A stretch of DNA of 64,000 nucleotides from Trichormus sp. ATA11-4-KO1 (GTDB lineage Bacteria > Cyanobacteriota > Cyanobacteriia > Cyanobacteriales > Nostocaceae). The stretch's first letter is position 1, and the number at the start of each line of letters is the position of its first letter. Shown here piece by piece: positions 1-64,000 of the stretch. Location: contig JAHHIM010000073.1 of assembly GCA_019358915.1 (NCBI GenBank), positions 292,003 to 356,002 on the forward strand, in the 5' to 3' direction. The translations under genes were made by a program, and so were the position numbers. The notes under the pieces are model-generated. The model was given only the letters and a program-made list of their open reading frames with translations. It searched no databases and was not told the DNA's origin.

Positions 1-21
1 GTGCAGCAGTCAAATCCCTAA

Positions 22-454
22 AACCACTCAATCTTAGACAACAAAGCCTTAAGTAATTGTGTGGAAGCTTTAGGAATTGCCAAATTCAGCGCCGCATTTT
101 GATTTGTGCTGAGCAAACAATTGCTGACTGCTGTTCAAAACAATTTAGTCTGGAATCCTGAGAATACTTGAAAAAGCGACAACTTCAAGAGCTAAAACTT
201 GATCGGCTGCATGACAGTCATTCCATGTGCATAATTAAAACTAAAGCCAATTGCTTGCGAGTTTGTTGTTCTAGACCGATAATAGTTTTCTACCCAGATG
301 GTGCCCGGTATCGCCAAGCAAACCCGGAAGTTATTGAGCGGATCATCCCAGAACACTGTAATCGGCAATTAAGGTGGTGGAAGAATATGCATTTTTAACC
401 CATCTTTTGCCGGATACTCCCCTACTTGCTTGTGAACATTTGATAAAGGCTTAA
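22..454 (+). pseudogene. Thioredoxin-like [2Fe-2S] ferredoxin pseudogene
   Basis: Pieced across frames: ALSNCVEALGIAK/fs/IQRRILICAEQTIADCCSKQFSLES*EYLKKR..KTKANCLRVCCSRPIIVFYPDG..EVIERIIPEH/fs/VIGN/fs/KVVEEYAFLTH. In-frame TGA at 159-161. The true start may lie before the window. Confidence 0.75.
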
Positions 455-777
455 CATCCGCAGGATATAGTAAAGCAGTAAGCCTATGAAAGTGCGGGTT
501 GTTTTGAAGTTAGGGTCATCTTGAGCCAATACGTAACTTGTGAATCGGAAAGATTATTATTTAATCAGTGTTTTTTCACCCGCCACTTTCAAAGCAATAT
601 ATAATAACGCATTATAAATACTACTGCTCTACGTATCCTTACCGGACATTTGCCAATGAGCTAGTAGTCTCACAGAAAGTGACCACCACTTTTGAGACTT
701 ATAGAAAACAAAGGCAAGTTAAGTGGGAACAGGACAACATCTCAACAATCCACCATAGAGGATAACCATTCAAGACC

Positions 778-1458
778 TTGATGGACCGAAGCGCGACAAG
801 TGCCACTGCTATGAAAGAGCCCAGCATGAAAGATCACAAACGACTTCTACTGATTGATGATGACCCTAACCTCATCTTGCTGGTGAAGGATTACCTGGAA
901 TTCAGAGGCTATGAAGTCAACACTGCCGAAAATGGACGAGAAGCTCTGGAAATTCTCGAACAAGATGTTCCAGACATGATTATCTGTGACGTAATGATGC
1001 CGGAAATGGACGGATATACTTTTGTAGAACAAGTCCGGCAAAACGAGCGTACTGGCTGGATTCCCGTCCTCTTCCTTTCAGCCAAAGGACAAAGTGCAGA
1101 CCGAGTTAAAGGTCTGAATAAAGGGGCTGATGTATATATGGTCAAGCCCTTTGAGCCGGAAGAACTCGTAGCGCAAGTAGAATCTTCACTGAAGCAAACT
1201 ATCCGTTGGAAAGAACACCAAGCCAAAGGAGGAGAAAACGGTTCCCGTATTCAGGTTCCCTTTGATGTGCAGTTAACCCCAACTGAACTGAAAGTAGTCC
1301 AGTTTGTTGCTAGAGGGTTAGCTAACCGGGAAATCGCTGAAGAATTAAACGTTAGTCAGCGCACAGTTGAAAGCCATGTGTCCAATATGTTGGGCAAAAC
1401 CAATCTCCACAACCGCACTGAACTAGCACGTTGGGCGATTGAAAATCAAATGGCTTAA
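778..1458 (+). CDS. orrA: NarL/LuxR-family response regulator (Rre1/Ycf29/OrrA type)
   Basis: REC domain (LLIDDD, DVMMPEMDG, KPF) plus LuxR HTH (LTPTELKVVQFVARGLANREIA); resembles Rre1 orthologues. Confidence 0.8.
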   Translation: MMDRSATSATAMKEPSMKDHKRLLLIDDDPNLILLVKDYLEFRGYEVNTAENGREALEILEQDVPDMIICDVMMPEMDGYTFVEQVRQNERTGWIPVLFLSAKGQSADRVKGLNKGADVYMVKPFEPEELVAQVESSLKQTIRWKEHQAKGGENGSRIQVPFDVQLTPTELKVVQFVARGLANREIAEELNVSQRTVESHVSNMLGKTNLHNRTELARWAIENQMA

Positions 1459-1462
1459 ATTT

Positions 1463-1520
1463 CTATCAGCATTCAGCCGTCAGCTTTTAAATGTTTAACC
1501 AACTGCTGACAGCTGATAGC
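1463..1520 (+). terminator. Imperfect hairpin after the response regulator
   Basis: ctatcagc..tcagc / gctgacagctgatag arms. Confidence 0.4.
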
Positions 1521-1882
1521 CACATCACAAGTCTTCTACTTTGGGGGGTGGATTGGTGAAAATTTTCTCTCTACAATTCATCCAAGTAAGTTAGAGCGCT
1601 TTGAATTGGGAACGTTTTCCACACAGTTCCAGCGTAAAGCATTACTACACCCCATTGAGCATTAGGCAACAATAAGACAGGGTACATTACACAAAGACGG
1701 CGGGAAAGCCTCTTCCTTCAATGGGTGAGAGAACCGTCACCCGCCGTCTTAAGTAATTTCATTAGTATTAATAACACCCCAAACTTGAGCATAGCCAAAG
1801 TCTGGGGATGTTAGCTTTCATCCTGATTGCTTTTCTAGGTAAGATTAAAATAGTTATGGTTAACTGTTTGGAAAATACAAAA

Positions 1883-1954
1883 AGCCCGTGACGAGGATTG
1901 AACTCGTGACCTCACCCTTACCAAGGGTGTGCTCTACCACTGAGCCACACGGGC
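1883..1954 (-). tRNA. tRNA-Thr(GGT)
   Basis: GCCCGTGTGGCTCAGTGGTAGAGCACACCCTTGGTAAGGGTGAGGTCACGAGTTCAATCCTCGTCACGGGCT cloverleaf. Confidence 0.97.
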
Positions 1955-2041
1955 AAAGATTAACTTTAATTTTAAATTTATGAGCTATAAATTTGTAAGC
2001 TTTACCAGTTACTCAGAAATTATAGCTCATAAACTTAGAAG

Positions 2042-2127
2042 TGGTGGGCCGGGCTGGATTTGAACCAGCGTAGGCGCTAGCCAACGGATTTACAGTCCGT
2101 CTCCATTAACCACTCGGACACCGACCC
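2042..2127 (-). tRNA. tRNA-Tyr(GTA), CCA encoded
   Basis: GGGTCGGTGTCCGAGTGGTTAATGGAGACGGACTGTAAATCCG..GGTTCAAATCCAGCCCGGCCCACCA, with long variable arm. Confidence 0.97.
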
Positions 2128-2192
2128 ATTTGTCTCACGATTATCAATCTTAGCACCAGGCTTGAGAAATTGCAACAACTTAAAAAATTTAT

Positions 2193-2224
2193 AGAAACTG
2201 GGTTTTTCCACAAACCCAGTTTCT
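2193..2224 (-). terminator. Hairpin downstream of ABC transporter
   Basis: agaaactgggttt-ttccac-aaacccagtttct perfect inverted repeat. Confidence 0.7.
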
Positions 2225-2229
2225 GATTA

Positions 2230-4050
2230 CTAACTCAGAAATTCTCCGGTTTCTTGCAGGGAGTGCAAGCGGCGGTATATGCCCTCATGACGTAAAAGTT
2301 CATCGTGACTACCCACTTCTGCAATCCTTCCTTGATCGAGAACCACAATCTGGTCTGCTTCCCGTACTGTACTCAGACGGTGAGCAATGACAATTGTGGT
2401 GCAAGTTCCCTGAATTGATCGCATCGCCAATTGAATTGCTCGCTCAGACTCATAATCTAAGCTAGAGGTCGCTTCGTCAAAAATTAGCACATCTGGTTCT
2501 ACTAACAACGCCCTGGCAATTCCCAAGCGCTGTCTTTGTCCCCCAGATAACCTGACACCACGTTCCCCGACAACGGTGTAATAACCTTGAGGTAAGTGTT
2601 CTAAAACTTCATCAACTCTGGCAATCCGACAGGCTTCTTTGACTTGTTCCAGACTGGCATTTGGTCTGCCATAAGTGAGGTTATCCAATACAGTACCATT
2701 GAAAACATCTACTTCTTGGTGAACGATCGCTAACCTGCGCCTATAGTTACCTACATCCAAGGTGCGAATATCTTGACCATCAATCAAAATCTGACCTTCT
2801 TGAGGTTCAAAATACCGCAACAGCAGTTTTACTAAGGTAGACTTACCAGAACCGGAACGTCCGACTAATGCCACTGTTTGGTATGGTTCAATCAATAAGT
2901 TGATATCTTGTAAAACTTGACGGCTATCATCATAGCCAAAACTGACGTGCGACAACTCAATTTTTCCAGTAAATTTATAGGATGAACCTGCTTGAATTTC
3001 CTCTTCTAAAAGAGTAGCTGAATCGGCTGCAATTGGTTCTTGGAGAAATTCATGAAACCGCAACATTGAGGAATAACGGCGGGCAAAAACTTCTGCCAGA
3101 TTACTAATAGGTTCTAACTCAGAATATGCCATGCTAGAAAGAGTTAAGGTCATAATAAAATGACCCAGAGAAATCCTCCCATCTACTGTTGCCGCTAAAG
3201 TTAAACTCAATATTGCAAACACGCAAAACTGAATTACAGCCTTTTGCCAAGTTATCAGTTTCACATAACCTTTGTGGATACGATGATCCACCACCGTGAA
3301 CTCACGATTCAAACGTTGCTTTTGGCGTTTTAGTTCATTGGCTTCGGTGGCAAATGCTTTCACAGTTTTGATATTAGTGATTAATTCGGAAGTCCGACTT
3401 TCGGTGCTTTCCATGTATTTATCCAGGCGACTTTCGTGCCAAATTATCCGTCGCAAGGTCTTTAAGGTAAAGCTGAGGATAACTACAAAGGAAATCAGAT
3501 ATAAAATCGCAATCCGCCACTCAATTAACAAGATAAACACAAAAATTCCCACTACACGAACTAGTTTAGGGATTAACTGTCCGGCAATTTCGGGATATGT
3601 CCAAGTGTGGTTAGCAAGACCTCTAGCTACTCTTCCGGAAATGCGTCCGGGGTTATTTTCATCATAAAATTCCAGTGGGAGAGTGAGAATTTTGGCTATA
3701 GCTGTTTGAGTCTGATCTCGACGTGCCCTTAAGGGTATATCCCAGTGAAACCAACTGGTCATCCAAGGCTGAGTGGGCGCTTTGACTACGGTGACTAAAA
3801 AAATCAACCCCAGTAATACACCCAAAGATAGAGGCTTATTAACTGGGTAATTGGTAAATTCTGCAATATTGGCGATCGCACTTTGCAGTGGTCTATCCAA
3901 AGGTTGGTCAGACAAAACGTTTAAAATCTGCCCAATCGCGTAAGGAACAACCAAATCAATAATTTCGTAAATGCTGGATGCAGTAATACTGAAAACACTC
4001 AGCCTCCAGTCGGGACGAAAGTAATTGAGAATATCTCGAAATTTTGCCAT
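2230..4050 (-). CDS. ABC exporter, fused permease/ATP-binding protein
   Basis: TM domain plus GRSGSGKS, LSGGQRQR, LIFDEATSSLD; start taken at MAKFRD. Confidence 0.92.
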   Translation of the reverse strand: MAKFRDILNYFRPDWRLSVFSITASSIYEIIDLVVPYAIGQILNVLSDQPLDRPLQSAIANIAEFTNYPVNKPLSLGVLLGLIFLVTVVKAPTQPWMTSWFHWDIPLRARRDQTQTAIAKILTLPLEFYDENNPGRISGRVARGLANHTWTYPEIAGQLIPKLVRVVGIFVFILLIEWRIAILYLISFVVILSFTLKTLRRIIWHESRLDKYMESTESRTSELITNIKTVKAFATEANELKRQKQRLNREFTVVDHRIHKGYVKLITWQKAVIQFCVFAILSLTLAATVDGRISLGHFIMTLTLSSMAYSELEPISNLAEVFARRYSSMLRFHEFLQEPIAADSATLLEEEIQAGSSYKFTGKIELSHVSFGYDDSRQVLQDINLLIEPYQTVALVGRSGSGKSTLVKLLLRYFEPQEGQILIDGQDIRTLDVGNYRRRLAIVHQEVDVFNGTVLDNLTYGRPNASLEQVKEACRIARVDEVLEHLPQGYYTVVGERGVRLSGGQRQRLGIARALLVEPDVLIFDEATSSLDYESERAIQLAMRSIQGTCTTIVIAHRLSTVREADQIVVLDQGRIAEVGSHDELLRHEGIYRRLHSLQETGEFLS

Positions 4051-4138
4051 GATGCACACCGTCCAAGAGCGCGGGCGTTAGCTTGGAATACTTATACTAC
4101 ATATGTAATATAATGTAGTCAAGTGCTACTCCACTAAA

Positions 4139-4700
4139 TCATTCTTGAGGAGTAGTGGGTAGTGGTGGGAAAAATTCTAGGCGATAGCGATAAAGGGCAA
4201 CTGGACGAGAATTCGCCGCAAAATAATCTGGGTCTTGGGGTGAAAGATAAACAGCAGTAACTTGATCCGCTTCGATGGTAGGTTGAGATGTAGAAAGTTG
4301 GTGGTAAGCAGTGGTAGATTCGACCGAATTAAAATAGGGACGTGAATCGCCTTTAAATAGTTGTTGAAATACTTCTGAGGTAATGAACTGACCATCTGAA
4401 TTCGTTTCAGTAGCAGGTGCAGTGACGATGGAAACTAATTGGCGTTCACCGCGCAAAAGGGTAATTTGACGATTAGGTGAATTTGGATCTACTTTGACTG
4501 ATAACACAGCTGCATCCCCTAAATAGGCCCTAGCCAAATTCAAGCTATTAAATGCTCTATCTGCCACCAAAATTGATGATTTATTATCTATCTGAGGGAT
4601 GAGTTTTAACTCAGTAATCGGGTGTTTTGCTGGAATAAAACGTACTAAGAAACTCACAGGCTGATTGAGTTGTTGGCGATTAGCTTCAAAGCCAGGGGTG
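4139..4700 (-). pseudogene. 5'-truncated conserved cyanobacterial protein (DUF6816-like)
   Basis: Family-like TPGFEANRQQLNQPVSFLVRF continues upstream of the GTG, then hits an in-frame TAG with no ATG. C-terminal YLSPQDPDYF..RPVALYRYRL is intact. Confidence 0.55.
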
Positions 4701-4803
4701 TAGAAAAAGATACTAGTGCGGGACTAGCGATCACCTTGACAACGCTGGCAGAGATATTAGCTAACAGAATATCAATACACTCTATTAGCTAATATCACTA
4801 CAT

Positions 4804-5220
4804 TCATAAAGTTTCAATTGGTAAAGGTTGCCAAACTTCCCCATATTGTTCTCGTAGAGACTGCCAAGCTTCCACTTGACCTGGTTCGTATTCTCCCGGT
4901 TTACCCCATTGTAAAAACAAGCTTAAAGCAGGTTCTTTTGTCTCATCTAAAAAGCGGATAGCATAAGTAGTAAAGTTGCCTCTTTTTGCTTCACCAGTTT
5001 CAAATTTTATCTGAGTAATTTTGTCCATATTCAAGTGAAACTCAAAGTTTTCTGTGTGCAGATTCGCATACTTACCTTTGAGCAATTCGGCATAAAATAG
5101 TTTTTCTATCTTGCCGCGAGCTTCTAATACAGCAGCGCTGCTAGTGACAATAATCCGTAAAGTTCCCAGATTTTCACAAGCTTCTAAAAAGTCTTTTACA
5201 TTTTTATTCATAATCAGCAA
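4804..5220 (-). CDS. ChuX/HutX-family heme-binding protein
   Basis: LGTLRIIVTSSAAVLE, EFHLNMDKI, YAIRFLD motifs. Confidence 0.8.
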   Translation of the reverse strand: MLIMNKNVKDFLEACENLGTLRIIVTSSAAVLEARGKIEKLFYAELLKGKYANLHTENFEFHLNMDKITQIKFETGEAKRGNFTTYAIRFLDETKEPALSLFLQWGKPGEYEPGQVEAWQSLREQYGEVWQPLPIETL

Positions 5221-5288
5221 TTAGTTATCAGGTTTTGCAATTAGTCCAGGTTTGGAAAAGTTTCAGAAACCACAGATAATTTTCTATT

Positions 5289-6242
5289 TTATCTTTCGTA
5301 TTTTTCATAAGCAGCAACAATGCGCTGAACTAGAGGATGACGCACGACATCTTGTTGGGTGAATTCGCAAAAGCTAATGCCTTCAACATTTTTGAGGACT
5401 TGTAAAGCCACTGCTAATCCTGATTTTTGGTTCAGGGGTAAATCAGTTTGTGTCGTGTCTCCTGTAATTACCATCCGGGAACGAAAGCCTAAACGAGTTA
5501 ACACCATTTTCATTTGAGCGGGTGTAGTATTTTGGGCTTCATCGACAATTACAAAGGCATGATTGAGCGTGCGTCCACGCATATAGGCGAGTGGTGCGAC
5601 TTCAATCACTCCACGTTCTATTAAATTAGGGACTTTTTCTTGATCGATGAATTCATAAATAGCATCGTAAAGTGGGCGGAGATAGGGGTTGACTTTTTGT
5701 TGTAAATCTCCGGGCAAAAATCCGAGTTTTTCCCCAGCTTCCACGGCAGGACGAGTTAAAATTAGCTTTTCTACTTGGTTATTTAAAAGTGCTTGCACAG
5801 CAACGACAACCGCGAGGTATGTTTTACCTGTACCAGCAGGCCCGATGCAAAATGTCAAGTCACGCTTACGGATATCCTCAATGTACTGTCGTTGGCGAAA
5901 AGTTTTGGCCCGAATTTCTTCACCTCGACGAGTTTTGGCCAGGACATCTCGCTGTAATTCTTGAAGTTCCCCTTGCCGATGGTTATCTAAGGCTTGACGG
6001 GCTGTTAAGATATCGGCACTGGAAATTGTATTGCCTTTAATCCAGATTTCTTCAAGCGATCGCACTAATTGCGCTGCCAAATGAATTTGCGCTTCTGTGC
6101 CAGCAATGTGTAGTTCTTGCCCGCGTAGGACTAAACTAGCTCCTGTTTGTCGGGATAAGATTTTCAGGTTTTCTTCCCGATCACCGGCTAGAGCGATCGC
6201 ACTGGAAATATTAGGCAGCTGAATTGTTAAGGCATCTGCCAT
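5289..6242 (-). CDS. phoH: PhoH-family ATPase
   Basis: GPAGTGKT, RPAVEAGEKLGFLPGD, RGRTL, DEAQN. Confidence 0.95.
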   Translation of the reverse strand: MADALTIQLPNISSAIALAGDREENLKILSRQTGASLVLRGQELHIAGTEAQIHLAAQLVRSLEEIWIKGNTISSADILTARQALDNHRQGELQELQRDVLAKTRRGEEIRAKTFRQRQYIEDIRKRDLTFCIGPAGTGKTYLAVVVAVQALLNNQVEKLILTRPAVEAGEKLGFLPGDLQQKVNPYLRPLYDAIYEFIDQEKVPNLIERGVIEVAPLAYMRGRTLNHAFVIVDEAQNTTPAQMKMVLTRLGFRSRMVITGDTTQTDLPLNQKSGLAVALQVLKNVEGISFCEFTQQDVVRHPLVQRIVAAYEKYER

Positions 6243-6295
6243 AAGTATTTATTTCTTAATTTCTGAAGTGCAGTTTTTGACAACAAAGGTCATAC

Positions 6296-6371
6296 CATTT
6301 TTAATCTTTAATTTTTAATCTTTAATTTTTAATTTGAAATATCTGAGCGGAGTTAACTTCCACCGCTCAGA
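6296..6371. repeat. Heptamer run (ytttaat) followed by a hairpin
   Basis: ttttaatctttaatttttaatctttaat..; tctgagcgg..ccgctcaga at 6342-6371. Confidence 0.6.
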
Positions 6372-6385
6372 CTTTCGCTTGTTAA

Positions 6386-6817
6386 CTAGCGAATTCGAGG
6401 TTTCACAATTGGTCTAGGCCCATCCGCTAGTTTGTCTCGGGTTTTTGGTGCTGGCGATCGCTCTTCCCGATCTTCATCAAAAGACATCCCATCTCGTCCC
6501 GGAGCATTGCTGCCGTAGATATCCAGGTATACTGATTGCCCGGCAAGTTCCGCAGCAGCAGCAATTACTGTCCTAATTGCCTGGATATTGCGTCCCCCTC
6601 GACCAAACACTTTCCCCTTATCTGTGCTTTCAAAGGCGATGCGAATCCAAGCCCGTTTGAGGGTGGGAGAAATTTCACAATCAACACTTAAAGTCTTGGG
6701 AGATTCTAAAAATGGTTGCATCAAAAACTTAACTAGCCCAACGTAGTTGGGACTAGCTGTGGGGGATGGCATTTTGGCTTTAGGATGCGGCTGTGGCACT
6801 GACCTGTTCAAAAACAT
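6386..6817 (-). CDS. khpA: KH-domain RNA-binding protein (KhpA type)
   Basis: [17 protein letters not shown]xxG loop; follows rpsP. Confidence 0.85.
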
Positions 6818-7040
6818 TGGCTTTTACTAAGATGCTACGGACGGTATCAGTAGGTTGAGCGCCTTGTTGTAGTCGCTTGACGATACCGGGAACATCTAGT
6901 CGCACTTCATCGGTTCTAGGGTTGTAGAATCCTAGTTCTTCTAGGGGACGGCCATCGCGGCGAGCAAGGCTGTTAATGGCGATAATGCGGTAACTTGCTT
7001 CCCGCTTTTTGCCGTATCGCTTCAAGCGCAATTTGATCAT
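6780..7040 (-). CDS. rpsP: 30S ribosomal protein S16
   Basis: [31 protein letters not shown] at 7040. Confidence 0.97.
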
Positions 7041-7199
7041 GGTTGAGGAATTGTTCTCTTGTTTGTAGGTATGAGTTGGCAAAGAAGTAACCTGACTCGG
7101 GCTGCCGAGAAATTGCAGGTGATCCGCCTCTGCTCATAAATTCTAGTGTGGAAATGCTAATTTTAGCACTTGCCTAGCATTTGCTGCTATGAGTTAGTT

Positions 7200-8666
7200 T
7201 TAAAGATTGCCGAAGCCTTTCTTCTTCTTATCTTTGCTCTTTTTCTTTTTCGTGGTTGCGCCGCTATTGTAACCCCGCCATCCAGGGGCAGAGGGACGAT
7301 TGCCAGCACCTGCGAAGGCGTTTCCGCCACCGCCAAACATGCCTGGCATTCCCGGCATTCCTGGCATTTGGCCTTGACCCATTTGCTGCATGAGCGATCG
7401 CATTTTCTGGAAATCACCCACCAATTTACTCACGTCTGCTTCTCTATAGCCAGATCCCTTGGCAATCCGTCGCCGCCGACTGGGTGAACTAGCTAATAAA
7501 TCGGGGTCGTGGCGTTCTTGACGAGTCATGGAGTTAATCATGGCTTCGCAACGCTTTAGCTGGGTTTCTCCCTGCTTGAGCTGGTCATCTGAGAGCTTGT
7601 TCATCCCGGGAATCATCTTCATGATGCCTCCCAGTGACCCCATATTTTTCAGCAAGCGTAACTGTTTGAGAAAGTCGGTAAAGTCAAACTTCGCTGACAG
7701 GATTTTCTCCTGCATTTTTTCAGCATCTGCTAAATCAAATTCTTCCTGGGCTTTTTCTACCAGGGTGAGAACATCACCCATTCCCAGAATCCGCGAAGCC
7801 ATACGGTCAGGATAAAACGGTTGTAGTGCTTCGACTTTCTCGCCCACGCCGACAAATTTAATCGGCGCTCCCGAAATTTGCCGCACTGATAGCGCTGCAC
7901 CGCCACGGCTATCACCATCCAACTTGGTGAGAATTGCCCCAGTTATGCCAATTTGTTCGTGGAAGGTACGAGTCAGGTTTGCTGCCTCTTGACCAGTCAT
8001 AGAATCCACAACTAGCAGAGTTTCATGGGGTTGGACAGTTTCTTTGATGCGGGCTAATTCCGCCATCATATCTTCGTCGATTTGCAGACGACCAGCCGTA
8101 TCAATAATGACTGTGTTTACACCTTCTGCCCTGCCACGTTCTACACCCTGACGGGCAATTTCTACTGGGTCTGCATCGCTACCCAGATCAAAAACTGGCA
8201 CGTTAATTTGCTTACCTAACGTCACCAGCTGGTCAATCGCGGCTGGGCGATATACGTCTGTTGCTACCAATAAACAGCTACGCTCTAACTTACGTAAATG
8301 TAAAGCTAACTTAGCAGTGGCTGTGGTTTTACCAGTACCTTGTAAACCAGCCATTAACACGATTGTGGGTTGTTCTTCGGCTGCTGCTAAGGGCACATTT
8401 TCTTTCCCCATTACCTGTACCAACTCATCGTGAACAATTTTGATGAACTGTTGGTCAGGTCGCACGCCAGCCAGCACATCGGCTCCCTGTGCTTTGGCTT
8501 CGACTTCACTAATAAAATCTTTAACTACCTGGAGATTGACATCAGCCTCCAACAAGGCGCGGCGTACTTCCCGCAAAGCGTCTTGAATATTGGATTGAGA
8601 TATTTTGTCCTGTCCCCGCAGTTTCTTCCAGGCACTTTCTAAACGGTCAGATAAAGCATCAAACAT
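7200..8666 (-). CDS. ffh: Signal recognition particle protein
   Basis: GLQGTGKTT, DTAGR, TKLDGDSRGG, Met-rich C-terminus. Confidence 0.98.
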   Translation of the reverse strand: MFDALSDRLESAWKKLRGQDKISQSNIQDALREVRRALLEADVNLQVVKDFISEVEAKAQGADVLAGVRPDQQFIKIVHDELVQVMGKENVPLAAAEEQPTIVLMAGLQGTGKTTATAKLALHLRKLERSCLLVATDVYRPAAIDQLVTLGKQINVPVFDLGSDADPVEIARQGVERGRAEGVNTVIIDTAGRLQIDEDMMAELARIKETVQPHETLLVVDSMTGQEAANLTRTFHEQIGITGAILTKLDGDSRGGAALSVRQISGAPIKFVGVGEKVEALQPFYPDRMASRILGMGDVLTLVEKAQEEFDLADAEKMQEKILSAKFDFTDFLKQLRLLKNMGSLGGIMKMIPGMNKLSDDQLKQGETQLKRCEAMINSMTRQERHDPDLLASSPSRRRRIAKGSGYREADVSKLVGDFQKMRSLMQQMGQGQMPGMPGMPGMFGGGGNAFAGAGNRPSAPGWRGYNSGATTKKKKSKDKKKKGFGNL

Positions 8667-8872
8667 AATGTAATTACAGGTAGTTCGCCAGTAGGTAAAA
8701 TTGCACCGCCCATGAATGCGATTCAGATTTTCCGCTCAAGTTTTAACGTGCTATTTACCAGCTTAGTAGTTTTCACCCCGACTTGAACAACCGGATACGT
8801 ACCTTTCTTGAGGTGGCAAACCGTCTTTTGGGTGTAAGTTCTGATTTTTATCTCAAACCCATAGCTTTTTGC

Positions 8873-8901
8873 TGACAAATCTCAAAATATGTTAGTTGTT
8901 A
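8873..8901. promoter_or_regulatory. Candidate TetR operator, copy 1
   Basis: TGACAAATCTCAAAATATGTTAGTTGTTA; related copies at 9526 and 9594. Confidence 0.6.
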
Positions 8902-8925
8902 ACTTTATGAAGTTACAGATAAACG

Positions 8926-9528
8926 ATGGAGTCAGCCGAGCATCCAGCCCAAAAAACTCGTGAATTAATATTAGCAACCGCAGAAGCTCATTTGCGACGT
9001 TACGGTTATGCACGAACCACCGTTAGCGAAATTGCTCGTGCTTGCAAAATGTCTCACGCCAATGTGTATCGGTTTTTCAAAACCAAAGCCGAGATAATTG
9101 ACGCAGTAATTGAGCGATGGCTGACTGGAATTGAACAAGCTTTAAGCGCGATCGCTAATCAACAAAACTCTGCCTATGAACGACTCTACGCTTATGTTCT
9201 AGAGTTACATCGGATTAAACGGGCAAAACTTTCGAATGATGTGGAACTCTTTGAAGCTCTCATTGCCATTGTGGAGGCAGACCGGCAAGTAGTAGAACAG
9301 CATTTACGTAGATTAAATTCTATTCTTCAAGAAATTCTTGTCAGTGGAGTGCAGCGCGGCGAATTCCGAATTAAGAATATCGAGCAAGCCACCACAGCCG
9401 TTAGTGCTGCAACTATAAAGTTCCATCATCCCCTGATGATCAAAGAATCCTGGGATGAGGCAACAGAACAACAAATATACACAGTGGTTAAACTTTTAAC
9501 AACATCTCTAGCTGCTGGCTGTATATAA
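8926..9528 (+). CDS. TetR/AcrR-family regulator
   Basis: GYARTTVSEIARACKMSHANVYRFFKTK HTH. Confidence 0.93.
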   Translation: MESAEHPAQKTRELILATAEAHLRRYGYARTTVSEIARACKMSHANVYRFFKTKAEIIDAVIERWLTGIEQALSAIANQQNSAYERLYAYVLELHRIKRAKLSNDVELFEALIAIVEADRQVVEQHLRRLNSILQEILVSGVQRGEFRIKNIEQATTAVSAATIKFHHPLMIKESWDEATEQQIYTVVKLLTTSLAAGCI

Positions 9529-9622
9529 CAGATTTTAAAATTTGTAAGTTGTCATTATTCTTTGTGTACGATAGGATGCATTTAGTCATTTAATGACAAA
9601 TTTCAAAATTTGCAAGTTGTTA
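9526..9622. promoter_or_regulatory. Candidate TetR operators, copies 2 (9526-9554) and 3 (9594-9622)
   Basis: TAACAGATTTTAAAATTTGTAAGTTGTCA and TGACAAATTTCAAAATTTGCAAGTTGTTA. Confidence 0.6.
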
Positions 9623-9629
9623 TGAAGCC

Positions 9630-10592
9630 ATGATGCAAGCGTTTGTGACTGGTGGTTCTGGGTTTGTGGGTAGTCACCTAATCAGTTTGCTGCAAGAGCG
9701 AGGTTATACAGTGAAGGCATTGGCGCGATCGCCTCAAGCAGCACAGCGAGTAGCAGTATTAGGGGCAAAAGTTGTTCTGGGTGATTTACTAAACGAGCCA
9801 GCAATGATGCAGGGAATGCAAGGGTGTGAGGTGGTGTTTCACGTTGCAGGCTTTCTAGGTGGTTGGGGTAAATACAAGGCATTTTATGAAGCAAATGTCA
9901 TAGGAACAGAGCGATCGCTACGTGCAGCTAAAACGGCTGGTGTTTCCCGCTTTGTGCAGGTGGGTGCGTCAGCCGTAGTCATGGATAAACAGGCAATTTT
10001 TAATGCTGATGAAAGTCTTCCCTTACAGCCATCATCCTTTTCAGCCTACATCGCTACCAAAAGTCTGGCGGAACAGCGAGTAATTGCCGCGAATGCACCA
10101 GGATTTATCACATCAGTAGTTCGTCCTTCATGGATTTGGGGGAAAGGTGACCATGCAATTCCCAATATTGCTAATGCAGTCCGCCACAATCAATTTATTT
10201 GGATTGATCAGGGTAATTATCCTTACGTCACAACGGTAACTAACGTTTGTCATGGAACTATCTTGGCAGCTGAGCGTAGTCTTGGAGGTCAGGCTTACTT
10301 TCTGGGTGATGATGGAGTTGTGAACTTTCGTGATTGGGTAACAACACTACTGCAAATAGAAGGAGTCAATCCTGGAAACAGAAGCATTCCTTACGCTTTT
10401 GCCTGGAGGATTGCGGGTTTTCTAGAATTTTTGTGGAAAATCCAACAACGGGATGATATGCCACCCATAACTCAAACTATGGCGAGATTAATTGGTAGAG
10501 GATTTACCTTTAGCGATCGCAAAGCCCGTGATGAATTGGGTTATGTGCCAATCGTGACTCGTGAACAAGGATTAGCAGAACTTAGCCCATAA
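9630..10592 (+). CDS. NAD-dependent epimerase/dehydratase (3-beta-HSD-like extended SDR)
   Basis: TGGSGFVG, YIATK, RPSWIWG. Confidence 0.88.
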   Translation: MMQAFVTGGSGFVGSHLISLLQERGYTVKALARSPQAAQRVAVLGAKVVLGDLLNEPAMMQGMQGCEVVFHVAGFLGGWGKYKAFYEANVIGTERSLRAAKTAGVSRFVQVGASAVVMDKQAIFNADESLPLQPSSFSAYIATKSLAEQRVIAANAPGFITSVVRPSWIWGKGDHAIPNIANAVRHNQFIWIDQGNYPYVTTVTNVCHGTILAAERSLGGQAYFLGDDGVVNFRDWVTTLLQIEGVNPGNRSIPYAFAWRIAGFLEFLWKIQQRDDMPPITQTMARLIGRGFTFSDRKARDELGYVPIVTREQGLAELSP

Positions 10593-10675
10593 CACGTAGC
10601 AACTTGCCATAGACATTACCCTCATTAATCAATATACAGTGAGAGTAAAATTGAGATAATACATCAAATATAGCT

Positions 10676-11329
10676 ATGATTAGTAACACTTTAATTGAAC
10701 CAACAGAAATCGTCCATTTATCAGGTATTAGTTGGCAAACCTATGAAAACTTGCTCACTGAACTTAGTGTTAATCGCCGCCTGCGACTTACCTATAATCG
10801 CGGTACTTTAGAAATCATGGTTCCTTCTCCTGAACACGAACGTTATAAAAGTCTAGTAGGTCGATTTGTCGAAACTCTCGCTGAAGAACTAGAAGTTAGA
10901 ATTGAACCGCTTGGTTCTACCACTTTCAAACGCCCAGAATTAAGTGGTGCTGAACCAGATGAATGCTTTTATTTGAAAAATGTTAATTTTATTAAAGGCA
11001 AAAAAAGAATTGATTTGCAACAAGACCCGCCACCAGATTTAGTAGTGGAAGTTGATATTACCAGCAGTGCTAAAAATCGCTTTCAAGTTTACGCTGATAT
11101 GGGTGTGCCAGAAATTTGGCGATATGATGGCAATGATTTTAGTATAAATATTTTGCAAGATAAACAATATATAGCTGTTGAGCAAAGCTTATCTTTTCCC
11201 AATCTGCCACTAACAGAAATTGCTGATTTTTTACAACAGGTGGGAGAAAAAGATTATTTAGAATTAGTCAAAGAATTTCGTAACTGGGTGAAAAGCCAAA
11301 TTCAACAAAAAAATTCAACCACAGATTAA
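10676..11329 (+). CDS. Uma2-family endonuclease
   Basis: ISWQTYE, PSPEHE, EPDECFY, PPDLVVEVD, GVPEIWRYD. Confidence 0.92.
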   Translation: MISNTLIEPTEIVHLSGISWQTYENLLTELSVNRRLRLTYNRGTLEIMVPSPEHERYKSLVGRFVETLAEELEVRIEPLGSTTFKRPELSGAEPDECFYLKNVNFIKGKKRIDLQQDPPPDLVVEVDITSSAKNRFQVYADMGVPEIWRYDGNDFSINILQDKQYIAVEQSLSFPNLPLTEIADFLQQVGEKDYLELVKEFRNWVKSQIQQKNSTTD

Positions 11330-11346
11330 GACATGGTATTCCCTAA

Positions 11347-12723
11347 TTACGAATTAGACAAATCTTCTACGTCACTGGCTGCATTTGGTAACGCGGCTGT
11401 GAGAACTTCACTACCCGTTTCTGTAACTAAAACATCATCTTCTATGCGAATTCCTCGCACATCGGCAAATTGAGATAATCGTTGCCAATTCACCACATTT
11501 TCATATTTTGCCCGCATTTCTCTATTATTTAAAATGGCTGGGACTTGATAAAATCCCGGTTCAATTGTCACCAACATCCCTGGACAAAGGGGACGATTTA
11601 AACGCAGGTAGCCCCAGCCAAAGCGATCGCTCCTTGTTCTTCCCTCTTCATAGCCTGCTAAATCGCCTAAGTCTTCCATATCATGCACATCTAAGCCGAG
11701 TAGATGACCGATACCGTGGGGAAAAAACAGGGCGTGAGCATCCATTTCGACTAAATCTTGGGGATTTCCTGGTAAAATGCCTAAATCTACCAAACCTTCA
11801 GCGATGACTGTAGCGGCTAGTAGATGAATATCCTTATACTCTACATCAGGGCGTATTTTGGCAATGCACGCATCATGAGCTGCCAGTACCACATCATAAA
11901 TATCTCTTTGGGTAGATGAAAATTTGCCAGAAACTGGCCAAGTTCGCGTGACATCAGCAGCCCATCCCATCTCGGTTTCTGCACCCACATCAGCAAGCAA
12001 TAAGTCACCTGGTTTTAGCGGATGGTAATATTGCTCGTTATGTAAAACTTCGCCGTGGACGGTAACAATACTGTTGTAGGAAGTAGTCATGTTGTGAGAT
12101 ATGATGACTCCTTCTATAGCCGCTCGGACTTCTGCTTCTAGTTTCGCTTTTGATGTGGCTGCCATACCAGCTTTGTGTGCTGCAACGGTAACAGCAGCTG
12201 CTTTGCGTAATTCAGTTAATGCGCTTTCATCATGGGAGAGGCGGAGGGAGATGATGGCTTTGGCTAACTCTAAGTCAATTTCTTGGGGAGGTTGTTGTGG
12301 TAACACCCATCTTTTTAATAGCTGGGACTGCTGCGTCCAAGTAGCGGCATCTTGCACAGCGATTGTGGCTGCACCTTCTAGCCGAGATTCTAATTCTGCC
12401 ATTGGTCGAGCAGCATCAGCGCCTATTTTCTGGGCTATTTCGTCACGGGTGGGCATTTCTCCATGCCAAAGGGCGCTGCTAGGTTGAGGATCATCTATGA
12501 ATAGTTCTAGCTTGCCTGCTTCTAGGCGAATAGCAGCGTTTGGCAATGGCAATCCAGCAAAATAAAGGAAGTGGCTGCTGGCGCGAAATGGGTAGACGTT
12601 GGCAGGGAAGTTGCGCGGATTGCTACTTCCTGACCACAAAATTGCGGGAAAATCGATGAGGTTAGTTAGTTGTTGACGTCGATGGCGTAGGGTATCAACG
12701 AGGGAGTTCGAGGTTTTTTGCAT
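11347..12723 (-). CDS. pepP: Aminopeptidase P (M24B)
   Basis: DVTRT, HGIGHLLGLDVHD, EPGFY, GIRIEDD. Confidence 0.9.
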   Translation of the reverse strand: MQKTSNSLVDTLRHRRQQLTNLIDFPAILWSGSSNPRNFPANVYPFRASSHFLYFAGLPLPNAAIRLEAGKLELFIDDPQPSSALWHGEMPTRDEIAQKIGADAARPMAELESRLEGAATIAVQDAATWTQQSQLLKRWVLPQQPPQEIDLELAKAIISLRLSHDESALTELRKAAAVTVAAHKAGMAATSKAKLEAEVRAAIEGVIISHNMTTSYNSIVTVHGEVLHNEQYYHPLKPGDLLLADVGAETEMGWAADVTRTWPVSGKFSSTQRDIYDVVLAAHDACIAKIRPDVEYKDIHLLAATVIAEGLVDLGILPGNPQDLVEMDAHALFFPHGIGHLLGLDVHDMEDLGDLAGYEEGRTRSDRFGWGYLRLNRPLCPGMLVTIEPGFYQVPAILNNREMRAKYENVVNWQRLSQFADVRGIRIEDDVLVTETGSEVLTAALPNAASDVEDLSNS

Positions 12724-12890
12724 AACATAAATGGTGTAAATATTCTGAACTTACTTCCAGGCTTCATGACTACCTCAAACTTATCTCATAAGGTTGAGAT
12801 AAGTTTTTGCAGCGCTGGGACTTAATGCGCCGTTTTCAATACTGCGATCGCGATCGCCAGGGATAAAACTGTCCTGTACAGCGCTAATGC

Positions 12891-13299
12891 TCACGGCAAC
12901 CACAATTCCAGGCTCTTGAACCAACTCAAATCTCTGTAATCCAATAGTCCAAACAGTAGCATCATAAAGCTGAGCCACCGCTACGACAGAGGCATCCTCT
13001 AAACTTCCTTGCCAGTCTGGTATCTGACGAACCATGCTGTAAATATCCTGAAACATTTCCATGCTCAGTGGTACGGTTACTGTGCTCTCGCTAATGACAG
13101 CTAATGCAGTCATTGCAGCATGGCTCGATTGTTCTCGCAGCACAAACTTGTAAACTTCAAACAACACTGGTATAGGAGTAAGAACTTCACCAAACAACGC
13201 TGGTAACTGACTAAAACCTGCTTTGCATTCCTGATGGTAGTCATCTTGGACAGAAACCAGGGCAATCAAGGGGCCTGCATCCAAAACAAGACGCTTCAT
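12891..13299 (-). pseudogene. PIN-domain (VapC) toxin with a +1 frameshift near the C-terminus
   Basis: LVLDAGPLIA, LFEVY, LEDAS. Removing one G at 12941/12942 restores VWTIDYRDLSWFKSLELWLP* (135 aa). Confidence 0.75.
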
Positions 13300-13511
13300 C
13301 CTTGTATCAAATAATTCTCATTAACTGATGCATCCGTAGGAGCATTTTCTACGATTCCTGCTAACGATAGTAGCCTTGAACTATTTTTGGGACGTAACTT
13401 TTCTGCCAGTGCTGCCTGTACAACACTTGATGGATTTTGTTCTGGGTGGTCTTTTAAGTATTCGTTAAGTTGTGTCCACAACTCATCAGGAATATAAAGT
13501 GTTCGTTTCAT
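13296..13511 (-). CDS. Putative antitoxin (RHH-like)
   Basis: MKRTLYIPDELW beta-alpha-alpha pattern; ATGA overlap with the PIN gene. Confidence 0.75.
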   Translation of the reverse strand: MKRTLYIPDELWTQLNEYLKDHPEQNPSSVVQAALAEKLRPKNSSRLLSLAGIVENAPTDASVNENYLIQG

Positions 13512-13528
13512 CTTGTTAGCCTCTGCAA

Positions 13529-13546
13529 GTACAACCTTAGTTGTAC
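13529..13546. promoter_or_regulatory. Candidate TA autorepression operator
   Basis: GTACAAC-CTTA-GTTGTAC palindrome just downstream of a minus-strand TAAAAT. Confidence 0.55.
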
Positions 13547-13698
13547 CTCCATTTTACTTGCTGGAGCGCGAACGCTAATCGTAGCGGAATTTATCGGGCT
13601 ATATTTCTATGGGAAAATACTTAAAAAAGTTGCTTTACTGTTTTAGTCACGGCCACTGATTGAACCACAAAAAACTATAGGCAAGAAGTGAGGATTAG

Positions 13699-14496
13699 AT
13701 GGGACAGGTTATTACTCAAGTTGATGCTTTTACTGATAAAGCTTTTGCGGGGAATCCGGCGGCTGTTTGTGTTTTGTCTGAGTCTCAAGATGATGGCTGG
13801 ATGCAGAATGTGGCGCAGGAGATGAATTTATCTGAGACGGCTTTTCTGGTGAGGCAGGATGATGGTTTTAGTTTGCGCTGGTTTACACCCACTATGGAAG
13901 TACCACTTTGTGGTCACGCAACTTTGGCTAGCGCTCATGTACTTTGGTCTGAGGGGCATTTGTTACCTGATGCAGTTGCCCGGTTTTATACTAAAAGCGG
14001 TGTTTTGATGGCCAAGCGGTTGGGTGAGTGGATTGAGTTAGATTTTCCTGTGAACCGCTCACAAGCAACTGTCGCCCCTCCAGCACTGAGTGAGGCTTTG
14101 GGTGTACCTTGTAAATCTGTTTTACAGAATTCTTTGGGGTATTTAGTAGAAGTAGAGTCTGAAGATGTGGTAAGGCAAATGCAGCCTAATTTTCAGCAAC
14201 TGAAAACTTTGCCTGTGGCGAAGGTAATTGTGACTAGCCTGACTCATCCTGATTCAAAGTATGATTTCGTCTCTCGCTTCTTTGCACCGGGAGTAGGAAT
14301 TGATGAAGATCCGGTGACTGGATCTGCCCATTGTTGCTTGGCAGCTTTCTGGTGCGATCGCCTGGGTAAGGATGAGTTTTTGGCTGATCAAGCATCCCGT
14401 CGCGGTGGTGTAGTTAAGGTGCGGTATCCAGGAGGCGATCGCGTGTTTCTCTCTGGACAAGCAGTAACTGTAATGCGAGGCGAATTGTTGACTTAA
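13699..14496 (+). CDS. PhzF-family isomerase
   Basis: VDAF..GNPAAV, LSETAF, EVPLCGHATLA, EDPVTGSAH. Confidence 0.93.
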   Translation: MGQVITQVDAFTDKAFAGNPAAVCVLSESQDDGWMQNVAQEMNLSETAFLVRQDDGFSLRWFTPTMEVPLCGHATLASAHVLWSEGHLLPDAVARFYTKSGVLMAKRLGEWIELDFPVNRSQATVAPPALSEALGVPCKSVLQNSLGYLVEVESEDVVRQMQPNFQQLKTLPVAKVIVTSLTHPDSKYDFVSRFFAPGVGIDEDPVTGSAHCCLAAFWCDRLGKDEFLADQASRRGGVVKVRYPGGDRVFLSGQAVTVMRGELLT

Positions 14497-14951
14497 GATG
14501 CATCCGGCAAAAACTCAGTATCCATAATTTGGGCAATACTGTAAGGACACTCCACGGGAAATTTATCCTGTGGTAGTTCAGTTTCATTCATAGCCGCCTT
14601 CAATCCGCGATGGTAGCACTCAGCTAAAACCTCTTCTGGATATGATTTGAGACTAGGACTATCTTGCAATAAATCTGCTATGCGGTTGCGTTGCTCATCA
14701 ATGGTATTTCGCCAGGAGCCACTCCGTAAAATAGACTGATATTGCCACTTGAGCAAATGCTGAATTAACACCTCCAAACGACTTTTCAACTCCCGCCGAT
14801 CTGACCGCCCCAAGCTTTCAATTTCCTCAATCACAGCATCCCAATCTACTTGTGCAAATTTTCCAGCCCGAATGAGTTGCACAGTCTGTTCTGTCCATGC
14901 TACAAAGTCTGTTTCATACAAATGAGGTATAGTTTTTGAGATCGGGGTCAT
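14493..14951 (-). CDS. DUF29-family protein
   Basis: LYETDFVAW, IEEIESLGRS, HLLKWQYQ, SPSLK, FPVECPY. Confidence 0.9.
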   Translation of the reverse strand: MTPISKTIPHLYETDFVAWTEQTVQLIRAGKFAQVDWDAVIEEIESLGRSDRRELKSRLEVLIQHLLKWQYQSILRSGSWRNTIDEQRNRIADLLQDSPSLKSYPEEVLAECYHRGLKAAMNETELPQDKFPVECPYSIAQIMDTEFLPDAS

Positions 14952-15057
14952 ATGCTCTGGTAATCCACGGTGGAAGAGCTAGATTTAGAATATTTTACTC
15001 TTATGTTAACTTCAGGTGGGATATATATTGTAATTTGTCTAACCTGAAATAGCTCAT

Positions 15058-15596
15058 ATGACATTTTATGCATCAGACAATTCTAATAGCATTGAAGTAA
15101 ATGAAATTTGCTTTGAAACTTTGGTTGCTGAAGAAACAATTTGTCTGCCCAAGTATGGGGAACAAACATCTGTTCAATTTGGTGTTCGCATTGTTAATAA
15201 AACATCAACTCTCTATCGCTTTGATTTGCCCTATTTCTTACCAGAAATATTAAATAATTACGGACAATTTATGCAAATTTCTTTAAATAAAAATGCAACA
15301 AGGGAGGTAGAGGAATCAGATATCCCGTTAATCATTCCTGGAGAAAGTTGGGAATTTTAATAGATGCTCAATTTAGTTGGTACGGCGAAAATTGTCTACA
15401 GCTTTTAGGGAATGCAATTTATGGCGGTATTTGGATTTTCTGGTACATTCAGTCTGGCAAATATCAAGTTAGGTTCACCTATGAAAATCAATTATTTAAG
15501 AAAAAAATGATTACCTTGAAAGAAGGAAGAATTGAATTGGATAGATTTTGGACAGGGAAAATCATAACATCTTTTAAAAGCTTGTATCTCAGCTAA
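15058..15596 (+). pseudogene. Hypothetical protein split by a 1-bp frameshift
   Basis: Two overlapping ORFs join into 179 aa if one T is added to TTTT at 15355-15358. Confidence 0.6.
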
Positions 15597-15628
15597 AGCT
15601 TCAATATATATTGAAATAGGTTTATCTT

Positions 15629-16078
15629 TTGGTTACACAAATGCCTGCTCAACAAAAAAACAACCGAAGTCCTCTCACATCTTGTGACTGGCCAATTGAG
15701 GAACTACCGGGATTAAGTCAGGAAGAAAAATCCCGATTCCAAAATTGTGGAATTAAAACCACAAAAGAACTCATCAAACACGGAAAAACTGCTGAAACTA
15801 GGGTGAACTTAGCCAATAAATTGCAAGTAAATCTTCAGTATGTAAATAAATGGATTGCCCTAGCCGATTTGTCCCGAATTCCTAGCGTGGGAATGCAATA
15901 TTGCGGTCTATTACTTCATGCAGGTATTGGTTCTGTAGCACAATTATCTCAAACTCCCACCCACAGATTGCATCAACAAATTATGCGCTTGCAAGTAGCA
16001 ACAATGCAACGCCGAGATTTGTGTCCCGCCATTGAGTTAGTGCAGCAATGGAGTCAACAAGCAAAACAAATTACCTAA
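15629..16078 (+). CDS. DUF4332 (HhH-like) protein
   Basis: WPIEELPGL, WIALADLSRIPSVGMQYCGLLLHAG. Confidence 0.85.
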   Translation: MVTQMPAQQKNNRSPLTSCDWPIEELPGLSQEEKSRFQNCGIKTTKELIKHGKTAETRVNLANKLQVNLQYVNKWIALADLSRIPSVGMQYCGLLLHAGIGSVAQLSQTPTHRLHQQIMRLQVATMQRRDLCPAIELVQQWSQQAKQIT

Positions 16079-16082
16079 AACT

Positions 16083-16120
16083 CGTTCATCAGCGTTCATC
16101 GGCGTTCATCGGCGTTCAAT
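16083..16120. repeat. 10-bp tandem repeat (cgttcatcrg)x~4
   Basis: cgttcatcagcgttcatcggcgttcatcggcgttcaat between convergent genes. Confidence 0.85.
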
Positions 16121-16734
16121 TATTCCTTAGCTAAGACTCCATTGAGAAAAATATCAGCCAATCCTTCAGCCATCTGCTGCATTTCTTGGGGCGAAGCGTC
16201 GGGTTCCATCAGGGTGTTGTCAGAAAAACCCGCGATCGCAAACATTCCTAAGAAAACTTTGGCAACTAGTTTGGCATCAGTTTGACGATAAATGCCTTTA
16301 TCCATAGCTGTTTGAAAGAAAGCTTCGGCCACATCCGTCATTTTGTTAATCACTTCGATTTGAATGCGATCGCGCAAGTCTGGATGAAACTGCACTTCCA
16401 TGAAACAAACGCGCATCAAATCGACATTTTTGTGTAAATTCCACATTCGACGGCGCATCACCTGGGCAACAGCCTTATAACTGCCCATTTCGCTCAATTC
16501 TGTGAGCAAATCTGTTAAAATGTCCACCCAGCCACTAGTAGCTACCTCAACTAAAATTGACTTTTTATTGGGAAAATGGCGAAACAGGGTGCCCTCAGCA
16601 ACTCCTGCTGCTTGGGCTAAATCGCGGGTGGTAGTGCCATCAAATCCCTTAGAGGCAAACAAACGCTGTGCCGCCTGTAAAATGCGGGTGCGTGTTTGTG
16701 CTTCTGAGGGTGGGGGAGAATTAAAAACTCGCAT
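16120..16734 (-). CDS. TetR/AcrR-family regulator
   Basis: GFDGTTTRDLAQAAGVAEGTLFRHF. Confidence 0.93.
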   Translation of the reverse strand: MRVFNSPPPSEAQTRTRILQAAQRLFASKGFDGTTTRDLAQAAGVAEGTLFRHFPNKKSILVEVATSGWVDILTDLLTELSEMGSYKAVAQVMRRRMWNLHKNVDLMRVCFMEVQFHPDLRDRIQIEVINKMTDVAEAFFQTAMDKGIYRQTDAKLVAKVFLGMFAIAGFSDNTLMEPDASPQEMQQMAEGLADIFLNGVLAKE

Positions 16735-16885
16735 AAAAATTATTGTGTGATCTTCGGAACACGACTTGTAGCATTATTGTCTAACGTCAGGTACAAAAAG
16801 CACAGAAAGCTTAATACAAGATTAACGCCCTGTTTGGTAGGTAGCATGTTTCTCAGGTAGTGGAACTTTAGTTTAATTGTCGCTT

Positions 16886-18673
16886 ATGAATCAGCCCACC
16901 CGTTCAAGTTTGGATTTTGCGAAAAGTTTTGTGGAGAAGCCAGCACTACACAGAGAAGTCGTAAAGAGGGTTTCCCTCCAGGCGAACTTCTCTGAGATTT
17001 TTCCAACCCAGGCGACTGGCTGTAATCTTCTTGGGGAGCAAACTTTTCTAGGCGGATTTCGGATTTGGGATTGCGCCAATCAAGTATCCGTTATGTTGCG
17101 TCGGCTATTGCCAATTTTGATGGCAACAATAATTTTATGGTGGGGATTAACGCCAGAAGTGGCTCTAGCTCAGACTCAGACTGCACCTCCCCAAAGAACC
17201 CTGCGACCTGGCAAAATTCCCACCCCAGCCGAGCAAAGTTCGATTCAACCTTATTTGGATCGGGTGATTGAGCAGTTGACGGAGTTTCGCCTTGACAATG
17301 GGATGAAGTTCATTGTCTTGGAACGACATCAAGCACCTGTAGTTTCTTTTGTTACTTATGCCGATGTTGGTGGTGTGGATGAGCCAGATGGAAAAACTGG
17401 TGTGGCACACTTTCTAGAACATTTAGCGTTTAAAGGGACAACGCGCATTGGTACAAAAGATTACAAAGCAGAGAAATCTTTACTAGACCGCTTAGAACAG
17501 TTGGATGCCCAAATTAGAACAGCGAAAGCCAATAACAAACAAGATGATGTGGCTCAATTGCAAACTGAGTTTAAGCAAGTAGAAGCGCAAGCAGACAAGC
17601 TAGTTAAACAAAACGAATTGGGGCAAATTGTTAACCAAGCCGGAGGTGTGGATTTAAATGCTACCACTTCGGCGGAAGCTACCCGTTACTTTTACAGCTT
17701 TCCAGCGAATAAGCTCAAACTCTGGATGTCCCTGGAATCGGAGCGCTTTCTTGACCCTGTAATTCGTCGTGAGTTTTATAAAGAAAAAGATGTCATTTTA
17801 GAAGAGCGACGGATGCGGGTGGAGAATTCGCCCATCGGCATGATGGTAGAGAAATTTATTGATACGGCTTTCAAAGTCCATCCCTACAGGCGGCCAGTGA
17901 TTGGTTATGACGAAGATATCCGCAATCTGACACCGGGAGATGTGCAGCAGTTCTTTGACACTCACTATCCACCCAGTAATTTAACGATCGCAGTTGTCGG
18001 AGATGTTGATCCAGCTGAGGTGAAAAGACTGGCACAAATTTATTTTGGCCGCTATCAGTCCAGACCCAAAGCACAAGCAAATATTCCAGCTGAACCACCA
18101 CAAACACAAACACGGGAATTTACTTTAGAACTACCTTCTCAACCTTGGTATTTAGAAGGCTATCACCGCCCAGCAGTTACCCATGCTGATCATGCCGTAT
18201 ATGAAATCATTGGTAGTTTATTGAGTGACGGGCGCACGTCGCGATTGTATAAATCTTTGGTAGAACAGCAACGCTTGGCATTAAATGCCCAAGGTTTTGG
18301 TGGTTTTCCTGGGGATAAATATCCAAATCTCATGTTATTCTATGCTCTCACTGCTCCCGGTCACACGGTTGATGAGGTGGCAATAGCTTTGCGTCAAGAA
18401 ATCGACAAATTGAAAACCGAACCTGTAACGGCGGCTGAGTTACAACGAGTGAAAACTCAAGCACGGGCGAGTTTGTTACGTAGTCTCAATTCCAACATGG
18501 GTATGGCACAGCAGTTATTGGAATATGAGGTGAAAACTGGCTCTTGGCGAAATTTATTCAAGCAGTTAGATGAAATTGCGGCGGTAACAACTGCCGATAT
18601 TCAGCGTGTGGCCAAAGCGTCGTTTACGCCAGAGAATCGCACCATTGGCAAGCTGTTGTCGAAACAGGGGTAA
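16886..18673 (+). CDS. M16 zinc peptidase, catalytic subunit (start uncertain: 16886 or 17093)
   Basis: HFLEH (HxxEH), EKDVILEE; signal peptide after M at 17093. Confidence 0.9.
   Translation: MNQPTRSSLDFAKSFVEKPALHREVVKRVSLQANFSEIFPTQATGCNLLGEQTFLGGFRIWDCANQVSVMLRRLLPILMATIILWWGLTPEVALAQTQTAPPQRTLRPGKIPTPAEQSSIQPYLDRVIEQLTEFRLDNGMKFIVLERHQAPVVSFVTYADVGGVDEPDGKTGVAHFLEHLAFKGTTRIGTKDYKAEKSLLDRLEQLDAQIRTAKANNKQDDVAQLQTEFKQVEAQADKLVKQNELGQIVNQAGGVDLNATTSAEATRYFYSFPANKLKLWMSLESERFLDPVIRREFYKEKDVILEERRMRVENSPIGMMVEKFIDTAFKVHPYRRPVIGYDEDIRNLTPGDVQQFFDTHYPPSNLTIAVVGDVDPAEVKRLAQIYFGRYQSRPKAQANIPAEPPQTQTREFTLELPSQPWYLEGYHRPAVTHADHAVYEIIGSLLSDGRTSRLYKSLVEQQRLALNAQGFGGFPGDKYPNLMLFYALTAPGHTVDEVAIALRQEIDKLKTEPVTAAELQRVKTQARASLLRSLNSNMGMAQQLLEYEVKTGSWRNLFKQLDEIAAVTTADIQRVAKASFTPENRTIGKLLSKQG
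16921..17048. repeat. Nested inverted-repeat (SDR-like) cassette
   Basis: gaaaagttt/aaacttttc encloses agccag/ctggct, which encloses cagagaagt/acttctctg, which encloses gaggg-ttt-ccctc. Confidence 0.65.
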
Positions 18674-18710
18674 GGAAAAATGAACCGCAAAGCAGGCAAA
18701 GGAAGAGAGT

Positions 18711-20249
18711 ATGCAGAGAGACAAGGTGAAGGGGAACAGGCAGATGGCATTGAAAATTCCCAGTTTTAAATTTAAACTTCGCAAGAGCAAGCGGCTTTTT
18801 TACGCTTTGATGCTGTCTGTTGCTTGTTTACTTTTAACTTTTAACTTTTCTTTGGCGGCGACGGCAGCAGCCAAGCATTACACTGAGTTAGAGTTGCCAC
18901 CACTGCCTGAGATTAAGTTACCCAAGTATGAGCGGTTTGTGCTGCAAAACGGCTTGGTTGTGTATTTAATGGAAGACCACGATCTGCCATTAGTGAATGG
19001 TACGGCGTTGGTGCGGACAGGAAGTCGCTGGGAACCTGGTGATCAAGTGGGCTTGGCTGGTTTGACAGGTGAGGTGATGCGGACTGGAGGAACTAAGAAG
19101 CATTCCCCTGATCAACTCAATGAGATGTTAGAACAAAGAGCTGCTGCCGTAGAAACTAGTATCAGCGAAGCTACAGGTAATGCGAGCTTTCAGTCACTGA
19201 GTGAAGATTTAGAAACAGTATTTGGACTGTTTGCTGAAGTACTGAGAGAGCCAGTATTTGCTCAATCAAAGCTAGATTTAGCCAAAACACAAGCTAGGGG
19301 TAGTATTGCCCGACGCAATGACGATCCAGAGAGTATTGCTAGTCGGGAATTTCAGAAATTGATCTATGGCAAAGATAGCCCTTACGCTCGCACAATAGAG
19401 TATGGCACGGTGGATAATATTTCCCGTGAGGATTTGTTGCAGTTCTACCAGCAATATTTTCACCCCAATAATATGATTTTGGGGATTGTGGGGGATTTTG
19501 AACCTAAAAAAATGCGATCGCTTATTCAAGCTAAGTTTGGGAATTGGCGGCGCCATCCCCAAATCACTAAACCTGATTTATCAGAGGTGACACCAGCTCA
19601 TACTGGTGGTGTCTTTTTTGTGAATCAGCCACAACTAACTCAGAGTAGCGTTCTGATTGGGCATTTAGGCGGTAAGTTCGACAATCCAGATTATGCAGCC
19701 CTGGATGTGATGAATGGGGTATTAAATGGATTTGGTGGCAGATTGTTAAATGAGGTGCGATCGCGCCAAGGTTTAGCTTATTCTGTTTATGGTTACTGGA
19801 GTCCCCGTTTTGATTATCCGGGGATGTTCATTGCTGGTGGACAAACGCGATCGGATGCTACTGTACAGTTTGTCAAAGCTTTACAAGCTGAAATCAAACG
19901 CATCCAAGCGCAACCTGTAACCGCTAACGAACTGGCTTTTGCTAAAGAATCTACCCTCAACTCTTTTGTATTCAACTTTCAAAACCCCAGCCAAACCTTA
20001 TCACGGCTCATGCGATATGAATATTACGGCTATCCGGCTGATTTTCTCTTCCGCTATCAAAAAGCCGTAGCCGCCACAACAGAGGCTGATGTGCAACGGG
20101 TCGCGAGAGAATACCTCAAGCCAGAAAATATGGTGACTTTAGTCGTAGGAAATCAAACCACTATTAAACCGCCGTTGACGCAGCTAGCCGCACAGGTAAC
20201 GCCAATAGATGTGACAATTCCTGATTCTCAATCACAGGCGAAGAGTTAA
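18711..20249 (+). CDS. M16 peptidase partner subunit (lacks HxxEH)
   Basis: LQNGLVVYLMEDHDLP, RLLNEVRSRQGLAYSV. Confidence 0.9.
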   Translation: MQRDKVKGNRQMALKIPSFKFKLRKSKRLFYALMLSVACLLLTFNFSLAATAAAKHYTELELPPLPEIKLPKYERFVLQNGLVVYLMEDHDLPLVNGTALVRTGSRWEPGDQVGLAGLTGEVMRTGGTKKHSPDQLNEMLEQRAAAVETSISEATGNASFQSLSEDLETVFGLFAEVLREPVFAQSKLDLAKTQARGSIARRNDDPESIASREFQKLIYGKDSPYARTIEYGTVDNISREDLLQFYQQYFHPNNMILGIVGDFEPKKMRSLIQAKFGNWRRHPQITKPDLSEVTPAHTGGVFFVNQPQLTQSSVLIGHLGGKFDNPDYAALDVMNGVLNGFGGRLLNEVRSRQGLAYSVYGYWSPRFDYPGMFIAGGQTRSDATVQFVKALQAEIKRIQAQPVTANELAFAKESTLNSFVFNFQNPSQTLSRLMRYEYYGYPADFLFRYQKAVAATTEADVQRVAREYLKPENMVTLVVGNQTTIKPPLTQLAAQVTPIDVTIPDSQSQAKS

Positions 20250-20261
20250 ACCAACAGTATC

Positions 20262-20287
20262 TAGAGACGCAATACATTGCGTCTCTA
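20262..20287. repeat. REP-like palindrome
   Basis: tagagacgcaat-ac-attgcgtctcta; relative at 54430. Confidence 0.75.
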
Positions 20288-20374
20288 TTTAACGTGAGTT
20301 TCCAACGGAGGCGCACCTGCAAGAAGAGCGAAAGAAACATAATCCTCCATACTTTTTACTCCTCACTCAGTACT

Positions 20375-20420
20375 CAGCACGGGCTATAAGCGCAGCCATG
20401 CCCGCAGGGCTTTACAGCAC
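20375..20420 (+). repeat. 46-bp dispersed repeat within an STRR run
   Basis: cagcac-gggctataagcgcagccatgcccgcagggcttta-cagcac; second copy at 50638. Confidence 0.85.
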
Positions 20421-20563
20421 TCAGCACTATTTCTTAGGAGTTCGACGAACCTCTCCCTCCCAGCCTTCCTCTCCTGCAAGGACAGGGAGGAGTAAAAGCA
20501 AGCAGCAATTAATTGGGCGGGTACAATTAAAGTCAAAAGATGTGCTACGGAAAATTAGACATC

Positions 20564-21322
20564 ATGTATCAAACCGACCCACCGCGTTCTCCCCAAGAAT
20601 TTCTACCCACAATGTATGACCTCCCTAGCGAAGACCCAGAGGAAACAGGTTTGCCAGACGAATATCATCTGATACAACCCCAATTATTACGTGAAACTTT
20701 TACACCTAGCAATTATCCAGTAGATCAAGTATTCAATGCCACAGATTTCAATCTTTACTATGATGTGCGTCATCCCCTGTGGTATAAACGCCCTGATTGG
20801 TTTGCTGTAGTTAATGTACCAAGGTTGTATCAGCAAAAAGAATTACGTCTGAGTTATGTAACTTGGCAAGAAGGTGTTAATCCCTTTATTGTGGTAGAGC
20901 TACTTTCACCAGGGACAGAAAAAGAAGACTTAGGGCAAATTTTGCGTGATGCTAATCAACCGCCAACTAAGTGGGAAGTTTATGAGCGAATTTTAAGAGT
21001 ACCTTATTATGTAGTTTTTGACCGCTACACAGACCATTTACGCGCTTTTCAATTAGTGGGAAGTAGCTACGCAGAGTTAGACTTACGCCAGCCTCGCTTA
21101 TGGCTGAATGACATTGAACTAGGTTTAGGACTTTGGCAAGGTGTGTATCAGGGAAGCGATCGCTTATGGTTACGTTGGTATGATGCTCAAGGTAATTGGA
21201 TTTTAACCGCCCAAGAGCAAGAAAGAAAACAAGTAGAAAAAGAAAGACGACGAGTAGAAAGATTAGCAGAACAATTACGAGCTTTAGGAATTGAACCTGA
21301 TTTGGGTGATGAGGAAGAATAA
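20564..21322 (+). CDS. Uma2-family endonuclease
   Basis: LPTMYDLPSE, RPDWF, VVELLSPGT, WLRWYD. Confidence 0.9.
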   Translation: MYQTDPPRSPQEFLPTMYDLPSEDPEETGLPDEYHLIQPQLLRETFTPSNYPVDQVFNATDFNLYYDVRHPLWYKRPDWFAVVNVPRLYQQKELRLSYVTWQEGVNPFIVVELLSPGTEKEDLGQILRDANQPPTKWEVYERILRVPYYVVFDRYTDHLRAFQLVGSSYAELDLRQPRLWLNDIELGLGLWQGVYQGSDRLWLRWYDAQGNWILTAQEQERKQVEKERRRVERLAEQLRALGIEPDLGDEEE

Positions 21323-21387
21323 ATTTTCCTCACACCCTACTATGCAATTCTACGTACTTATGTAGCTTTGACTTCCACTAGCATGGT

Positions 21388-21912
21388 TTATTTCATAATT
21401 GAAAGTTGGTAAATCGCATTTAATTGATTTGAAACGGAATTGGGAATGTCTACTGTATAGGCACGTAGTAAATCCCGTTGCATTTGGATACGCGCACGCA
21501 GCAGTGCATCACTTGTAGATTCATTTTGAGCTTGACATACAAAATTGTATGTTGCATGTCCTAAAGTTCCTTGCTCTACTCTTCTTACTGGCGCATTATC
21601 ATAACGTTGATTTAGAATCACATTTCTTTGTCTATTAAAAGCTATTATTTCTTGAACTTGAAATACACCTGAATTGCAATCTGTAATTTGTTGGTAACCA
21701 ACAAGTTTAGCCCCATCTTGTGTTGGTCGTGAATATACCACTCTGAGACGATAACTAACAAGTGAACCAGAACTTTGAATTGAATTCAAATCAACATCTA
21801 CACTGTCACCATTACGAGAATTGGCAATATTGAGCCAATCCATAGATTGAGCTTGAACAGGAAACATAGAGGAAAATGCCAGTATCAATGCTAAACTAAA
21901 TTTTTTCAACAT
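21388..21912 (-). CDS. Secreted protein (surface-adhesin E-like)
   Basis: Signal peptide; W..VDLNSI..DC..VC pattern. Confidence 0.6.
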   Translation of the reverse strand: MLKKFSLALILAFSSMFPVQAQSMDWLNIANSRNGDSVDVDLNSIQSSGSLVSYRLRVVYSRPTQDGAKLVGYQQITDCNSGVFQVQEIIAFNRQRNVILNQRYDNAPVRRVEQGTLGHATYNFVCQAQNESTSDALLRARIQMQRDLLRAYTVDIPNSVSNQLNAIYQLSIMK

Positions 21913-22154
21913 ATACTTTCACTTCTACATATATCCAATTTGACTGTGAAGTGAAATAAAAAAAACCGTTTTTTCTCGTATTTTTGATTAAAGTTATTTT
22001 AAAGCTAATTTCTTTTCTTCAGTGGGTTAATTTTTAATTTTACAAACTAACGATTATGAAACTTCATAATGCAGAATTTGAGTTGAAACACTCTATCAAT
22101 TTCACAAATATATGAGGGCGATCGCACATAACGCCCACCCTCAAAATTAATAGA

Positions 22155-25100
22155 TTAAGCGCTAAAGTACTTAGCCACCGGATGATAAGCAATAATCGCC
22201 GTCGTAGACTGTTCTGGATAAAGCTGCTCACTTTCATCCATATACAGATTAATCCTGTCAGTCTCTAACAACTCCAATTGCTTATATTGATCCTGAATAT
22301 TCGGACAAGCCGGATAGCCAAAACTATACCGTGAACCAGAATAACGCTGTGCCAAAACATCCCGAATATTATCCGGTTCCTCAGCTACAAAACCCAACTC
22401 CCGCCTAATTCTCGCGTGAGTCCATTCCGCCAACGCCTCAGCTACCTGCACAGCCAAACCGTGAAAATACAGATAATCAGTGTATTGGTCAGCAGCAAAT
22501 AACTTTTGAGCAAACTCCGTCGCAATATCCCCCACAGTCACCGCCTGCATCGGAAACACATCTATCACCCCCGACTCCTTTGGCGCAAAGAAATCAGCAA
22601 TACACAACCGCCGCAAAGACCTCTGTCTCGGAAACTCAAAACTCGCTCTTACCTCCGCGTCCTTGGCGCCTTGGCGGTTCGCATTATAAACATACAACGT
22701 ATTCCCCTCAGCCTGACAAGGAAAATACCCATAAATCACCTGAGGATGCAACAAATTCTCCCCAATCACCCTTTCCTTCCAACCTGCCAAAATCGGATAA
22801 ACCTTCTCATCCAAGAAAGCCTGATACTCCTCCTTAGACTGTTCCTTCGGCTTACGGAATTGCCATTGTCCAGCAACCAACGCCTGTAAATCCAAATATG
22901 AAAAAACCTCCTCCAAAGGAATATCACCAGGCTGTAATAACTGAGTTCCCCAGAAAGGCGGCGTAGGACGGGGAATATCTATAGCGACAGCTTCAGAACG
23001 ACGGGTATCGATGGGGACTGGGGATTGGGGACTGGGGACTGGGGAGGATTCACTTGTGGATGGGGAGGTGGTAATTTCTGGTTCTGCTTCTACCTCATCC
23101 AAAAATCCTTGCAAATCATCCCAATTACTAGCAGCCTTGGCTGGCATTAATTTATCCATAAAATGCAAATCAGCAAAGGCATCTTTACCATACACCACCT
23201 TACCCTTGTAGGTGTTTTGGCAATCTTGATGCACAAATTTGGGGGTTAGTGCTGCACCACCTAAAATTACAGGAACTGTAATTCCCTTTTCATTAAAAGC
23301 CTGTAAATTCTCTTTCATAAAGGCGGTAGATTTCACCAGCAAACCACTCATGGCAATACAATCAGCTTTGTGCTGTTCGTAAGCCTGGATAATATTTTCC
23401 ACCGGCTGCTTAATTCCCAGGTTAATCACCTTGTAACCATTGTTGGACAAGATAATATCTACCAAGTTTTTCCCAATATCATGCACATCACCTTTGACGG
23501 TGGCAATGATAAAGGTTCCCTTGGCATTATTGCCAGATTCTGATTTTTCCATGAACGGTTCTAAATATGCAACCGCCGTTTTCATGGTTTCCGCAGATTG
23601 TAAGACAAAAGGTAGTTGCATTTGTCCTGAACCAAATAACTCACCGACAACCTTCATCCCATCCAGCAGAAAGGTGTTGATAATTTCCAAAGGGGGATAT
23701 TTGTCTAAAGCTTGTTTGAGTTGGTCTTCTAAACCAATGCGTTCGCCGTCGATGATATGGCGTTTCAAGCGTTCTTCGATGGGGAGACTTTCATCCACAC
23801 CGCGATCGCGTTTAGTCGTGACCCCTGCAAACAGTGTGGTCAGCTCTCCTAAAGGATCATAAACGCAGATATCACCCTCAAATTTGCGCTGATCATAAAT
23901 TAAGTCACGACAAACTTCTTGATGCTTGGCCTCAATTTTAGATAGCGGTAAAATTTTGTTAGGGCTGACAATGGCTGCATCCATGCCGGCTGTCATTGCC
24001 TCATGCAAAAACATCGAATTCAGCACAACTCGCGCTGCTGGGTTCAAACCAAAGGAAATATTAGATACTCCCAAAATTACATGGCATCCTGGTAATTCTT
24101 GGCGAATCCGCCGGATCGCTTCTATAGTAGCCTTGCCATTAGCTCGGTCTTCTTCAATCCCTGTAGAAATTGGTAGTGCTAAAGTATCAAAAAAGATTTC
24201 TGTGGACGGAATCCCATATTCTACAACTTGCCGATAAGCACGCTGGGCAATTTCAAACTTCTTCTCTGCTGTCCGCGCCATGCCATCTTCATCGATAGTC
24301 CCAATGACTACACCAGCACCGTACTTTTTCGCTAATTCCAGTACCTTAAGAAAACGCGGTTCCCCGTCTTCGTAGTTGGTGGAGTTGAGCAGACACTTAC
24401 CCCCGGCAACCTTTAATCCTGCCTCCATTTTTTCCCATTCTGTAGAGTCCAGCATCAAAGGCAGCGTAACATTATTAACAATGCGGGAAACTAACTCGCG
24501 CATGTCCCGCACACCGTCACGTCCCACGTAATCGACGTTGACATCCAGGATGTGTGCGCCTTCTTTAACTTGCGCCCTAGCCATTGACACCAGTCCATCC
24601 CAATCTTCCGCGTTTAATAAATCACGGCACTTCTTGGAACCACTGGCGTTGAGACGTTCACCGACAATTAAGAAGGAATTATCTTGGTCGTAGGGCTGAG
24701 TAGTATAAATTGATGCGGCGGCTGGTTCTAAGCTTGGTTGTCTGGTTTTAGGTTTCAGTTCTTGGGCAATTTCTGCCAATTGTTGAATATGTTCTGGACG
24801 TGTCCCACAGCAACCCCCAATCACTTGGACACCCAAATCTTCAACAAAGTGCATTAAAGCCATACGTAATTCTATTGGTGTCAAGCGGTAATGTGCTTGA
24901 CCGCCAACGTTCTCTGGTAAACCGGCATTGGGTATACAAGAGACAATGAAAGGTGAATGTTCTGATAGATACTTGATATGTGGTTTCATCAAGTCTGGGC
25001 CTGTGGCACAATTTAAACCCAGGATATCTATCGGATATGGTTCGAGAATTGTCAGGACGGCGCTGATTTCGGAACCTACCAGCATTGTCCCCATGCTTTC

Positions 25101-25691
25101 CATTGTCACAGATACCATTAATGGGCGGCGTTCTTTCTTCTTGGCAAAGACTTCTTCGATACCATTCAATGCTGCTTTGATTTGCAGCACATCTTGGCAA
25201 GTTTCTACCAAAAATAAATCAACACCACCATCAAATAGCGCTTCGGCTTGTTCGGCGAAAGACGCTTTCAGGGTATCAAAGTCAATATGTCCTAAAGTTG
25301 GGAGTTTGGTTGTGGGGCCTATGGAACCGGCGACAAATCGCGGTTTTTCTGGTGTGGAAAATTCGGCGGCGACGCGCTTGGCTAGTTCTACTGCTGTTTT
25401 GTTTAAGTAATAGGTTTTGTCTGCTAAGTCATATTCTGCTAAGACAATTGATGTTGCACCAAAGGTGTCGGTTTCAATGACATCAGCGCCGGCGGCGAGA
25501 AAGTCGCGGTGAACTTTGGCGACAGCTTCGGGTTTGGTATGGACTAGGTATTCGTTACAACCTTCATATTGTGGACCCCCGAAATCTTCGGCCGTGAGGT
25601 TTTGGGTTTGCAGGTTGGTTCCCATTGCACCGTCAAAGACGATAACTGGACGGTTGGGACTACGCAGGCGTTCTAGGAAAGGATGAGTCAT
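22155..25691 (-). CDS. metH: Cobalamin-dependent methionine synthase
   Basis: [30 protein letters not shown]. Confidence 0.98.
23013..23045. repeat. STRR (ggggact)n inside metH
   Basis: ggggactggggattggggactggggactgggga encodes [11 protein letters not shown]. Confidence 0.9.
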
Positions 25692-25865
25692 GTTTTCCTA
25701 AGGGAAGTTTGTTCAGTCTTGTAATATTCGACTTAATTTATTATTTTCCCAAATTTGAGGGTTTCGGTAGTATTTAATCAAGTTCAATCTCATGCAACTC
25801 ACTCTTCACTCATCTTGATCTGAGTTTTCCCAGTTGGCGACGACAGAATGAGGGTTTGAGGGTGC

Positions 25866-26219
25866 TTATAATTCCAAAGCTGCTATGAGACAAAAATTCA
25901 CCTGATTAATCGCCTCAAATGAAAGAGAACCCAGCTGTCTGAGAAGCATGGATTTATTTAAAGTAAAAATTGACTCACAGCGAACTACAGACTCAACTCT
26001 AATACCTGCACTGGCAATTTCGTCTCCAGTTATTAAGTATTGCGTTACGGTTAAAGGGCGATTTGCGTTGGAAGTACAAGGCACAACCATCAAATCATCA
26101 AGAATTTGGTTCCATTGATTTGCGGAAACGACTACACCAGGACGAACTTTAAATTGTGTCAACCCGGTTGAAGGCATGGGTACTCGACACAGTACAACAT
26201 CACCGCGCTGTAAATTCAT
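25866..26219 (-). CDS. PemK/MazF-family toxin
   Basis: MNLQRGDVV, KVRPGVVVS, VVPCTS. Confidence 0.88.
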   Translation of the reverse strand: MNLQRGDVVLCRVPMPSTGLTQFKVRPGVVVSANQWNQILDDLMVVPCTSNANRPLTVTQYLITGDEIASAGIRVESVVRCESIFTLNKSMLLRQLGSLSFEAINQVNFCLIAALEL

Positions 26220-26403
26220 CAGCAAATACTTCGTCGTAAATGTCATTATCAGGACTTACCCAATCCTGATAAGCCTGAGATTCTACTATCGGATTAATAG
26301 ATGTTTTCCTACTCTTGAGGAAAAGAGCAAAGTTCAGCAGTGCCAATAGTTGCTCATCGTTTAATTGCTCAATCACATTTAAAAGTTCTTGGCGAATGCT
26401 CAT
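26200..26403 (-). CDS. Putative antitoxin
   Basis: 67 aa with acidic tail (WVSPDNDIYDE); overlaps the toxin start. Confidence 0.7.
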   Translation of the reverse strand: MSIRQELLNVIEQLNDEQLLALLNFALFLKSRKTSINPIVESQAYQDWVSPDNDIYDEVFADEFTAR

Positions 26404-26471
26404 GGGATTATCGATAGCTTACTATCTTTAGGTTACTATGAGTTTCAATCCTTGCAAAGAACTCTCTGAAT

Positions 26472-27590
26472 TTACTTTAAAAATAACGTAGCAAGAATTT
26501 TTGAGTTATTTTGACCAAATTTAGTTTTATTGATGATTTTATTTATACTGAGCTTTTGCATGTAAGTTGCTGTAATTGAAAGGAGGGTAATTACTAAAAA
26601 AGACAGGATATCATTGCTAAAAAAATATAGATTTATTTGCAAGAAAAATTTTGGTAAATGCAGGGAAAATATATGCCACAAGTATATCCACAAGGTAGAA
26701 CTACTTATAAAAACTATAATTTTCGTTACTCTTTTATCTTGATCGTTTAAATTATAAATAACCAATAATCTATCAACTAGTAAAAAAGCCAGCATGGACA
26801 TAAAAATGCCGTAAGATAAATAATAAAGCTTAGGAGGATATTTGAAACTTTGAGGATAAAGAATAGTTCCTTGTTGATTATAAAAATTGACAGCCAATGC
26901 TAGAAATACTGTCAGAGAAATTCCCAAAATAACTAGTATGGATTTTCGTTTCATTCTGGGCAAAGTAAGACCTAAGCCAAATAAGCATCCATAGGGGATA
27001 ATGTACAAAAAATAATTTTGAATTATGCCGGACATTAAAGTATTTTCTATGTTAATGCTATCAATTAATTTTAATATAAATTCATGGCATACATGGCTGG
27101 CTAATAATACTAATAAAAAGTACTTTTTACTTTGGCATTTTTTGTATAAGTTGAGAACTAGGGTTGAGATAATAGCTATAATAACAAAGACACGAATTAT
27201 CCATACATAGCCAATACCTTCTAATAACAAAAAGCTTTCAATAATTTGTTGTCTAGAAAAAGGGTATTCCCTTTGCCTCATTAAAAATAAAATATAATAA
27301 GAAATAAAGAAAAAACTCAGAAATAACCACACAGGAGCAATCAGCCGAGGAATTCTTTTTTGCAAATAATTCTTCAAAGAATATTTATTATGGTAACTAG
27401 AAGCATAAAAAAGCGCTCCAGATACAATTACCATGAGTTGAACATCAAAACTTCTAACATGGAATAAAATATTTCTGGGAATAACATGGGAAAGAATAAT
27501 CAGCAGTATACCTATAGTTTTTAAAAGATCAAATCTTATGTCTCTCTCTACGTTTTTTTGAGGTTCGACGAGAAGTACTGGATTGTGCAT
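26472..27590 (-). CDS. Acyltransferase-3 family membrane protein
   Basis: RDIRFDLLKTIGILLIILSH, KRIPRL, WIYLWH; AT-rich, multi-TM. Confidence 0.85.
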   Translation of the reverse strand: MHNPVLLVEPQKNVERDIRFDLLKTIGILLIILSHVIPRNILFHVRSFDVQLMVIVSGALFYASSYHNKYSLKNYLQKRIPRLIAPVWLFLSFFFISYYILFLMRQREYPFSRQQIIESFLLLEGIGYVWIIRVFVIIAIISTLVLNLYKKCQSKKYFLLVLLASHVCHEFILKLIDSINIENTLMSGIIQNYFLYIIPYGCLFGLGLTLPRMKRKSILVILGISLTVFLALAVNFYNQQGTILYPQSFKYPPKLYYLSYGIFMSMLAFLLVDRLLVIYNLNDQDKRVTKIIVFISSSTLWIYLWHIFSLHLPKFFLQINLYFFSNDILSFLVITLLSITATYMQKLSINKIINKTKFGQNNSKILATLFLK

Positions 27591-27612
27591 TTTTTCAATT
27601 TTTTAACATTTT

Positions 27613-27790
27613 AAATTGAATTCGATGAACCTCACCCCAACCCCTCTCCGACACGGAGAGGGGCAAAAATATCCCTGGTTTTGAACTAAAAATTAAGGTT
27701 TTAAAGCCTCTATGCCACTTGCTACAACGCAGTGGCTCCTCCATACGAGAGGTTTGGAGAGGGGTTTTTGATATTTGTCGAACTCACGTT
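27613..27790. mobile_element. MITE with AACGTGAGTTCGA-type terminal inverted repeat (left end degenerate)
   Basis: Right end tcgaactcacgtt; interior shared with 54773-54913. Confidence 0.75.
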
Positions 27791-28108
27791 AATTTAGAGG
27801 CAAAGCTTTATTAGCTGCTTTTGAGAAACAGCTTTGGCTACTTAATTTGATGATTATATTTTGAATTAAACCACGAACAGCCTACATATATATAGGGCTG
27901 TTGTATGAAGATTTAGACATGAAACAGTGCTGGATTATGTAGATTTCCAGAATGTTAAAGTTATTATTTTTTCTTATAGAGGATGGCAGTAGTAGGTACT
28001 TAATGAAGTTACTAAATCCCTAGTATTACCTAGAGTGGCGATTTCCCTACTTGTAGGATAAATCAAGGTCAAGTTGGTAGTTGGTTATGAACGCAACTTC
28101 AGAGATAA

Positions 28109-29401
28109 TTACTTGAAAATCAAGTCTAAGCGTCGCTGGGTTGTTTGGAGTGCGTCGGCTGGGGAACTTTGACCTAATAAAACTGCTTCAATTGCCCGGC
28201 CTAAACTATCGGAAATGCGATTATAACCTGGAAATATAGGACGCGATCGCCCGTGCTTGGCTTGGTCTAAAAATACTTGCACAGGTGGTAGTTTCTTGAC
28301 AAACTCCTGATATTGCGGACTTTGGCGTGACTTCAAATTGATTGGTAAATAGCCAGTTCCCAAGGCTAATTCCGTTTGAAATTCTGCACTTACGGCATAC
28401 TCAGCAAAGGTGAAGGCTGCTTTTTCCCGTTCTGGTGTGGTTTTGAACAAAAATAAATTCTCACCGCCAGTGCTGGTAGCAGGTTCTTGATCAACAGGAA
28501 TGGGAAATACGCCAAAATCTACACCACTATCTGTAAATTCGCCCAAACTCCACGGGCCAGTTACCTGCATAGCCACATTACCAGCAATTAAATCACCTGT
28601 CTCATAACCTCTTTCTGGGCCAGATAACATAGCGGAACCATCGGTAATTAAATTACGCCAAAATTGCAAAGCCGCGATCGCACCTGGATTATCCTGTAAC
28701 ACAACACTTGCGGCATTCTGTGTATCTCCGTTTACCAACTCACCGCCGCTACTCCACATAAATGGTAACCATGTGAAAACTGTAAATTCTCCCTTACCTA
28801 AAGGCAGAAACATGCCATATTGGTCTATTCTGCCATCACCATCGAGATCACGAGTTAATTTTTTGGCAACTTGCCGAAACTCTTCCCAGGTGCGGGGTAA
28901 TTCTGTAATTCCTGCGGCTTTAAACAAACTCGGACGGTAATATACACCAACGTTATTTGTGGCAAAAGGTACAGACCAAAGCTGACCTTTGTATTCCATT
29001 GAGGCAAACAAAGTGGGGTCAATTTCGTCTTTGACCGGGGAATTTGCCAGCTGTTCATCTAAAGAAATTAGGGCATCTAATTCTACCAATTGACCAGCGA
29101 TTGTAGGGTTGTACCATAATAAATCTGGCGGCGCATTGCCTACGACTGCTGCCAAAATTTTCGGTGTTTGCTGATCTTGTTGCCCAACATACAGAGATTC
29201 TACTTGAATATCTGGATGAGTTTGATTAAATTTATCTACAAGCTTTTGTAAGACATCTCGATTTGGTGGTGGATTTACTCCTTGCCATAAAGTGAGATGA
29301 ATTACTCCTGCATCCACTCCAGATCGCATGATCTGGCATCCACTTAAAGCCAGTATGCCCACCAGGAGCAATAGCAGTAAACGTCTAAGATAGGATTGCA
29401 C
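28109..29401 (-). CDS. Sugar ABC transporter substrate-binding lipoprotein
   Basis: Lipobox LSGC; FNQTHPDIQV, PPDL; GTG at 29401 after AGAAGGAAC. Confidence 0.88.
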   Translation of the reverse strand: MQSYLRRLLLLLLVGILALSGCQIMRSGVDAGVIHLTLWQGVNPPPNRDVLQKLVDKFNQTHPDIQVESLYVGQQDQQTPKILAAVVGNAPPDLLWYNPTIAGQLVELDALISLDEQLANSPVKDEIDPTLFASMEYKGQLWSVPFATNNVGVYYRPSLFKAAGITELPRTWEEFRQVAKKLTRDLDGDGRIDQYGMFLPLGKGEFTVFTWLPFMWSSGGELVNGDTQNAASVVLQDNPGAIAALQFWRNLITDGSAMLSGPERGYETGDLIAGNVAMQVTGPWSLGEFTDSGVDFGVFPIPVDQEPATSTGGENLFLFKTTPEREKAAFTFAEYAVSAEFQTELALGTGYLPINLKSRQSPQYQEFVKKLPPVQVFLDQAKHGRSRPIFPGYNRISDSLGRAIEAVLLGQSSPADALQTTQRRLDLIFK

Positions 29402-29468
29402 GTTCCTTCTTTTCCTTCGGAAATTATGAGTTGTGAAAAAAAGCTGTGCATCACGTCTATTAGGAAAA

Positions 29469-29499
29469 AGTGCTGAGTGCTGAGTGCTGAGTGCTGAGT
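29469..29499. repeat. STRR (tgctgag)x4
   Basis: agtgctgagtgctgagtgctgagtgctgagt. Confidence 0.9.
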
Positions 29500-29751
29500 C
29501 AAGAGTAAAACCCACGGAGGATTTTGTTTCTTTCATTCGTAGCTGGTGGCGCACCACCTGTCGGACTCTGTTCAGAAAATTAACCAATTTTTGCAATTTG
29601 TTAACTACAATTTTGGCACTTTGGATAAGGTATCGCACAATTAATGAAATTTTCACCAGTTAAGTTACACAATTCAATAAATGTGCTTTTGCCAAGTTGC
29701 AAAAGCTATGTATATCCTAATCTTTGAAGGAAGTGTTAATAATTTTAGATT

Positions 29752-30510
29752 ATGGCAGGACATAGTAAATGGGCAAATATTAAGCGCCAGAAGGCGGTAG
29801 TAGATGCAAAAAAGGGCAAGACCTTCACCCAGTTGTCTAGGGCAATTATCGTTGCTGCTAGAAGTGGTGTACCAGATCCAGCCGGGAATTTTCAACTACG
29901 TACAGCCATTGATAAGGCCAAGGCTGCGGGTATACCTAATGATAATATTGAACGGGCGATCGCTAAAGGTTCTGGCACATTTGGCGCAGATAGTGACAGT
30001 TTTGAGGCTATTCGCTACGAAGGTTATGGCCCTGGTGGTGTGGCTATCTTGATTGAAGCCCTCACAGATAATCGCAATCGCACGGCGGCTGACTTGCGTG
30101 CTGCTTTTAGTAAAAATGGTGGCAATTTGGGTGAAACTGGCTGTGTTAGCTGGATGTTTGACCAAAAGGGGGTGTGTGTGGTTCAGGGTGTGGTGGATGA
30201 AGACCAGCTTTTAGAAGCATCCCTGGAAGGTGGGGCTGATTTTTATGAAATGACTGAGGATGAGATGGCTGAGGTGTTTACTGAGGTGACGAATTTAGAA
30301 ATTCTCAGCCAGGCGTTGAAGGAACAAGGTTTTCAGGTAAATGATGCGGAATTGCGCTGGATTCCTAGTAATAACGTTGAAGTTATTGATCCCGATCAGG
30401 CGCGATCGCTCCTCAAGTTAATTGATACTCTGGAGGGATTGGATGATGTGCAAAATGTGACTGCTAATTTTGAAATGGCGGAAAATCTCATGGATTTGAT
30501 GATGGTTTAG
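29752..30510 (+). CDS. yebC: YebC/PmpR-family protein
   Basis: [26 protein letters not shown]. Confidence 0.95.
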
Positions 30511-30564
30511 GAATAACAAATCGCAAAGGACGCAGTGGATTTTACTGTATTGCTTAATTACGAA

Positions 30565-32382
30565 TTATTTATAGCCTGCTGCTTGTAAATAAAATAACTT
30601 GGCATAGCGTCCGTCGGTTTGTAATAATTCTGCGTGAGTTCCTTGTTCTGTAACTTTTCCATCTTCGATGACTACGATTTTATCAGCCATTCTTACCGTC
30701 GAGAAGCGGTGGGAAATTAAGAATACCATCTGATTTTGGGTCAGGGTGCGAAAATGATTGAAAATATCAAATTCTGCTTGAGCATCCATTGCTGATGTGG
30801 GTTCATCTAAGACTAAAATATCTGCTTGAGTTCGCATAAATGCACGGGATAGGGCAATTTTCTGCCATTGTCCGCCAGAAAGTTCTTGTCCACTTTTGAA
30901 CCAACGACCAAGTTGAGTTTTAAAGTTTTGGGGCAATTTTTCAATGAAAGGTTGCGCCATGCCTTTTTCGGCGGCTATTTGCCAACGATTTTTATCTTCT
31001 AAATGTTCTACATCGCCTACGCCGATATTCTCGCCTACGGTGAACTGGTAACGCACAAAGTTCTGAAAAATCACCCCAATGCGTTGTCGCAACACGTCTA
31101 CATCCCATTCTTGCAAGTCCAAGCCATCTAAAAAAATTCGCCCAGATTCTGGGGTATAAAGTCGGGTAAGTAATTTAATTAAAGTCGTTTTACCGGAACC
31201 ATTTTCACCCACAATTGCTAGTTTTTCTCCTGGTTTTACATGCAGGGAAATATTTTCTAATGCGGGTTGAGAACTTCCAGGATAAGTAAACGATACGTTC
31301 TCAAAGCGGATACCATCTTGAGGATTAATCCCTCTGGTAGCATGACCCCAAGTTTTTGGGACTTCTTCCTCTAAAAAATCGTAGAGATTAGATAAATATA
31401 AGTTGTCTTCATACATTCCGCCAATGGAAGTTAGGGCATTAGAGAATGTAGACTGTCCTTGGCGAAACACGGTGAGATACATAGTCATATCCCCCAAGGA
31501 AATCCTACCTACCACTGTTTCCACTACTATCCACGCATAAGCTAAGTAAAAAGCAGCCGTACTCACTAAACTCAAAATATATCCCCAAAATCCCCGCCGC
31601 AAAGTTAAGTCCCTATCTTCGCCATAGAGTTGATCAAACAGGTTGCGGTAACGTTCTAGTAGAGTTTCACCTAGTTGATAAAGTTTGATTTCTGTGGCAA
31701 AGTCTTCTCTCGCTAAGAGATTTTCTATGTAGTGCTGTTGGCGGGTTTCTGGTGCGCGCCAACTAAATAGCCGAAAGGCTTGTCCAGCAAACTTAGTTTC
31801 AGCAATAAAGGCTGGTAAGGCTGCTAAAATTAGCACTATCACCGCCCAGACTGAGAAATTTACCAATAAAACGCCGTAGGTAACAAGAGAAAGGGCGTTT
31901 TGTCCTAACCCAAAGGTGCGACTTACTAAAGAAAGGGGACGCACTGATGCTTCTCGCCTAGCGTTGGTGAGTTTGTCATAAAATTCTGAGTCTTCAAATT
32001 GGGCGAGATCCAGTGTTAGCGCCTTTTCTAGAATTAGTACATTCACTTTTTGCCCAAGTAGCACTCGCAATAACGACTGACAAATAGAAATCCCGCGCTG
32101 ACTACCTGCCAACAAAGCGATCGCGATCGCTTCTAATCCCACATATAATAAAGGGCGAGAAATATCGCCATCACCAACTTGAGCAGCCAAAACCACCGCA
32201 TCCACAATTAACTTACCAATGTAGGCGATCGCTGCTGGTAAAAGACCCGCGACTAAAGTTAAAGTAGCAAGGAGAATGGTCAAGGTGCGGCTAGTATTCC
32301 ACACTAAGCTGATAGCACGACCGCTATAGCGAAAAACCGCGAGTGATTGGCGCAGAGTGTTTCGTCTTTTTTTGATCTTCAT
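30565..32382 (-). CDS. ABC exporter, fused permease/ATP-binding protein
   Basis: GENGSGKT, LSGGQWQK, LDEPT; start at MKIKKRR. Confidence 0.92.
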   Translation of the reverse strand: MKIKKRRNTLRQSLAVFRYSGRAISLVWNTSRTLTILLATLTLVAGLLPAAIAYIGKLIVDAVVLAAQVGDGDISRPLLYVGLEAIAIALLAGSQRGISICQSLLRVLLGQKVNVLILEKALTLDLAQFEDSEFYDKLTNARREASVRPLSLVSRTFGLGQNALSLVTYGVLLVNFSVWAVIVLILAALPAFIAETKFAGQAFRLFSWRAPETRQQHYIENLLAREDFATEIKLYQLGETLLERYRNLFDQLYGEDRDLTLRRGFWGYILSLVSTAAFYLAYAWIVVETVVGRISLGDMTMYLTVFRQGQSTFSNALTSIGGMYEDNLYLSNLYDFLEEEVPKTWGHATRGINPQDGIRFENVSFTYPGSSQPALENISLHVKPGEKLAIVGENGSGKTTLIKLLTRLYTPESGRIFLDGLDLQEWDVDVLRQRIGVIFQNFVRYQFTVGENIGVGDVEHLEDKNRWQIAAEKGMAQPFIEKLPQNFKTQLGRWFKSGQELSGGQWQKIALSRAFMRTQADILVLDEPTSAMDAQAEFDIFNHFRTLTQNQMVFLISHRFSTVRMADKIVVIEDGKVTEQGTHAELLQTDGRYAKLFYLQAAGYK

Positions 32383-32443
32383 TATTATTTTTATAGCGTG
32401 TAAGTAAGTTGGCGGAAGTAAAGCCCTGTGGGTGCGGTCTCTC

Positions 32444-32474
32444 GTAGAAAAGAGAGGACTAAAGTCCTCACTAC
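32444..32474. repeat. GTAG-type REP-like palindrome
   Basis: gtag..gaggact-aa-agtcctc-actac. Confidence 0.6.
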
Positions 32475-32702
32475 AAGCAGTAGTTAAATACAAATTATTT
32501 GCTGCTTAACAACAGCCATTTAACTAAAAATAATTAAACAGCGTGCAAATTATAAAAAACAGCATTGATTTCAGTTTTCAATAATCAGCCAAATGGTAGA
32601 AAGAAAATCTATCTTGCAAGAGATGTAAAAGTTTCACACATAGTTAAAAATAGTATAGACATTTGCAAACAATCTATCTTTTTTTATTTTTAGGTAAAAA
32701 CA

Positions 32703-33101
32703 ATGTGGGGAACATTTTTAACTATCCTAGGTACAGCCCTCAGTCTACTAATTGTGGATTTAGTAGTACCGGGTGTTAATCTTGCTAATTTTCCAGCTGC
32801 TTTGATTGCTGCTTTCGTAATTGGACTGATTAACGGTTCAGTGAAGCCGATTCTTTCTGCTCTTTCTTTACCGCTAAACTTTCTCACACTAGGCACATTT
32901 TCGCTTGTCGTCAATGGTTTGTGTTTCTGGTTAGCATCTGTGCTGGTTCCTGGATTTGCAGTTCGAGGAATTATCGCCTTTCTCCTTGGTCCAGTGATTT
33001 TATCTTTTGCTAACACCTTCATTAACAGATATTTTGCTGAAAGAAATCCTGCTCTAAGCAGTAGTGATGTAAATACCCAAGGTGAATTACCCTCTAGATA
33101 A
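32703..33101 (+). CDS. YvlD/phage-holin-4-like membrane protein
   Basis: GLINGSVKPIL..LPLNFLTLGTFSLVVNG. Confidence 0.85.
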   Translation: MWGTFLTILGTALSLLIVDLVVPGVNLANFPAALIAAFVIGLINGSVKPILSALSLPLNFLTLGTFSLVVNGLCFWLASVLVPGFAVRGIIAFLLGPVILSFANTFINRYFAERNPALSSSDVNTQGELPSR

Positions 33102-33234
33102 GTTCTAATGTGATGTGAGGAGAAACGCCAACCCTGAAAGCATATCGAATTTAGAGAATTCATCAGGTGGATTTTCTAATTCGATACCTTCACAAAAACA
33201 TAACTAATCAACGTCAAAAAATGGTCACAAAATT

Positions 33235-33426
33235 ATGAAAATAGTTCGCTTTCTTCTAGGTTTATTACTGCCTCCTTTAGGTGTTTTCCTAACAGTTGGT
33301 GTCGGTCCAACTTTATTAATTAACATTTTACTGACACTTTTAGGTTGGCTTCCCGGAAGTATTCATGCAATTTGGGTGATTGCTAAACACGAGGAAAGGA
33401 TGAATACAGAAAGACGTATTTACTAA
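33235..33426 (+). CDS. YqaE/Pmp3 membrane peptide
   Basis: LLPPLGVF..INILLTLLGWLPGSIHAIW. Confidence 0.92.
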   Translation: MKIVRFLLGLLLPPLGVFLTVGVGPTLLINILLTLLGWLPGSIHAIWVIAKHEERMNTERRIY

Positions 33427-33462
33427 AGTTGTTAGTGGGAATTAACATTTCTAAAAAAAGCA

Positions 33463-33492
33463 TAATAGGGTGAGAAATGTCTCACCCTATTA
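33463..33492. terminator. Bidirectional hairpin
   Basis: taatagggtgaga-aatg-tctcaccctatta between convergent genes. Confidence 0.75.
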
Positions 33493-33556
33493 CTTTTAGC
33501 ATGGTGTTGATTATTTAAAACTCTACTGATTTATACTCAGCACTCTAAAAAGCAGT

Positions 33557-34357
33557 TTATTTCTTAGTAAGCTCTTCATGCTGTTCAGCAGGTTCCTTAT
33601 CTTTGAACATGTCAGCTGCTGCTAGCAGTAACTCTCTCAAAGTTTGTTTAATCTGACGTTCTTTTTTAGCTATGGTTGAACCAGCTTCACCAAGTTTATC
33701 TTCTAACTGCGATCGCTTCTGTTCTACTTGTGTAACCACAGCTTCTGCTTGAGGACGGGCTTGATCATACCAGTTTTTGGCCTCGTCTATATAATCTCTG
33801 ACTTCATCGGTACGTCCACCGTAGCGTGCAGCTAAGTTAGCTCGCACAATAGCTAATTGTGCTTGTAATTGTGCGTAACGTTTCTTTAACAAGGAAACTT
33901 CTTCACTATTATTAATAGCATTGATAGCAGAGGCAATAGCATTTTTGGTTTCAGCAGATTTATCTTTACCTGTTTCTTCAATCTCTGCTAAGATGCCATC
34001 AACTTCTTGCTGGATTTGTGCTTCTTCGCTATCTAGTTGAGCTTGTAACTTTTTCAATTCTGCCTGAGTTTTCACGATAGCTTCGTGTCTTTTGCTATTA
34101 ACTCCTTCCAACGCACCTTCAATTGAAGCTGTCACTTCTTCTTTAATTTCTGTACCTTTATCTTGGAAGTTTTCAATCACAGCAGAAACCGCATCTTTCA
34201 CCAGAGAACGAATTTCACTGGAACCTTCTTTAAGTTCCGCACCTAGCTGAGAAACCGCAGCTTTAACAATTTCCCGAATTCGCTCAGTTCTTAATTGTCC
34301 GGTTTCTTTAGCTTGTCTCAGGTCTGTTTGAATTTTTTCTTTGATATTGCTAGCCAT
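33557..34357 (-). CDS. Conserved coiled-coil hypothetical protein
   Basis: E/K/A/Q-rich helical protein; LLKKRYAQLQAQLA. Confidence 0.75.
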   Translation of the reverse strand: MASNIKEKIQTDLRQAKETGQLRTERIREIVKAAVSQLGAELKEGSSEIRSLVKDAVSAVIENFQDKGTEIKEEVTASIEGALEGVNSKRHEAIVKTQAELKKLQAQLDSEEAQIQQEVDGILAEIEETGKDKSAETKNAIASAINAINNSEEVSLLKKRYAQLQAQLAIVRANLAARYGGRTDEVRDYIDEAKNWYDQARPQAEAVVTQVEQKRSQLEDKLGEAGSTIAKKERQIKQTLRELLLAAADMFKDKEPAEQHEELTKK

Positions 34358-34487
34358 TGTTGACTTTTCCTATTTAGCTAATTTGGATAAAAATTTCTAG
34401 ACAAGATATTCCATCTACATTATGACGTGGACTTTGAGAAACAGACACTTCCTTTAGATAGAAAATTGCTGAAGTTTACCGAAGAAA

Positions 34488-34666
34488 GGCAGATGGCAGA
34501 GGGCAGAAAATATAATTTTTGTCCTCTGCTAAAAGGGTTTAAAGCCCCTAAATTTATTGATGAAAAAAAGAAAAAATATGTATTTTGAGACCACAGCGCA
34601 AGAAATACTGCGTCCCTATTGAATCCCCTAAATTTATTTATGCGGTTTCCCTTCTGCCTTCTGCCT
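34488..34666. mobile_element. MITE-like composite repeat
   Basis: (ggcagar)n left and (ttctgcc)n right; internal cccctaaatttatt at 34545 and 34625. Confidence 0.6.
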
Positions 34667-34737
34667 CCTCAATACTACAACAGATGATGTGTAACCATTT
34701 ACCTATTTGTGAGATGATAGGTATTGATTGGTCGTAA

Positions 34738-34974
34738 ATGAGATTAACTATGTGGCGAGTAAATATTACTTGTTCCGGTGATGCTTGGAAACAACACGGT
34801 GCTAACTTTAAAATGATGTCAGATAAGTATCAAGGCGAATGTATTTCTTCTAAAAAAATGCCAAATGGAACGCGAATCATGGCATATAAAATAGAAGATG
34901 TCAGCGATGCTGAGGCTTTTCAGGAAGATTGTGCAAACTTAGCTGGATTTACAGCTGACTTTGAATCTTTGTAG
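34738..34974 (+). CDS. Small conserved hypothetical protein
   Basis: Intact ORF upstream of the cytochrome c6-like gene. Confidence 0.6.
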   Translation: MRLTMWRVNITCSGDAWKQHGANFKMMSDKYQGECISSKKMPNGTRIMAYKIEDVSDAEAFQEDCANLAGFTADFESL

Positions 34975-35006
34975 CATTGATTTATTTCAGCATCAGGAGA
35001 AATTAA

Positions 35007-35339
35007 GTGAAAAAAATACTAACATTGTTAGTGACTATCTTCGTATTAATAAATAATTTTACTTTGCCTGCGATCGCAGCAGATATAAATAATGGCGCAC
35101 AAGTGTTTAGCGTTCATTGTGCTGGTTGTCATATCAACGGCAGTAATATTATTAGGCGAGGTAAGAACCTCAAAAAGCAAGCACTCACAAAATATGGGAT
35201 GGATTCAATAGAGGCAGTTACATCTATAGTTACCAATGGTAAAAATAATATGTCAGCCTACAAAGACCGTCTCACAGAACAGCAAATTCAAGATGTTGCT
35301 GCTTATGTTCTCGAACAAGCTGAGATGGGTTGGCGTTAG
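35007..35339 (+). CDS. petJ: Cytochrome c6-like protein (c6BC type)
   Basis: Signal peptide, CAGCH, IVTNGKNNMSAY. Confidence 0.88.
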   Translation: MKKILTLLVTIFVLINNFTLPAIAADINNGAQVFSVHCAGCHINGSNIIRRGKNLKKQALTKYGMDSIEAVTSIVTNGKNNMSAYKDRLTEQQIQDVAAYVLEQAEMGWR

Positions 35340-35358
35340 CTAATTAGAAAATAAAAAT

Positions 35359-36378
35359 ATGCTACTACCAAGAGAAAGTCGTCTGCAATTTACTCCCGAT
35401 TTAAATATCTGCCGGGTATTAAATGGGATGTGGCAAGTTTCTGGGGGACATGGACGCATTAACCCGAAAGTTGCCATTGAAACTATGTTCCAATATGTGG
35501 ATGCAGGTTTTACCACTTGGGATTTAGCCGACCATTATGGACCCGCAGAAGATTTTATTGGCGAGTTTCGCCGTCAATTAATTGCTCAGCGTGGTCAAGA
35601 GGCTTTAAATAATATCCAAGCCTTCACAAAATGGGTACCTCGTCCTGGCAAAATGACAAAAAAACTAGTAGAGGAAAATATCAATATCTCCTTGAGAAGG
35701 ATGAATGTAGAATCCTTAGATTTAATGCAATTTCACTGGTGGGAATATCAAGATAAAAATTACCTCGATGCCCTCAAATATATGGCAGAATTGCAAACTG
35801 AGGGAAAAATTAAGCATTTAGCTTTGACTAACTTTGATACAGAACATTTGCAAATTATTATTGCAGCAGGTATCAAAATTGTTTCTAACCAGGTACAATT
35901 TTCTTTAGTTGATCGCCGTCCCGAAGTAAATATGGTGCAGTTCTGTCAACAGCACGATATCAAACTGTTTACTTACGGTTCAGTTTGCGGTGGTTTATTA
36001 TCAGAAAAGTATTTGGGAAAACCAGAACCGCGAAGTACTGATTTAAGCACAGTTAGCTTAAGAAAATATAAGAATATGATAGATGCTTGGGGTGGTTGGC
36101 AATTATTTCAAGAGTTGCTGTCTACACTCAAACAAATTGCTGATAAACATCAAGTCAGTATTGCCAATGTGGCAGTGCGTTACATTTTAGACCAGCCAGC
36201 CGTGGGAGGTGTAATAGTAGGTGCAAGACTTGGTGTATCTGAACATATCCAAGATAACACCAAAGTATTTAGTTTTACACTAGATGCAGCAGATCGCGAT
36301 CGCATCAATTCTATATCTCGCCAGTCACGAGATTTATATCAGTTAATTGGTGATTGTGGCGACGAATATCGCCGTTGA
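35359..36378 (+). CDS. Aldo/keto reductase
   Basis: GMWQ, DLADHYG, LDLMQFHWW, GDCGDEYR. Confidence 0.92.
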   Translation: MLLPRESRLQFTPDLNICRVLNGMWQVSGGHGRINPKVAIETMFQYVDAGFTTWDLADHYGPAEDFIGEFRRQLIAQRGQEALNNIQAFTKWVPRPGKMTKKLVEENINISLRRMNVESLDLMQFHWWEYQDKNYLDALKYMAELQTEGKIKHLALTNFDTEHLQIIIAAGIKIVSNQVQFSLVDRRPEVNMVQFCQQHDIKLFTYGSVCGGLLSEKYLGKPEPRSTDLSTVSLRKYKNMIDAWGGWQLFQELLSTLKQIADKHQVSIANVAVRYILDQPAVGGVIVGARLGVSEHIQDNTKVFSFTLDAADRDRINSISRQSRDLYQLIGDCGDEYRR

Positions 36379-36388
36379 TAGTTAGTTT

Positions 36389-36880
36389 ATGCCTGTTAAA
36401 GGAGCAGTTTCTAGTATGCAATCTAGCACTACCCCCAAAACCACCCTTGTGGCCGGAAATTTGCGTCGTGTGCATCATATTGCCCTTAATGTCCAAGATA
36501 TGCAAGCTTCTCGGTACTTTTACGGCACTATTTTAGGTTTGCACGAACTCACAGGCGATGAAGTCCCTACAACCCTAGCTGAACTTGTCGCCACAGGAAA
36601 AGTCGCTAACTTCGTTACCCCCGATGGCATAATTCTGGATTTATTTTGGGAACCGGAATTATCACCACCAGATCCCAATCCAGAAAGGACATTCACCAGA
36701 GCATATCACCTCGCCTTTGATATAGATCCGCGATTATTTGAGCAAGCAGTGGCAGTACTCAGAGAAAATCAAATAGCGATCACTCATGGTCCAGTTACCC
36801 GTCCGACTGGTCAAGGTGTATACTTCTATGATCCGGATGGCTTGATGATTGAAATTCGTTGCGATCCCATCACGACTTAA
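36389..36880 (+). CDS. VOC/glyoxalase-family protein
   Basis: VHHIALNV, HLAFD, YFYDPDGLMIE. Confidence 0.9.
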   Translation: MPVKGAVSSMQSSTTPKTTLVAGNLRRVHHIALNVQDMQASRYFYGTILGLHELTGDEVPTTLAELVATGKVANFVTPDGIILDLFWEPELSPPDPNPERTFTRAYHLAFDIDPRLFEQAVAVLRENQIAITHGPVTRPTGQGVYFYDPDGLMIEIRCDPITT

Positions 36881-36972
36881 GTATGGTAGTTGCCAGGTAG
36901 CTGAAAAAATAAACTGACCACCAAACCCGTCTGTAACCTATAAACCATAACCTGCTCCCTGCTGAGAAACCA

Positions 36973-37251
36973 ATGCAGATATTTCAAGTCATTGAAGAAA
37001 CAATCACAAAACCACCAATTCCCCACGAACCACAAAAGCAATCTTTAAAAGCTTGGGCAATGTATTGCTTACGAGACAAGGGTTTTAAAGTAGTTTATGC
37101 CCAAAATGCCGACTTTGCCATTGAACCTAAAGGCAAAGATAAGCTTTATTTTAAAGTTACCAATCATCCAGAGGATGTAGACAATTCTTGCGGCTGGATA
37201 GTCTGGGATAGTGCAACCAAAAGCGCCAGCCTCATTCCACCTAAATCTTAG
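36973..37251 (+). CDS. Conserved hypothetical protein
   Basis: SLKAWAMYCLRDKGFKV; intact ORF. Confidence 0.7.
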   Translation: MQIFQVIEETITKPPIPHEPQKQSLKAWAMYCLRDKGFKVVYAQNADFAIEPKGKDKLYFKVTNHPEDVDNSCGWIVWDSATKSASLIPPKS

Positions 37252-37281
37252 AGAATGTTTGTAAAGTATCCATTCATCTTA

Positions 37282-37423
37282 CTCAGTGCTGAGTGCTGAG
37301 TCAAAAGAAGAAGAAGGAAGGACTTTCGCACTCGGTACAAGCCCCGTCCCTTGTGGTCACTGAGCCTTGCCGAAGTGTGGGCGGTTTTTTAACTCAGCAC
37401 TCAGCACTTTTAACTCAGCACTC
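37282..37423. repeat. Inverted STRR arms with nested short repeats
   Basis: (tgctgag)n .. aagccccgtcccttgtg[gtcactgagccttgccgaagtg]tgggcgg .. (ctcagca)n. Confidence 0.7.
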
Positions 37424-37445
37424 TTCATTTACACTGCATTCACTG

Positions 37446-38693
37446 TTACTGCACTTGCTGAGTAGGGAAAGCACCAGTTCGCACAGCTAAATTCACATTT
37501 TGTCCATTGCGACGTAACTCTAGGCGCAAATCTCCCCCAACTTGGGTATTTTCTACTGCCTTTTGTACACTGCTGGCATCGGTGACTGATTGACCGTTCA
37601 GCTTTTGAATCACATCACCAGCACGGAGACCTGCTCTAGCTGCTGGTGAATTGGGCATCACTCGCACAACTAAGACACCTTTATCTTCATTGACAGTGAC
37701 ACCGCTATTCGGATCTGAGTTGAGGCTTTGCTTGATTTGAGGCGTTAATCCTATCATCTGAATGCCCAGATAGGGATGCTGCACTTTACCTGTAGCAATT
37801 AGTTGAGTGGAAATCCGTTGCGCTGTGTTGATGGGAATAGCAAAGCCTAATCCTTGGGCCCTTTGGATAATGGCTGTATTCATCCCAATAACTTCGCCAC
37901 GTTCGTTTAACAAGGGGCCACCAGAGTTACCAGGATTAATCGCCGCGTCGGTTTGAATAAATTCCACTCGCTTATCAGGAGCGCCAATGAGATTACTGCT
38001 GCGTCCAGTGGCACTGATGATGCCAGTGGTGACTGTATTATCTAATCCTAGGGGGTTACCGATCGCGATCGCCCATTCTCCCGGTTGCAGTTGGTCTGAG
38101 TTACCTACTGTTACCGTTGGTAGATTGTTGGCCTGAATCTTGATGACTGCCACATCTGTTAATTCGTCGCTCCCCATTACCTTACCTTGGAAGCTCCGCC
38201 CATCGTTCAGTATGACTCTCACTGTATCTGCCCCAGCAACCACGTGGGCATTAGTGAGAATACTACCATCTTGACTCAGGATAAAACCGGAACCAGTGCC
38301 TCGTTGTACCCGGTTTTGTTGTTCTGGTAGAGAGCCAAAGAAACGGCGAAAAAACGGGTCGTTATATAATTCAGGTGGTACCCGACTGGCTACAGTCCGG
38401 GAAGATTCAATTCGCACCACGGCTGGCCCGACCTTTTGCACCACCTGGGTAACAAAGTTAGAACCTGTGGCGTTTGGTAATGGAGAAGCAGCATTGACTC
38501 GACTGACTGCTAAGTTAGATGCTCTCTCAGACACTTGCTGAGGGTTACCAGCTAAATAGCCTCCTGCTAATGTCATACCTGATCCCAGCAGCACAAGTGA
38601 TAGAGAGGCAGCTGCCTTTTTCCAGGGTGCTTGATTTTGGGATTTGGCGTTAGCTGTTAATGGGTGTTCTCCGTCGTGTACTTGCTTGTTCAT
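37446..38693 (-). CDS. HtrA/HhoA/HhoB serine protease with PDZ
   Basis: TNAHVV, DVAVIK, GNSGGPL, C-terminal PDZ. Confidence 0.95.
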
Positions 38694-38853
38694 TGCTGTT
38701 TGAAAAAATATTTTAGATGTATTACTAATAATGTAGATATTATTTGTGACGGTTTTGTTGCAAAGGTATTGCTTAGCTGTGAAAACTTTGCTATTTTGCG
38801 CCGTTTTCAGCTTCTCAAGTAAATTAACGTCATCTCAATCAGGATTTACGCTA

Positions 38854-38888
38854 GAAAAGTCCTGTAGGTGGACACCAGCAGGACTTTT
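38854..38888 (-). terminator. Terminator after the trpC-like gene
   Basis: aaaagtcctg..caggactttt. Confidence 0.65.
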
Positions 38889-38909
38889 TCCGAGTCAGTT
38901 TCAATTTGT

Positions 38910-39749
38910 CTACTCACGTTTAATCAGACAACGCACAGCCAGTTCTATATCCTCTTGTTTAATTAACGATTCTCCCACTAAAACTGCATGTGTACCCGCC
39001 TCAGCCACCAGAGATAAATCAGCATGTGTATACAATCCAGACTCACTAACAACGACCACACCTAAGTTTTGCAACTGCGATCGCCTAGCTGCCATTAGTC
39101 TTTGGGTAGTGGTGAGATCGATGGTAAAATCTTCCAGACTCAGGTTGTTAATTCCGACTAAGCGGATATCATCAAGCTTGAGTACCCGGTCTAGTTCATT
39201 TAAGTTATGGACTTCCACTAAAGCATTCATCCCTAAATAATGAATTACTCGCAGAAAGTCCTGAAGTTCTCGATCTGTGAGAATGGCGGCAATTAGTAGT
39301 ACAGCATCTGCTCCTGCTGCTCGTGCTAAATAGATTTGGCACGGATCAATAATAAATTCTTTACACAACAAGGGCAATGCTACTCGCTGGCGGATGGCAC
39401 GCAGAATCTCAAAACTGCCGTGAAAAAATGCTGTTTCTGTGAAGACAGATAAACAAGCTGCACCACCTCGCTCATATGCTTTGGCGATCGCTATGGGGTC
39501 AAAATCTGCTCGAATCACACCATGGATTGGTGATGCCTTCTGTACTTCTGCAATTAGTCCAGGTTGGTAAGGACTTTGTTGCAAGGCTGTCAAAAAATCT
39601 CGCACAGTCGGTGCAGCACTCAACTGGCGTTGCAAAGAAGCCAAAGACATCTGTTGGTGCATCTGTGCTACTTCTTGCTTTTTATGCCAGACAATCTCTC
39701 TGAGAACGGGTTGCAAACGGGTATTAACAGTAGTAAGTGGGTAAATCAT
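38910..39749 (-). CDS. trpC: Indole-3-glycerol-phosphate synthase paralogue (divergent)
   Basis: [37 protein letters not shown]. Confidence 0.85.
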
Positions 39750-39818
39750 TAGCTGCTCTGTATCTGGAGATGGGGTGACTCAGAAAGTATCAAATATCAA
39801 ATCTCGTTCCTCATGTTT

Positions 39819-40091
39819 TCAGAGTCGAATCCAGTTTGAGTTCATGTCAAACACTTCTTTACTATCAGTGTCTCTAGACTTTGAGTTTTCCACTAAGCAG
39901 TTATTTTTGAGCAGTCGAATATAGGTGCGGTAGGGGATGTAATCTATCGGGTTATAACCAGAGAACCGGAGAATTAACACACATGCCCAGGAATACTTGC
40001 CGGCAATAATTGCTTTGATAATCTGTTCAATTTGTTCTGTGTTAATTTTTTTAACGGTTTGTGTATTACAACTAGCATTGGTTTGATGCAT
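39819..40091 (-). CDS. HetP-family heterocyst commitment protein
   Basis: [39 protein letters not shown]. Confidence 0.9.
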
Positions 40092-41766
40092 CGCTTTCCC
40101 TCTTTTTTATTGAAAGTCTTAAGTTGTAGATGTGGGACTGATTCAATTCGGGTTTGATGTTTTTGATCTAAAATCTCAAATCATGGGAATTTGCTTTTGG
40201 AGTAGTGGCAGAAATGTTACGCCATCTCTTGACGTTCCGATCTCAACAACAAAAATTTGACAACATAGCATCAGTTAATCAGTACATAACACTGATTCAG
40301 TCAATATCGGCTAGTACGTCATGGAGAAAGCATGAAAAATGATGACAAACTGGTTTTGAAAATAGGGGTGAGTTTAACCAGCCAGCATTTTTATCTGCCT
40401 AATAAATATCTAGTTAAATCAGCCCCTACAGATAAACCGTGTTGCAGAAGCAGCTTCTTTTTTAAGCCTACTCAATTTTTAGCAACAGATATATGATCGA
40501 TTTTTTGATAGACTTATCTGTTTTTTCGCTCTTACAATTTATTGATTCTCTTTCACTGTAATGCCTGCTCTTCAGATAACCTCCAGGCACAACAAATTAT
40601 ACCAAATTAAATTTGGTCAAATAAAAAGGGCATAGTAAAAAATATTTTTTTATTTTGGTATTTTTATGCATAGCTCCTTTATTTTCCGATAACATGCCAG
40701 AGATTTGAGCTTGACGATGTATCCCATATTGCCATTGAAAACAGAATTATATCTGAAGCAGGTTAATTTATTTTAAAGAGGATTAGAGGAAAGACCAAAT
40801 AATTAAAGATGTGCTGCAAATCACAAAAATAGGGTAATCATGGACGTTTTGTAAATGCCAAATATTTTAACTGGTATAATCCTTGCAATACTTCACCAGC
40901 AAAGCAGAGGAATTTACACCTTTCGATAGTTGATAATTGTGATGCTTAAATAGCTCAATCTTTTTGAGGTAAAATTTAATACTTATATTTTTATAAATAA
41001 CTAGATTACTGATTTGAAAACTAGGCAATATCTGGCTGACAAAAACTGTCTCCATTCAGTCTGTAGCATACTGGTCATGTATGGAAATCATTATTTTGTT
41101 ACCAAATACTACTGAAGTTAAGATTTTTGTATTTATAGACACATTTATTTTTAACATTTTCTATTTCTTTTGAGAGATGTTCTAGCAACACGGACGTGTG
41201 TGTAAAAAAAGGTATATCTTACGACAGATGACTCAGCATCTTATTCTATAGTTAGATCCTGAAAGAGTAAATTATCAAAAATTAAATTTAGAAATAATAA
41301 ATTGACTATTAAACCTCAAACTTTTATCGCAAAAGCATCTAAGTTCTATTTTAGAGAAGAGAATAGTAATATTTTGAATTAAAGTTATATATAGATAGTT
41401 TAAAATTATTTAATTACACTGACAATTAAACTATATTTATTTAAAGTTTAAAAATAGTTATTTTTGATAAATATCCTAATTTATGCTGTTTAATAACTCA
41501 TTGTGTGAGTTATTAATATAATTTTTATTTGTTTATGAAAACTGCTTAATTTTACAGAAAAAACATATTATTTATTTATGTAAATAAGTTTAAAGTGTTT
41601 ACTCTTTAATTGGTAAAATCAAGTTAATAACATACTGATTTTAAATTATTGCTAATTTTAATTTGTTATTGCCAGAGCGTTGAGTAATCAAGACTTTGAG
41701 AAAGTTAGTGATTATCTGCTCATTACTGGCTCGATTGCCAACTTATAGGAAGGAGCAAGTAAGGAT

Positions 41767-42089
41767 ATGAATTATAACGATTATACGTTAATTCAATCCC
41801 TCTCTCAATTGGCATTACAGCCAAAAACAGAGTTTAAATTTACTGATTTCTTGAGTAATCAGCCGATAAATGATGTCTTTTATTTAGTAGCGATCACCCA
41901 GGTTCACTATATCAAAGAGGCAATGTGCCACATGATGGAATATTCTCATGAAAAATTACTTGGTGTGATTCTGAAAGATCAAAAAATTGCCTATTTATGC
42001 TGGAAATTTCCATTACCTACATAGATGATTAAAGTAAGGAGGTTGACTGTACCGTTGGGTGTGAGAAAAGTGATGAAGTAGTAGTAGAG
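41767..42089 (+). pseudogene. Decayed N-terminal PAS segment of the downstream kinase
   Basis: YIKEAMCHMMEYSHEKLL, then a shift into the kinase frame: LEISITYIDD*SKEVDC..EKSDEVVVELSM (TAA at 42030). Confidence 0.6.
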
Positions 42090-43628
42090 TTGAGCATGTA
42101 TAAGTGGATTGACGAATTAAAAAATTCTAAAAAGCATTTACAACAGGAAGTTGCTGAACTAAAGAAAAAGGAGGAACAGCTAAAAAAATCCCTGGCTCTA
42201 CTTCGTTCTACCCTCGAATCTACTGCTCACGGCATTGTTGCAGTGAATCTTGAAGGAGATATTATCAGCTTTAATCAGAAATTTGTGGATATGTGGCAAA
42301 TCCCTAAATCCTTGATGATATCTAGGAACTCTTCTCAATGCCAAGCTTTTTTCCAGAACCAGCTCAAAGACCCGGAAGCCTTGCACAAGGTAATATGGGA
42401 AGCATCCAGTCAATTTGATTTGGATAGCTACGATATCTTGGAGTTAAAGGATGGGAGAGTTTTCGCGCAATACTCTCAGCCACAGTGGCTAGGGGAAAAA
42501 ATTAGCGGTAGAGTATGGAGTATTTGGGATATTACCGAATCCAAACGAACTGAGGAAGCACTCAGGCTGAAGGAAGCTAGATTGCGGAATTTGGCAGAAA
42601 CCACGAATGCTAGCATTTTTGTGATTCAAGGCTTGAATTTATCCTACATCAATCCGGCAGCAGAGGCACTGAGTGGCTACACAAAAGAGGAACTGCTAAC
42701 TGGCTTTGATCCGCACCAATTAATCAAGAATAAAAAGTACAGACAGGTACATAATAAAGACTTAGAATACCAGGAAATGAAGATTCTGGAAAAAGACGGT
42801 ACAGAGCGTTGGTTAGCTTGTGCCGTAGCGACACTTGATAGTGAGGAAACACCAGTCGAAATGATTGCTGGTATTGATATCACTGATTACAAACAAGCAG
42901 AATCAAAGTTAAGCCAAGCTTTAGAACAAGCAAAACAACTCAGCGAAATTAGAGCGCAGTTCATGTCTATGGTTTGCCATCAATTTCGCACCCCATTGAA
43001 TGTTGTTTCCTTCTCTAATAGCTTACTCAAGAGACATATCAACGAATGGACGGAGGAAAAAACACGACCATTACTTGATCACACTCAAACAGCCGTTCAA
43101 CAGATCAGCAAGATGTTGGATGATATTCTATTCTTCTCGAAGGCAGAAGCAGCAAAACTTAACTTTGAGGCCAAACCACTCAATTTGGTTGAGTTATGCC
43201 AAGAGTTAATTACGCAAATGCAGCTAACTGCTAGCCAGAACCCCATAAATTTTATGAGTCAAGGCGGCGACTTAACCGCTTGCATGGATCAAAAACTGGT
43301 AGAGCAGATTCTCAGAAATTTACTCGATAATGCCATTAAATATTCCCCAACAGGCAGCGCGATTGATTTAAAACTCTTCTTTGAATGTGGCAAAGTAGTC
43401 TTCCAAGTCACCGATAGGGGTATTGGCATTCCTGTTGCAGATATACAAAGACTATTTGAGCCATTTTATCGTGGTAGCAATATTGATAATCTGCCCGGTA
43501 CTGGACTAGGATTATCCATTGTCAAAACCCTTGTGGACTTGCACGGAGGTCACATTGCTGTAGAAAGTGAAGTTGATGTAGGTACAACATTTACTATCAT
43601 GTTGCCGTTAGTGAGATTAAAATCCTGA
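42090..43628 (+). CDS. PAS-domain sensor histidine kinase
   Basis: Two PAS segments, CHQFRTPL, NLLDNAIKYS, DRGIGI, GTGLGL. Confidence 0.92.
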   Translation: MSMYKWIDELKNSKKHLQQEVAELKKKEEQLKKSLALLRSTLESTAHGIVAVNLEGDIISFNQKFVDMWQIPKSLMISRNSSQCQAFFQNQLKDPEALHKVIWEASSQFDLDSYDILELKDGRVFAQYSQPQWLGEKISGRVWSIWDITESKRTEEALRLKEARLRNLAETTNASIFVIQGLNLSYINPAAEALSGYTKEELLTGFDPHQLIKNKKYRQVHNKDLEYQEMKILEKDGTERWLACAVATLDSEETPVEMIAGIDITDYKQAESKLSQALEQAKQLSEIRAQFMSMVCHQFRTPLNVVSFSNSLLKRHINEWTEEKTRPLLDHTQTAVQQISKMLDDILFFSKAEAAKLNFEAKPLNLVELCQELITQMQLTASQNPINFMSQGGDLTACMDQKLVEQILRNLLDNAIKYSPTGSAIDLKLFFECGKVVFQVTDRGIGIPVADIQRLFEPFYRGSNIDNLPGTGLGLSIVKTLVDLHGGHIAVESEVDVGTTFTIMLPLVRLKS

Positions 43629-43699
43629 GTGTTGAGTTGCTTTGAATTCAGCACAGTATTTGGTAATTGTTCCCTGCCAAAAACCCTAGTTATAAAAAA

Positions 43700-44590
43700 A
43701 TGATACAAGAATCGTCAAAAACAATTCTAGTAATAGAAGATGATGCTGTTACCCGCAATCTCTTCTTAGATGGTCTAGAGGCTGAAGGTTTTGACACCAT
43801 AGGTGCTGAAAATGGTCTTGTTGGTATTCAAAAAGCACAAATGCATTTACCCGACTTAGTGGTTTGCGACATTTTTATGCCAGATATGGATGGTTATAGC
43901 GTTTTAAATACAATGCGCCAAGATCCTCTCACCGCAATTATTCCTTTCATTTTTCTCACTGGCAGCGATAATAAGGCACATGTGCGTAAAGGTATGGAGT
44001 TGGGTGCAGACGACTATATTACCAAACCTTCCACTGTAGAAGAATTACTCAGAGCGATCGCCATTCGATTGGAAAAGCAATCTCTGCTGCGTTACTGGTA
44101 TGCTACTAAATCTCACCAAATCCCAGAATCAATCCCAGCAAATAAAACTGTATCTGTCACCTCTGAGTCAATCTTTCCAGCCATTCCCCAACTTAAAGAA
44201 GTTTTTGACTACATCGAAGCCAATTATCATCGAGGGATTACATTATCTAACGTAGCTGAAGCTGTTGGTTATTCACCAGCTTACTTAACCAGTAGAGTCG
44301 CAAAAAAAACAGGTGAAACAGTCAATGGCTGGATTGTCAAGCGCCGGATGGCAGCAGCTCGTCCCTTATTAAGAGATACTGACCAAACAATTGAGCAGAT
44401 TGCTACTGCATTAGGCTATCAAAATGCTTGTCATTTCTCCCGCCAATTTCGTCAACATCATGGACTACCTCCCAAAATTTGGAGAAACCAAAATCAATTC
44501 TCTCAGGTTACCAGTAGTAAAAATACAAATCTGCAAGTAATTGATACTTGCTCTCAGTATGAAGACTATGCACCTTTAGGTCAAAGTTAA
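43700..44590 (+). CDS. Response regulator with AraC HTH
   Basis: REC plus YIEANYHRGITL..GYQNACHFSRQFRQHHGLPP. Confidence 0.92.
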   Translation: MIQESSKTILVIEDDAVTRNLFLDGLEAEGFDTIGAENGLVGIQKAQMHLPDLVVCDIFMPDMDGYSVLNTMRQDPLTAIIPFIFLTGSDNKAHVRKGMELGADDYITKPSTVEELLRAIAIRLEKQSLLRYWYATKSHQIPESIPANKTVSVTSESIFPAIPQLKEVFDYIEANYHRGITLSNVAEAVGYSPAYLTSRVAKKTGETVNGWIVKRRMAAARPLLRDTDQTIEQIATALGYQNACHFSRQFRQHHGLPPKIWRNQNQFSQVTSSKNTNLQVIDTCSQYEDYAPLGQS

Positions 44591-44910
44591 CTATTTTTAG
44601 GCTTTGTCCACTGCTGCACTAATAATTGGATTGCCAAAGCCAACAAACCGATTGCCACAATACCAAATATCCCAGTTCCCAAGGCAACCACGCCTACAAC
44701 CAAAGTCCGAACGGCAGAGCCAATATTCACTACCATGGGGTTATCTGAATGAATGGGTTTAGTAGCAAAAGTTGTGGCGATCGCAATCATCAGCGAATAC
44801 ATTGCAAATCCTAGTCCTCCAGAAAATATCCCTCCCACCATACAGCGTAAGGCAGTGGGTGGAACCTGTGCAGTAGTTTCTGATTGTTGTGTTAAATTTG
44901 GGTCGCTCAT
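44587..44910 (-). CDS. DUF3082-family membrane protein
   Basis: NIGSAVRTLVVG, two TM helices. Confidence 0.75.
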   Translation of the reverse strand: MSDPNLTQQSETTAQVPPTALRCMVGGIFSGGLGFAMYSLMIAIATTFATKPIHSDNPMVVNIGSAVRTLVVGVVALGTGIFGIVAIGLLALAIQLLVQQWTKPKNS

Positions 44911-44917
44911 TATTAGT

Positions 44918-44946
44918 CATTGGGCATTGGGCATTGGGCATTGGGT
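44918..44946. repeat. STRR (cattggg)x4
   Basis: cattgggcattgggcattgggcattggg. Confidence 0.9.
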
Positions 44947-44969
44947 AAAATTCCCCTCATCTCCACTCA

Positions 44970-45914
44970 CTACACTAACTGAATGCCGTGTGTAATTGTC
45001 CGAGTCACAAACAATTCTAAATCTTCATCAGGAATTGCTTCCCTCACTTGTTGCTTAACTGTTTGTGCTTGTTGTTCAGATGCAACAAGAGCAAACACTG
45101 TCGGGCCAGAACCAGACATCATGGTTCCTAAAACGCCTTCTACAGTAGCAAATAGTTCTCGCAGTTGTAAAACTTGGGGATAATTGGGCAAGACTACACG
45201 CTCTAAATCATTATGCAATTTCTCCGCAATTTGTCCTGCGTCTTTTTCCAGGATAGCTTTGACTATTTCTCCTGAATGAACTGCGGCTGCACGCGCTGCT
45301 AAATTTTCGGTATCTCTGAGATACGAACTGCCAAACTGCTGGCGATAGGTTTTGTATGCCCAAGCGGTGGAAACTTCCAGGCTGCGATATTTCGCTAATA
45401 CTATATATATATGATCCAAACCCGGTAAGGGAGAAAGCTGCTCACCTCTACCTGTAGCAATAACTGTTCCACCTGCAATACAAAACGGCACATCTGAACC
45501 CAGAGTAGCACCCAGTTCTTCTAATTCTAATTGAGTTAGCCCCAGGTTCCACAATAAATCTATGCCTACCAACACGGCTGCGGCATTTGTTGAACCTCCC
45601 GCCAAGCCAGCCGCTACGGGAATATGCTTGTTAATGGTAATTTCTATACCTCCATATTTAACAAAGGCTTCCGGAAATTGCCTTGCCATGAGTTCTGCTG
45701 CTTGGTATGCCAGATTACTCTTGTCTGTCGGTACTTGTGGGTGATTGCAGTGGACGCGAATAGTCTCAGTGCTGAGGGAATGTATATTAATTTGGTCAGC
45801 GAGTGCGATACTTTGGAGGATCATAGCTAACTCATGATAACCATCAGAGCGCTCGCTAATGATTTCCAGGTACAAGTTAATTTTGGCAGGAGCATTTAAA
45901 GTATAGGAACGCAT
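44970..45914 (-). CDS. ispE: CDP-ME kinase
   Basis: APAKINLYL, IPVAAGLAGGS, GSDVPF, MSGSG. Confidence 0.97.
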   Translation of the reverse strand: MRSYTLNAPAKINLYLEIISERSDGYHELAMILQSIALADQINIHSLSTETIRVHCNHPQVPTDKSNLAYQAAELMARQFPEAFVKYGGIEITINKHIPVAAGLAGGSTNAAAVLVGIDLLWNLGLTQLELEELGATLGSDVPFCIAGGTVIATGRGEQLSPLPGLDHIYIVLAKYRSLEVSTAWAYKTYRQQFGSSYLRDTENLAARAAAVHSGEIVKAILEKDAGQIAEKLHNDLERVVLPNYPQVLQLRELFATVEGVLGTMMSGSGPTVFALVASEQQAQTVKQQVREAIPDEDLELFVTRTITHGIQLV

Positions 45915-45940
45915 TTTGAGTGCTAAGTGCTGAGTGGTAA

Positions 45941-46756
45941 TTACTCATTTGTGAGTAAATTAGTTAAAGTTACCCATTTTTGAGTGCTGAGGTCTTCAGC
46001 TCTAGCTTGGGGATTTATTTCTAATTGTTCCAGTAAGTGGGTCAGGCGATCGCGATCGACGACTGATTGTAAATTATTTCGTAACATTTTACGCTTAGCG
46101 GCAAATCCCAGTTTTACTAAATTCTCTAACCTGCGGGGGTCTAATGCTGGTGTGTCTATCTGTCGAGGATGTAACCGCACGACGGCTGAGTCTACTTTTG
46201 GCGGCGGGTAAAATGCGCCTGCGGGAACTGGACAAATTAATTCACAATCAGCTAAATATTGCACCCGCACACTCAAGGCTCCAAAAGTTTTAGAACCAGC
46301 TTTAGCATACAATCTTTCTGCTACTTCTTTTTGCACTAGCAATACTATCGATTCAAATGGTTCTGGGTTGGGATTAGCAATAGTGCCTAGTAATTTTTCA
46401 ATGATTGGTCCTGTGATGTTGTAAGGGATATTAGCTACTACTTTATTTGGCTTTTCAAACTTGGGAAATGCTGCTAAATGCGAGGGTAAATCTAAGGTGA
46501 GAAAATCTCCTTGTAACAATAAAAAATTTTCAGTTTTACCTAGCTGCTTGGCTAACAATTTGCACAAATCCAGGTCGATTTCTACTGCTACTAGAGATTG
46601 CACTAAGGGAAGTAACCGACGAGTCAGAATTCCGGTACCCGGCCCTATTTCCAAAATGCGATCGCTTTGCTGACATGCTGCTGCTTTAATAATTGCGTCC
46701 AGAGCCTTTTCACTTTTGAGCCAATGTTGAGCAAAGGACTTGCGTGGTCTTAGCAT
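45941..46756 (-). CDS. rsmA: 16S rRNA dimethyltransferase
   Basis: EIGPGTG, ANIPYNIT, PPPKVDS. Confidence 0.97.
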   Translation of the reverse strand: MLRPRKSFAQHWLKSEKALDAIIKAAACQQSDRILEIGPGTGILTRRLLPLVQSLVAVEIDLDLCKLLAKQLGKTENFLLLQGDFLTLDLPSHLAAFPKFEKPNKVVANIPYNITGPIIEKLLGTIANPNPEPFESIVLLVQKEVAERLYAKAGSKTFGALSVRVQYLADCELICPVPAGAFYPPPKVDSAVVRLHPRQIDTPALDPRRLENLVKLGFAAKRKMLRNNLQSVVDRDRLTHLLEQLEINPQARAEDLSTQKWVTLTNLLTNE

Positions 46757-46806
46757 TAATTTTCCTTAATATATCTGGTATTATTTCAGCAAGTTTAATT
46801 ACAAAT

Positions 46807-47058
46807 TTAATAATCTTTTATGTGAGCAACTTTGGTCACTGTTATTAGGGAAACCTCTTGCTGAATTTGATAAACAATACGATAGTTACCCTGAGTAACC
46901 ACATACAAATTTTTCCCTACTTCTAGATTTCTGGCTCCTGCTGGAAGCGGGTTCAATGTTAATTCTTCTAATTTCATAATGATTTGTTGCTGCACTTGAG
47001 AATTTAATTGTTCAATTTGCTGTGCAGCTGTAGAGACAACTTGTAATTGATAGCTCAC
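46807..47058 (-). CDS. RelE/ParE-family toxin-like protein
   Basis: MSYQL..NPLPAG..GNYRIVYQI..VAH. Confidence 0.8.
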   Translation of the reverse strand: MSYQLQVVSTAAQQIEQLNSQVQQQIIMKLEELTLNPLPAGARNLEVGKNLYVVTQGNYRIVYQIQQEVSLITVTKVAHIKDY

Positions 47059-47324
47059 TGTCCTAATTCTCTTTTAAGATCTTCCAGAAATAGGGTGTTG
47101 ACTTGTGCTGCTTCCTTTAATGCTATATCAGCATCTCTGACATCTGCTTGATCACGCTTGCCTTCAATTAACCGATGCAGCTGTTCCATTGAGGTAATCT
47201 CAATTCCTGGTTCCTCTCTGAGCTTACTAGTTAAAGCATAAAAAGCCTCCTGGTCATCTCTGTGTGACAGTACATAGGCTCTTAATTCTTGCTTAGTCAT
47301 TGCTTGAAAATTTGGTTTGGTCAT
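47055..47324 (-). CDS. DUF6887-like protein with antitoxin-like C-terminal tail
   Basis: PNFQAMTKQELRAYVLSHRDDQEAFY plus DADIALKEAAQVNTLFLEDLKRELG. Confidence 0.7.
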   Translation of the reverse strand: MTKPNFQAMTKQELRAYVLSHRDDQEAFYALTSKLREEPGIEITSMEQLHRLIEGKRDQADVRDADIALKEAAQVNTLFLEDLKRELGQ

Positions 47325-47500
47325 AAGTACCTCACGCTACCGTTTGGTAAGATTTCCAATTGAGTTTCATCTCCAGCCAGTATGTAAATACGGTTGGTCG
47401 TTTCATCTATTCTCACCAAGTGAATTGAGCAGTACATATTAGTCAATTGGTAGCAGACCCTAAAAACCTCTTTCGCCTGCGCTACCGTTGGCTCTTGCAT
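47321..47500 (-). CDS. DUF6888-like small protein (absent from ORF track)
   Basis: MQEPTVAQAKEVFRVCYQLTNMYCSIHLVRIDETTNRIYILAGDETQLEILPNGSVRYL* (59 aa); ATGA overlap. Confidence 0.75.
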   Translation of the reverse strand: MQEPTVAQAKEVFRVCYQLTNMYCSIHLVRIDETTNRIYILAGDETQLEILPNGSVRYL

Positions 47501-47605
47501 AAACTTATTGTGAACTATTTTTTCTGCTCGTCAATGTATGACAGCTATTTTCAGGCAAATAAATCATACTGTATGCGAAAATGCTCAAATAATACTCAAA
47601 TTATC

Positions 47606-47992
47606 ATGTTAGACACACCTTCAGATACCATTTGGATTGTTACCGATGACACACCTCAATTATCCATTCCTGATGGTGTGAAAAGCGGGGCTACCACCAC
47701 AAGAAGCTGGGGCGAAGAACCTACAAGAGAGATTAGCAAAGGAGTTGGAGATGCTGTTCCAGTTAGTGCTGAGAAATTAGAGCAAAACATGACTAGCTTT
47801 TTGCAAGTGATAGGACGCTTGTTTAGTCGTGCAGAACAGCAAGCTAAAGTTAACTCCGGGATGCAGTTAGATGCAATTGAGTTGTCAGTAGAAATTAGTG
47901 GTGAGGGAGAAGTTAAATTAATTGGTAGCGGTGTCAAAACTGGCGCTAAAGGAGCTATTAAGCTGACATTTAAAAGACAAGAACCAGCATAA
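47606..47992 (+). CDS. Pepco-like (peptidase co-occurring) domain protein
   Basis: LDAIELSVEISGEGEVKLIGSG..GAIKLTFKR. Confidence 0.65.
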   Translation: MLDTPSDTIWIVTDDTPQLSIPDGVKSGATTTRSWGEEPTREISKGVGDAVPVSAEKLEQNMTSFLQVIGRLFSRAEQQAKVNSGMQLDAIELSVEISGEGEVKLIGSGVKTGAKGAIKLTFKRQEPA

Positions 47993-48095
47993 GTCCTAGA
48001 TATTAGCCCTTTCCAGGTGTAATGTATTTTATTGGTGTCTTAGTGGTTAAAAAATGACTTTTGCACCACAAAGGCACTAAGGGGAAAAAGGCTGG

Positions 48096-49433
48096 TTAAA
48101 GAATTTTCCTGCCAGTGAGAACTTCTCGCACCTCTAGCATGGCTGAATAAGTAGGTAGAATGTGTAAAGTTTCATTGTCTGGAGTATGCTTTAATGCAGT
48201 AGCGATCGCCTGCCGTAAATCTGCTTCTACAATCAAATTTAAGTTACTCTCAGCCGATTTTTCACTGTAGCGTAGACGTAGCGCCATATCATAGATGCGA
48301 TCGCCACTTACGACTAAAGTTCCTCCCCGTTCGACTAATTTCTCTGTATCAACATCCCAAATCCAGGATACATCAGTACCATCGGGTGTGCGATCGTTCA
48401 ATACCAGCAGTGTTGTTGTATCAGTGCTTTGAGTGACTACGCGAATTGTTTCATTCGTTCCTACAGGATTTTTGGATAACAAAATTCGCACCCGTTTACC
48501 ATTAATTACCAAATCTTCAGCACGACCAAAAGCAGCTTGGAAGTTATTAATAGTATCTCGAATTATCGCCTCATCAACTCCCAAATCTTTCGCCGCAGTT
48601 GCAGCCGCTAAGGTATTATATTTGTTGTATAAACCCACTAGAATTTGTGACCATTCACTACTCTCTAGAGTTGGTTGACTTTTACTGAAGCCACACTTGG
48701 GACAAGTAAAATCTCCCAAATGAGACAAGTACACACCTTTGTAATCTAGGGAATGCCCACAACTAGGACAATAAATAGAATCGACAGCGTGGGGAATAGC
48801 TTCCAAATAATTTTCTGGTTCATTCAAGCCAAAGAATAAGACTTTTTGGGGTAACTGCTGACCGAGATAAGATAAAGTTGGGTCGTCAGCATTGGAAATT
48901 ACCACCGTTTCTGGTGGAAGGGTAGAAATAACCTTTGTCCAACGCTTACTAATAGTGTCTACTTCGCCGTATCTATCAAGTTGGTCGCGGAATAAATTTA
49001 AACACAAAATGATTCGCGGCTGGAGCGGTGTTAAAACCTTCGGGACAATATTCTCATCGACTTCTAAAATCGCGTAATCAACGTTCAGCGTACCCACCAA
49101 ACTACTACTTTCTATTAACGCTGTCATCAAACCATTTTCCAGATTTGCACCTGTCGAGTTATGGGCGATGCGGTAACCTTGGCGTTCTAATATCGTTTTC
49201 AGCAGCAGCGATGTGGTAGTTTTGCCATTAGTACCAGCAATGAGAATTACGCCATTTTTTACTTGCTGACTCAATAATTGTAAAAGTCGAGGTTCAATAC
49301 GACGAGCAATTGAGCCTGGTAATACACTAGCAGCACCTAGACGCAGCGATCGCACGATAAAAGTCACACTTTTTGCCACTGAGACCGCGAAACCGAGTCG
49401 CAGTCTATCTATGAGTTGAATTTTCTTGCCCAC
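48096..49433 (-). CDS. murT: MurT-type Mur ligase (DUF1727)
   Basis: GTNGKTTT, LFRDQLDRYGE, CxxC..CxxC, DVSWIWD. Confidence 0.85.
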   Translation of the reverse strand: MGKKIQLIDRLRLGFAVSVAKSVTFIVRSLRLGAASVLPGSIARRIEPRLLQLLSQQVKNGVILIAGTNGKTTTSLLLKTILERQGYRIAHNSTGANLENGLMTALIESSSLVGTLNVDYAILEVDENIVPKVLTPLQPRIILCLNLFRDQLDRYGEVDTISKRWTKVISTLPPETVVISNADDPTLSYLGQQLPQKVLFFGLNEPENYLEAIPHAVDSIYCPSCGHSLDYKGVYLSHLGDFTCPKCGFSKSQPTLESSEWSQILVGLYNKYNTLAAATAAKDLGVDEAIIRDTINNFQAAFGRAEDLVINGKRVRILLSKNPVGTNETIRVVTQSTDTTTLLVLNDRTPDGTDVSWIWDVDTEKLVERGGTLVVSGDRIYDMALRLRYSEKSAESNLNLIVEADLRQAIATALKHTPDNETLHILPTYSAMLEVREVLTGRKIL

Positions 49434-49469
49434 ATCCGTACCCTAAAATTCTGGCAGTTACTAATCTGA

Positions 49470-49625
49470 ATATCTTGCACCAGTATCATAGACCGCCTGA
49501 TGTTAGAAACATCGAGCTAATAGCAACAGTCTTGCTGTAGCAGGGATTTCAGTCCAATTTAATGGACTTTAGCTATTAGCCAAGAAGTAAATTTCTTGGC
49601 GAAATATGCGGCAGGTGCAGGATAT
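49470..49625. mobile_element. ~155-bp palindromic MITE-like element
   Basis: atatcttgcacc/ggtgcaggatat ends; inner gctaatagc/gctattagc; side hairpins. Confidence 0.65.
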
Positions 49626-49898
49626 AAATAATCAATAGTCTTTAATTTGTAAATTTAATCAGCCTGAGTTTAGCGAATCCTTGCCCAAAAAGCCAGTCTA
49701 TATTGGGGATAAAGCATAAGGGTATTGGTGAGTTAATACTTAGTTTCATCTTCCCTGCTCTCCCACTCCCACTTTCAACATAAAGATATCCCAGTACGCG
49801 TTATCTTAAAAAATAGTGCGTGGTTGTAATTATATATCCAGCCCAGTTGGCCGAATTCAGCACAAACTGACGACGAATAGTAGCTTGCAAGGTTCTTT

Positions 49899-50489
49899 TT
49901 GATGACTAGGATAAAGTTTCTTTTTTTACATAAAAAAATCGCTGACTGGCGAAGATTGCTGTCTAAATGCCTGTTGTTGCTTGCTTGTCTATTAATGATC
50001 AGTGTAAAACCTGCATTTGCTGGTATTAATGATGATCTCTATGATGGCAACATTTTCGTGGTTTATGCTGGCAATGGTTCACTGGTTCCCCCTAGACAGA
50101 GTTTGGCACAGTCTTTAGCAGAACATAAACCTGTATTTTTGGCGTTTTATGTGGATGACAGCAGTGATTGTAAGAAATACGCCATATCTATCTCCCAGGT
50201 ACAGGAATTTTATGGTCGGGCAGCAGAGATTATCCCTATAGATGTGGACACCATCCCTGTTAAACAAACCTACGACCCCACGGAACCAGGATACTACTAC
50301 TCTGGGGCTGTTCCTCAAGTTGTCGTGTTTGATAAATCGGGTCAGGTAGTTTTGAATCAGCAAGGTCAAGTACCTTATGAGGAAATAGACGATAAATTCC
50401 GAGAAGTGTTTGATTTATTGCCCCGTACCAAATCGGTGCAATTAAAACGGCGTTCATTCAATGAGTTTAGTAGTGAATTAGCTGAATAA
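49899..50489 (+). CDS. Thioredoxin-like thylakoid protein (Slr1796 / PSI accumulation factor family)
   Basis: YDGNIFVVYAGNGSLVPP, FYVDDSSDCK, RRSFNE. Confidence 0.75.
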   Translation: MMTRIKFLFLHKKIADWRRLLSKCLLLLACLLMISVKPAFAGINDDLYDGNIFVVYAGNGSLVPPRQSLAQSLAEHKPVFLAFYVDDSSDCKKYAISISQVQEFYGRAAEIIPIDVDTIPVKQTYDPTEPGYYYSGAVPQVVVFDKSGQVVLNQQGQVPYEEIDDKFREVFDLLPRTKSVQLKRRSFNEFSSELAE

Positions 50490-50637
50490 CTTTTAGGGGA
50501 GGCCAAATTGGTCTGCCCTAATTTTTAGTTTTATCTGATACGGCCTTCCCCTTGATGACAAGGGATAATATTTAAATATAGCCGTTAAGTGAGGACATTG
50601 TTGATCCAAGAGAGCAATGAAGCCACTACTCAGCATT

Positions 50638-50683
50638 CAGCACGGGCTATAAGCGCAGCCATACCCGCAGGGCTTTACAGCAC
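50638..50683 (+). repeat. 46-bp dispersed repeat, copy 2
   Basis: One mismatch versus 20375-20420. Confidence 0.85.
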
Positions 50684-50761
50684 TTTGTGATAACTGCCTG
50701 AAACATCTACCATTTGATAACAAGTTAGGAATTAAACCCTAGTCCATAGTCTACAGCGAAT

Positions 50762-50797
50762 AACTAATGACTAATGACTAAATTACTAATGACTAAT
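50762..50797. repeat. STRR (taatgac)n
   Basis: actaatgactaatgactaa..actaatgactaat. Confidence 0.75.
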
Positions 50798-50810
50798 AGA
50801 GTGTGTTCTG

Positions 50811-51419
50811 ATGTCAAAGGTTTATACTACCGAGGAGCTAATCCAAATTTTGGCAGATGAACGCCAAGCTTGCCTCAAGGGGAAACGCCTGAAGTTAGAA
50901 GTAACAGTGTCTGGCAATCCTTTAATTGACCAGTTTATCAAAACTGATGGGCTGCAAAAGTTCACTGCTTATCAAGATTTTAAAGCAGCGATTCACGACT
51001 ATCAAAGAGAAAATCAAGTTTCAGGTATTGTCTGGCGGGATGTGACAGTTAAAGGTAAAAGCTTACACTACCCAGAAGTAAATACCGAATTAATCGCACT
51101 TAGTCAAGATTTGTCCATCATTAAAGCAGCCAAAAATTCCATATTGGAATTTTGGTATGAAGTCACGGCGGACATGGATTTGTACTTAAGTTTTAATAAC
51201 AGTAAACAACACCAACAAATACTCCAACCTGATGTTGAAAGAATTGCTCAGAGAACAGAATGGGTAAGTTTGTGGAAATGGGAAAATCTTAACTTTTTGG
51301 AAATGATTTTGCAACTAGGTTGGGGTCAACCAGAAGAAGCCTGCTACAAACGAGGAAGACCGCAATCGGGTAGTGAGTACATTCATGCGGTAAATCCGGG
51401 TAATCGTCCCATTGGTTGA
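50811..51419 (+). CDS. Conserved hypothetical protein
   Basis: YTTEELIQILADERQACLKGKRL; intact ORF. Confidence 0.75.
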   Translation: MSKVYTTEELIQILADERQACLKGKRLKLEVTVSGNPLIDQFIKTDGLQKFTAYQDFKAAIHDYQRENQVSGIVWRDVTVKGKSLHYPEVNTELIALSQDLSIIKAAKNSILEFWYEVTADMDLYLSFNNSKQHQQILQPDVERIAQRTEWVSLWKWENLNFLEMILQLGWGQPEEACYKRGRPQSGSEYIHAVNPGNRPIG

Positions 51420-51901
51420 GCAAAAACTACAAATTTAACTGCGTTTATTACAACAAGGGCAACTCCTGTGTCGCAGGGGTTTCACCCTGCGGGGGTCACC
51501 CACCCTAAATCTGTCTAAAAGCCTGGATATCCCTTGTGGGGCTGCTATTTCTTGTGTAAATTTCCTCAATTGTTATGTAGCAAATTTGTTAAGAAATATT
51601 ACAATTAATGAATTAATCTTTTGATTGTACGTAAGTATATGTAAGAATTCTAGAACATTACTAATAAAAAATAATCATAAAACTACATTAAATTGCCAAA
51701 ATATAGCATTAAAAGAGTAGTATTTATTAAGCTTACTGCTATGATATTTTCGATATTCTTAAAAAAAATAGAAAAATGCAAACATTAATCATTAATAACT
51801 AATATAATGCTTTGATTTAGGCGATAAAAAGCATTTTATTTAGGTAAATTTATTTAAAAAAACGCCTAGAAGAGTCAGCCATAGCAGATAAGGACTCTCG
51901 C

Positions 51902-54163
51902 ATGAATATAAATCCAACTGACTTAACTGTAGAGTTGAAAAAACAATCACATCCTCATATTCTCTTCGGCACAAAATTAGATGGAAACAGTAATAGTGAA
52001 CAATTTTTACTGAGTATTTATAATTCCGTTCAAGCATCTATATTTGTGGTAGATGTTTTGGAGGACGGCGATTTTTGCTATGTGGCACTTAATCCTACTC
52101 ATGAACAATGGCTAGGTATCCGCTCTGAGGATCTTCAGGGCAAAAAACCAGAGGATATTCTTTCACAAGTTGATGCGGCTAGGGTGCGTCAGCATTACAC
52201 TGATTGCGTGCGCTTTGGCAAAACCATTTCCTATGAACAATGCTTGCAATTTCAAGGTGTTTATACTTGGTGGAGTACAACTTTAACACCATTGCGAGAT
52301 GCCAACTCCAGAATTTATAGATTAGTTGGCACTAGCACTAATATTACTCCCGCTAAGCAGGTAGCCCAAGTTAGAGGGATGCAAGCGGAACGGGAGCAAT
52401 TGTTAGCAGCGATCGCCAGGCGAATTCACGCATCAGTTGAGTTAGAGATAATTCTCCAGCAGACAGTCGCAGAAATCCGCCAGTGTGTGAATTGCGATCG
52501 CCTACTGATTTACCATATCCAGCCTGATGGTAGTGGCACAGTCATCGCCGAATCAACTGTGACGCCTGGTAGTGCGCTTTTGGGCAAAAACTTTCGCGAT
52601 TGTAGCTTCAGCGCTAAATATAAACAACGCCACGGATACAGTTGTCTTCAAATTGTAGAAGATATTTATACAGCAGGGCTACATCCTGACGAAATAGACT
52701 TTCTGTCTTCTCTGCAAGTGAGAGCAAATCTGGTAGTACCGATTTTGTTACAGGAGAATTTATGGGGGCTGTTAATTGCTCAAAATTGCCATGAACCTTA
52801 TTTATGGCAGCAAATAGAAATTGACCTGCTCCAGCAAATGGCAACTCAAATCAGCATCGCTGTACGTCAGGCAGAACTACATCAGCAAGTACAGTATCTC
52901 CAAGCACAGTTAGACTTCCAGAAGCAGCAGCATCAAGCCCAATTCAAGCAGGTACAGAGCTTTCAAACACTAGTGCGACGTATTACCGAAAAAATTCGCG
53001 ACAATCGGGATAAAACTCAGGTATTGCAAACAACTACTCAGGAATTAGCAAAGTTATTAGAACTTGAGTGTTGCTACATCGAACTCTATAGCAGTTGTTG
53101 CAGTCAGGTAAGTGTAGCTTACGAGTACACAACGACTTTACCCCCGTGCAAGGGATTTACTAAAGAGATTGCAGATTTTACCGAAATTTATCAGCCATTG
53201 TTACAAAAACAACATCTGCAATCTGTAGAAATTGTTCCTGGATGGCATCCCCAGTTACTGGTAGTCACACAGCTAGCTTGTCCAATTTTCGATGATCAAG
53301 GAATGCTGGGAAATCTTTGGCTGATCAGACCAACACAAGAAATGTTTGATCAATTGGAAATTGGTTTAGTACAGCAGATAGCTAATGAATGTGCGATCGC
53401 CATTCGTCAAAAACAGCTTGAGCAAAGAACCCAAGCACAAGCTCAAGAATTAGCACAACGAGAACGCGTCAAAAACGAATTTCTCCGCACTTTGTCTCAA
53501 GAACTGCGGACACCCATAACTAATATTAGTCTTGCCGCTCAAACTCTCGAAAGCGTACTAACACCTGAAGGAGTTTTAGACATCGAAATAGTGCCGCAAC
53601 TATTGCAGATTCTCCATAACGAGTGTGGCAGAGAAAGTAAATTAATTAATGATTTGCTGAAACTGGTTTATCTAGAAACCCAACCCGACCCCCCGACTTT
53701 AATCGCCATTGACCTACAAACTTGGCTTCCCCCCATCGTCGAGTCTTTTCGCGAACTAGCCTGTTGTCAGCGACAAGAATTAAATCTCACCATTGAAACT
53801 GCATTGCCAATTTTAGAGACAGATATCACCGATTTGGAGCGGATAGTTACCGAACTGTTAAACCATGCTTGCAAATACACCCCGGCGGGCGAATCTATCA
53901 CAGTATCTGTCAATCTGACAGTAGATGCACTGCAACTGAGGGTCAGCAATTCTGGCTTAGAAATTCCCACCAGTGACCAGTTACGGATTTTTGAGCCGTT
54001 TTATCACATTTCCAAAAATGACCCCTGGAAATATAGTGGCACAGGATTGGAACTGGCATTAGTGCAAAAAATGGTCAGCCATTTAGGCGGTTCAATTCAA
54101 GTAGAAAGTGCAGCAGGTCAAACCAGCTTTATCATCCAATTTCCTCAAGCGATCGCACCCTAA
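51902..54163 (+). CDS. PAS-GAF-GAF histidine-kinase-like protein with degenerate catalytic motifs
   Basis: DRLLIY, LWGLLIA; H-box reads SQELRTP; GTGLEL. Confidence 0.85.
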   Translation: MNINPTDLTVELKKQSHPHILFGTKLDGNSNSEQFLLSIYNSVQASIFVVDVLEDGDFCYVALNPTHEQWLGIRSEDLQGKKPEDILSQVDAARVRQHYTDCVRFGKTISYEQCLQFQGVYTWWSTTLTPLRDANSRIYRLVGTSTNITPAKQVAQVRGMQAEREQLLAAIARRIHASVELEIILQQTVAEIRQCVNCDRLLIYHIQPDGSGTVIAESTVTPGSALLGKNFRDCSFSAKYKQRHGYSCLQIVEDIYTAGLHPDEIDFLSSLQVRANLVVPILLQENLWGLLIAQNCHEPYLWQQIEIDLLQQMATQISIAVRQAELHQQVQYLQAQLDFQKQQHQAQFKQVQSFQTLVRRITEKIRDNRDKTQVLQTTTQELAKLLELECCYIELYSSCCSQVSVAYEYTTTLPPCKGFTKEIADFTEIYQPLLQKQHLQSVEIVPGWHPQLLVVTQLACPIFDDQGMLGNLWLIRPTQEMFDQLEIGLVQQIANECAIAIRQKQLEQRTQAQAQELAQRERVKNEFLRTLSQELRTPITNISLAAQTLESVLTPEGVLDIEIVPQLLQILHNECGRESKLINDLLKLVYLETQPDPPTLIAIDLQTWLPPIVESFRELACCQRQELNLTIETALPILETDITDLERIVTELLNHACKYTPAGESITVSVNLTVDALQLRVSNSGLEIPTSDQLRIFEPFYHISKNDPWKYSGTGLELALVQKMVSHLGGSIQVESAAGQTSFIIQFPQAIAP

Positions 54164-54225
54164 CTCATTTTCTAGTTCCACACTGGCAAATCCATCAGAA
54201 GTTTGCTATTATTAACTTCTGTTAT

Positions 54226-54297
54226 GGGTGACTAGCTCAACGGTAGAGCATCGGACTCTTAATCCGCTGGTTCTGAGTTCGAATCTCAGGTCACCCA
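54226..54297 (+). tRNA. tRNA-Lys(CTT)
   Basis: GGGTGACTAGCTCAACGGTAGAGCATCGGACTCTTAATCCGCTGGTTCTGAGTTCGAATCTCAGGTCACCCA. Confidence 0.95.
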
Positions 54298-54429
54298 CTC
54301 GCTAATAATTTAAAAAGGCAACCTATAAAGCGATCGCACAATCGTATCTGAGTAAGTGCGATATTAACCACAAGTTTAATTCCTGGGGCTTCCTGGAAAA
54401 ATAGGTAGTCAAGAGACCTCTCCGAATAA

Positions 54430-54458
54430 GTAGATACGTAGCACTGCTACATCTCTAC
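54430..54458. repeat. GTAG-type REP-like palindrome
   Basis: gtagatacgtagca-c-tgctacatctctac. Confidence 0.7.
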
Positions 54459-54485
54459 GACAGACAACTTTTAACCAACCACTTT

Positions 54486-54635
54486 TTATGGCATAGGGTG
54501 AAAGAGAAGATCAGGGAAAAAGTAATTGAAAATAACCCAGGTAGAGAAGGCAATTATTACTGAAGCAACTGCAAGAACAGGTGCAAGGGAAAGATACTGA
54601 AGGAAATAGTTTTTTTCCTTATTTGGTTTTTGCAT
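54486..54635 (-). CDS. psaJ: Photosystem I subunit IX paralogue (absent from ORF track)
   Basis: MQKPNKEKNYFLQYLSLAPVLAVASVIIAFSTWVIFNYFFPDLLFHPMP* (49 aa). Confidence 0.92.
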   Translation of the reverse strand: MQKPNKEKNYFLQYLSLAPVLAVASVIIAFSTWVIFNYFFPDLLFHPMP

Positions 54636-54772
54636 AAAGTTTATTTCAAAAAATTTAATGAATTAAGCTTTCTTAGCATGAAACAACAGTAATTTGTTTT
54701 TCTGTTATATTCAAATCACCGAAGAAATAACTTTGCTCACTTTGGTAATTTTTCAACTCAAAGACTCAATTA

Positions 54773-54913
54773 AACGTGAGTTCGATGACCTCTCCGGTGC
54801 AAAGAGGGGCTTAAATATCTTGAAAGCTCAACGAGAAATTAAGGTTTTGAAGCCTCTCTCCTGGCAGGGGAGATGTTTGGAGAGGGGTTTTTTCCACTTA
54901 TCGAACTCACGTA
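54773..54913. mobile_element. MITE with AACGTGAGTTCGAT terminal inverted repeat and 4-bp ATTA duplication
   Basis: atta|aacgtgagttcgat...atcgaactcacgta|atta. Confidence 0.85.
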
Positions 54914-55181
54914 ATTAACTGTATAAATAATAAATTAATGACTAGTATTTAATAATATCTCTAACTTTAGATTGAAATATTATTAAATTAATTTGTGATT
55001 TTAAATACAAAATTTAATTGTTTAATATCTAATAACAATTAAAAAAATAATGCAACAAATACAAAAGATAGAAAGCCAGATGAAGTCTTATTATAACTAT
55101 CCCTCTCCTTGGTCAGGAAAGGGATAAGTTTTGTGTAGTAGAACCAGCGTGAGGTCTTCCTAGGCTATTCAATACAATCGA

Positions 55182-56054
55182 CTATACGCGTGCTAAAACT
55201 GGTTCATGTTGTACAGCACTGACAGCATTTGCTGTTGGTTCTGTACAGTAGATTTCACAAGAGTTATTGGGACTTTCGATCAGTTTGATTTTGTAAAGCG
55301 TAGCTCCCAATTCCTGGACAGGCGATCGCAGTAAATTACTAATGTAAAGTGCTATATTCTCAGCAGTGGGTACAACTTTGGCAAAGTAAGGAATGTCTTT
55401 GTTCAAAAATGTGTGATCGAATGGCTCTACTACACAGTCTTCTATCACCTGATTCAAAGCACCTAAATCGACAATCATCCCAGTGCGTGAATCAATTTCC
55501 CCTTTCACAGTAATTTCTAAATGGTAGTTGTGTCCATGACCATGAGGACGGGCGCATTTACCGTAAATTTGAGAATTCTCTTCGTTACTGAGATCAGGAT
55601 GAGCTAACCGATGGGCGGCGCTAAAGTGAGTGCTGATGTTGAGGTAGGCTTCCATTCCGTTTCCTATATAATCTGCCCAAAGTTCAGGATGTTCAAATAA
55701 TTGCACACGGACTAGAGGCAAGTGGGGTGCTAAACGTTGCCAAATCACCCGTGCAATATTCTCGGTAGTGGGTAGAGTTTGTTGAAATTCTGCCCACACA
55801 TCATTGAGATAAGAAAAATCTAGTTGGCTGGTGATTTCTTGCTTAATTACGTGTTTCACATCAGACAAGTTCAAAACCATGCCATATTCATCCAGTTCTC
55901 CGGCTAGAGAGATAAATAAAACATAGTTGTGTCCATGTCCGGGAAATTTAGAGCAAGCACCAAATTTCTCAATATTCTCGGCTTCACTCAGTTCTGGTAA
56001 CCAATAGCGATGACTTGCCGAAAACTGAGCGCGGCGATTAACAATGCATTGCAT
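55182..56054 (-). CDS. queD: 6-carboxytetrahydropterin / 6-pyruvoyl-tetrahydropterin synthase (two tandem domains)
   Basis: Two FSAxHR..C..HGHNY..PTxEN repeats. Confidence 0.85.
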   Translation of the reverse strand: MQCIVNRRAQFSASHRYWLPELSEAENIEKFGACSKFPGHGHNYVLFISLAGELDEYGMVLNLSDVKHVIKQEITSQLDFSYLNDVWAEFQQTLPTTENIARVIWQRLAPHLPLVRVQLFEHPELWADYIGNGMEAYLNISTHFSAAHRLAHPDLSNEENSQIYGKCARPHGHGHNYHLEITVKGEIDSRTGMIVDLGALNQVIEDCVVEPFDHTFLNKDIPYFAKVVPTAENIALYISNLLRSPVQELGATLYKIKLIESPNNSCEIYCTEPTANAVSAVQHEPVLARV

Positions 56055-56182
56055 GAGTATTCTGGAAACAGAGCTTAAAATTTCTTAAACTTTCACTGTT
56101 TCCAGCATAAACTAATTTCTTTACTAGTTGTTATACCAATTAATGAATACAAGTAACTACAGCTTAAGGTTAACAGTACTAC

Positions 56183-56896
56183 TCAGTATTCAACTCTACT
56201 CATAACTTCTTGCACCTCGTAGTGCAATCTGGCAGCTATACGGAATAACTCTTGCCCTGTGTGTAAATAATGTTCATCGTAGCTCAAGGGAAAGTAAGCC
56301 AACTCTTCTAGCCCATCTGCTACTTGACTGAGACTGTGATAGAGATAAGCTGCTGCTTTGGCTAAACTGGGTGGATTTGGTAAAGAACGAAAAGCAAGTT
56401 GCGCTTGCTTTAAGTCATCTTTACAAGTGTTTAAGTATTCCTGGAATTCCTCTAATAATTCATCATCAAAGGGATCGGCGGCTAGTTGTTCAATTTGATC
56501 ATCTAGAGAGTTGAGAATCCCATCAAGCAACTCATTGACTGGTTGATAAACTAGGCGCAGCCATTCTTGGATTTGTTGGTCAGCATCCCTTCCAGTTTGC
56601 CGTGTTGTCTGGTAACGTTTTTGTGCTGATGCTGTTCGCTGTTGCCGATCGCTATTTAATTTTTGGGAGTCTTCTTGTAGTTTTTGGTCATAGCTGAGAC
56701 GATTTTGACTGTCCCCTAAGACCTCATATGCCGCATTAATCCGAATAATTTGCTCTTTATCTGCTGTTTCCTGATTGCTGTCTGGGTGAAACAACTTTAC
56801 CAAGCGGCGATAAGATTGCTTAATCTCCGCTTGGCTAGCATTGGGATTAACTTTGAGAGTTTCGTAGTGGTTAGAAACGTGCTTAAAATCGACCAT
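56183..56896 (-). CDS. J-domain protein
   Basis: HYETL..FHPD..INAAYEVL. Confidence 0.9.
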   Translation of the reverse strand: MVDFKHVSNHYETLKVNPNASQAEIKQSYRRLVKLFHPDSNQETADKEQIIRINAAYEVLGDSQNRLSYDQKLQEDSQKLNSDRQQRTASAQKRYQTTRQTGRDADQQIQEWLRLVYQPVNELLDGILNSLDDQIEQLAADPFDDELLEEFQEYLNTCKDDLKQAQLAFRSLPNPPSLAKAAAYLYHSLSQVADGLEELAYFPLSYDEHYLHTGQELFRIAARLHYEVQEVMSRVEY

Positions 56897-56911
56897 TTAT
56901 CCAATTTAACG

Positions 56912-57874
56912 TTAGGTGATGCTAGCAGCTACCCTAGCTTCCAAGTCTTGGAATAACGGTGTACTCAAATATCTCTCTCCAAAACTGGGCTGAATCATCA
57001 CAATTAAACGTCCCTCGTTTTCTGGACGTTGGGCAATCCGAATAGCAGCACATAAAGCTGCACCACTGGAAATGCCTGATAGTAGCCCTTCTTCTCTCGC
57101 CAAACGCCGACCGTAGGCGATCGCTTCGTCATCGCTGACAGTAATTACTTCATCAATCAATTCTGTCTTCAATACTTGGGGTACAAACCCAGCACCAATT
57201 CCCTGGATTTTGTGGGGGCCTGGTCGTCCTCCAGATAACACTGGGCTATTGATTGGTTCAACTGCGATCGCTTGAAAGCTTGGCTTGCGTGCTTTAATCA
57301 CTTCTGCTACACCTGTGATCGTACCACCTGTACCGACCCCTGCCACAATCATATCTACCTGTCCATCAGTATCTTGCCAAATTTCTTCGGCTGTAGTTTC
57401 TCGATGTACTTTGGCATTAGCTGGATTGCGGAACTGCTGCAACATATAGGTATGTGGTGTACTGTCAACTATTTCTTGCGCTCGCCGAATAGCTCCAGTC
57501 ATACCTTCTATTCCCGGTGTTAATTCTAGTTCAGCTCCATAGGCGCGCAACATTGCCCGGCGTTCCCCACTCATGGTTTCTGGCATTGTTAAAATTAACC
57601 TATAACCTTTAGCTGCTGCGGCCATTGCCAAGGCAATACCTGTATTTCCCGAGGTGGGTTCTACCAATAACGTCTTCCCAGGAGAAATCAACCCTTCCTC
57701 TTCCGCCGCATTGATCATACTCACCCCAATCCGGTCTTTGACTGATGCCGATGGGTTCATGCTTTCCAGTTTCACAACAATTTGAGCTACACATCCTTCG
57801 GCTTGGGGGATGCGGTTTAACTGTACTAAGGGTGTACGACCAACAAGTTCTGTAATGTTACGAGCAATCTTCAT
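56912..57874 (-). CDS. cysK: Cysteine synthase A
   Basis: SVKDRIG, PTSGNTG, GVGTGGT, HKIQGIG. Confidence 0.97.
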
Positions 57875-57932
57875 AATTGTTCCTGATTTATTTAGTTATT
57901 AGTCAAAAATCAACAGCCAAAAACACTTTGAA

Positions 57933-58370
57933 CTAAATGTAGTACATGATATCTAATTGCCGCCGAGAATCTCGTTTTTCACAAAGGTCTTGAAGTGTAT
58001 ATTTTTGCAAAACTGCGTTTGCCGCTTGATATGCTTCTTGCCAGATTTCTTTGACAACAGCAGTATCTACACTTTTGGGATTGGTGTCTTCCTCACATAT
58101 CCGCACATCTAACCCTTCGAGACATTCTAAAACATCGAAGACTGTAATTTTCCAAGGTTCTCGAGTCAAAAAATAACCACCTTTTGACCCGCGTTGACTT
58201 TTGACTATACCTCCACGCCTTAAGGTCGCTAGTAACTGTTCTAAATAGCGATCAGGTATGCTTTGTTGCGCGGCAATTTGGCGAATTTGCATCGGTTCGC
58301 CACTTTCGTAATGAGTTGCCATCTCTATTAAGGCAAGAATGGCGTATTCTGACTTACACGATAGTTCCAC
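57933..58370 (-). CDS. Rrf2-family regulator (CymR-like)
   Basis: YLEQLLATLRRGGIVKSQRGSKGGY; GTG at 58370. Confidence 0.9.
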   Translation of the reverse strand: MELSCKSEYAILALIEMATHYESGEPMQIRQIAAQQSIPDRYLEQLLATLRRGGIVKSQRGSKGGYFLTREPWKITVFDVLECLEGLDVRICEEDTNPKSVDTAVVKEIWQEAYQAANAVLQKYTLQDLCEKRDSRRQLDIMYYI

Positions 58371-58482
58371 AAGCAATATGAGTAAGGGATCAAAGAAGAG
58401 TAAAGACGAGCTATCACTCTTAACCTTTTCTAGTATACTCCGGTTCCCCACTGGGGTTTGTTTATTACTCCTAATTAAACAC

Positions 58483-58506
58483 AAAAAACCCCGCTTAATG
58501 GCGGGG
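58483..58506 (-). terminator. Rho-independent terminator of porin copy 1
   Basis: ccccgc/gcgggg stem plus T6 on minus strand. Confidence 0.85.
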
Positions 58507-58544
58507 CGTAATGAGTTGAAAATTTTCAGCAGATTTTCCCAACT

Positions 58545-60227
58545 CTAGAATGTAAAGGTGGTTCTGAGGGTACCGATGAACGCATCATCGTTGTTGCTGT
58601 TTTGACCTGGGTTGGTCAACCAGATTACACCAGGAGTGATTGAGACGTTATCGGAGACTTGGTACTTGTAGAAACCTTCAATTTGGTATGGGACTCTGTT
58701 AAAGCCATCTACTACACCACGCGCATAGGGTTGGGCACCTGCAAAAATACCTAAAACGTTACCCCTCTTACCAAAGTCAGGTAACGCTACCCCAAGACCG
58801 TAAGTCCAAACTTCTTTGTCATCACCTATCCCGAAACCTGTGACATCGGTATAAGAGACAAAGCCACTAACTGACAGTCTGTCGCTGGGTCGGAAGGCGG
58901 CTGACACACCGTAGGAATTAGTTGAAGATGCATTGGGTATAGTGTTGGCGATGCTAGTACCTACTATGGGATTAGTTACTGAACCTGCGTCAAAGAGACT
59001 ACTGCCTGCACCATGATAACCGTGAACGTAAGTAGCAGCCAAAGCTAGGCGATCGCCAACACTAAAGTTTAATTGTCCCAAGGCAGCATAGTTGCCGTTG
59101 AACACGCCTTCACCCGCGCCAGGACTATTAGGTTCCGACGCTAAATAACCTACAGTTAGTGAACTAGGTCTGAGAATACCGCCACCTTGACCAAAAGGTA
59201 AGGTAAATGCAATACCTGCACCGCCACCAACCCGATAGATGGGATTTTCCGAAGCAAAGGTTGTTAAAGCGCCGTTACCACCATCAAAGTCCTCAAAATA
59301 AGGGTTGTTGGTAGCAACATAATCGCTGTGGATACCGCCAGTAGCTGCAACGTAAACTTGCGCTGGTCCTACAGGAACGTAGTAGGCCAACCAGTCTATA
59401 ATGACATTATTATTACCAGTGCTACCAACGTTAAAAGTTTGCAGACCTTCACCGCTTGGAAGACCACCGACGTCAGTACCCAAATTAAAGTTTTGGGCGT
59501 TACCGGATGCAAGACGGGTGTGTAAAACGTCTCTGCCCGTGAAACTGGTTTGCAAGTCTAAACGAACTCTGTTTTGGAAAACAGTGTTGTTGTTGTCACC
59601 TGCTTGATCACCAAAAGCATCAGTCACCGCAAAAATTGCTTCACCCACTAGCTTGGTGGTGGTGGAGAACTGATTTGCTTCTAATTCTGCTGTCCGCGCT
59701 TCTAGCGAATCTACACGACCACGCAAAGTAGCTAATTCTGCGGAAAATTCCTCTTGTAAACGCTGTAGGGTGGCTAAATCCTCTCTGGTTACCATGTCCG
59801 CCGTGGCTGTGGCAATCAGTTCATTCACCCGATCCAAACAGGCGTTTAAACCCGCCGCAAATTCGTAACGGGTTAAAGCACGGTTACCACGATAAGTGCC
59901 GTTGGGATAACCTGCGATACAACCGTAGCGCTCTACCAAGGACTGTAAGGCTTGGAATGCCCAATCTGTTGGTTGGACGTCTGAAAATTGCGAAACCGAT
60001 GTTACTTGCGACAGCGTGGTATTTTGTCTACCTTCGTTACTGTAGCTGTTTACTTGCTCAATTACTTTGGTCTCTTGGGTTGCTTGCGCCCAGATTTCTG
60101 GCTGTTGTGCCACTTCTGTGACTTCGGTGGTCGTATTTGGTGCGGCAATTGCTGTTGCGGAAACTAACAATGTTGCTCCCAAAACTGCTGGGCTAACCAC
60201 CAGGGATTTCCACAAAATATTCGACAT
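58545..60227 (-). CDS. SLH + OprB-type outer-membrane porin, copy 1
   Basis: FSDVQPTDWAFQALQSLVERYGC, QFSTTTKL, GTLRTTFTF. Confidence 0.95.
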   Translation of the reverse strand: MSNILWKSLVVSPAVLGATLLVSATAIAAPNTTTEVTEVAQQPEIWAQATQETKVIEQVNSYSNEGRQNTTLSQVTSVSQFSDVQPTDWAFQALQSLVERYGCIAGYPNGTYRGNRALTRYEFAAGLNACLDRVNELIATATADMVTREDLATLQRLQEEFSAELATLRGRVDSLEARTAELEANQFSTTTKLVGEAIFAVTDAFGDQAGDNNNTVFQNRVRLDLQTSFTGRDVLHTRLASGNAQNFNLGTDVGGLPSGEGLQTFNVGSTGNNNVIIDWLAYYVPVGPAQVYVAATGGIHSDYVATNNPYFEDFDGGNGALTTFASENPIYRVGGGAGIAFTLPFGQGGGILRPSSLTVGYLASEPNSPGAGEGVFNGNYAALGQLNFSVGDRLALAATYVHGYHGAGSSLFDAGSVTNPIVGTSIANTIPNASSTNSYGVSAAFRPSDRLSVSGFVSYTDVTGFGIGDDKEVWTYGLGVALPDFGKRGNVLGIFAGAQPYARGVVDGFNRVPYQIEGFYKYQVSDNVSITPGVIWLTNPGQNSNNDDAFIGTLRTTFTF

Positions 60228-60419
60228 TTTCACTTTTCTCCTCACACCTTGTATAGATAGTTGTGTTCGCTGCGCCTATTCTCAAAATTAATTTGAATTA
60301 GGCAAGAATAGCTTCCTCAGATTTAATGATAATTGCACAACCAGCAATATTATACCAACTTGTTTTTGATCAGATTATTTGCTTGTAACTCATAGAGTTT
60401 GTTTTGTAACCCTAGTAAC

Positions 60420-60443
60420 AAAAAACCCCGCTTAATGGCGGGG
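60420..60443 (-). terminator. Rho-independent terminator of porin copy 2
   Basis: Identical to 58483-58506. Confidence 0.85.
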
Positions 60444-60481
60444 CGTAATGAGTTGAAAATTTTCAGCAGATTTTCAAAACT

Positions 60482-62209
60482 CTAGAATGTAAAGGTGGTT
60501 CTGAGGGTACCGATGAACGCATCATCGTTGTTGCTATTTTGACCTGGGTTGGTCAACCAGATTACACCAGGAGTGATTGAGACGTTATCGGAGACTTGGT
60601 ACTTGTAGAAACCTTCAATTTGGTATGGGACTCTGTTAAACCCAGGTTCTACACCACGCGCATAGGGTTGGGCACCTGCAAAAATACCTAAAACGTTACC
60701 CCTCTTACCAAAGTCAGGTAACGCTACCCCAAGACCGTAAGTCCAAACTTCTTTGTCATCACCTATCCCGAAACCTGTGACATCGGTATAAGAGACAAAG
60801 CCACTAACTGACAGTCTGTCACTGGGTCGGAAGGCGGCTGACACACCATAAGAGTTGGTTGAAGATGCATCAGTAGTTGATAGAGTGTTGGCTATGGCAG
60901 TACCTACTACAGGAGTAGCTACTGGTACACCACCAACATTTCTAGAACTGCCTGCATCAAATAATGCACTACCTGCACCATGATAGCCGTGAACATAGGT
61001 AGCAGCTAAGCCTAGGCGATCGCCAACACTAAAGTTTAATTGTCCCAAGGCAGCATAGTTGCCGTTGAACACGCCTTCACCCGCGCCAGGAAGATTTGCT
61101 TCCGATGCTAAATAACCTAGAGTTAATGAACTAGGTCTGAGAATACCGCCACCTTGACCAAAAGGTAAGGTAAATGCAATACCTGCACCGCCACCAATCC
61201 GATAGATGGGATTTTCCGCAGCAAGAGTAGTTAAAGCTCCGTTACCGCCGTCACTACCATCAGAAAAGTAGGGGTTATTAACAGCAGCATATTGGTTATG
61301 TTTACCACCGTTAGCTGCAATATAAACTTGGGCTGGCCCTACAGGTACTTCGTAGGTCAATCTATCGATGACAACGTTGTTGTTACCAGTATTGCCAACG
61401 TTAAAGGTTTGCAGACCTTCACCGCTTTGAGCGGAATCGAAACCTAAAGGCGTATTCACACCCAAGTTAAAACGATCTGCATTCCCAGATGCAAGACGGG
61501 TAGTCAAAACATCACGACCTGTGAAGCTGCTTTTTAAAGCTAAACGAACTCTATTTTGGAAAACAGTGTTGTTGTTGTCACCAGCTTGATCACCAAAAGC
61601 ATCAGTCACCGCAAAAATCGCTTCACCCACTAACTTGGTGGTGGTGGAGAACTGATTTGCTTCTAATTCTGCTGTCCGTGCTTCTAGCGAATCTACACGA
61701 CCACGCAAAGTAGCTAATTCTGCGGAAAATTCTTCTTGTAAACGCTGTAGGGTGGCTAAATCCTCTCTGGTTACCATGTCCGCCGTGGCTGTGGCAATCA
61801 GTTCATTCACCCGATCCAAACAGGCGTTTAAACCCGCCGCAAATTCGTAACGGGTTAAAGCACGGTTACCACGATAAGTGCCGTTGGGATAACCTGCGAT
61901 ACAACCGTAGCGCTCTACCAAGGACTGTAAGGCTTGGAATGCCCAATCTGTTGGTTGGACGTCTGAAAATTGCGAAACCGATGTTACTTGCGACAGCGTG
62001 GTATTTTGTCTACCTTCGTTACTGTAGCTGTTTACTTGCTCAATTACTTTGGTCTCTTGGGTTGCTTGCGCCCAGATTTCTGGCTGTTGTGCCACTTCTG
62101 TGACTTCGGTGGTCGTATTTGGTGCGGCAATTGCTGTTGCGGAAACTAACAATGTTGCTCCCAAAACTGCTGGGCTAACCACCAGGGATTTCCACAAAAT
62201 ATTCGACAT
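60482..62209 (-). CDS. SLH + OprB-type outer-membrane porin, copy 2
   Basis: Same motifs as copy 1; ATG at 62209. Confidence 0.95.
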   Translation of the reverse strand: MSNILWKSLVVSPAVLGATLLVSATAIAAPNTTTEVTEVAQQPEIWAQATQETKVIEQVNSYSNEGRQNTTLSQVTSVSQFSDVQPTDWAFQALQSLVERYGCIAGYPNGTYRGNRALTRYEFAAGLNACLDRVNELIATATADMVTREDLATLQRLQEEFSAELATLRGRVDSLEARTAELEANQFSTTTKLVGEAIFAVTDAFGDQAGDNNNTVFQNRVRLALKSSFTGRDVLTTRLASGNADRFNLGVNTPLGFDSAQSGEGLQTFNVGNTGNNNVVIDRLTYEVPVGPAQVYIAANGGKHNQYAAVNNPYFSDGSDGGNGALTTLAAENPIYRIGGGAGIAFTLPFGQGGGILRPSSLTLGYLASEANLPGAGEGVFNGNYAALGQLNFSVGDRLGLAATYVHGYHGAGSALFDAGSSRNVGGVPVATPVVGTAIANTLSTTDASSTNSYGVSAAFRPSDRLSVSGFVSYTDVTGFGIGDDKEVWTYGLGVALPDFGKRGNVLGIFAGAQPYARGVEPGFNRVPYQIEGFYKYQVSDNVSITPGVIWLTNPGQNSNNDDAFIGTLRTTFTF

Positions 62210-62575
62210 TTTCACTTTTCTCCTCACACCTTGTATAGATAGTTGTGTTCGCTGCCTTGATTCGCCAAGATTCAACAAAGTTGAGTTTTTTTGATGCAGG
62301 CTCAGTCGCCACTACTACAATTTTAGTTTTTGCCAGGCTAATAACTGATTAACTTAAAGTTAAAAATTGATGTAATTAACTTATGCAAAAACACAGCTTC
62401 ATAACATACTATTATAAAGCATCTGAAGTATATGGCAAGATATAGGCGATCGCCTGATTAACTGTCACATGAAGTTGTCTGGAATTCTTAGACAAGAGCT
62501 AGCTTTTAAGCACTACTTTTCATCAGCCTCAATCCCTGAAAAAGCTGCTAATTGGCTATCTTCACCAGAAATGTT

Positions 62576-62857
62576 TTAGCTAATTTGAGAAATATTTGCA
62601 GCTACATCAAAGTCTTTTTGTGTTAACCCACCTGCATCATGTGTTGTGAGTGTAATCTTGACTTTGTTATAAGAAATTTCTATATCTGGATGATGCCCAG
62701 ACGATTCAGCTGGCTCTACTAGCTTATTGACAAATTCAATTGCTGCAATAAAATCTTTAAATTTACGGATAGTCTGCAACTTAGATCCCTCAACCGTCCA
62801 ATTTGACAAATGGCTTGCCTGTGCTTGGATTTCTGCATCAGTCAGTAGTTGCGCCAT
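62576..62857 (-). CDS. phhB: Pterin-4-alpha-carbinolamine dehydratase
   Basis: HHPDI, LTTHDAGGLTQKD. Confidence 0.93.
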   Translation of the reverse strand: MAQLLTDAEIQAQASHLSNWTVEGSKLQTIRKFKDFIAAIEFVNKLVEPAESSGHHPDIEISYNKVKITLTTHDAGGLTQKDFDVAANISQIS

Positions 62858-63276
62858 ATCAAAAAGCCCTGTTTATATCTTTAGCTATGTCTTGTAATTC
62901 ATCATTTAGGCAGTGGTTGTTGGAACCTATGGCCTTTTCATTCCTAAATAGTAATCTCAAAATGAGAATTCAGAGGGTTTACTGCCATGAATTAAGCAAG
63001 ATATTTTTTTTCCTTAAAAAGACTCTAACGCGATTTCCATCTAATACAAAATTTGATAAACATACTACACATGTAAGTTGAGGAGTGACTGTTGTGCAGA
63101 GGTTATCACCTTGGCGAAGTGGGGTTTAAGGTACGTAGATGCAAAGTAACGCCGCAAAATCCTGTATGTATTGAGCCTTACTCTGCTTTACCAACTTAAC
63201 TCATCTGTCGCATTCTTTTCAGAAACTTGGTATAAATTCTTAACAGCAACTTATTGATCAATCAAAAGTTACCTAC

Positions 63277-63324
63277 AAAAAACTATCCGCTCTGATATAG
63301 ATTAGTTAACCTAAATCAGAGCGG
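63277..63324 (-). terminator. Terminator of the small minus-strand unit
   Basis: ccgctctgat/atcagagcgg stem followed by a T run on minus. Confidence 0.75.
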
Positions 63325-63427
63325 TCTAGCAGGTCTTCAGGTTGCAACCAGACTGCCGGAAGGAACTCCGAGCTTTAGCCTAGCTACTTGAGCTAACTTA
63401 GTCTCTCAAGATGACTAAGGCTAACTT

Positions 63428-63499
63428 TTAGAGAACAGCCCCGGCACACAGCCGGCTAACTGCAACCTGATGACCCATGCATTTACTACTTTCAATCAT
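63428..63499 (-). CDS. Candidate 23-aa peptide MIESSKCMGHQVAVSRLCAGAVL
   Basis: AAGGAGGTG (63506-63514) 6 nt before the ATG. Confidence 0.5.
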   Translation of the reverse strand: MIESSKCMGHQVAVSRLCAGAVL

Positions 63500-63621
63500 G
63501 GGCATCACCTCCTTATTGCCTAAGCGGTCTTAGTCTCAAAAGGGCAGAGCATTTCGCTCTGGGTTATTAACCTTGAATCAATATAACACAGAAATTTTAG
63601 AGAGATTAACTCTAAATAAAT

Positions 63622-63644
63622 AAACCCCCGCCAAAAGGCGGGGG
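63622..63644 (-). terminator. psbD terminator
   Basis: cccccgcc-aaaa-ggcggggg plus T-rich tail. Confidence 0.85.
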
Positions 63645-63692
63645 ACTAATGAAAAATGAGAATGATGAGACTTTAATTCAGTTAAATCATTC

Positions 63693-64000
<308 letters not shown>

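Follow-up and report, generated by a model that had tools for sequence, protein, structure and literature searches.

A structured cyanobacterial small RNA with a short conserved reading frame, two predicted exclusive folds and probable relatives in Chloroflexota

The 64,000-nucleotide stretch of the Trichormus sp. ATA11-4-KO1 genome analysed here (the window) carries on its minus strand a small RNA gene that is, as judged by sequence comparison, the Nostocales copy of ncl0160 (TU475 of Synechocystis PCC 6803). Transcription of this RNA, selection on its reading frame and a long rod-like helix are well supported, and published data suggest high abundance of ncl0160 and its presence on small ribosomal subunits. 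We consider it an even call that the element is a translated switch RNA whose main job would be to engage 30S subunits. The cyanobacterial element and its predicted peptide were already known, while the switch, the family in Chloroflexota and the link to abundance and 16S-like sedimentation are added here.

All elements that the initial annotation had named (an extended -10, a 5' hairpin, a Shine-Dalgarno sequence (SD), an ORF, a rod and a terminator) could be located in the minus-strand sequence, and all coordinates below refer to that strand. Upstream lies the 3' end of psbD (photosystem II D2; 63693..63998, from the ORF list and Pfam Photo_RC), which runs off the window and is parted from the RNA by its own intrinsic terminator (63625..63644; 8 G-C pairs in the terminator scan). 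An extended -10 (TG-n-TATATT; 63580..63588) precedes a transcript of ~297 nt (63277..63573), the 5' end of which we infer from the start mapped by dRNA-seq in its Nostoc PCC 7120 orthologue. The transcript opens with a hairpin specific to Nostocales (63545..63561), followed directly 5' of the SD by a mini-hairpin of the form CC-(5-nt loop)-GG (63519..63527) that is also found in Chloroflexia-type relatives and whose two C-G pairs are kept in 69 and 75 of 80 aligned sequences. The SD (63504..63514), previously described as perfect over 9 nt, extends to 11 nt; the genome holds five such 11-mers, of which this alone has an ATG at initiation distance. The sequence GGAGGTGATG is invariant in 80/80 aligned sequences, from loci chosen by a motif that contains GGAGGTGATG. 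The ORF, of 23 codons plus TAA, starts at the second ATG (63428..63499), and its codons 3-6 form an AGU-AGU loop kept at the nucleotide level (63482..63493). A switch strand (63469..63479) can pair with 63506-63497 in a start-codon hairpin (P1, 63506-63497/63479-63469) or, via 63476-63472, with 63335-63331. The latter pairing belongs to the rod (P2, 63331..63476), the 5' arm of which is made up of ORF codons 8-23 and the 3' arm of which follows a variable domain located 3' of the stop codon (63372..63427) and dispensable in some lineages; the arms pair at 63470-63461/63346-63337 and 63446-63441/63359-63354. The distance from the stop codon to the 3' rod motif ranges from 10 to 132 nt across 154 loci. 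The terminator hairpin, with a conserved base and a U-tract (63277..63329), does not overlap the rod, which ends at 63331. The sequence of the terminator base (63329-63277) is conserved across cyanobacteria with an asymmetric purine bulge, and its GAUAG motif recurs in the ORF loop, which exceeds what a plain terminator needs.

The simple promoter scan, which requires a -35 box, did not list this promoter, and this terminator was also absent from the scan list; the same scan showed no plus-strand promoter or terminator over the RNA. A similar extended -10 occurs 15-100 nt 5' of the SD in 147 of 183 cyanobacterial loci (46 of 182 in control windows); for compact loci (see below) the figures are 63 of 114 versus 6 of 114 in controls. 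The stretch has a minimum free energy of -117.6 kcal/mol (z = -5.65; 0/100 shuffles as stable), with z = -4.77 for the plus strand of the same stretch. There is one significant copy in the 5.97-Mb genome, the next match being 19 nt long with E = 0.036.

The element matches the Nostoc and Synechocystis rows for ncl0160 in PMC4734099, with the same SD, ORF, rod, terminator and start position. A supplement of that paper lists a 283-nt sRNA of Nostoc PCC 7120 (5442335-5442618) labelled “ncl0160 putative peptide”, in a row with a mapped start, 351 reads and 83 homologues. By eye, the window ORF differs from the published Nostoc row at 2 of 72 nt and the peptides share 22 of 23 residues, and the published start corresponds to ~63573 in the window, 7 nt past the extended -10. 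The view that this is not a described family thus did not hold, since the same RNA and peptide have been published as ncl0160, though the family is absent from Rfam. The parts of PMC4734099 considered here describe ncl0160 without a two-state switch, covariation, Chloroflexota relatives, a Thermosynechococcus member, or its abundance and gradient behaviour. A literature search on the name ncl0160 returned this paper alone, and searches on sequence and peptide motifs, locus tags and ssl2296 returned no family-related paper. The literature searches brought up no published account of the switch, the Chloroflexota family or the link to abundance and 16S-like sedimentation, although the supplements of PMC12873609 and PMC5126843 may hold the RNA; neither Chloroflexi nor Anaerolineae appear in the main texts of two genome-wide ncRNA screens.

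The Rfam scan that had been proposed as a check gave 12 sub-threshold matches over window positions 58000-64000, none at the gathering score, and on 12 homologue loci it found only one rRNA and one tRNA. The RNA was reportedly first described by Mitschke in 2011. Pfam has no family for the peptide, and an exact look-up in a 15-billion protein collection contained neither form of it. Among other candidates, PmgR1/Ncr0700 was ruled out as its sequence differs by eye, Ncl1450 as it is a 36-aa membrane protein, and Yfr6 did not fit according to the search listing.

Within the order, BLAST found the element in 140 of 151 genomes, its own included, and 132 of 142 high-quality genomes were positive. 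The gene is single-copy, and named records include Nostoc, Arthrospira, Leptolyngbya, Nodosilinea, Snowella and Thermosynechococcus. A lack of conservation of SD, ORF and stems had been named as a refuting outcome; the ORF and the rod are conserved among these homologues, while the 5' hairpin, the GAGACTAAG repeats and the post-stop helices proved lineage-specific. Among loci with enough flank, psbD lies upstream in 76 of 130 cyanobacterial cases. Pattern searches found no member in two small-genome families of the same class (4 and 25 genomes), and in families of the same phylum outside the class the matches opened were due to chance; divergent members can escape such patterns. Viral contigs gave 0 matches in one search and 6 in another, all non-members, and plasmids and phages gave no BLAST match. 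Because occurrence is patchy, with no member found in the small-genome cyanobacterial families searched or in 122 of 150 Chloroflexota genomes, the RNA is not essential.

Downstream of the RNA and outside it lies pcd (pterin-4a-carbinolamine dehydratase; 62576..62857, Pfam PF01329), a frequent neighbour. Beyond pcd are tandem porin-like genes (58545-60245 and 60482-62278) whose first ~220 residues are identical and which we take to belong to a family with an S-layer-type N-terminus; a porin-like gene also follows the RNA at a second locus (L112). Downstream of the porins and near pcd, 55182-58484 presumably encodes a tandem-domain pterin synthase-like protein, a DnaJ-domain protein, CysK and an Rrf2-type regulator.

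Outside the cyanobacteria, three matches in Anaerolineae showed the same SD, spacer, AUG and GAU-AGU-AGU, followed by an ORF of 17 codons, a helix that closes past the stop codon, and a terminator. With an Anaerolineae locus as query, 31 of 251 genomes of its phylum were matched, and 28 of the 29 new loci returned have the same layout. A covariance model built from 71 Anaerolineae-type sequences matched 28 of 150 Chloroflexota genomes; 11 further loci from this model were opened, of which nine were clear members, one was plausible and one was not a member. These compact relatives have ORFs of 13-20 codons. A metagenome scan yielded 120 loci (86 compact, 26 cyanobacterial-type and 8 other), and 5 of 10 neighbour-protein clusters were named Anaerolineales, Chloroflexaceae or Herpetosiphon, plus one unspecified Chloroflexota. 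When the compact-family model was run on the whole cyanobacterial genome, the window locus ranked first (E = 8e-4, next 0.76). Most of this score comes from the start region, since an unrelated toxin-like ORF with a similar ribosome-binding site (RBS) reached 22 bits versus 26 bits. Chloroflexia-type loci and cyanobacteria have in common the mini-hairpin, the S-K-R-M-G codons, the P1 hairpin and a GGG...CCC closing helix. Because the score is start-driven and these shared features form the stronger link, we consider homology of the RNAs across the two phyla likely, not proven.

The compact RNA stands alone. Its neighbours, 60 of 147 of which were scanned, are varied core genes (pfkA, photolyase, era, ftsY, tilS, elp3, surE, birA and others), and downstream of 119 compact loci 40 genes are convergent and 30 co-directional, with 49 loci lacking a called neighbour. 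A phosphofructokinase gene (pfkA) converges on the RNA in 7 of 30 scanned downstream neighbours (L192, L193, L198, L202, L270, L276 and L321), and a photolyase gene lies 3' of it in four scanned neighbours. The strand 3' of the stop codon nearly repeats the RBS spacer in several Chloroflexota loci. In three Anaerolineae loci (L072, L115 and L131, all with convergent downstream genes) and one metagenome locus (L365), the terminator hairpin includes a long stretch perfectly complementary to the SD region, which gives these four a third means of closing the RBS. An upstream anti-SD can keep the SD covered even in the full-length model of Anaerolineae-type RNAs. This upstream anti-SD (columns 8-14 of alignment A2) has three invariant bases and resembles the in-ORF switch strand, and in the same RNAs an H-type pseudoknot of SD, rod and switch strand is also conceivable.

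For the cyanobacterial RNAs we aligned 80 sequences out of 90 below 90% identity, and RNAalifold found both the start-codon hairpin and the rod. The rod is paired in 92.2% of cells and shows two-sided changes at 19 of 31 scored pairs, which include three mini-hairpin pairs, so covariation bears out the rod helices first seen in the single sequence. This signal exceeds all slid controls and all 500 shuffles (0/500 as high), a test that relatedness inflates. P1 is paired in 90.5% of cells with no two-sided change, because its SD-AUG side is invariant and was partly selected for. In the compact family, two-sided changes occur at 9 of 14 rod pairs, and P1 is paired in 95.3% of cells with one clearly covarying position; SD-side A or G faces switch-side U or C as AU in 37, GC in 17 and GU in 14 of 71 sequences, with 3 unpaired. 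Compact column 93 is A in 71/71 sequences, yet rod-paired in only 44, an invariance attributable to P1. Support for P1 comes from conservation and, in Chloroflexota, from limited covariation.

The initial annotation had noted a hairpin competing for the start codon. That hairpin is present, but the true competitor had been overlooked: it is GGGUC (63476-63472) with GACCU (63335-63331), which in the cyanobacterial alignment forms the closing helix of the rod, GGGUC/GACCC. Of two further pairings proposed from the sequence, an exchange between GAGACTAAG, which occurs twice (63537 and 63405), and a single CTTAGTC (63419) is possible in the window, but the swap is not conserved. The other, TTCCTT in the 3' arm (63365-63360) with the SD, is possible in 97% of cells without covariation, and most of those bases are rod partners, and we do not retain it.

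In folding models of 83 cyanobacterial loci, the share of the RBS paired with the ORF strand is 0.66 in stop-ended transcripts versus 0.18 at full length. For compact loci the medians are 0.74 versus 0.02, with the stop-ended value higher in 96 of 98. The ORF strand is thus predicted to pair either over the RBS in the nascent RNA or with the post-stop strand in the full-length rod. The two states of the window RNA lie within 0.2 kcal/mol of each other (-100.4 and -100.6); among 78 homologues the rod is favoured by a median of 3.7 kcal/mol, 32 lie within 3 kcal/mol and 11 favour P1. A ribosome modelled at the stop codon barely raises RBS masking (0.18 to 0.23). Of the suggestion that this is a conformationally switched small-peptide mRNA with type I toxin-antitoxin-like logic, the stand-alone structured transcript, the conserved and selected ORF and the two exclusive folds, one of them masking the start, have stood, while the toxin-antitoxin logic has not (discussed below).

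Transcription from an own start site has been shown in the orthologues of Nostoc and Synechocystis, as far as the published tables go. In the Synechocystis table of PMC4195498, where ncl0160 (TU475) is typed antisense/internal, it has 1,656,605 reads in exponential phase and a mean of 564,846, dropping to its lowest values in darkness (76,346) and in stationary phase (162,252). Exponential-phase reads in the same table are 983,683 for ncr0700, 320,132 for ssrA, 154,382 for psbD2, 138,086 for psbA2 and 21,637 for ssaA. The read count of ncl0160 is thus ~5x that of tmRNA in exponential growth, in dRNA-seq counts that favour short stable RNAs; the 351 reads of the Nostoc dRNA-seq row are on a scale not comparable with Synechocystis. 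RNA-library contigs from other organisms span 63320-63550 (X1) and 63277-63554 (X14, with an adapter at 63554), which hints weakly at a discrete RNA. Each of the 24 sequencing runs matches at <0.2 of the words; the four compared in detail are contigs from other organisms, whose gaps in cover carry no meaning.

Grad-seq rows from PMC8136920, obtained after lysis at 1 mM MgCl2, show ncl0160 as bimodal, with pools in fractions 6-8 and 14-18. Fractions 14-18 hold 32% of the sRNA row, 41% of the transcript and 54% of its 3' part, which falls in rRNA cluster 16. The heavy pool peaks at fraction 16/17 together with rRNA rows r03 and r04 (0.36), in contrast to four further rRNA rows with 82-83% in fraction 18. 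We infer that r03 and r04 are 16S because 5S and 23S share a subunit. Among the named rows compared, ssaA, ssrA, rnpB, psbD2 and norf1 have <3% and rbcL 5% in fractions 14-18; for the ssl2296 transcript and the Norf4 5'UTR the share is ~16%, most of it in the pellet. Co-sedimentation with 30S subunits may also reflect annealing after lysis via the long SD, or the behaviour of any mRNA with such an SD.

Under the switch-RNA reading, the RNA would be transcribed from its own promoter to its own terminator, as shown in the orthologues. In the nascent RNA the ORF strand would fold back on the SD, spacer and AUG and keep ribosomes off, as comparison and folding models indicate. Once made, the post-stop strand would capture the switch strand to build the long rod seen by covariation, leaving a single-stranded landing pad of the 11-nt SD, the AUG and ~20 nt. 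This pad would end where an initiating ribosome ends: the rod begins at ORF nucleotide +24, and a Synechocystis Ribo-seq preprint reports initiation signals at +19 (10.64898/2025.12.20.695498). Free 30S subunits would then bind the full-length RNA stably, a step drawn from one correlative published data set. The reset cycle and the 30S buffering that follow are conjectural. Elongation may unzip the rod, and termination at the fixed stop would free the switch strand, so that the RNA recloses its start site unless another 30S subunit is already there. In the least certain step, the abundant RNA may hold or meter free 30S subunits during active growth, with the peptide as a by-product or secondary output.

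A bolder form of the switch-RNA reading starts from 6S RNA, an abundant rod-shaped mimic of a machine's ideal substrate that is refolded when the machine makes a short product. Here the likeness to 6S RNA (ssaA) is a works-like analogy only, and for ncl0160 the machine would be the 30S subunit. It is a tentative and rather doubtful proposal that ncl0160 represents, in cyanobacteria, an ancient class of RNA also present in Chloroflexota that acts on the 30S subunit as 6S acts on RNA polymerase, and we hold with the same reserve that this abundant mimic of an ideal start site would retain 30S subunits and be reset by synthesis of a throw-away peptide and refolding over the binding site. However, ncl0160 has no match to the Rfam model of 6S (RF00013), sediments differently from ssaA and peaks in growth rather than in stationary phase.

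The main alternative, which we regard as possible though not probable, is an ordinary, highly structured mRNA for a functional protein of 23 aa (13-20 aa in Chloroflexota), in which P1 merely blocks premature translation and the rod protects the message. It is not mutually exclusive with the switch-RNA reading, and it was the view of the 2016 authors, whose main text calls ncl0160 likely translated to a 23-25-aa peptide (PMC4734099). The ORF speaks for it. Across 160 distinct loci the frame is intact at 23-25 aa in 155 (146 encode 23 aa, 8 encode 24 and 1 encodes 25), four encode 17 aa (three Anaerolineae and one Thermosynechococcus) and one is cut by a contig end; for loci L068-L186, found with a pattern that fixes the start region, only the remaining ORF counts. 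The stop codon swaps among TAA (84), TAG (74) and TGA (1) at a fixed position and indels come in threes, as in all 89 compact ORFs with the switch motif found, in which it lies 21, 24, 27 or 30 nt from the AUG. Because of the fixed stop position with a swapping codon and the indels in threes, translation is under selection, which counts for the switch-RNA reading as well. Length is very constant, the SD is the best in the genome, and association with 30S subunits fits an mRNA.

Selection on the amino acid sequence is weak by comparison. In 131 unique 23-codon ORFs, pN/pS is 0.72 in frame versus 1.1 and 1.2 in the other frames, with 0.77 over codons 2-14 and 0.51 over codons 15-23, which favours a functional peptide. 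However, entropies at the three codon positions (0.47, 0.57 and 0.63; like pN/pS, from pairwise counts without a tree) show third positions about as constrained as first and second, so that synonymous sites are nearly as fixed as replacement sites: Gly9 is GGU in 131/131 and Leu17 is CUG in 128/131. Variation falls in codons 10-15, the bases of which covary in the rod, and the peptides of the two phyla are largely unrelated, sharing only D/E-S-S or S-K-R-M-G, with the GCUGUG motif read in different frames. Loss of the last six residues is also tolerated in some lineages, as four cyanobacterial-type loci (L079, L234, L235 and L281) stop after 17 codons; in L234 and L281 the stop replaces codon 18, while the rod sequence and the usual later stop remain. 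Finally, the main text of the Synechocystis Ribo-seq and proteogenomics preprint does not report ncl0160, though its supplements may list the ORF. We did not count as evidence the tandem -1-frame stops in AGU-AGU-AAA (63493-63482), present in 52/52 and 23/23 ORFs, because at least one stop is expected there by chance at 0.80 and 0.71.

A dual-function or protein-binding sRNA, with the AGUAG loop as a seed or protein site and translation gating its exposure or decay, seems unlikely to us. Dual-function sRNAs, of which Spot 42 is an example, are like ncl0160 in being small stand-alone transcripts with an SD, a short ORF and a terminator. Those named in PMC6596454 include SgrS/SgrT, SR1/SR1P and RNAIII. 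In ncl0160, by contrast, one arm of the conserved helix is formed by the ORF. The codon choice in the loop speaks for such a role: early Ser is AGU in 106 of 109 cases, counted in 52 ORFs whose retrieval did not rely on a pattern with AGU, versus 25.8% genome-wide, and in 37 of 41 in a second set, UCN never being used. The AGUAG motif is also unpaired in the consensus fold, and a light pool (fractions 6-8) exists beside the heavy one in the Grad-seq rows. However, the footprint of an initiating ribosome extends over the loop, which is degenerate in several Chloroflexota members, and the 15 other genomic complements of an 11-nt loop stretch come from a listing for one genome.

We consider it very unlikely that the RNA is the toxin-encoding partner in a type I toxin-antitoxin locus or descends from such a locus by domestication. 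The published type I toxin mRNAs aapA3 of Helicobacter (aapA3/IsoA3, PMC6733600) and timP of enterobacteria (timP/TimR, PMC13000454) have SD-sequestering structures, and as described in these papers they share with ncl0160 a short ORF, hairpins that mask the SD during transcription and a structural switch that frees it. The SD-masking hairpins in the ORF and 5' leader resemble those of aapA3, and masking during transcription has support in our models and in conservation. A 23-aa hydrophobic ORF with its own terminator and an RBS context nearly identical to that of ncl0160 also occurs in a genome of the same phylum but a different class (L375, G262:C14:104401), at 22 bits on the family model; it looks like a type I toxin gene. 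Against this, the initial annotation had itself remarked that the peptide is not a typical hydrophobic toxin, and we agree: the peptides lack a transmembrane stretch, with a median GRAVY of 0.4 and 0.16 in two peptide sets and a 13-residue window above 1.8 in only 11 of 141 and 1 of 95. No antisense antitoxin was found, the only opposite-strand unit in the Synechocystis table of PMC4195498 being a neighbouring mRNA with at most 1,001 reads. Unlike those toxin genes, ncl0160 is a single-copy core gene among core neighbours, without members in viral, phage or plasmid searches; it is highest in exponential growth, and its full-length form is predicted to be more open, not closed.

Leader-peptide attenuators couple translation of a short ORF to alternative folds, and in them the frame matters over the sequence. 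That ncl0160 is such a leader for pcd or another downstream gene is the least credible reading: pcd does follow in 64 of 121 cyanobacterial loci with enough flank, sometimes within ~20 nt of the terminator, and four Anaerolineae-type loci carry the second anti-SD in the terminator described above, the one exception to an absence of terminator/antiterminator sequence sharing, yet there is no fixed downstream gene or orientation (40 of 70 compact loci are convergent, including three with the terminator anti-SD), the cyanobacterial terminator is independent of the switch and free of overlap with the rod, and the peptide has no amino acid runs.

By published counts, ncl0160 is very abundant in the main model cyanobacterium, above tmRNA in exponential growth among the rows compared, and its antisense label in the table may explain its neglect. 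Most filamentous cyanobacteria and many unicellular ones have retained the RNA, and Chloroflexota have relatives of it. Should the peptide be the product, it would be a conserved protein of very few residues that comes with its own on/off fold, and if the RNA meters free 30S subunits, it would represent a layer of translational control that is not covered by any of the kinds of RNA compared here.
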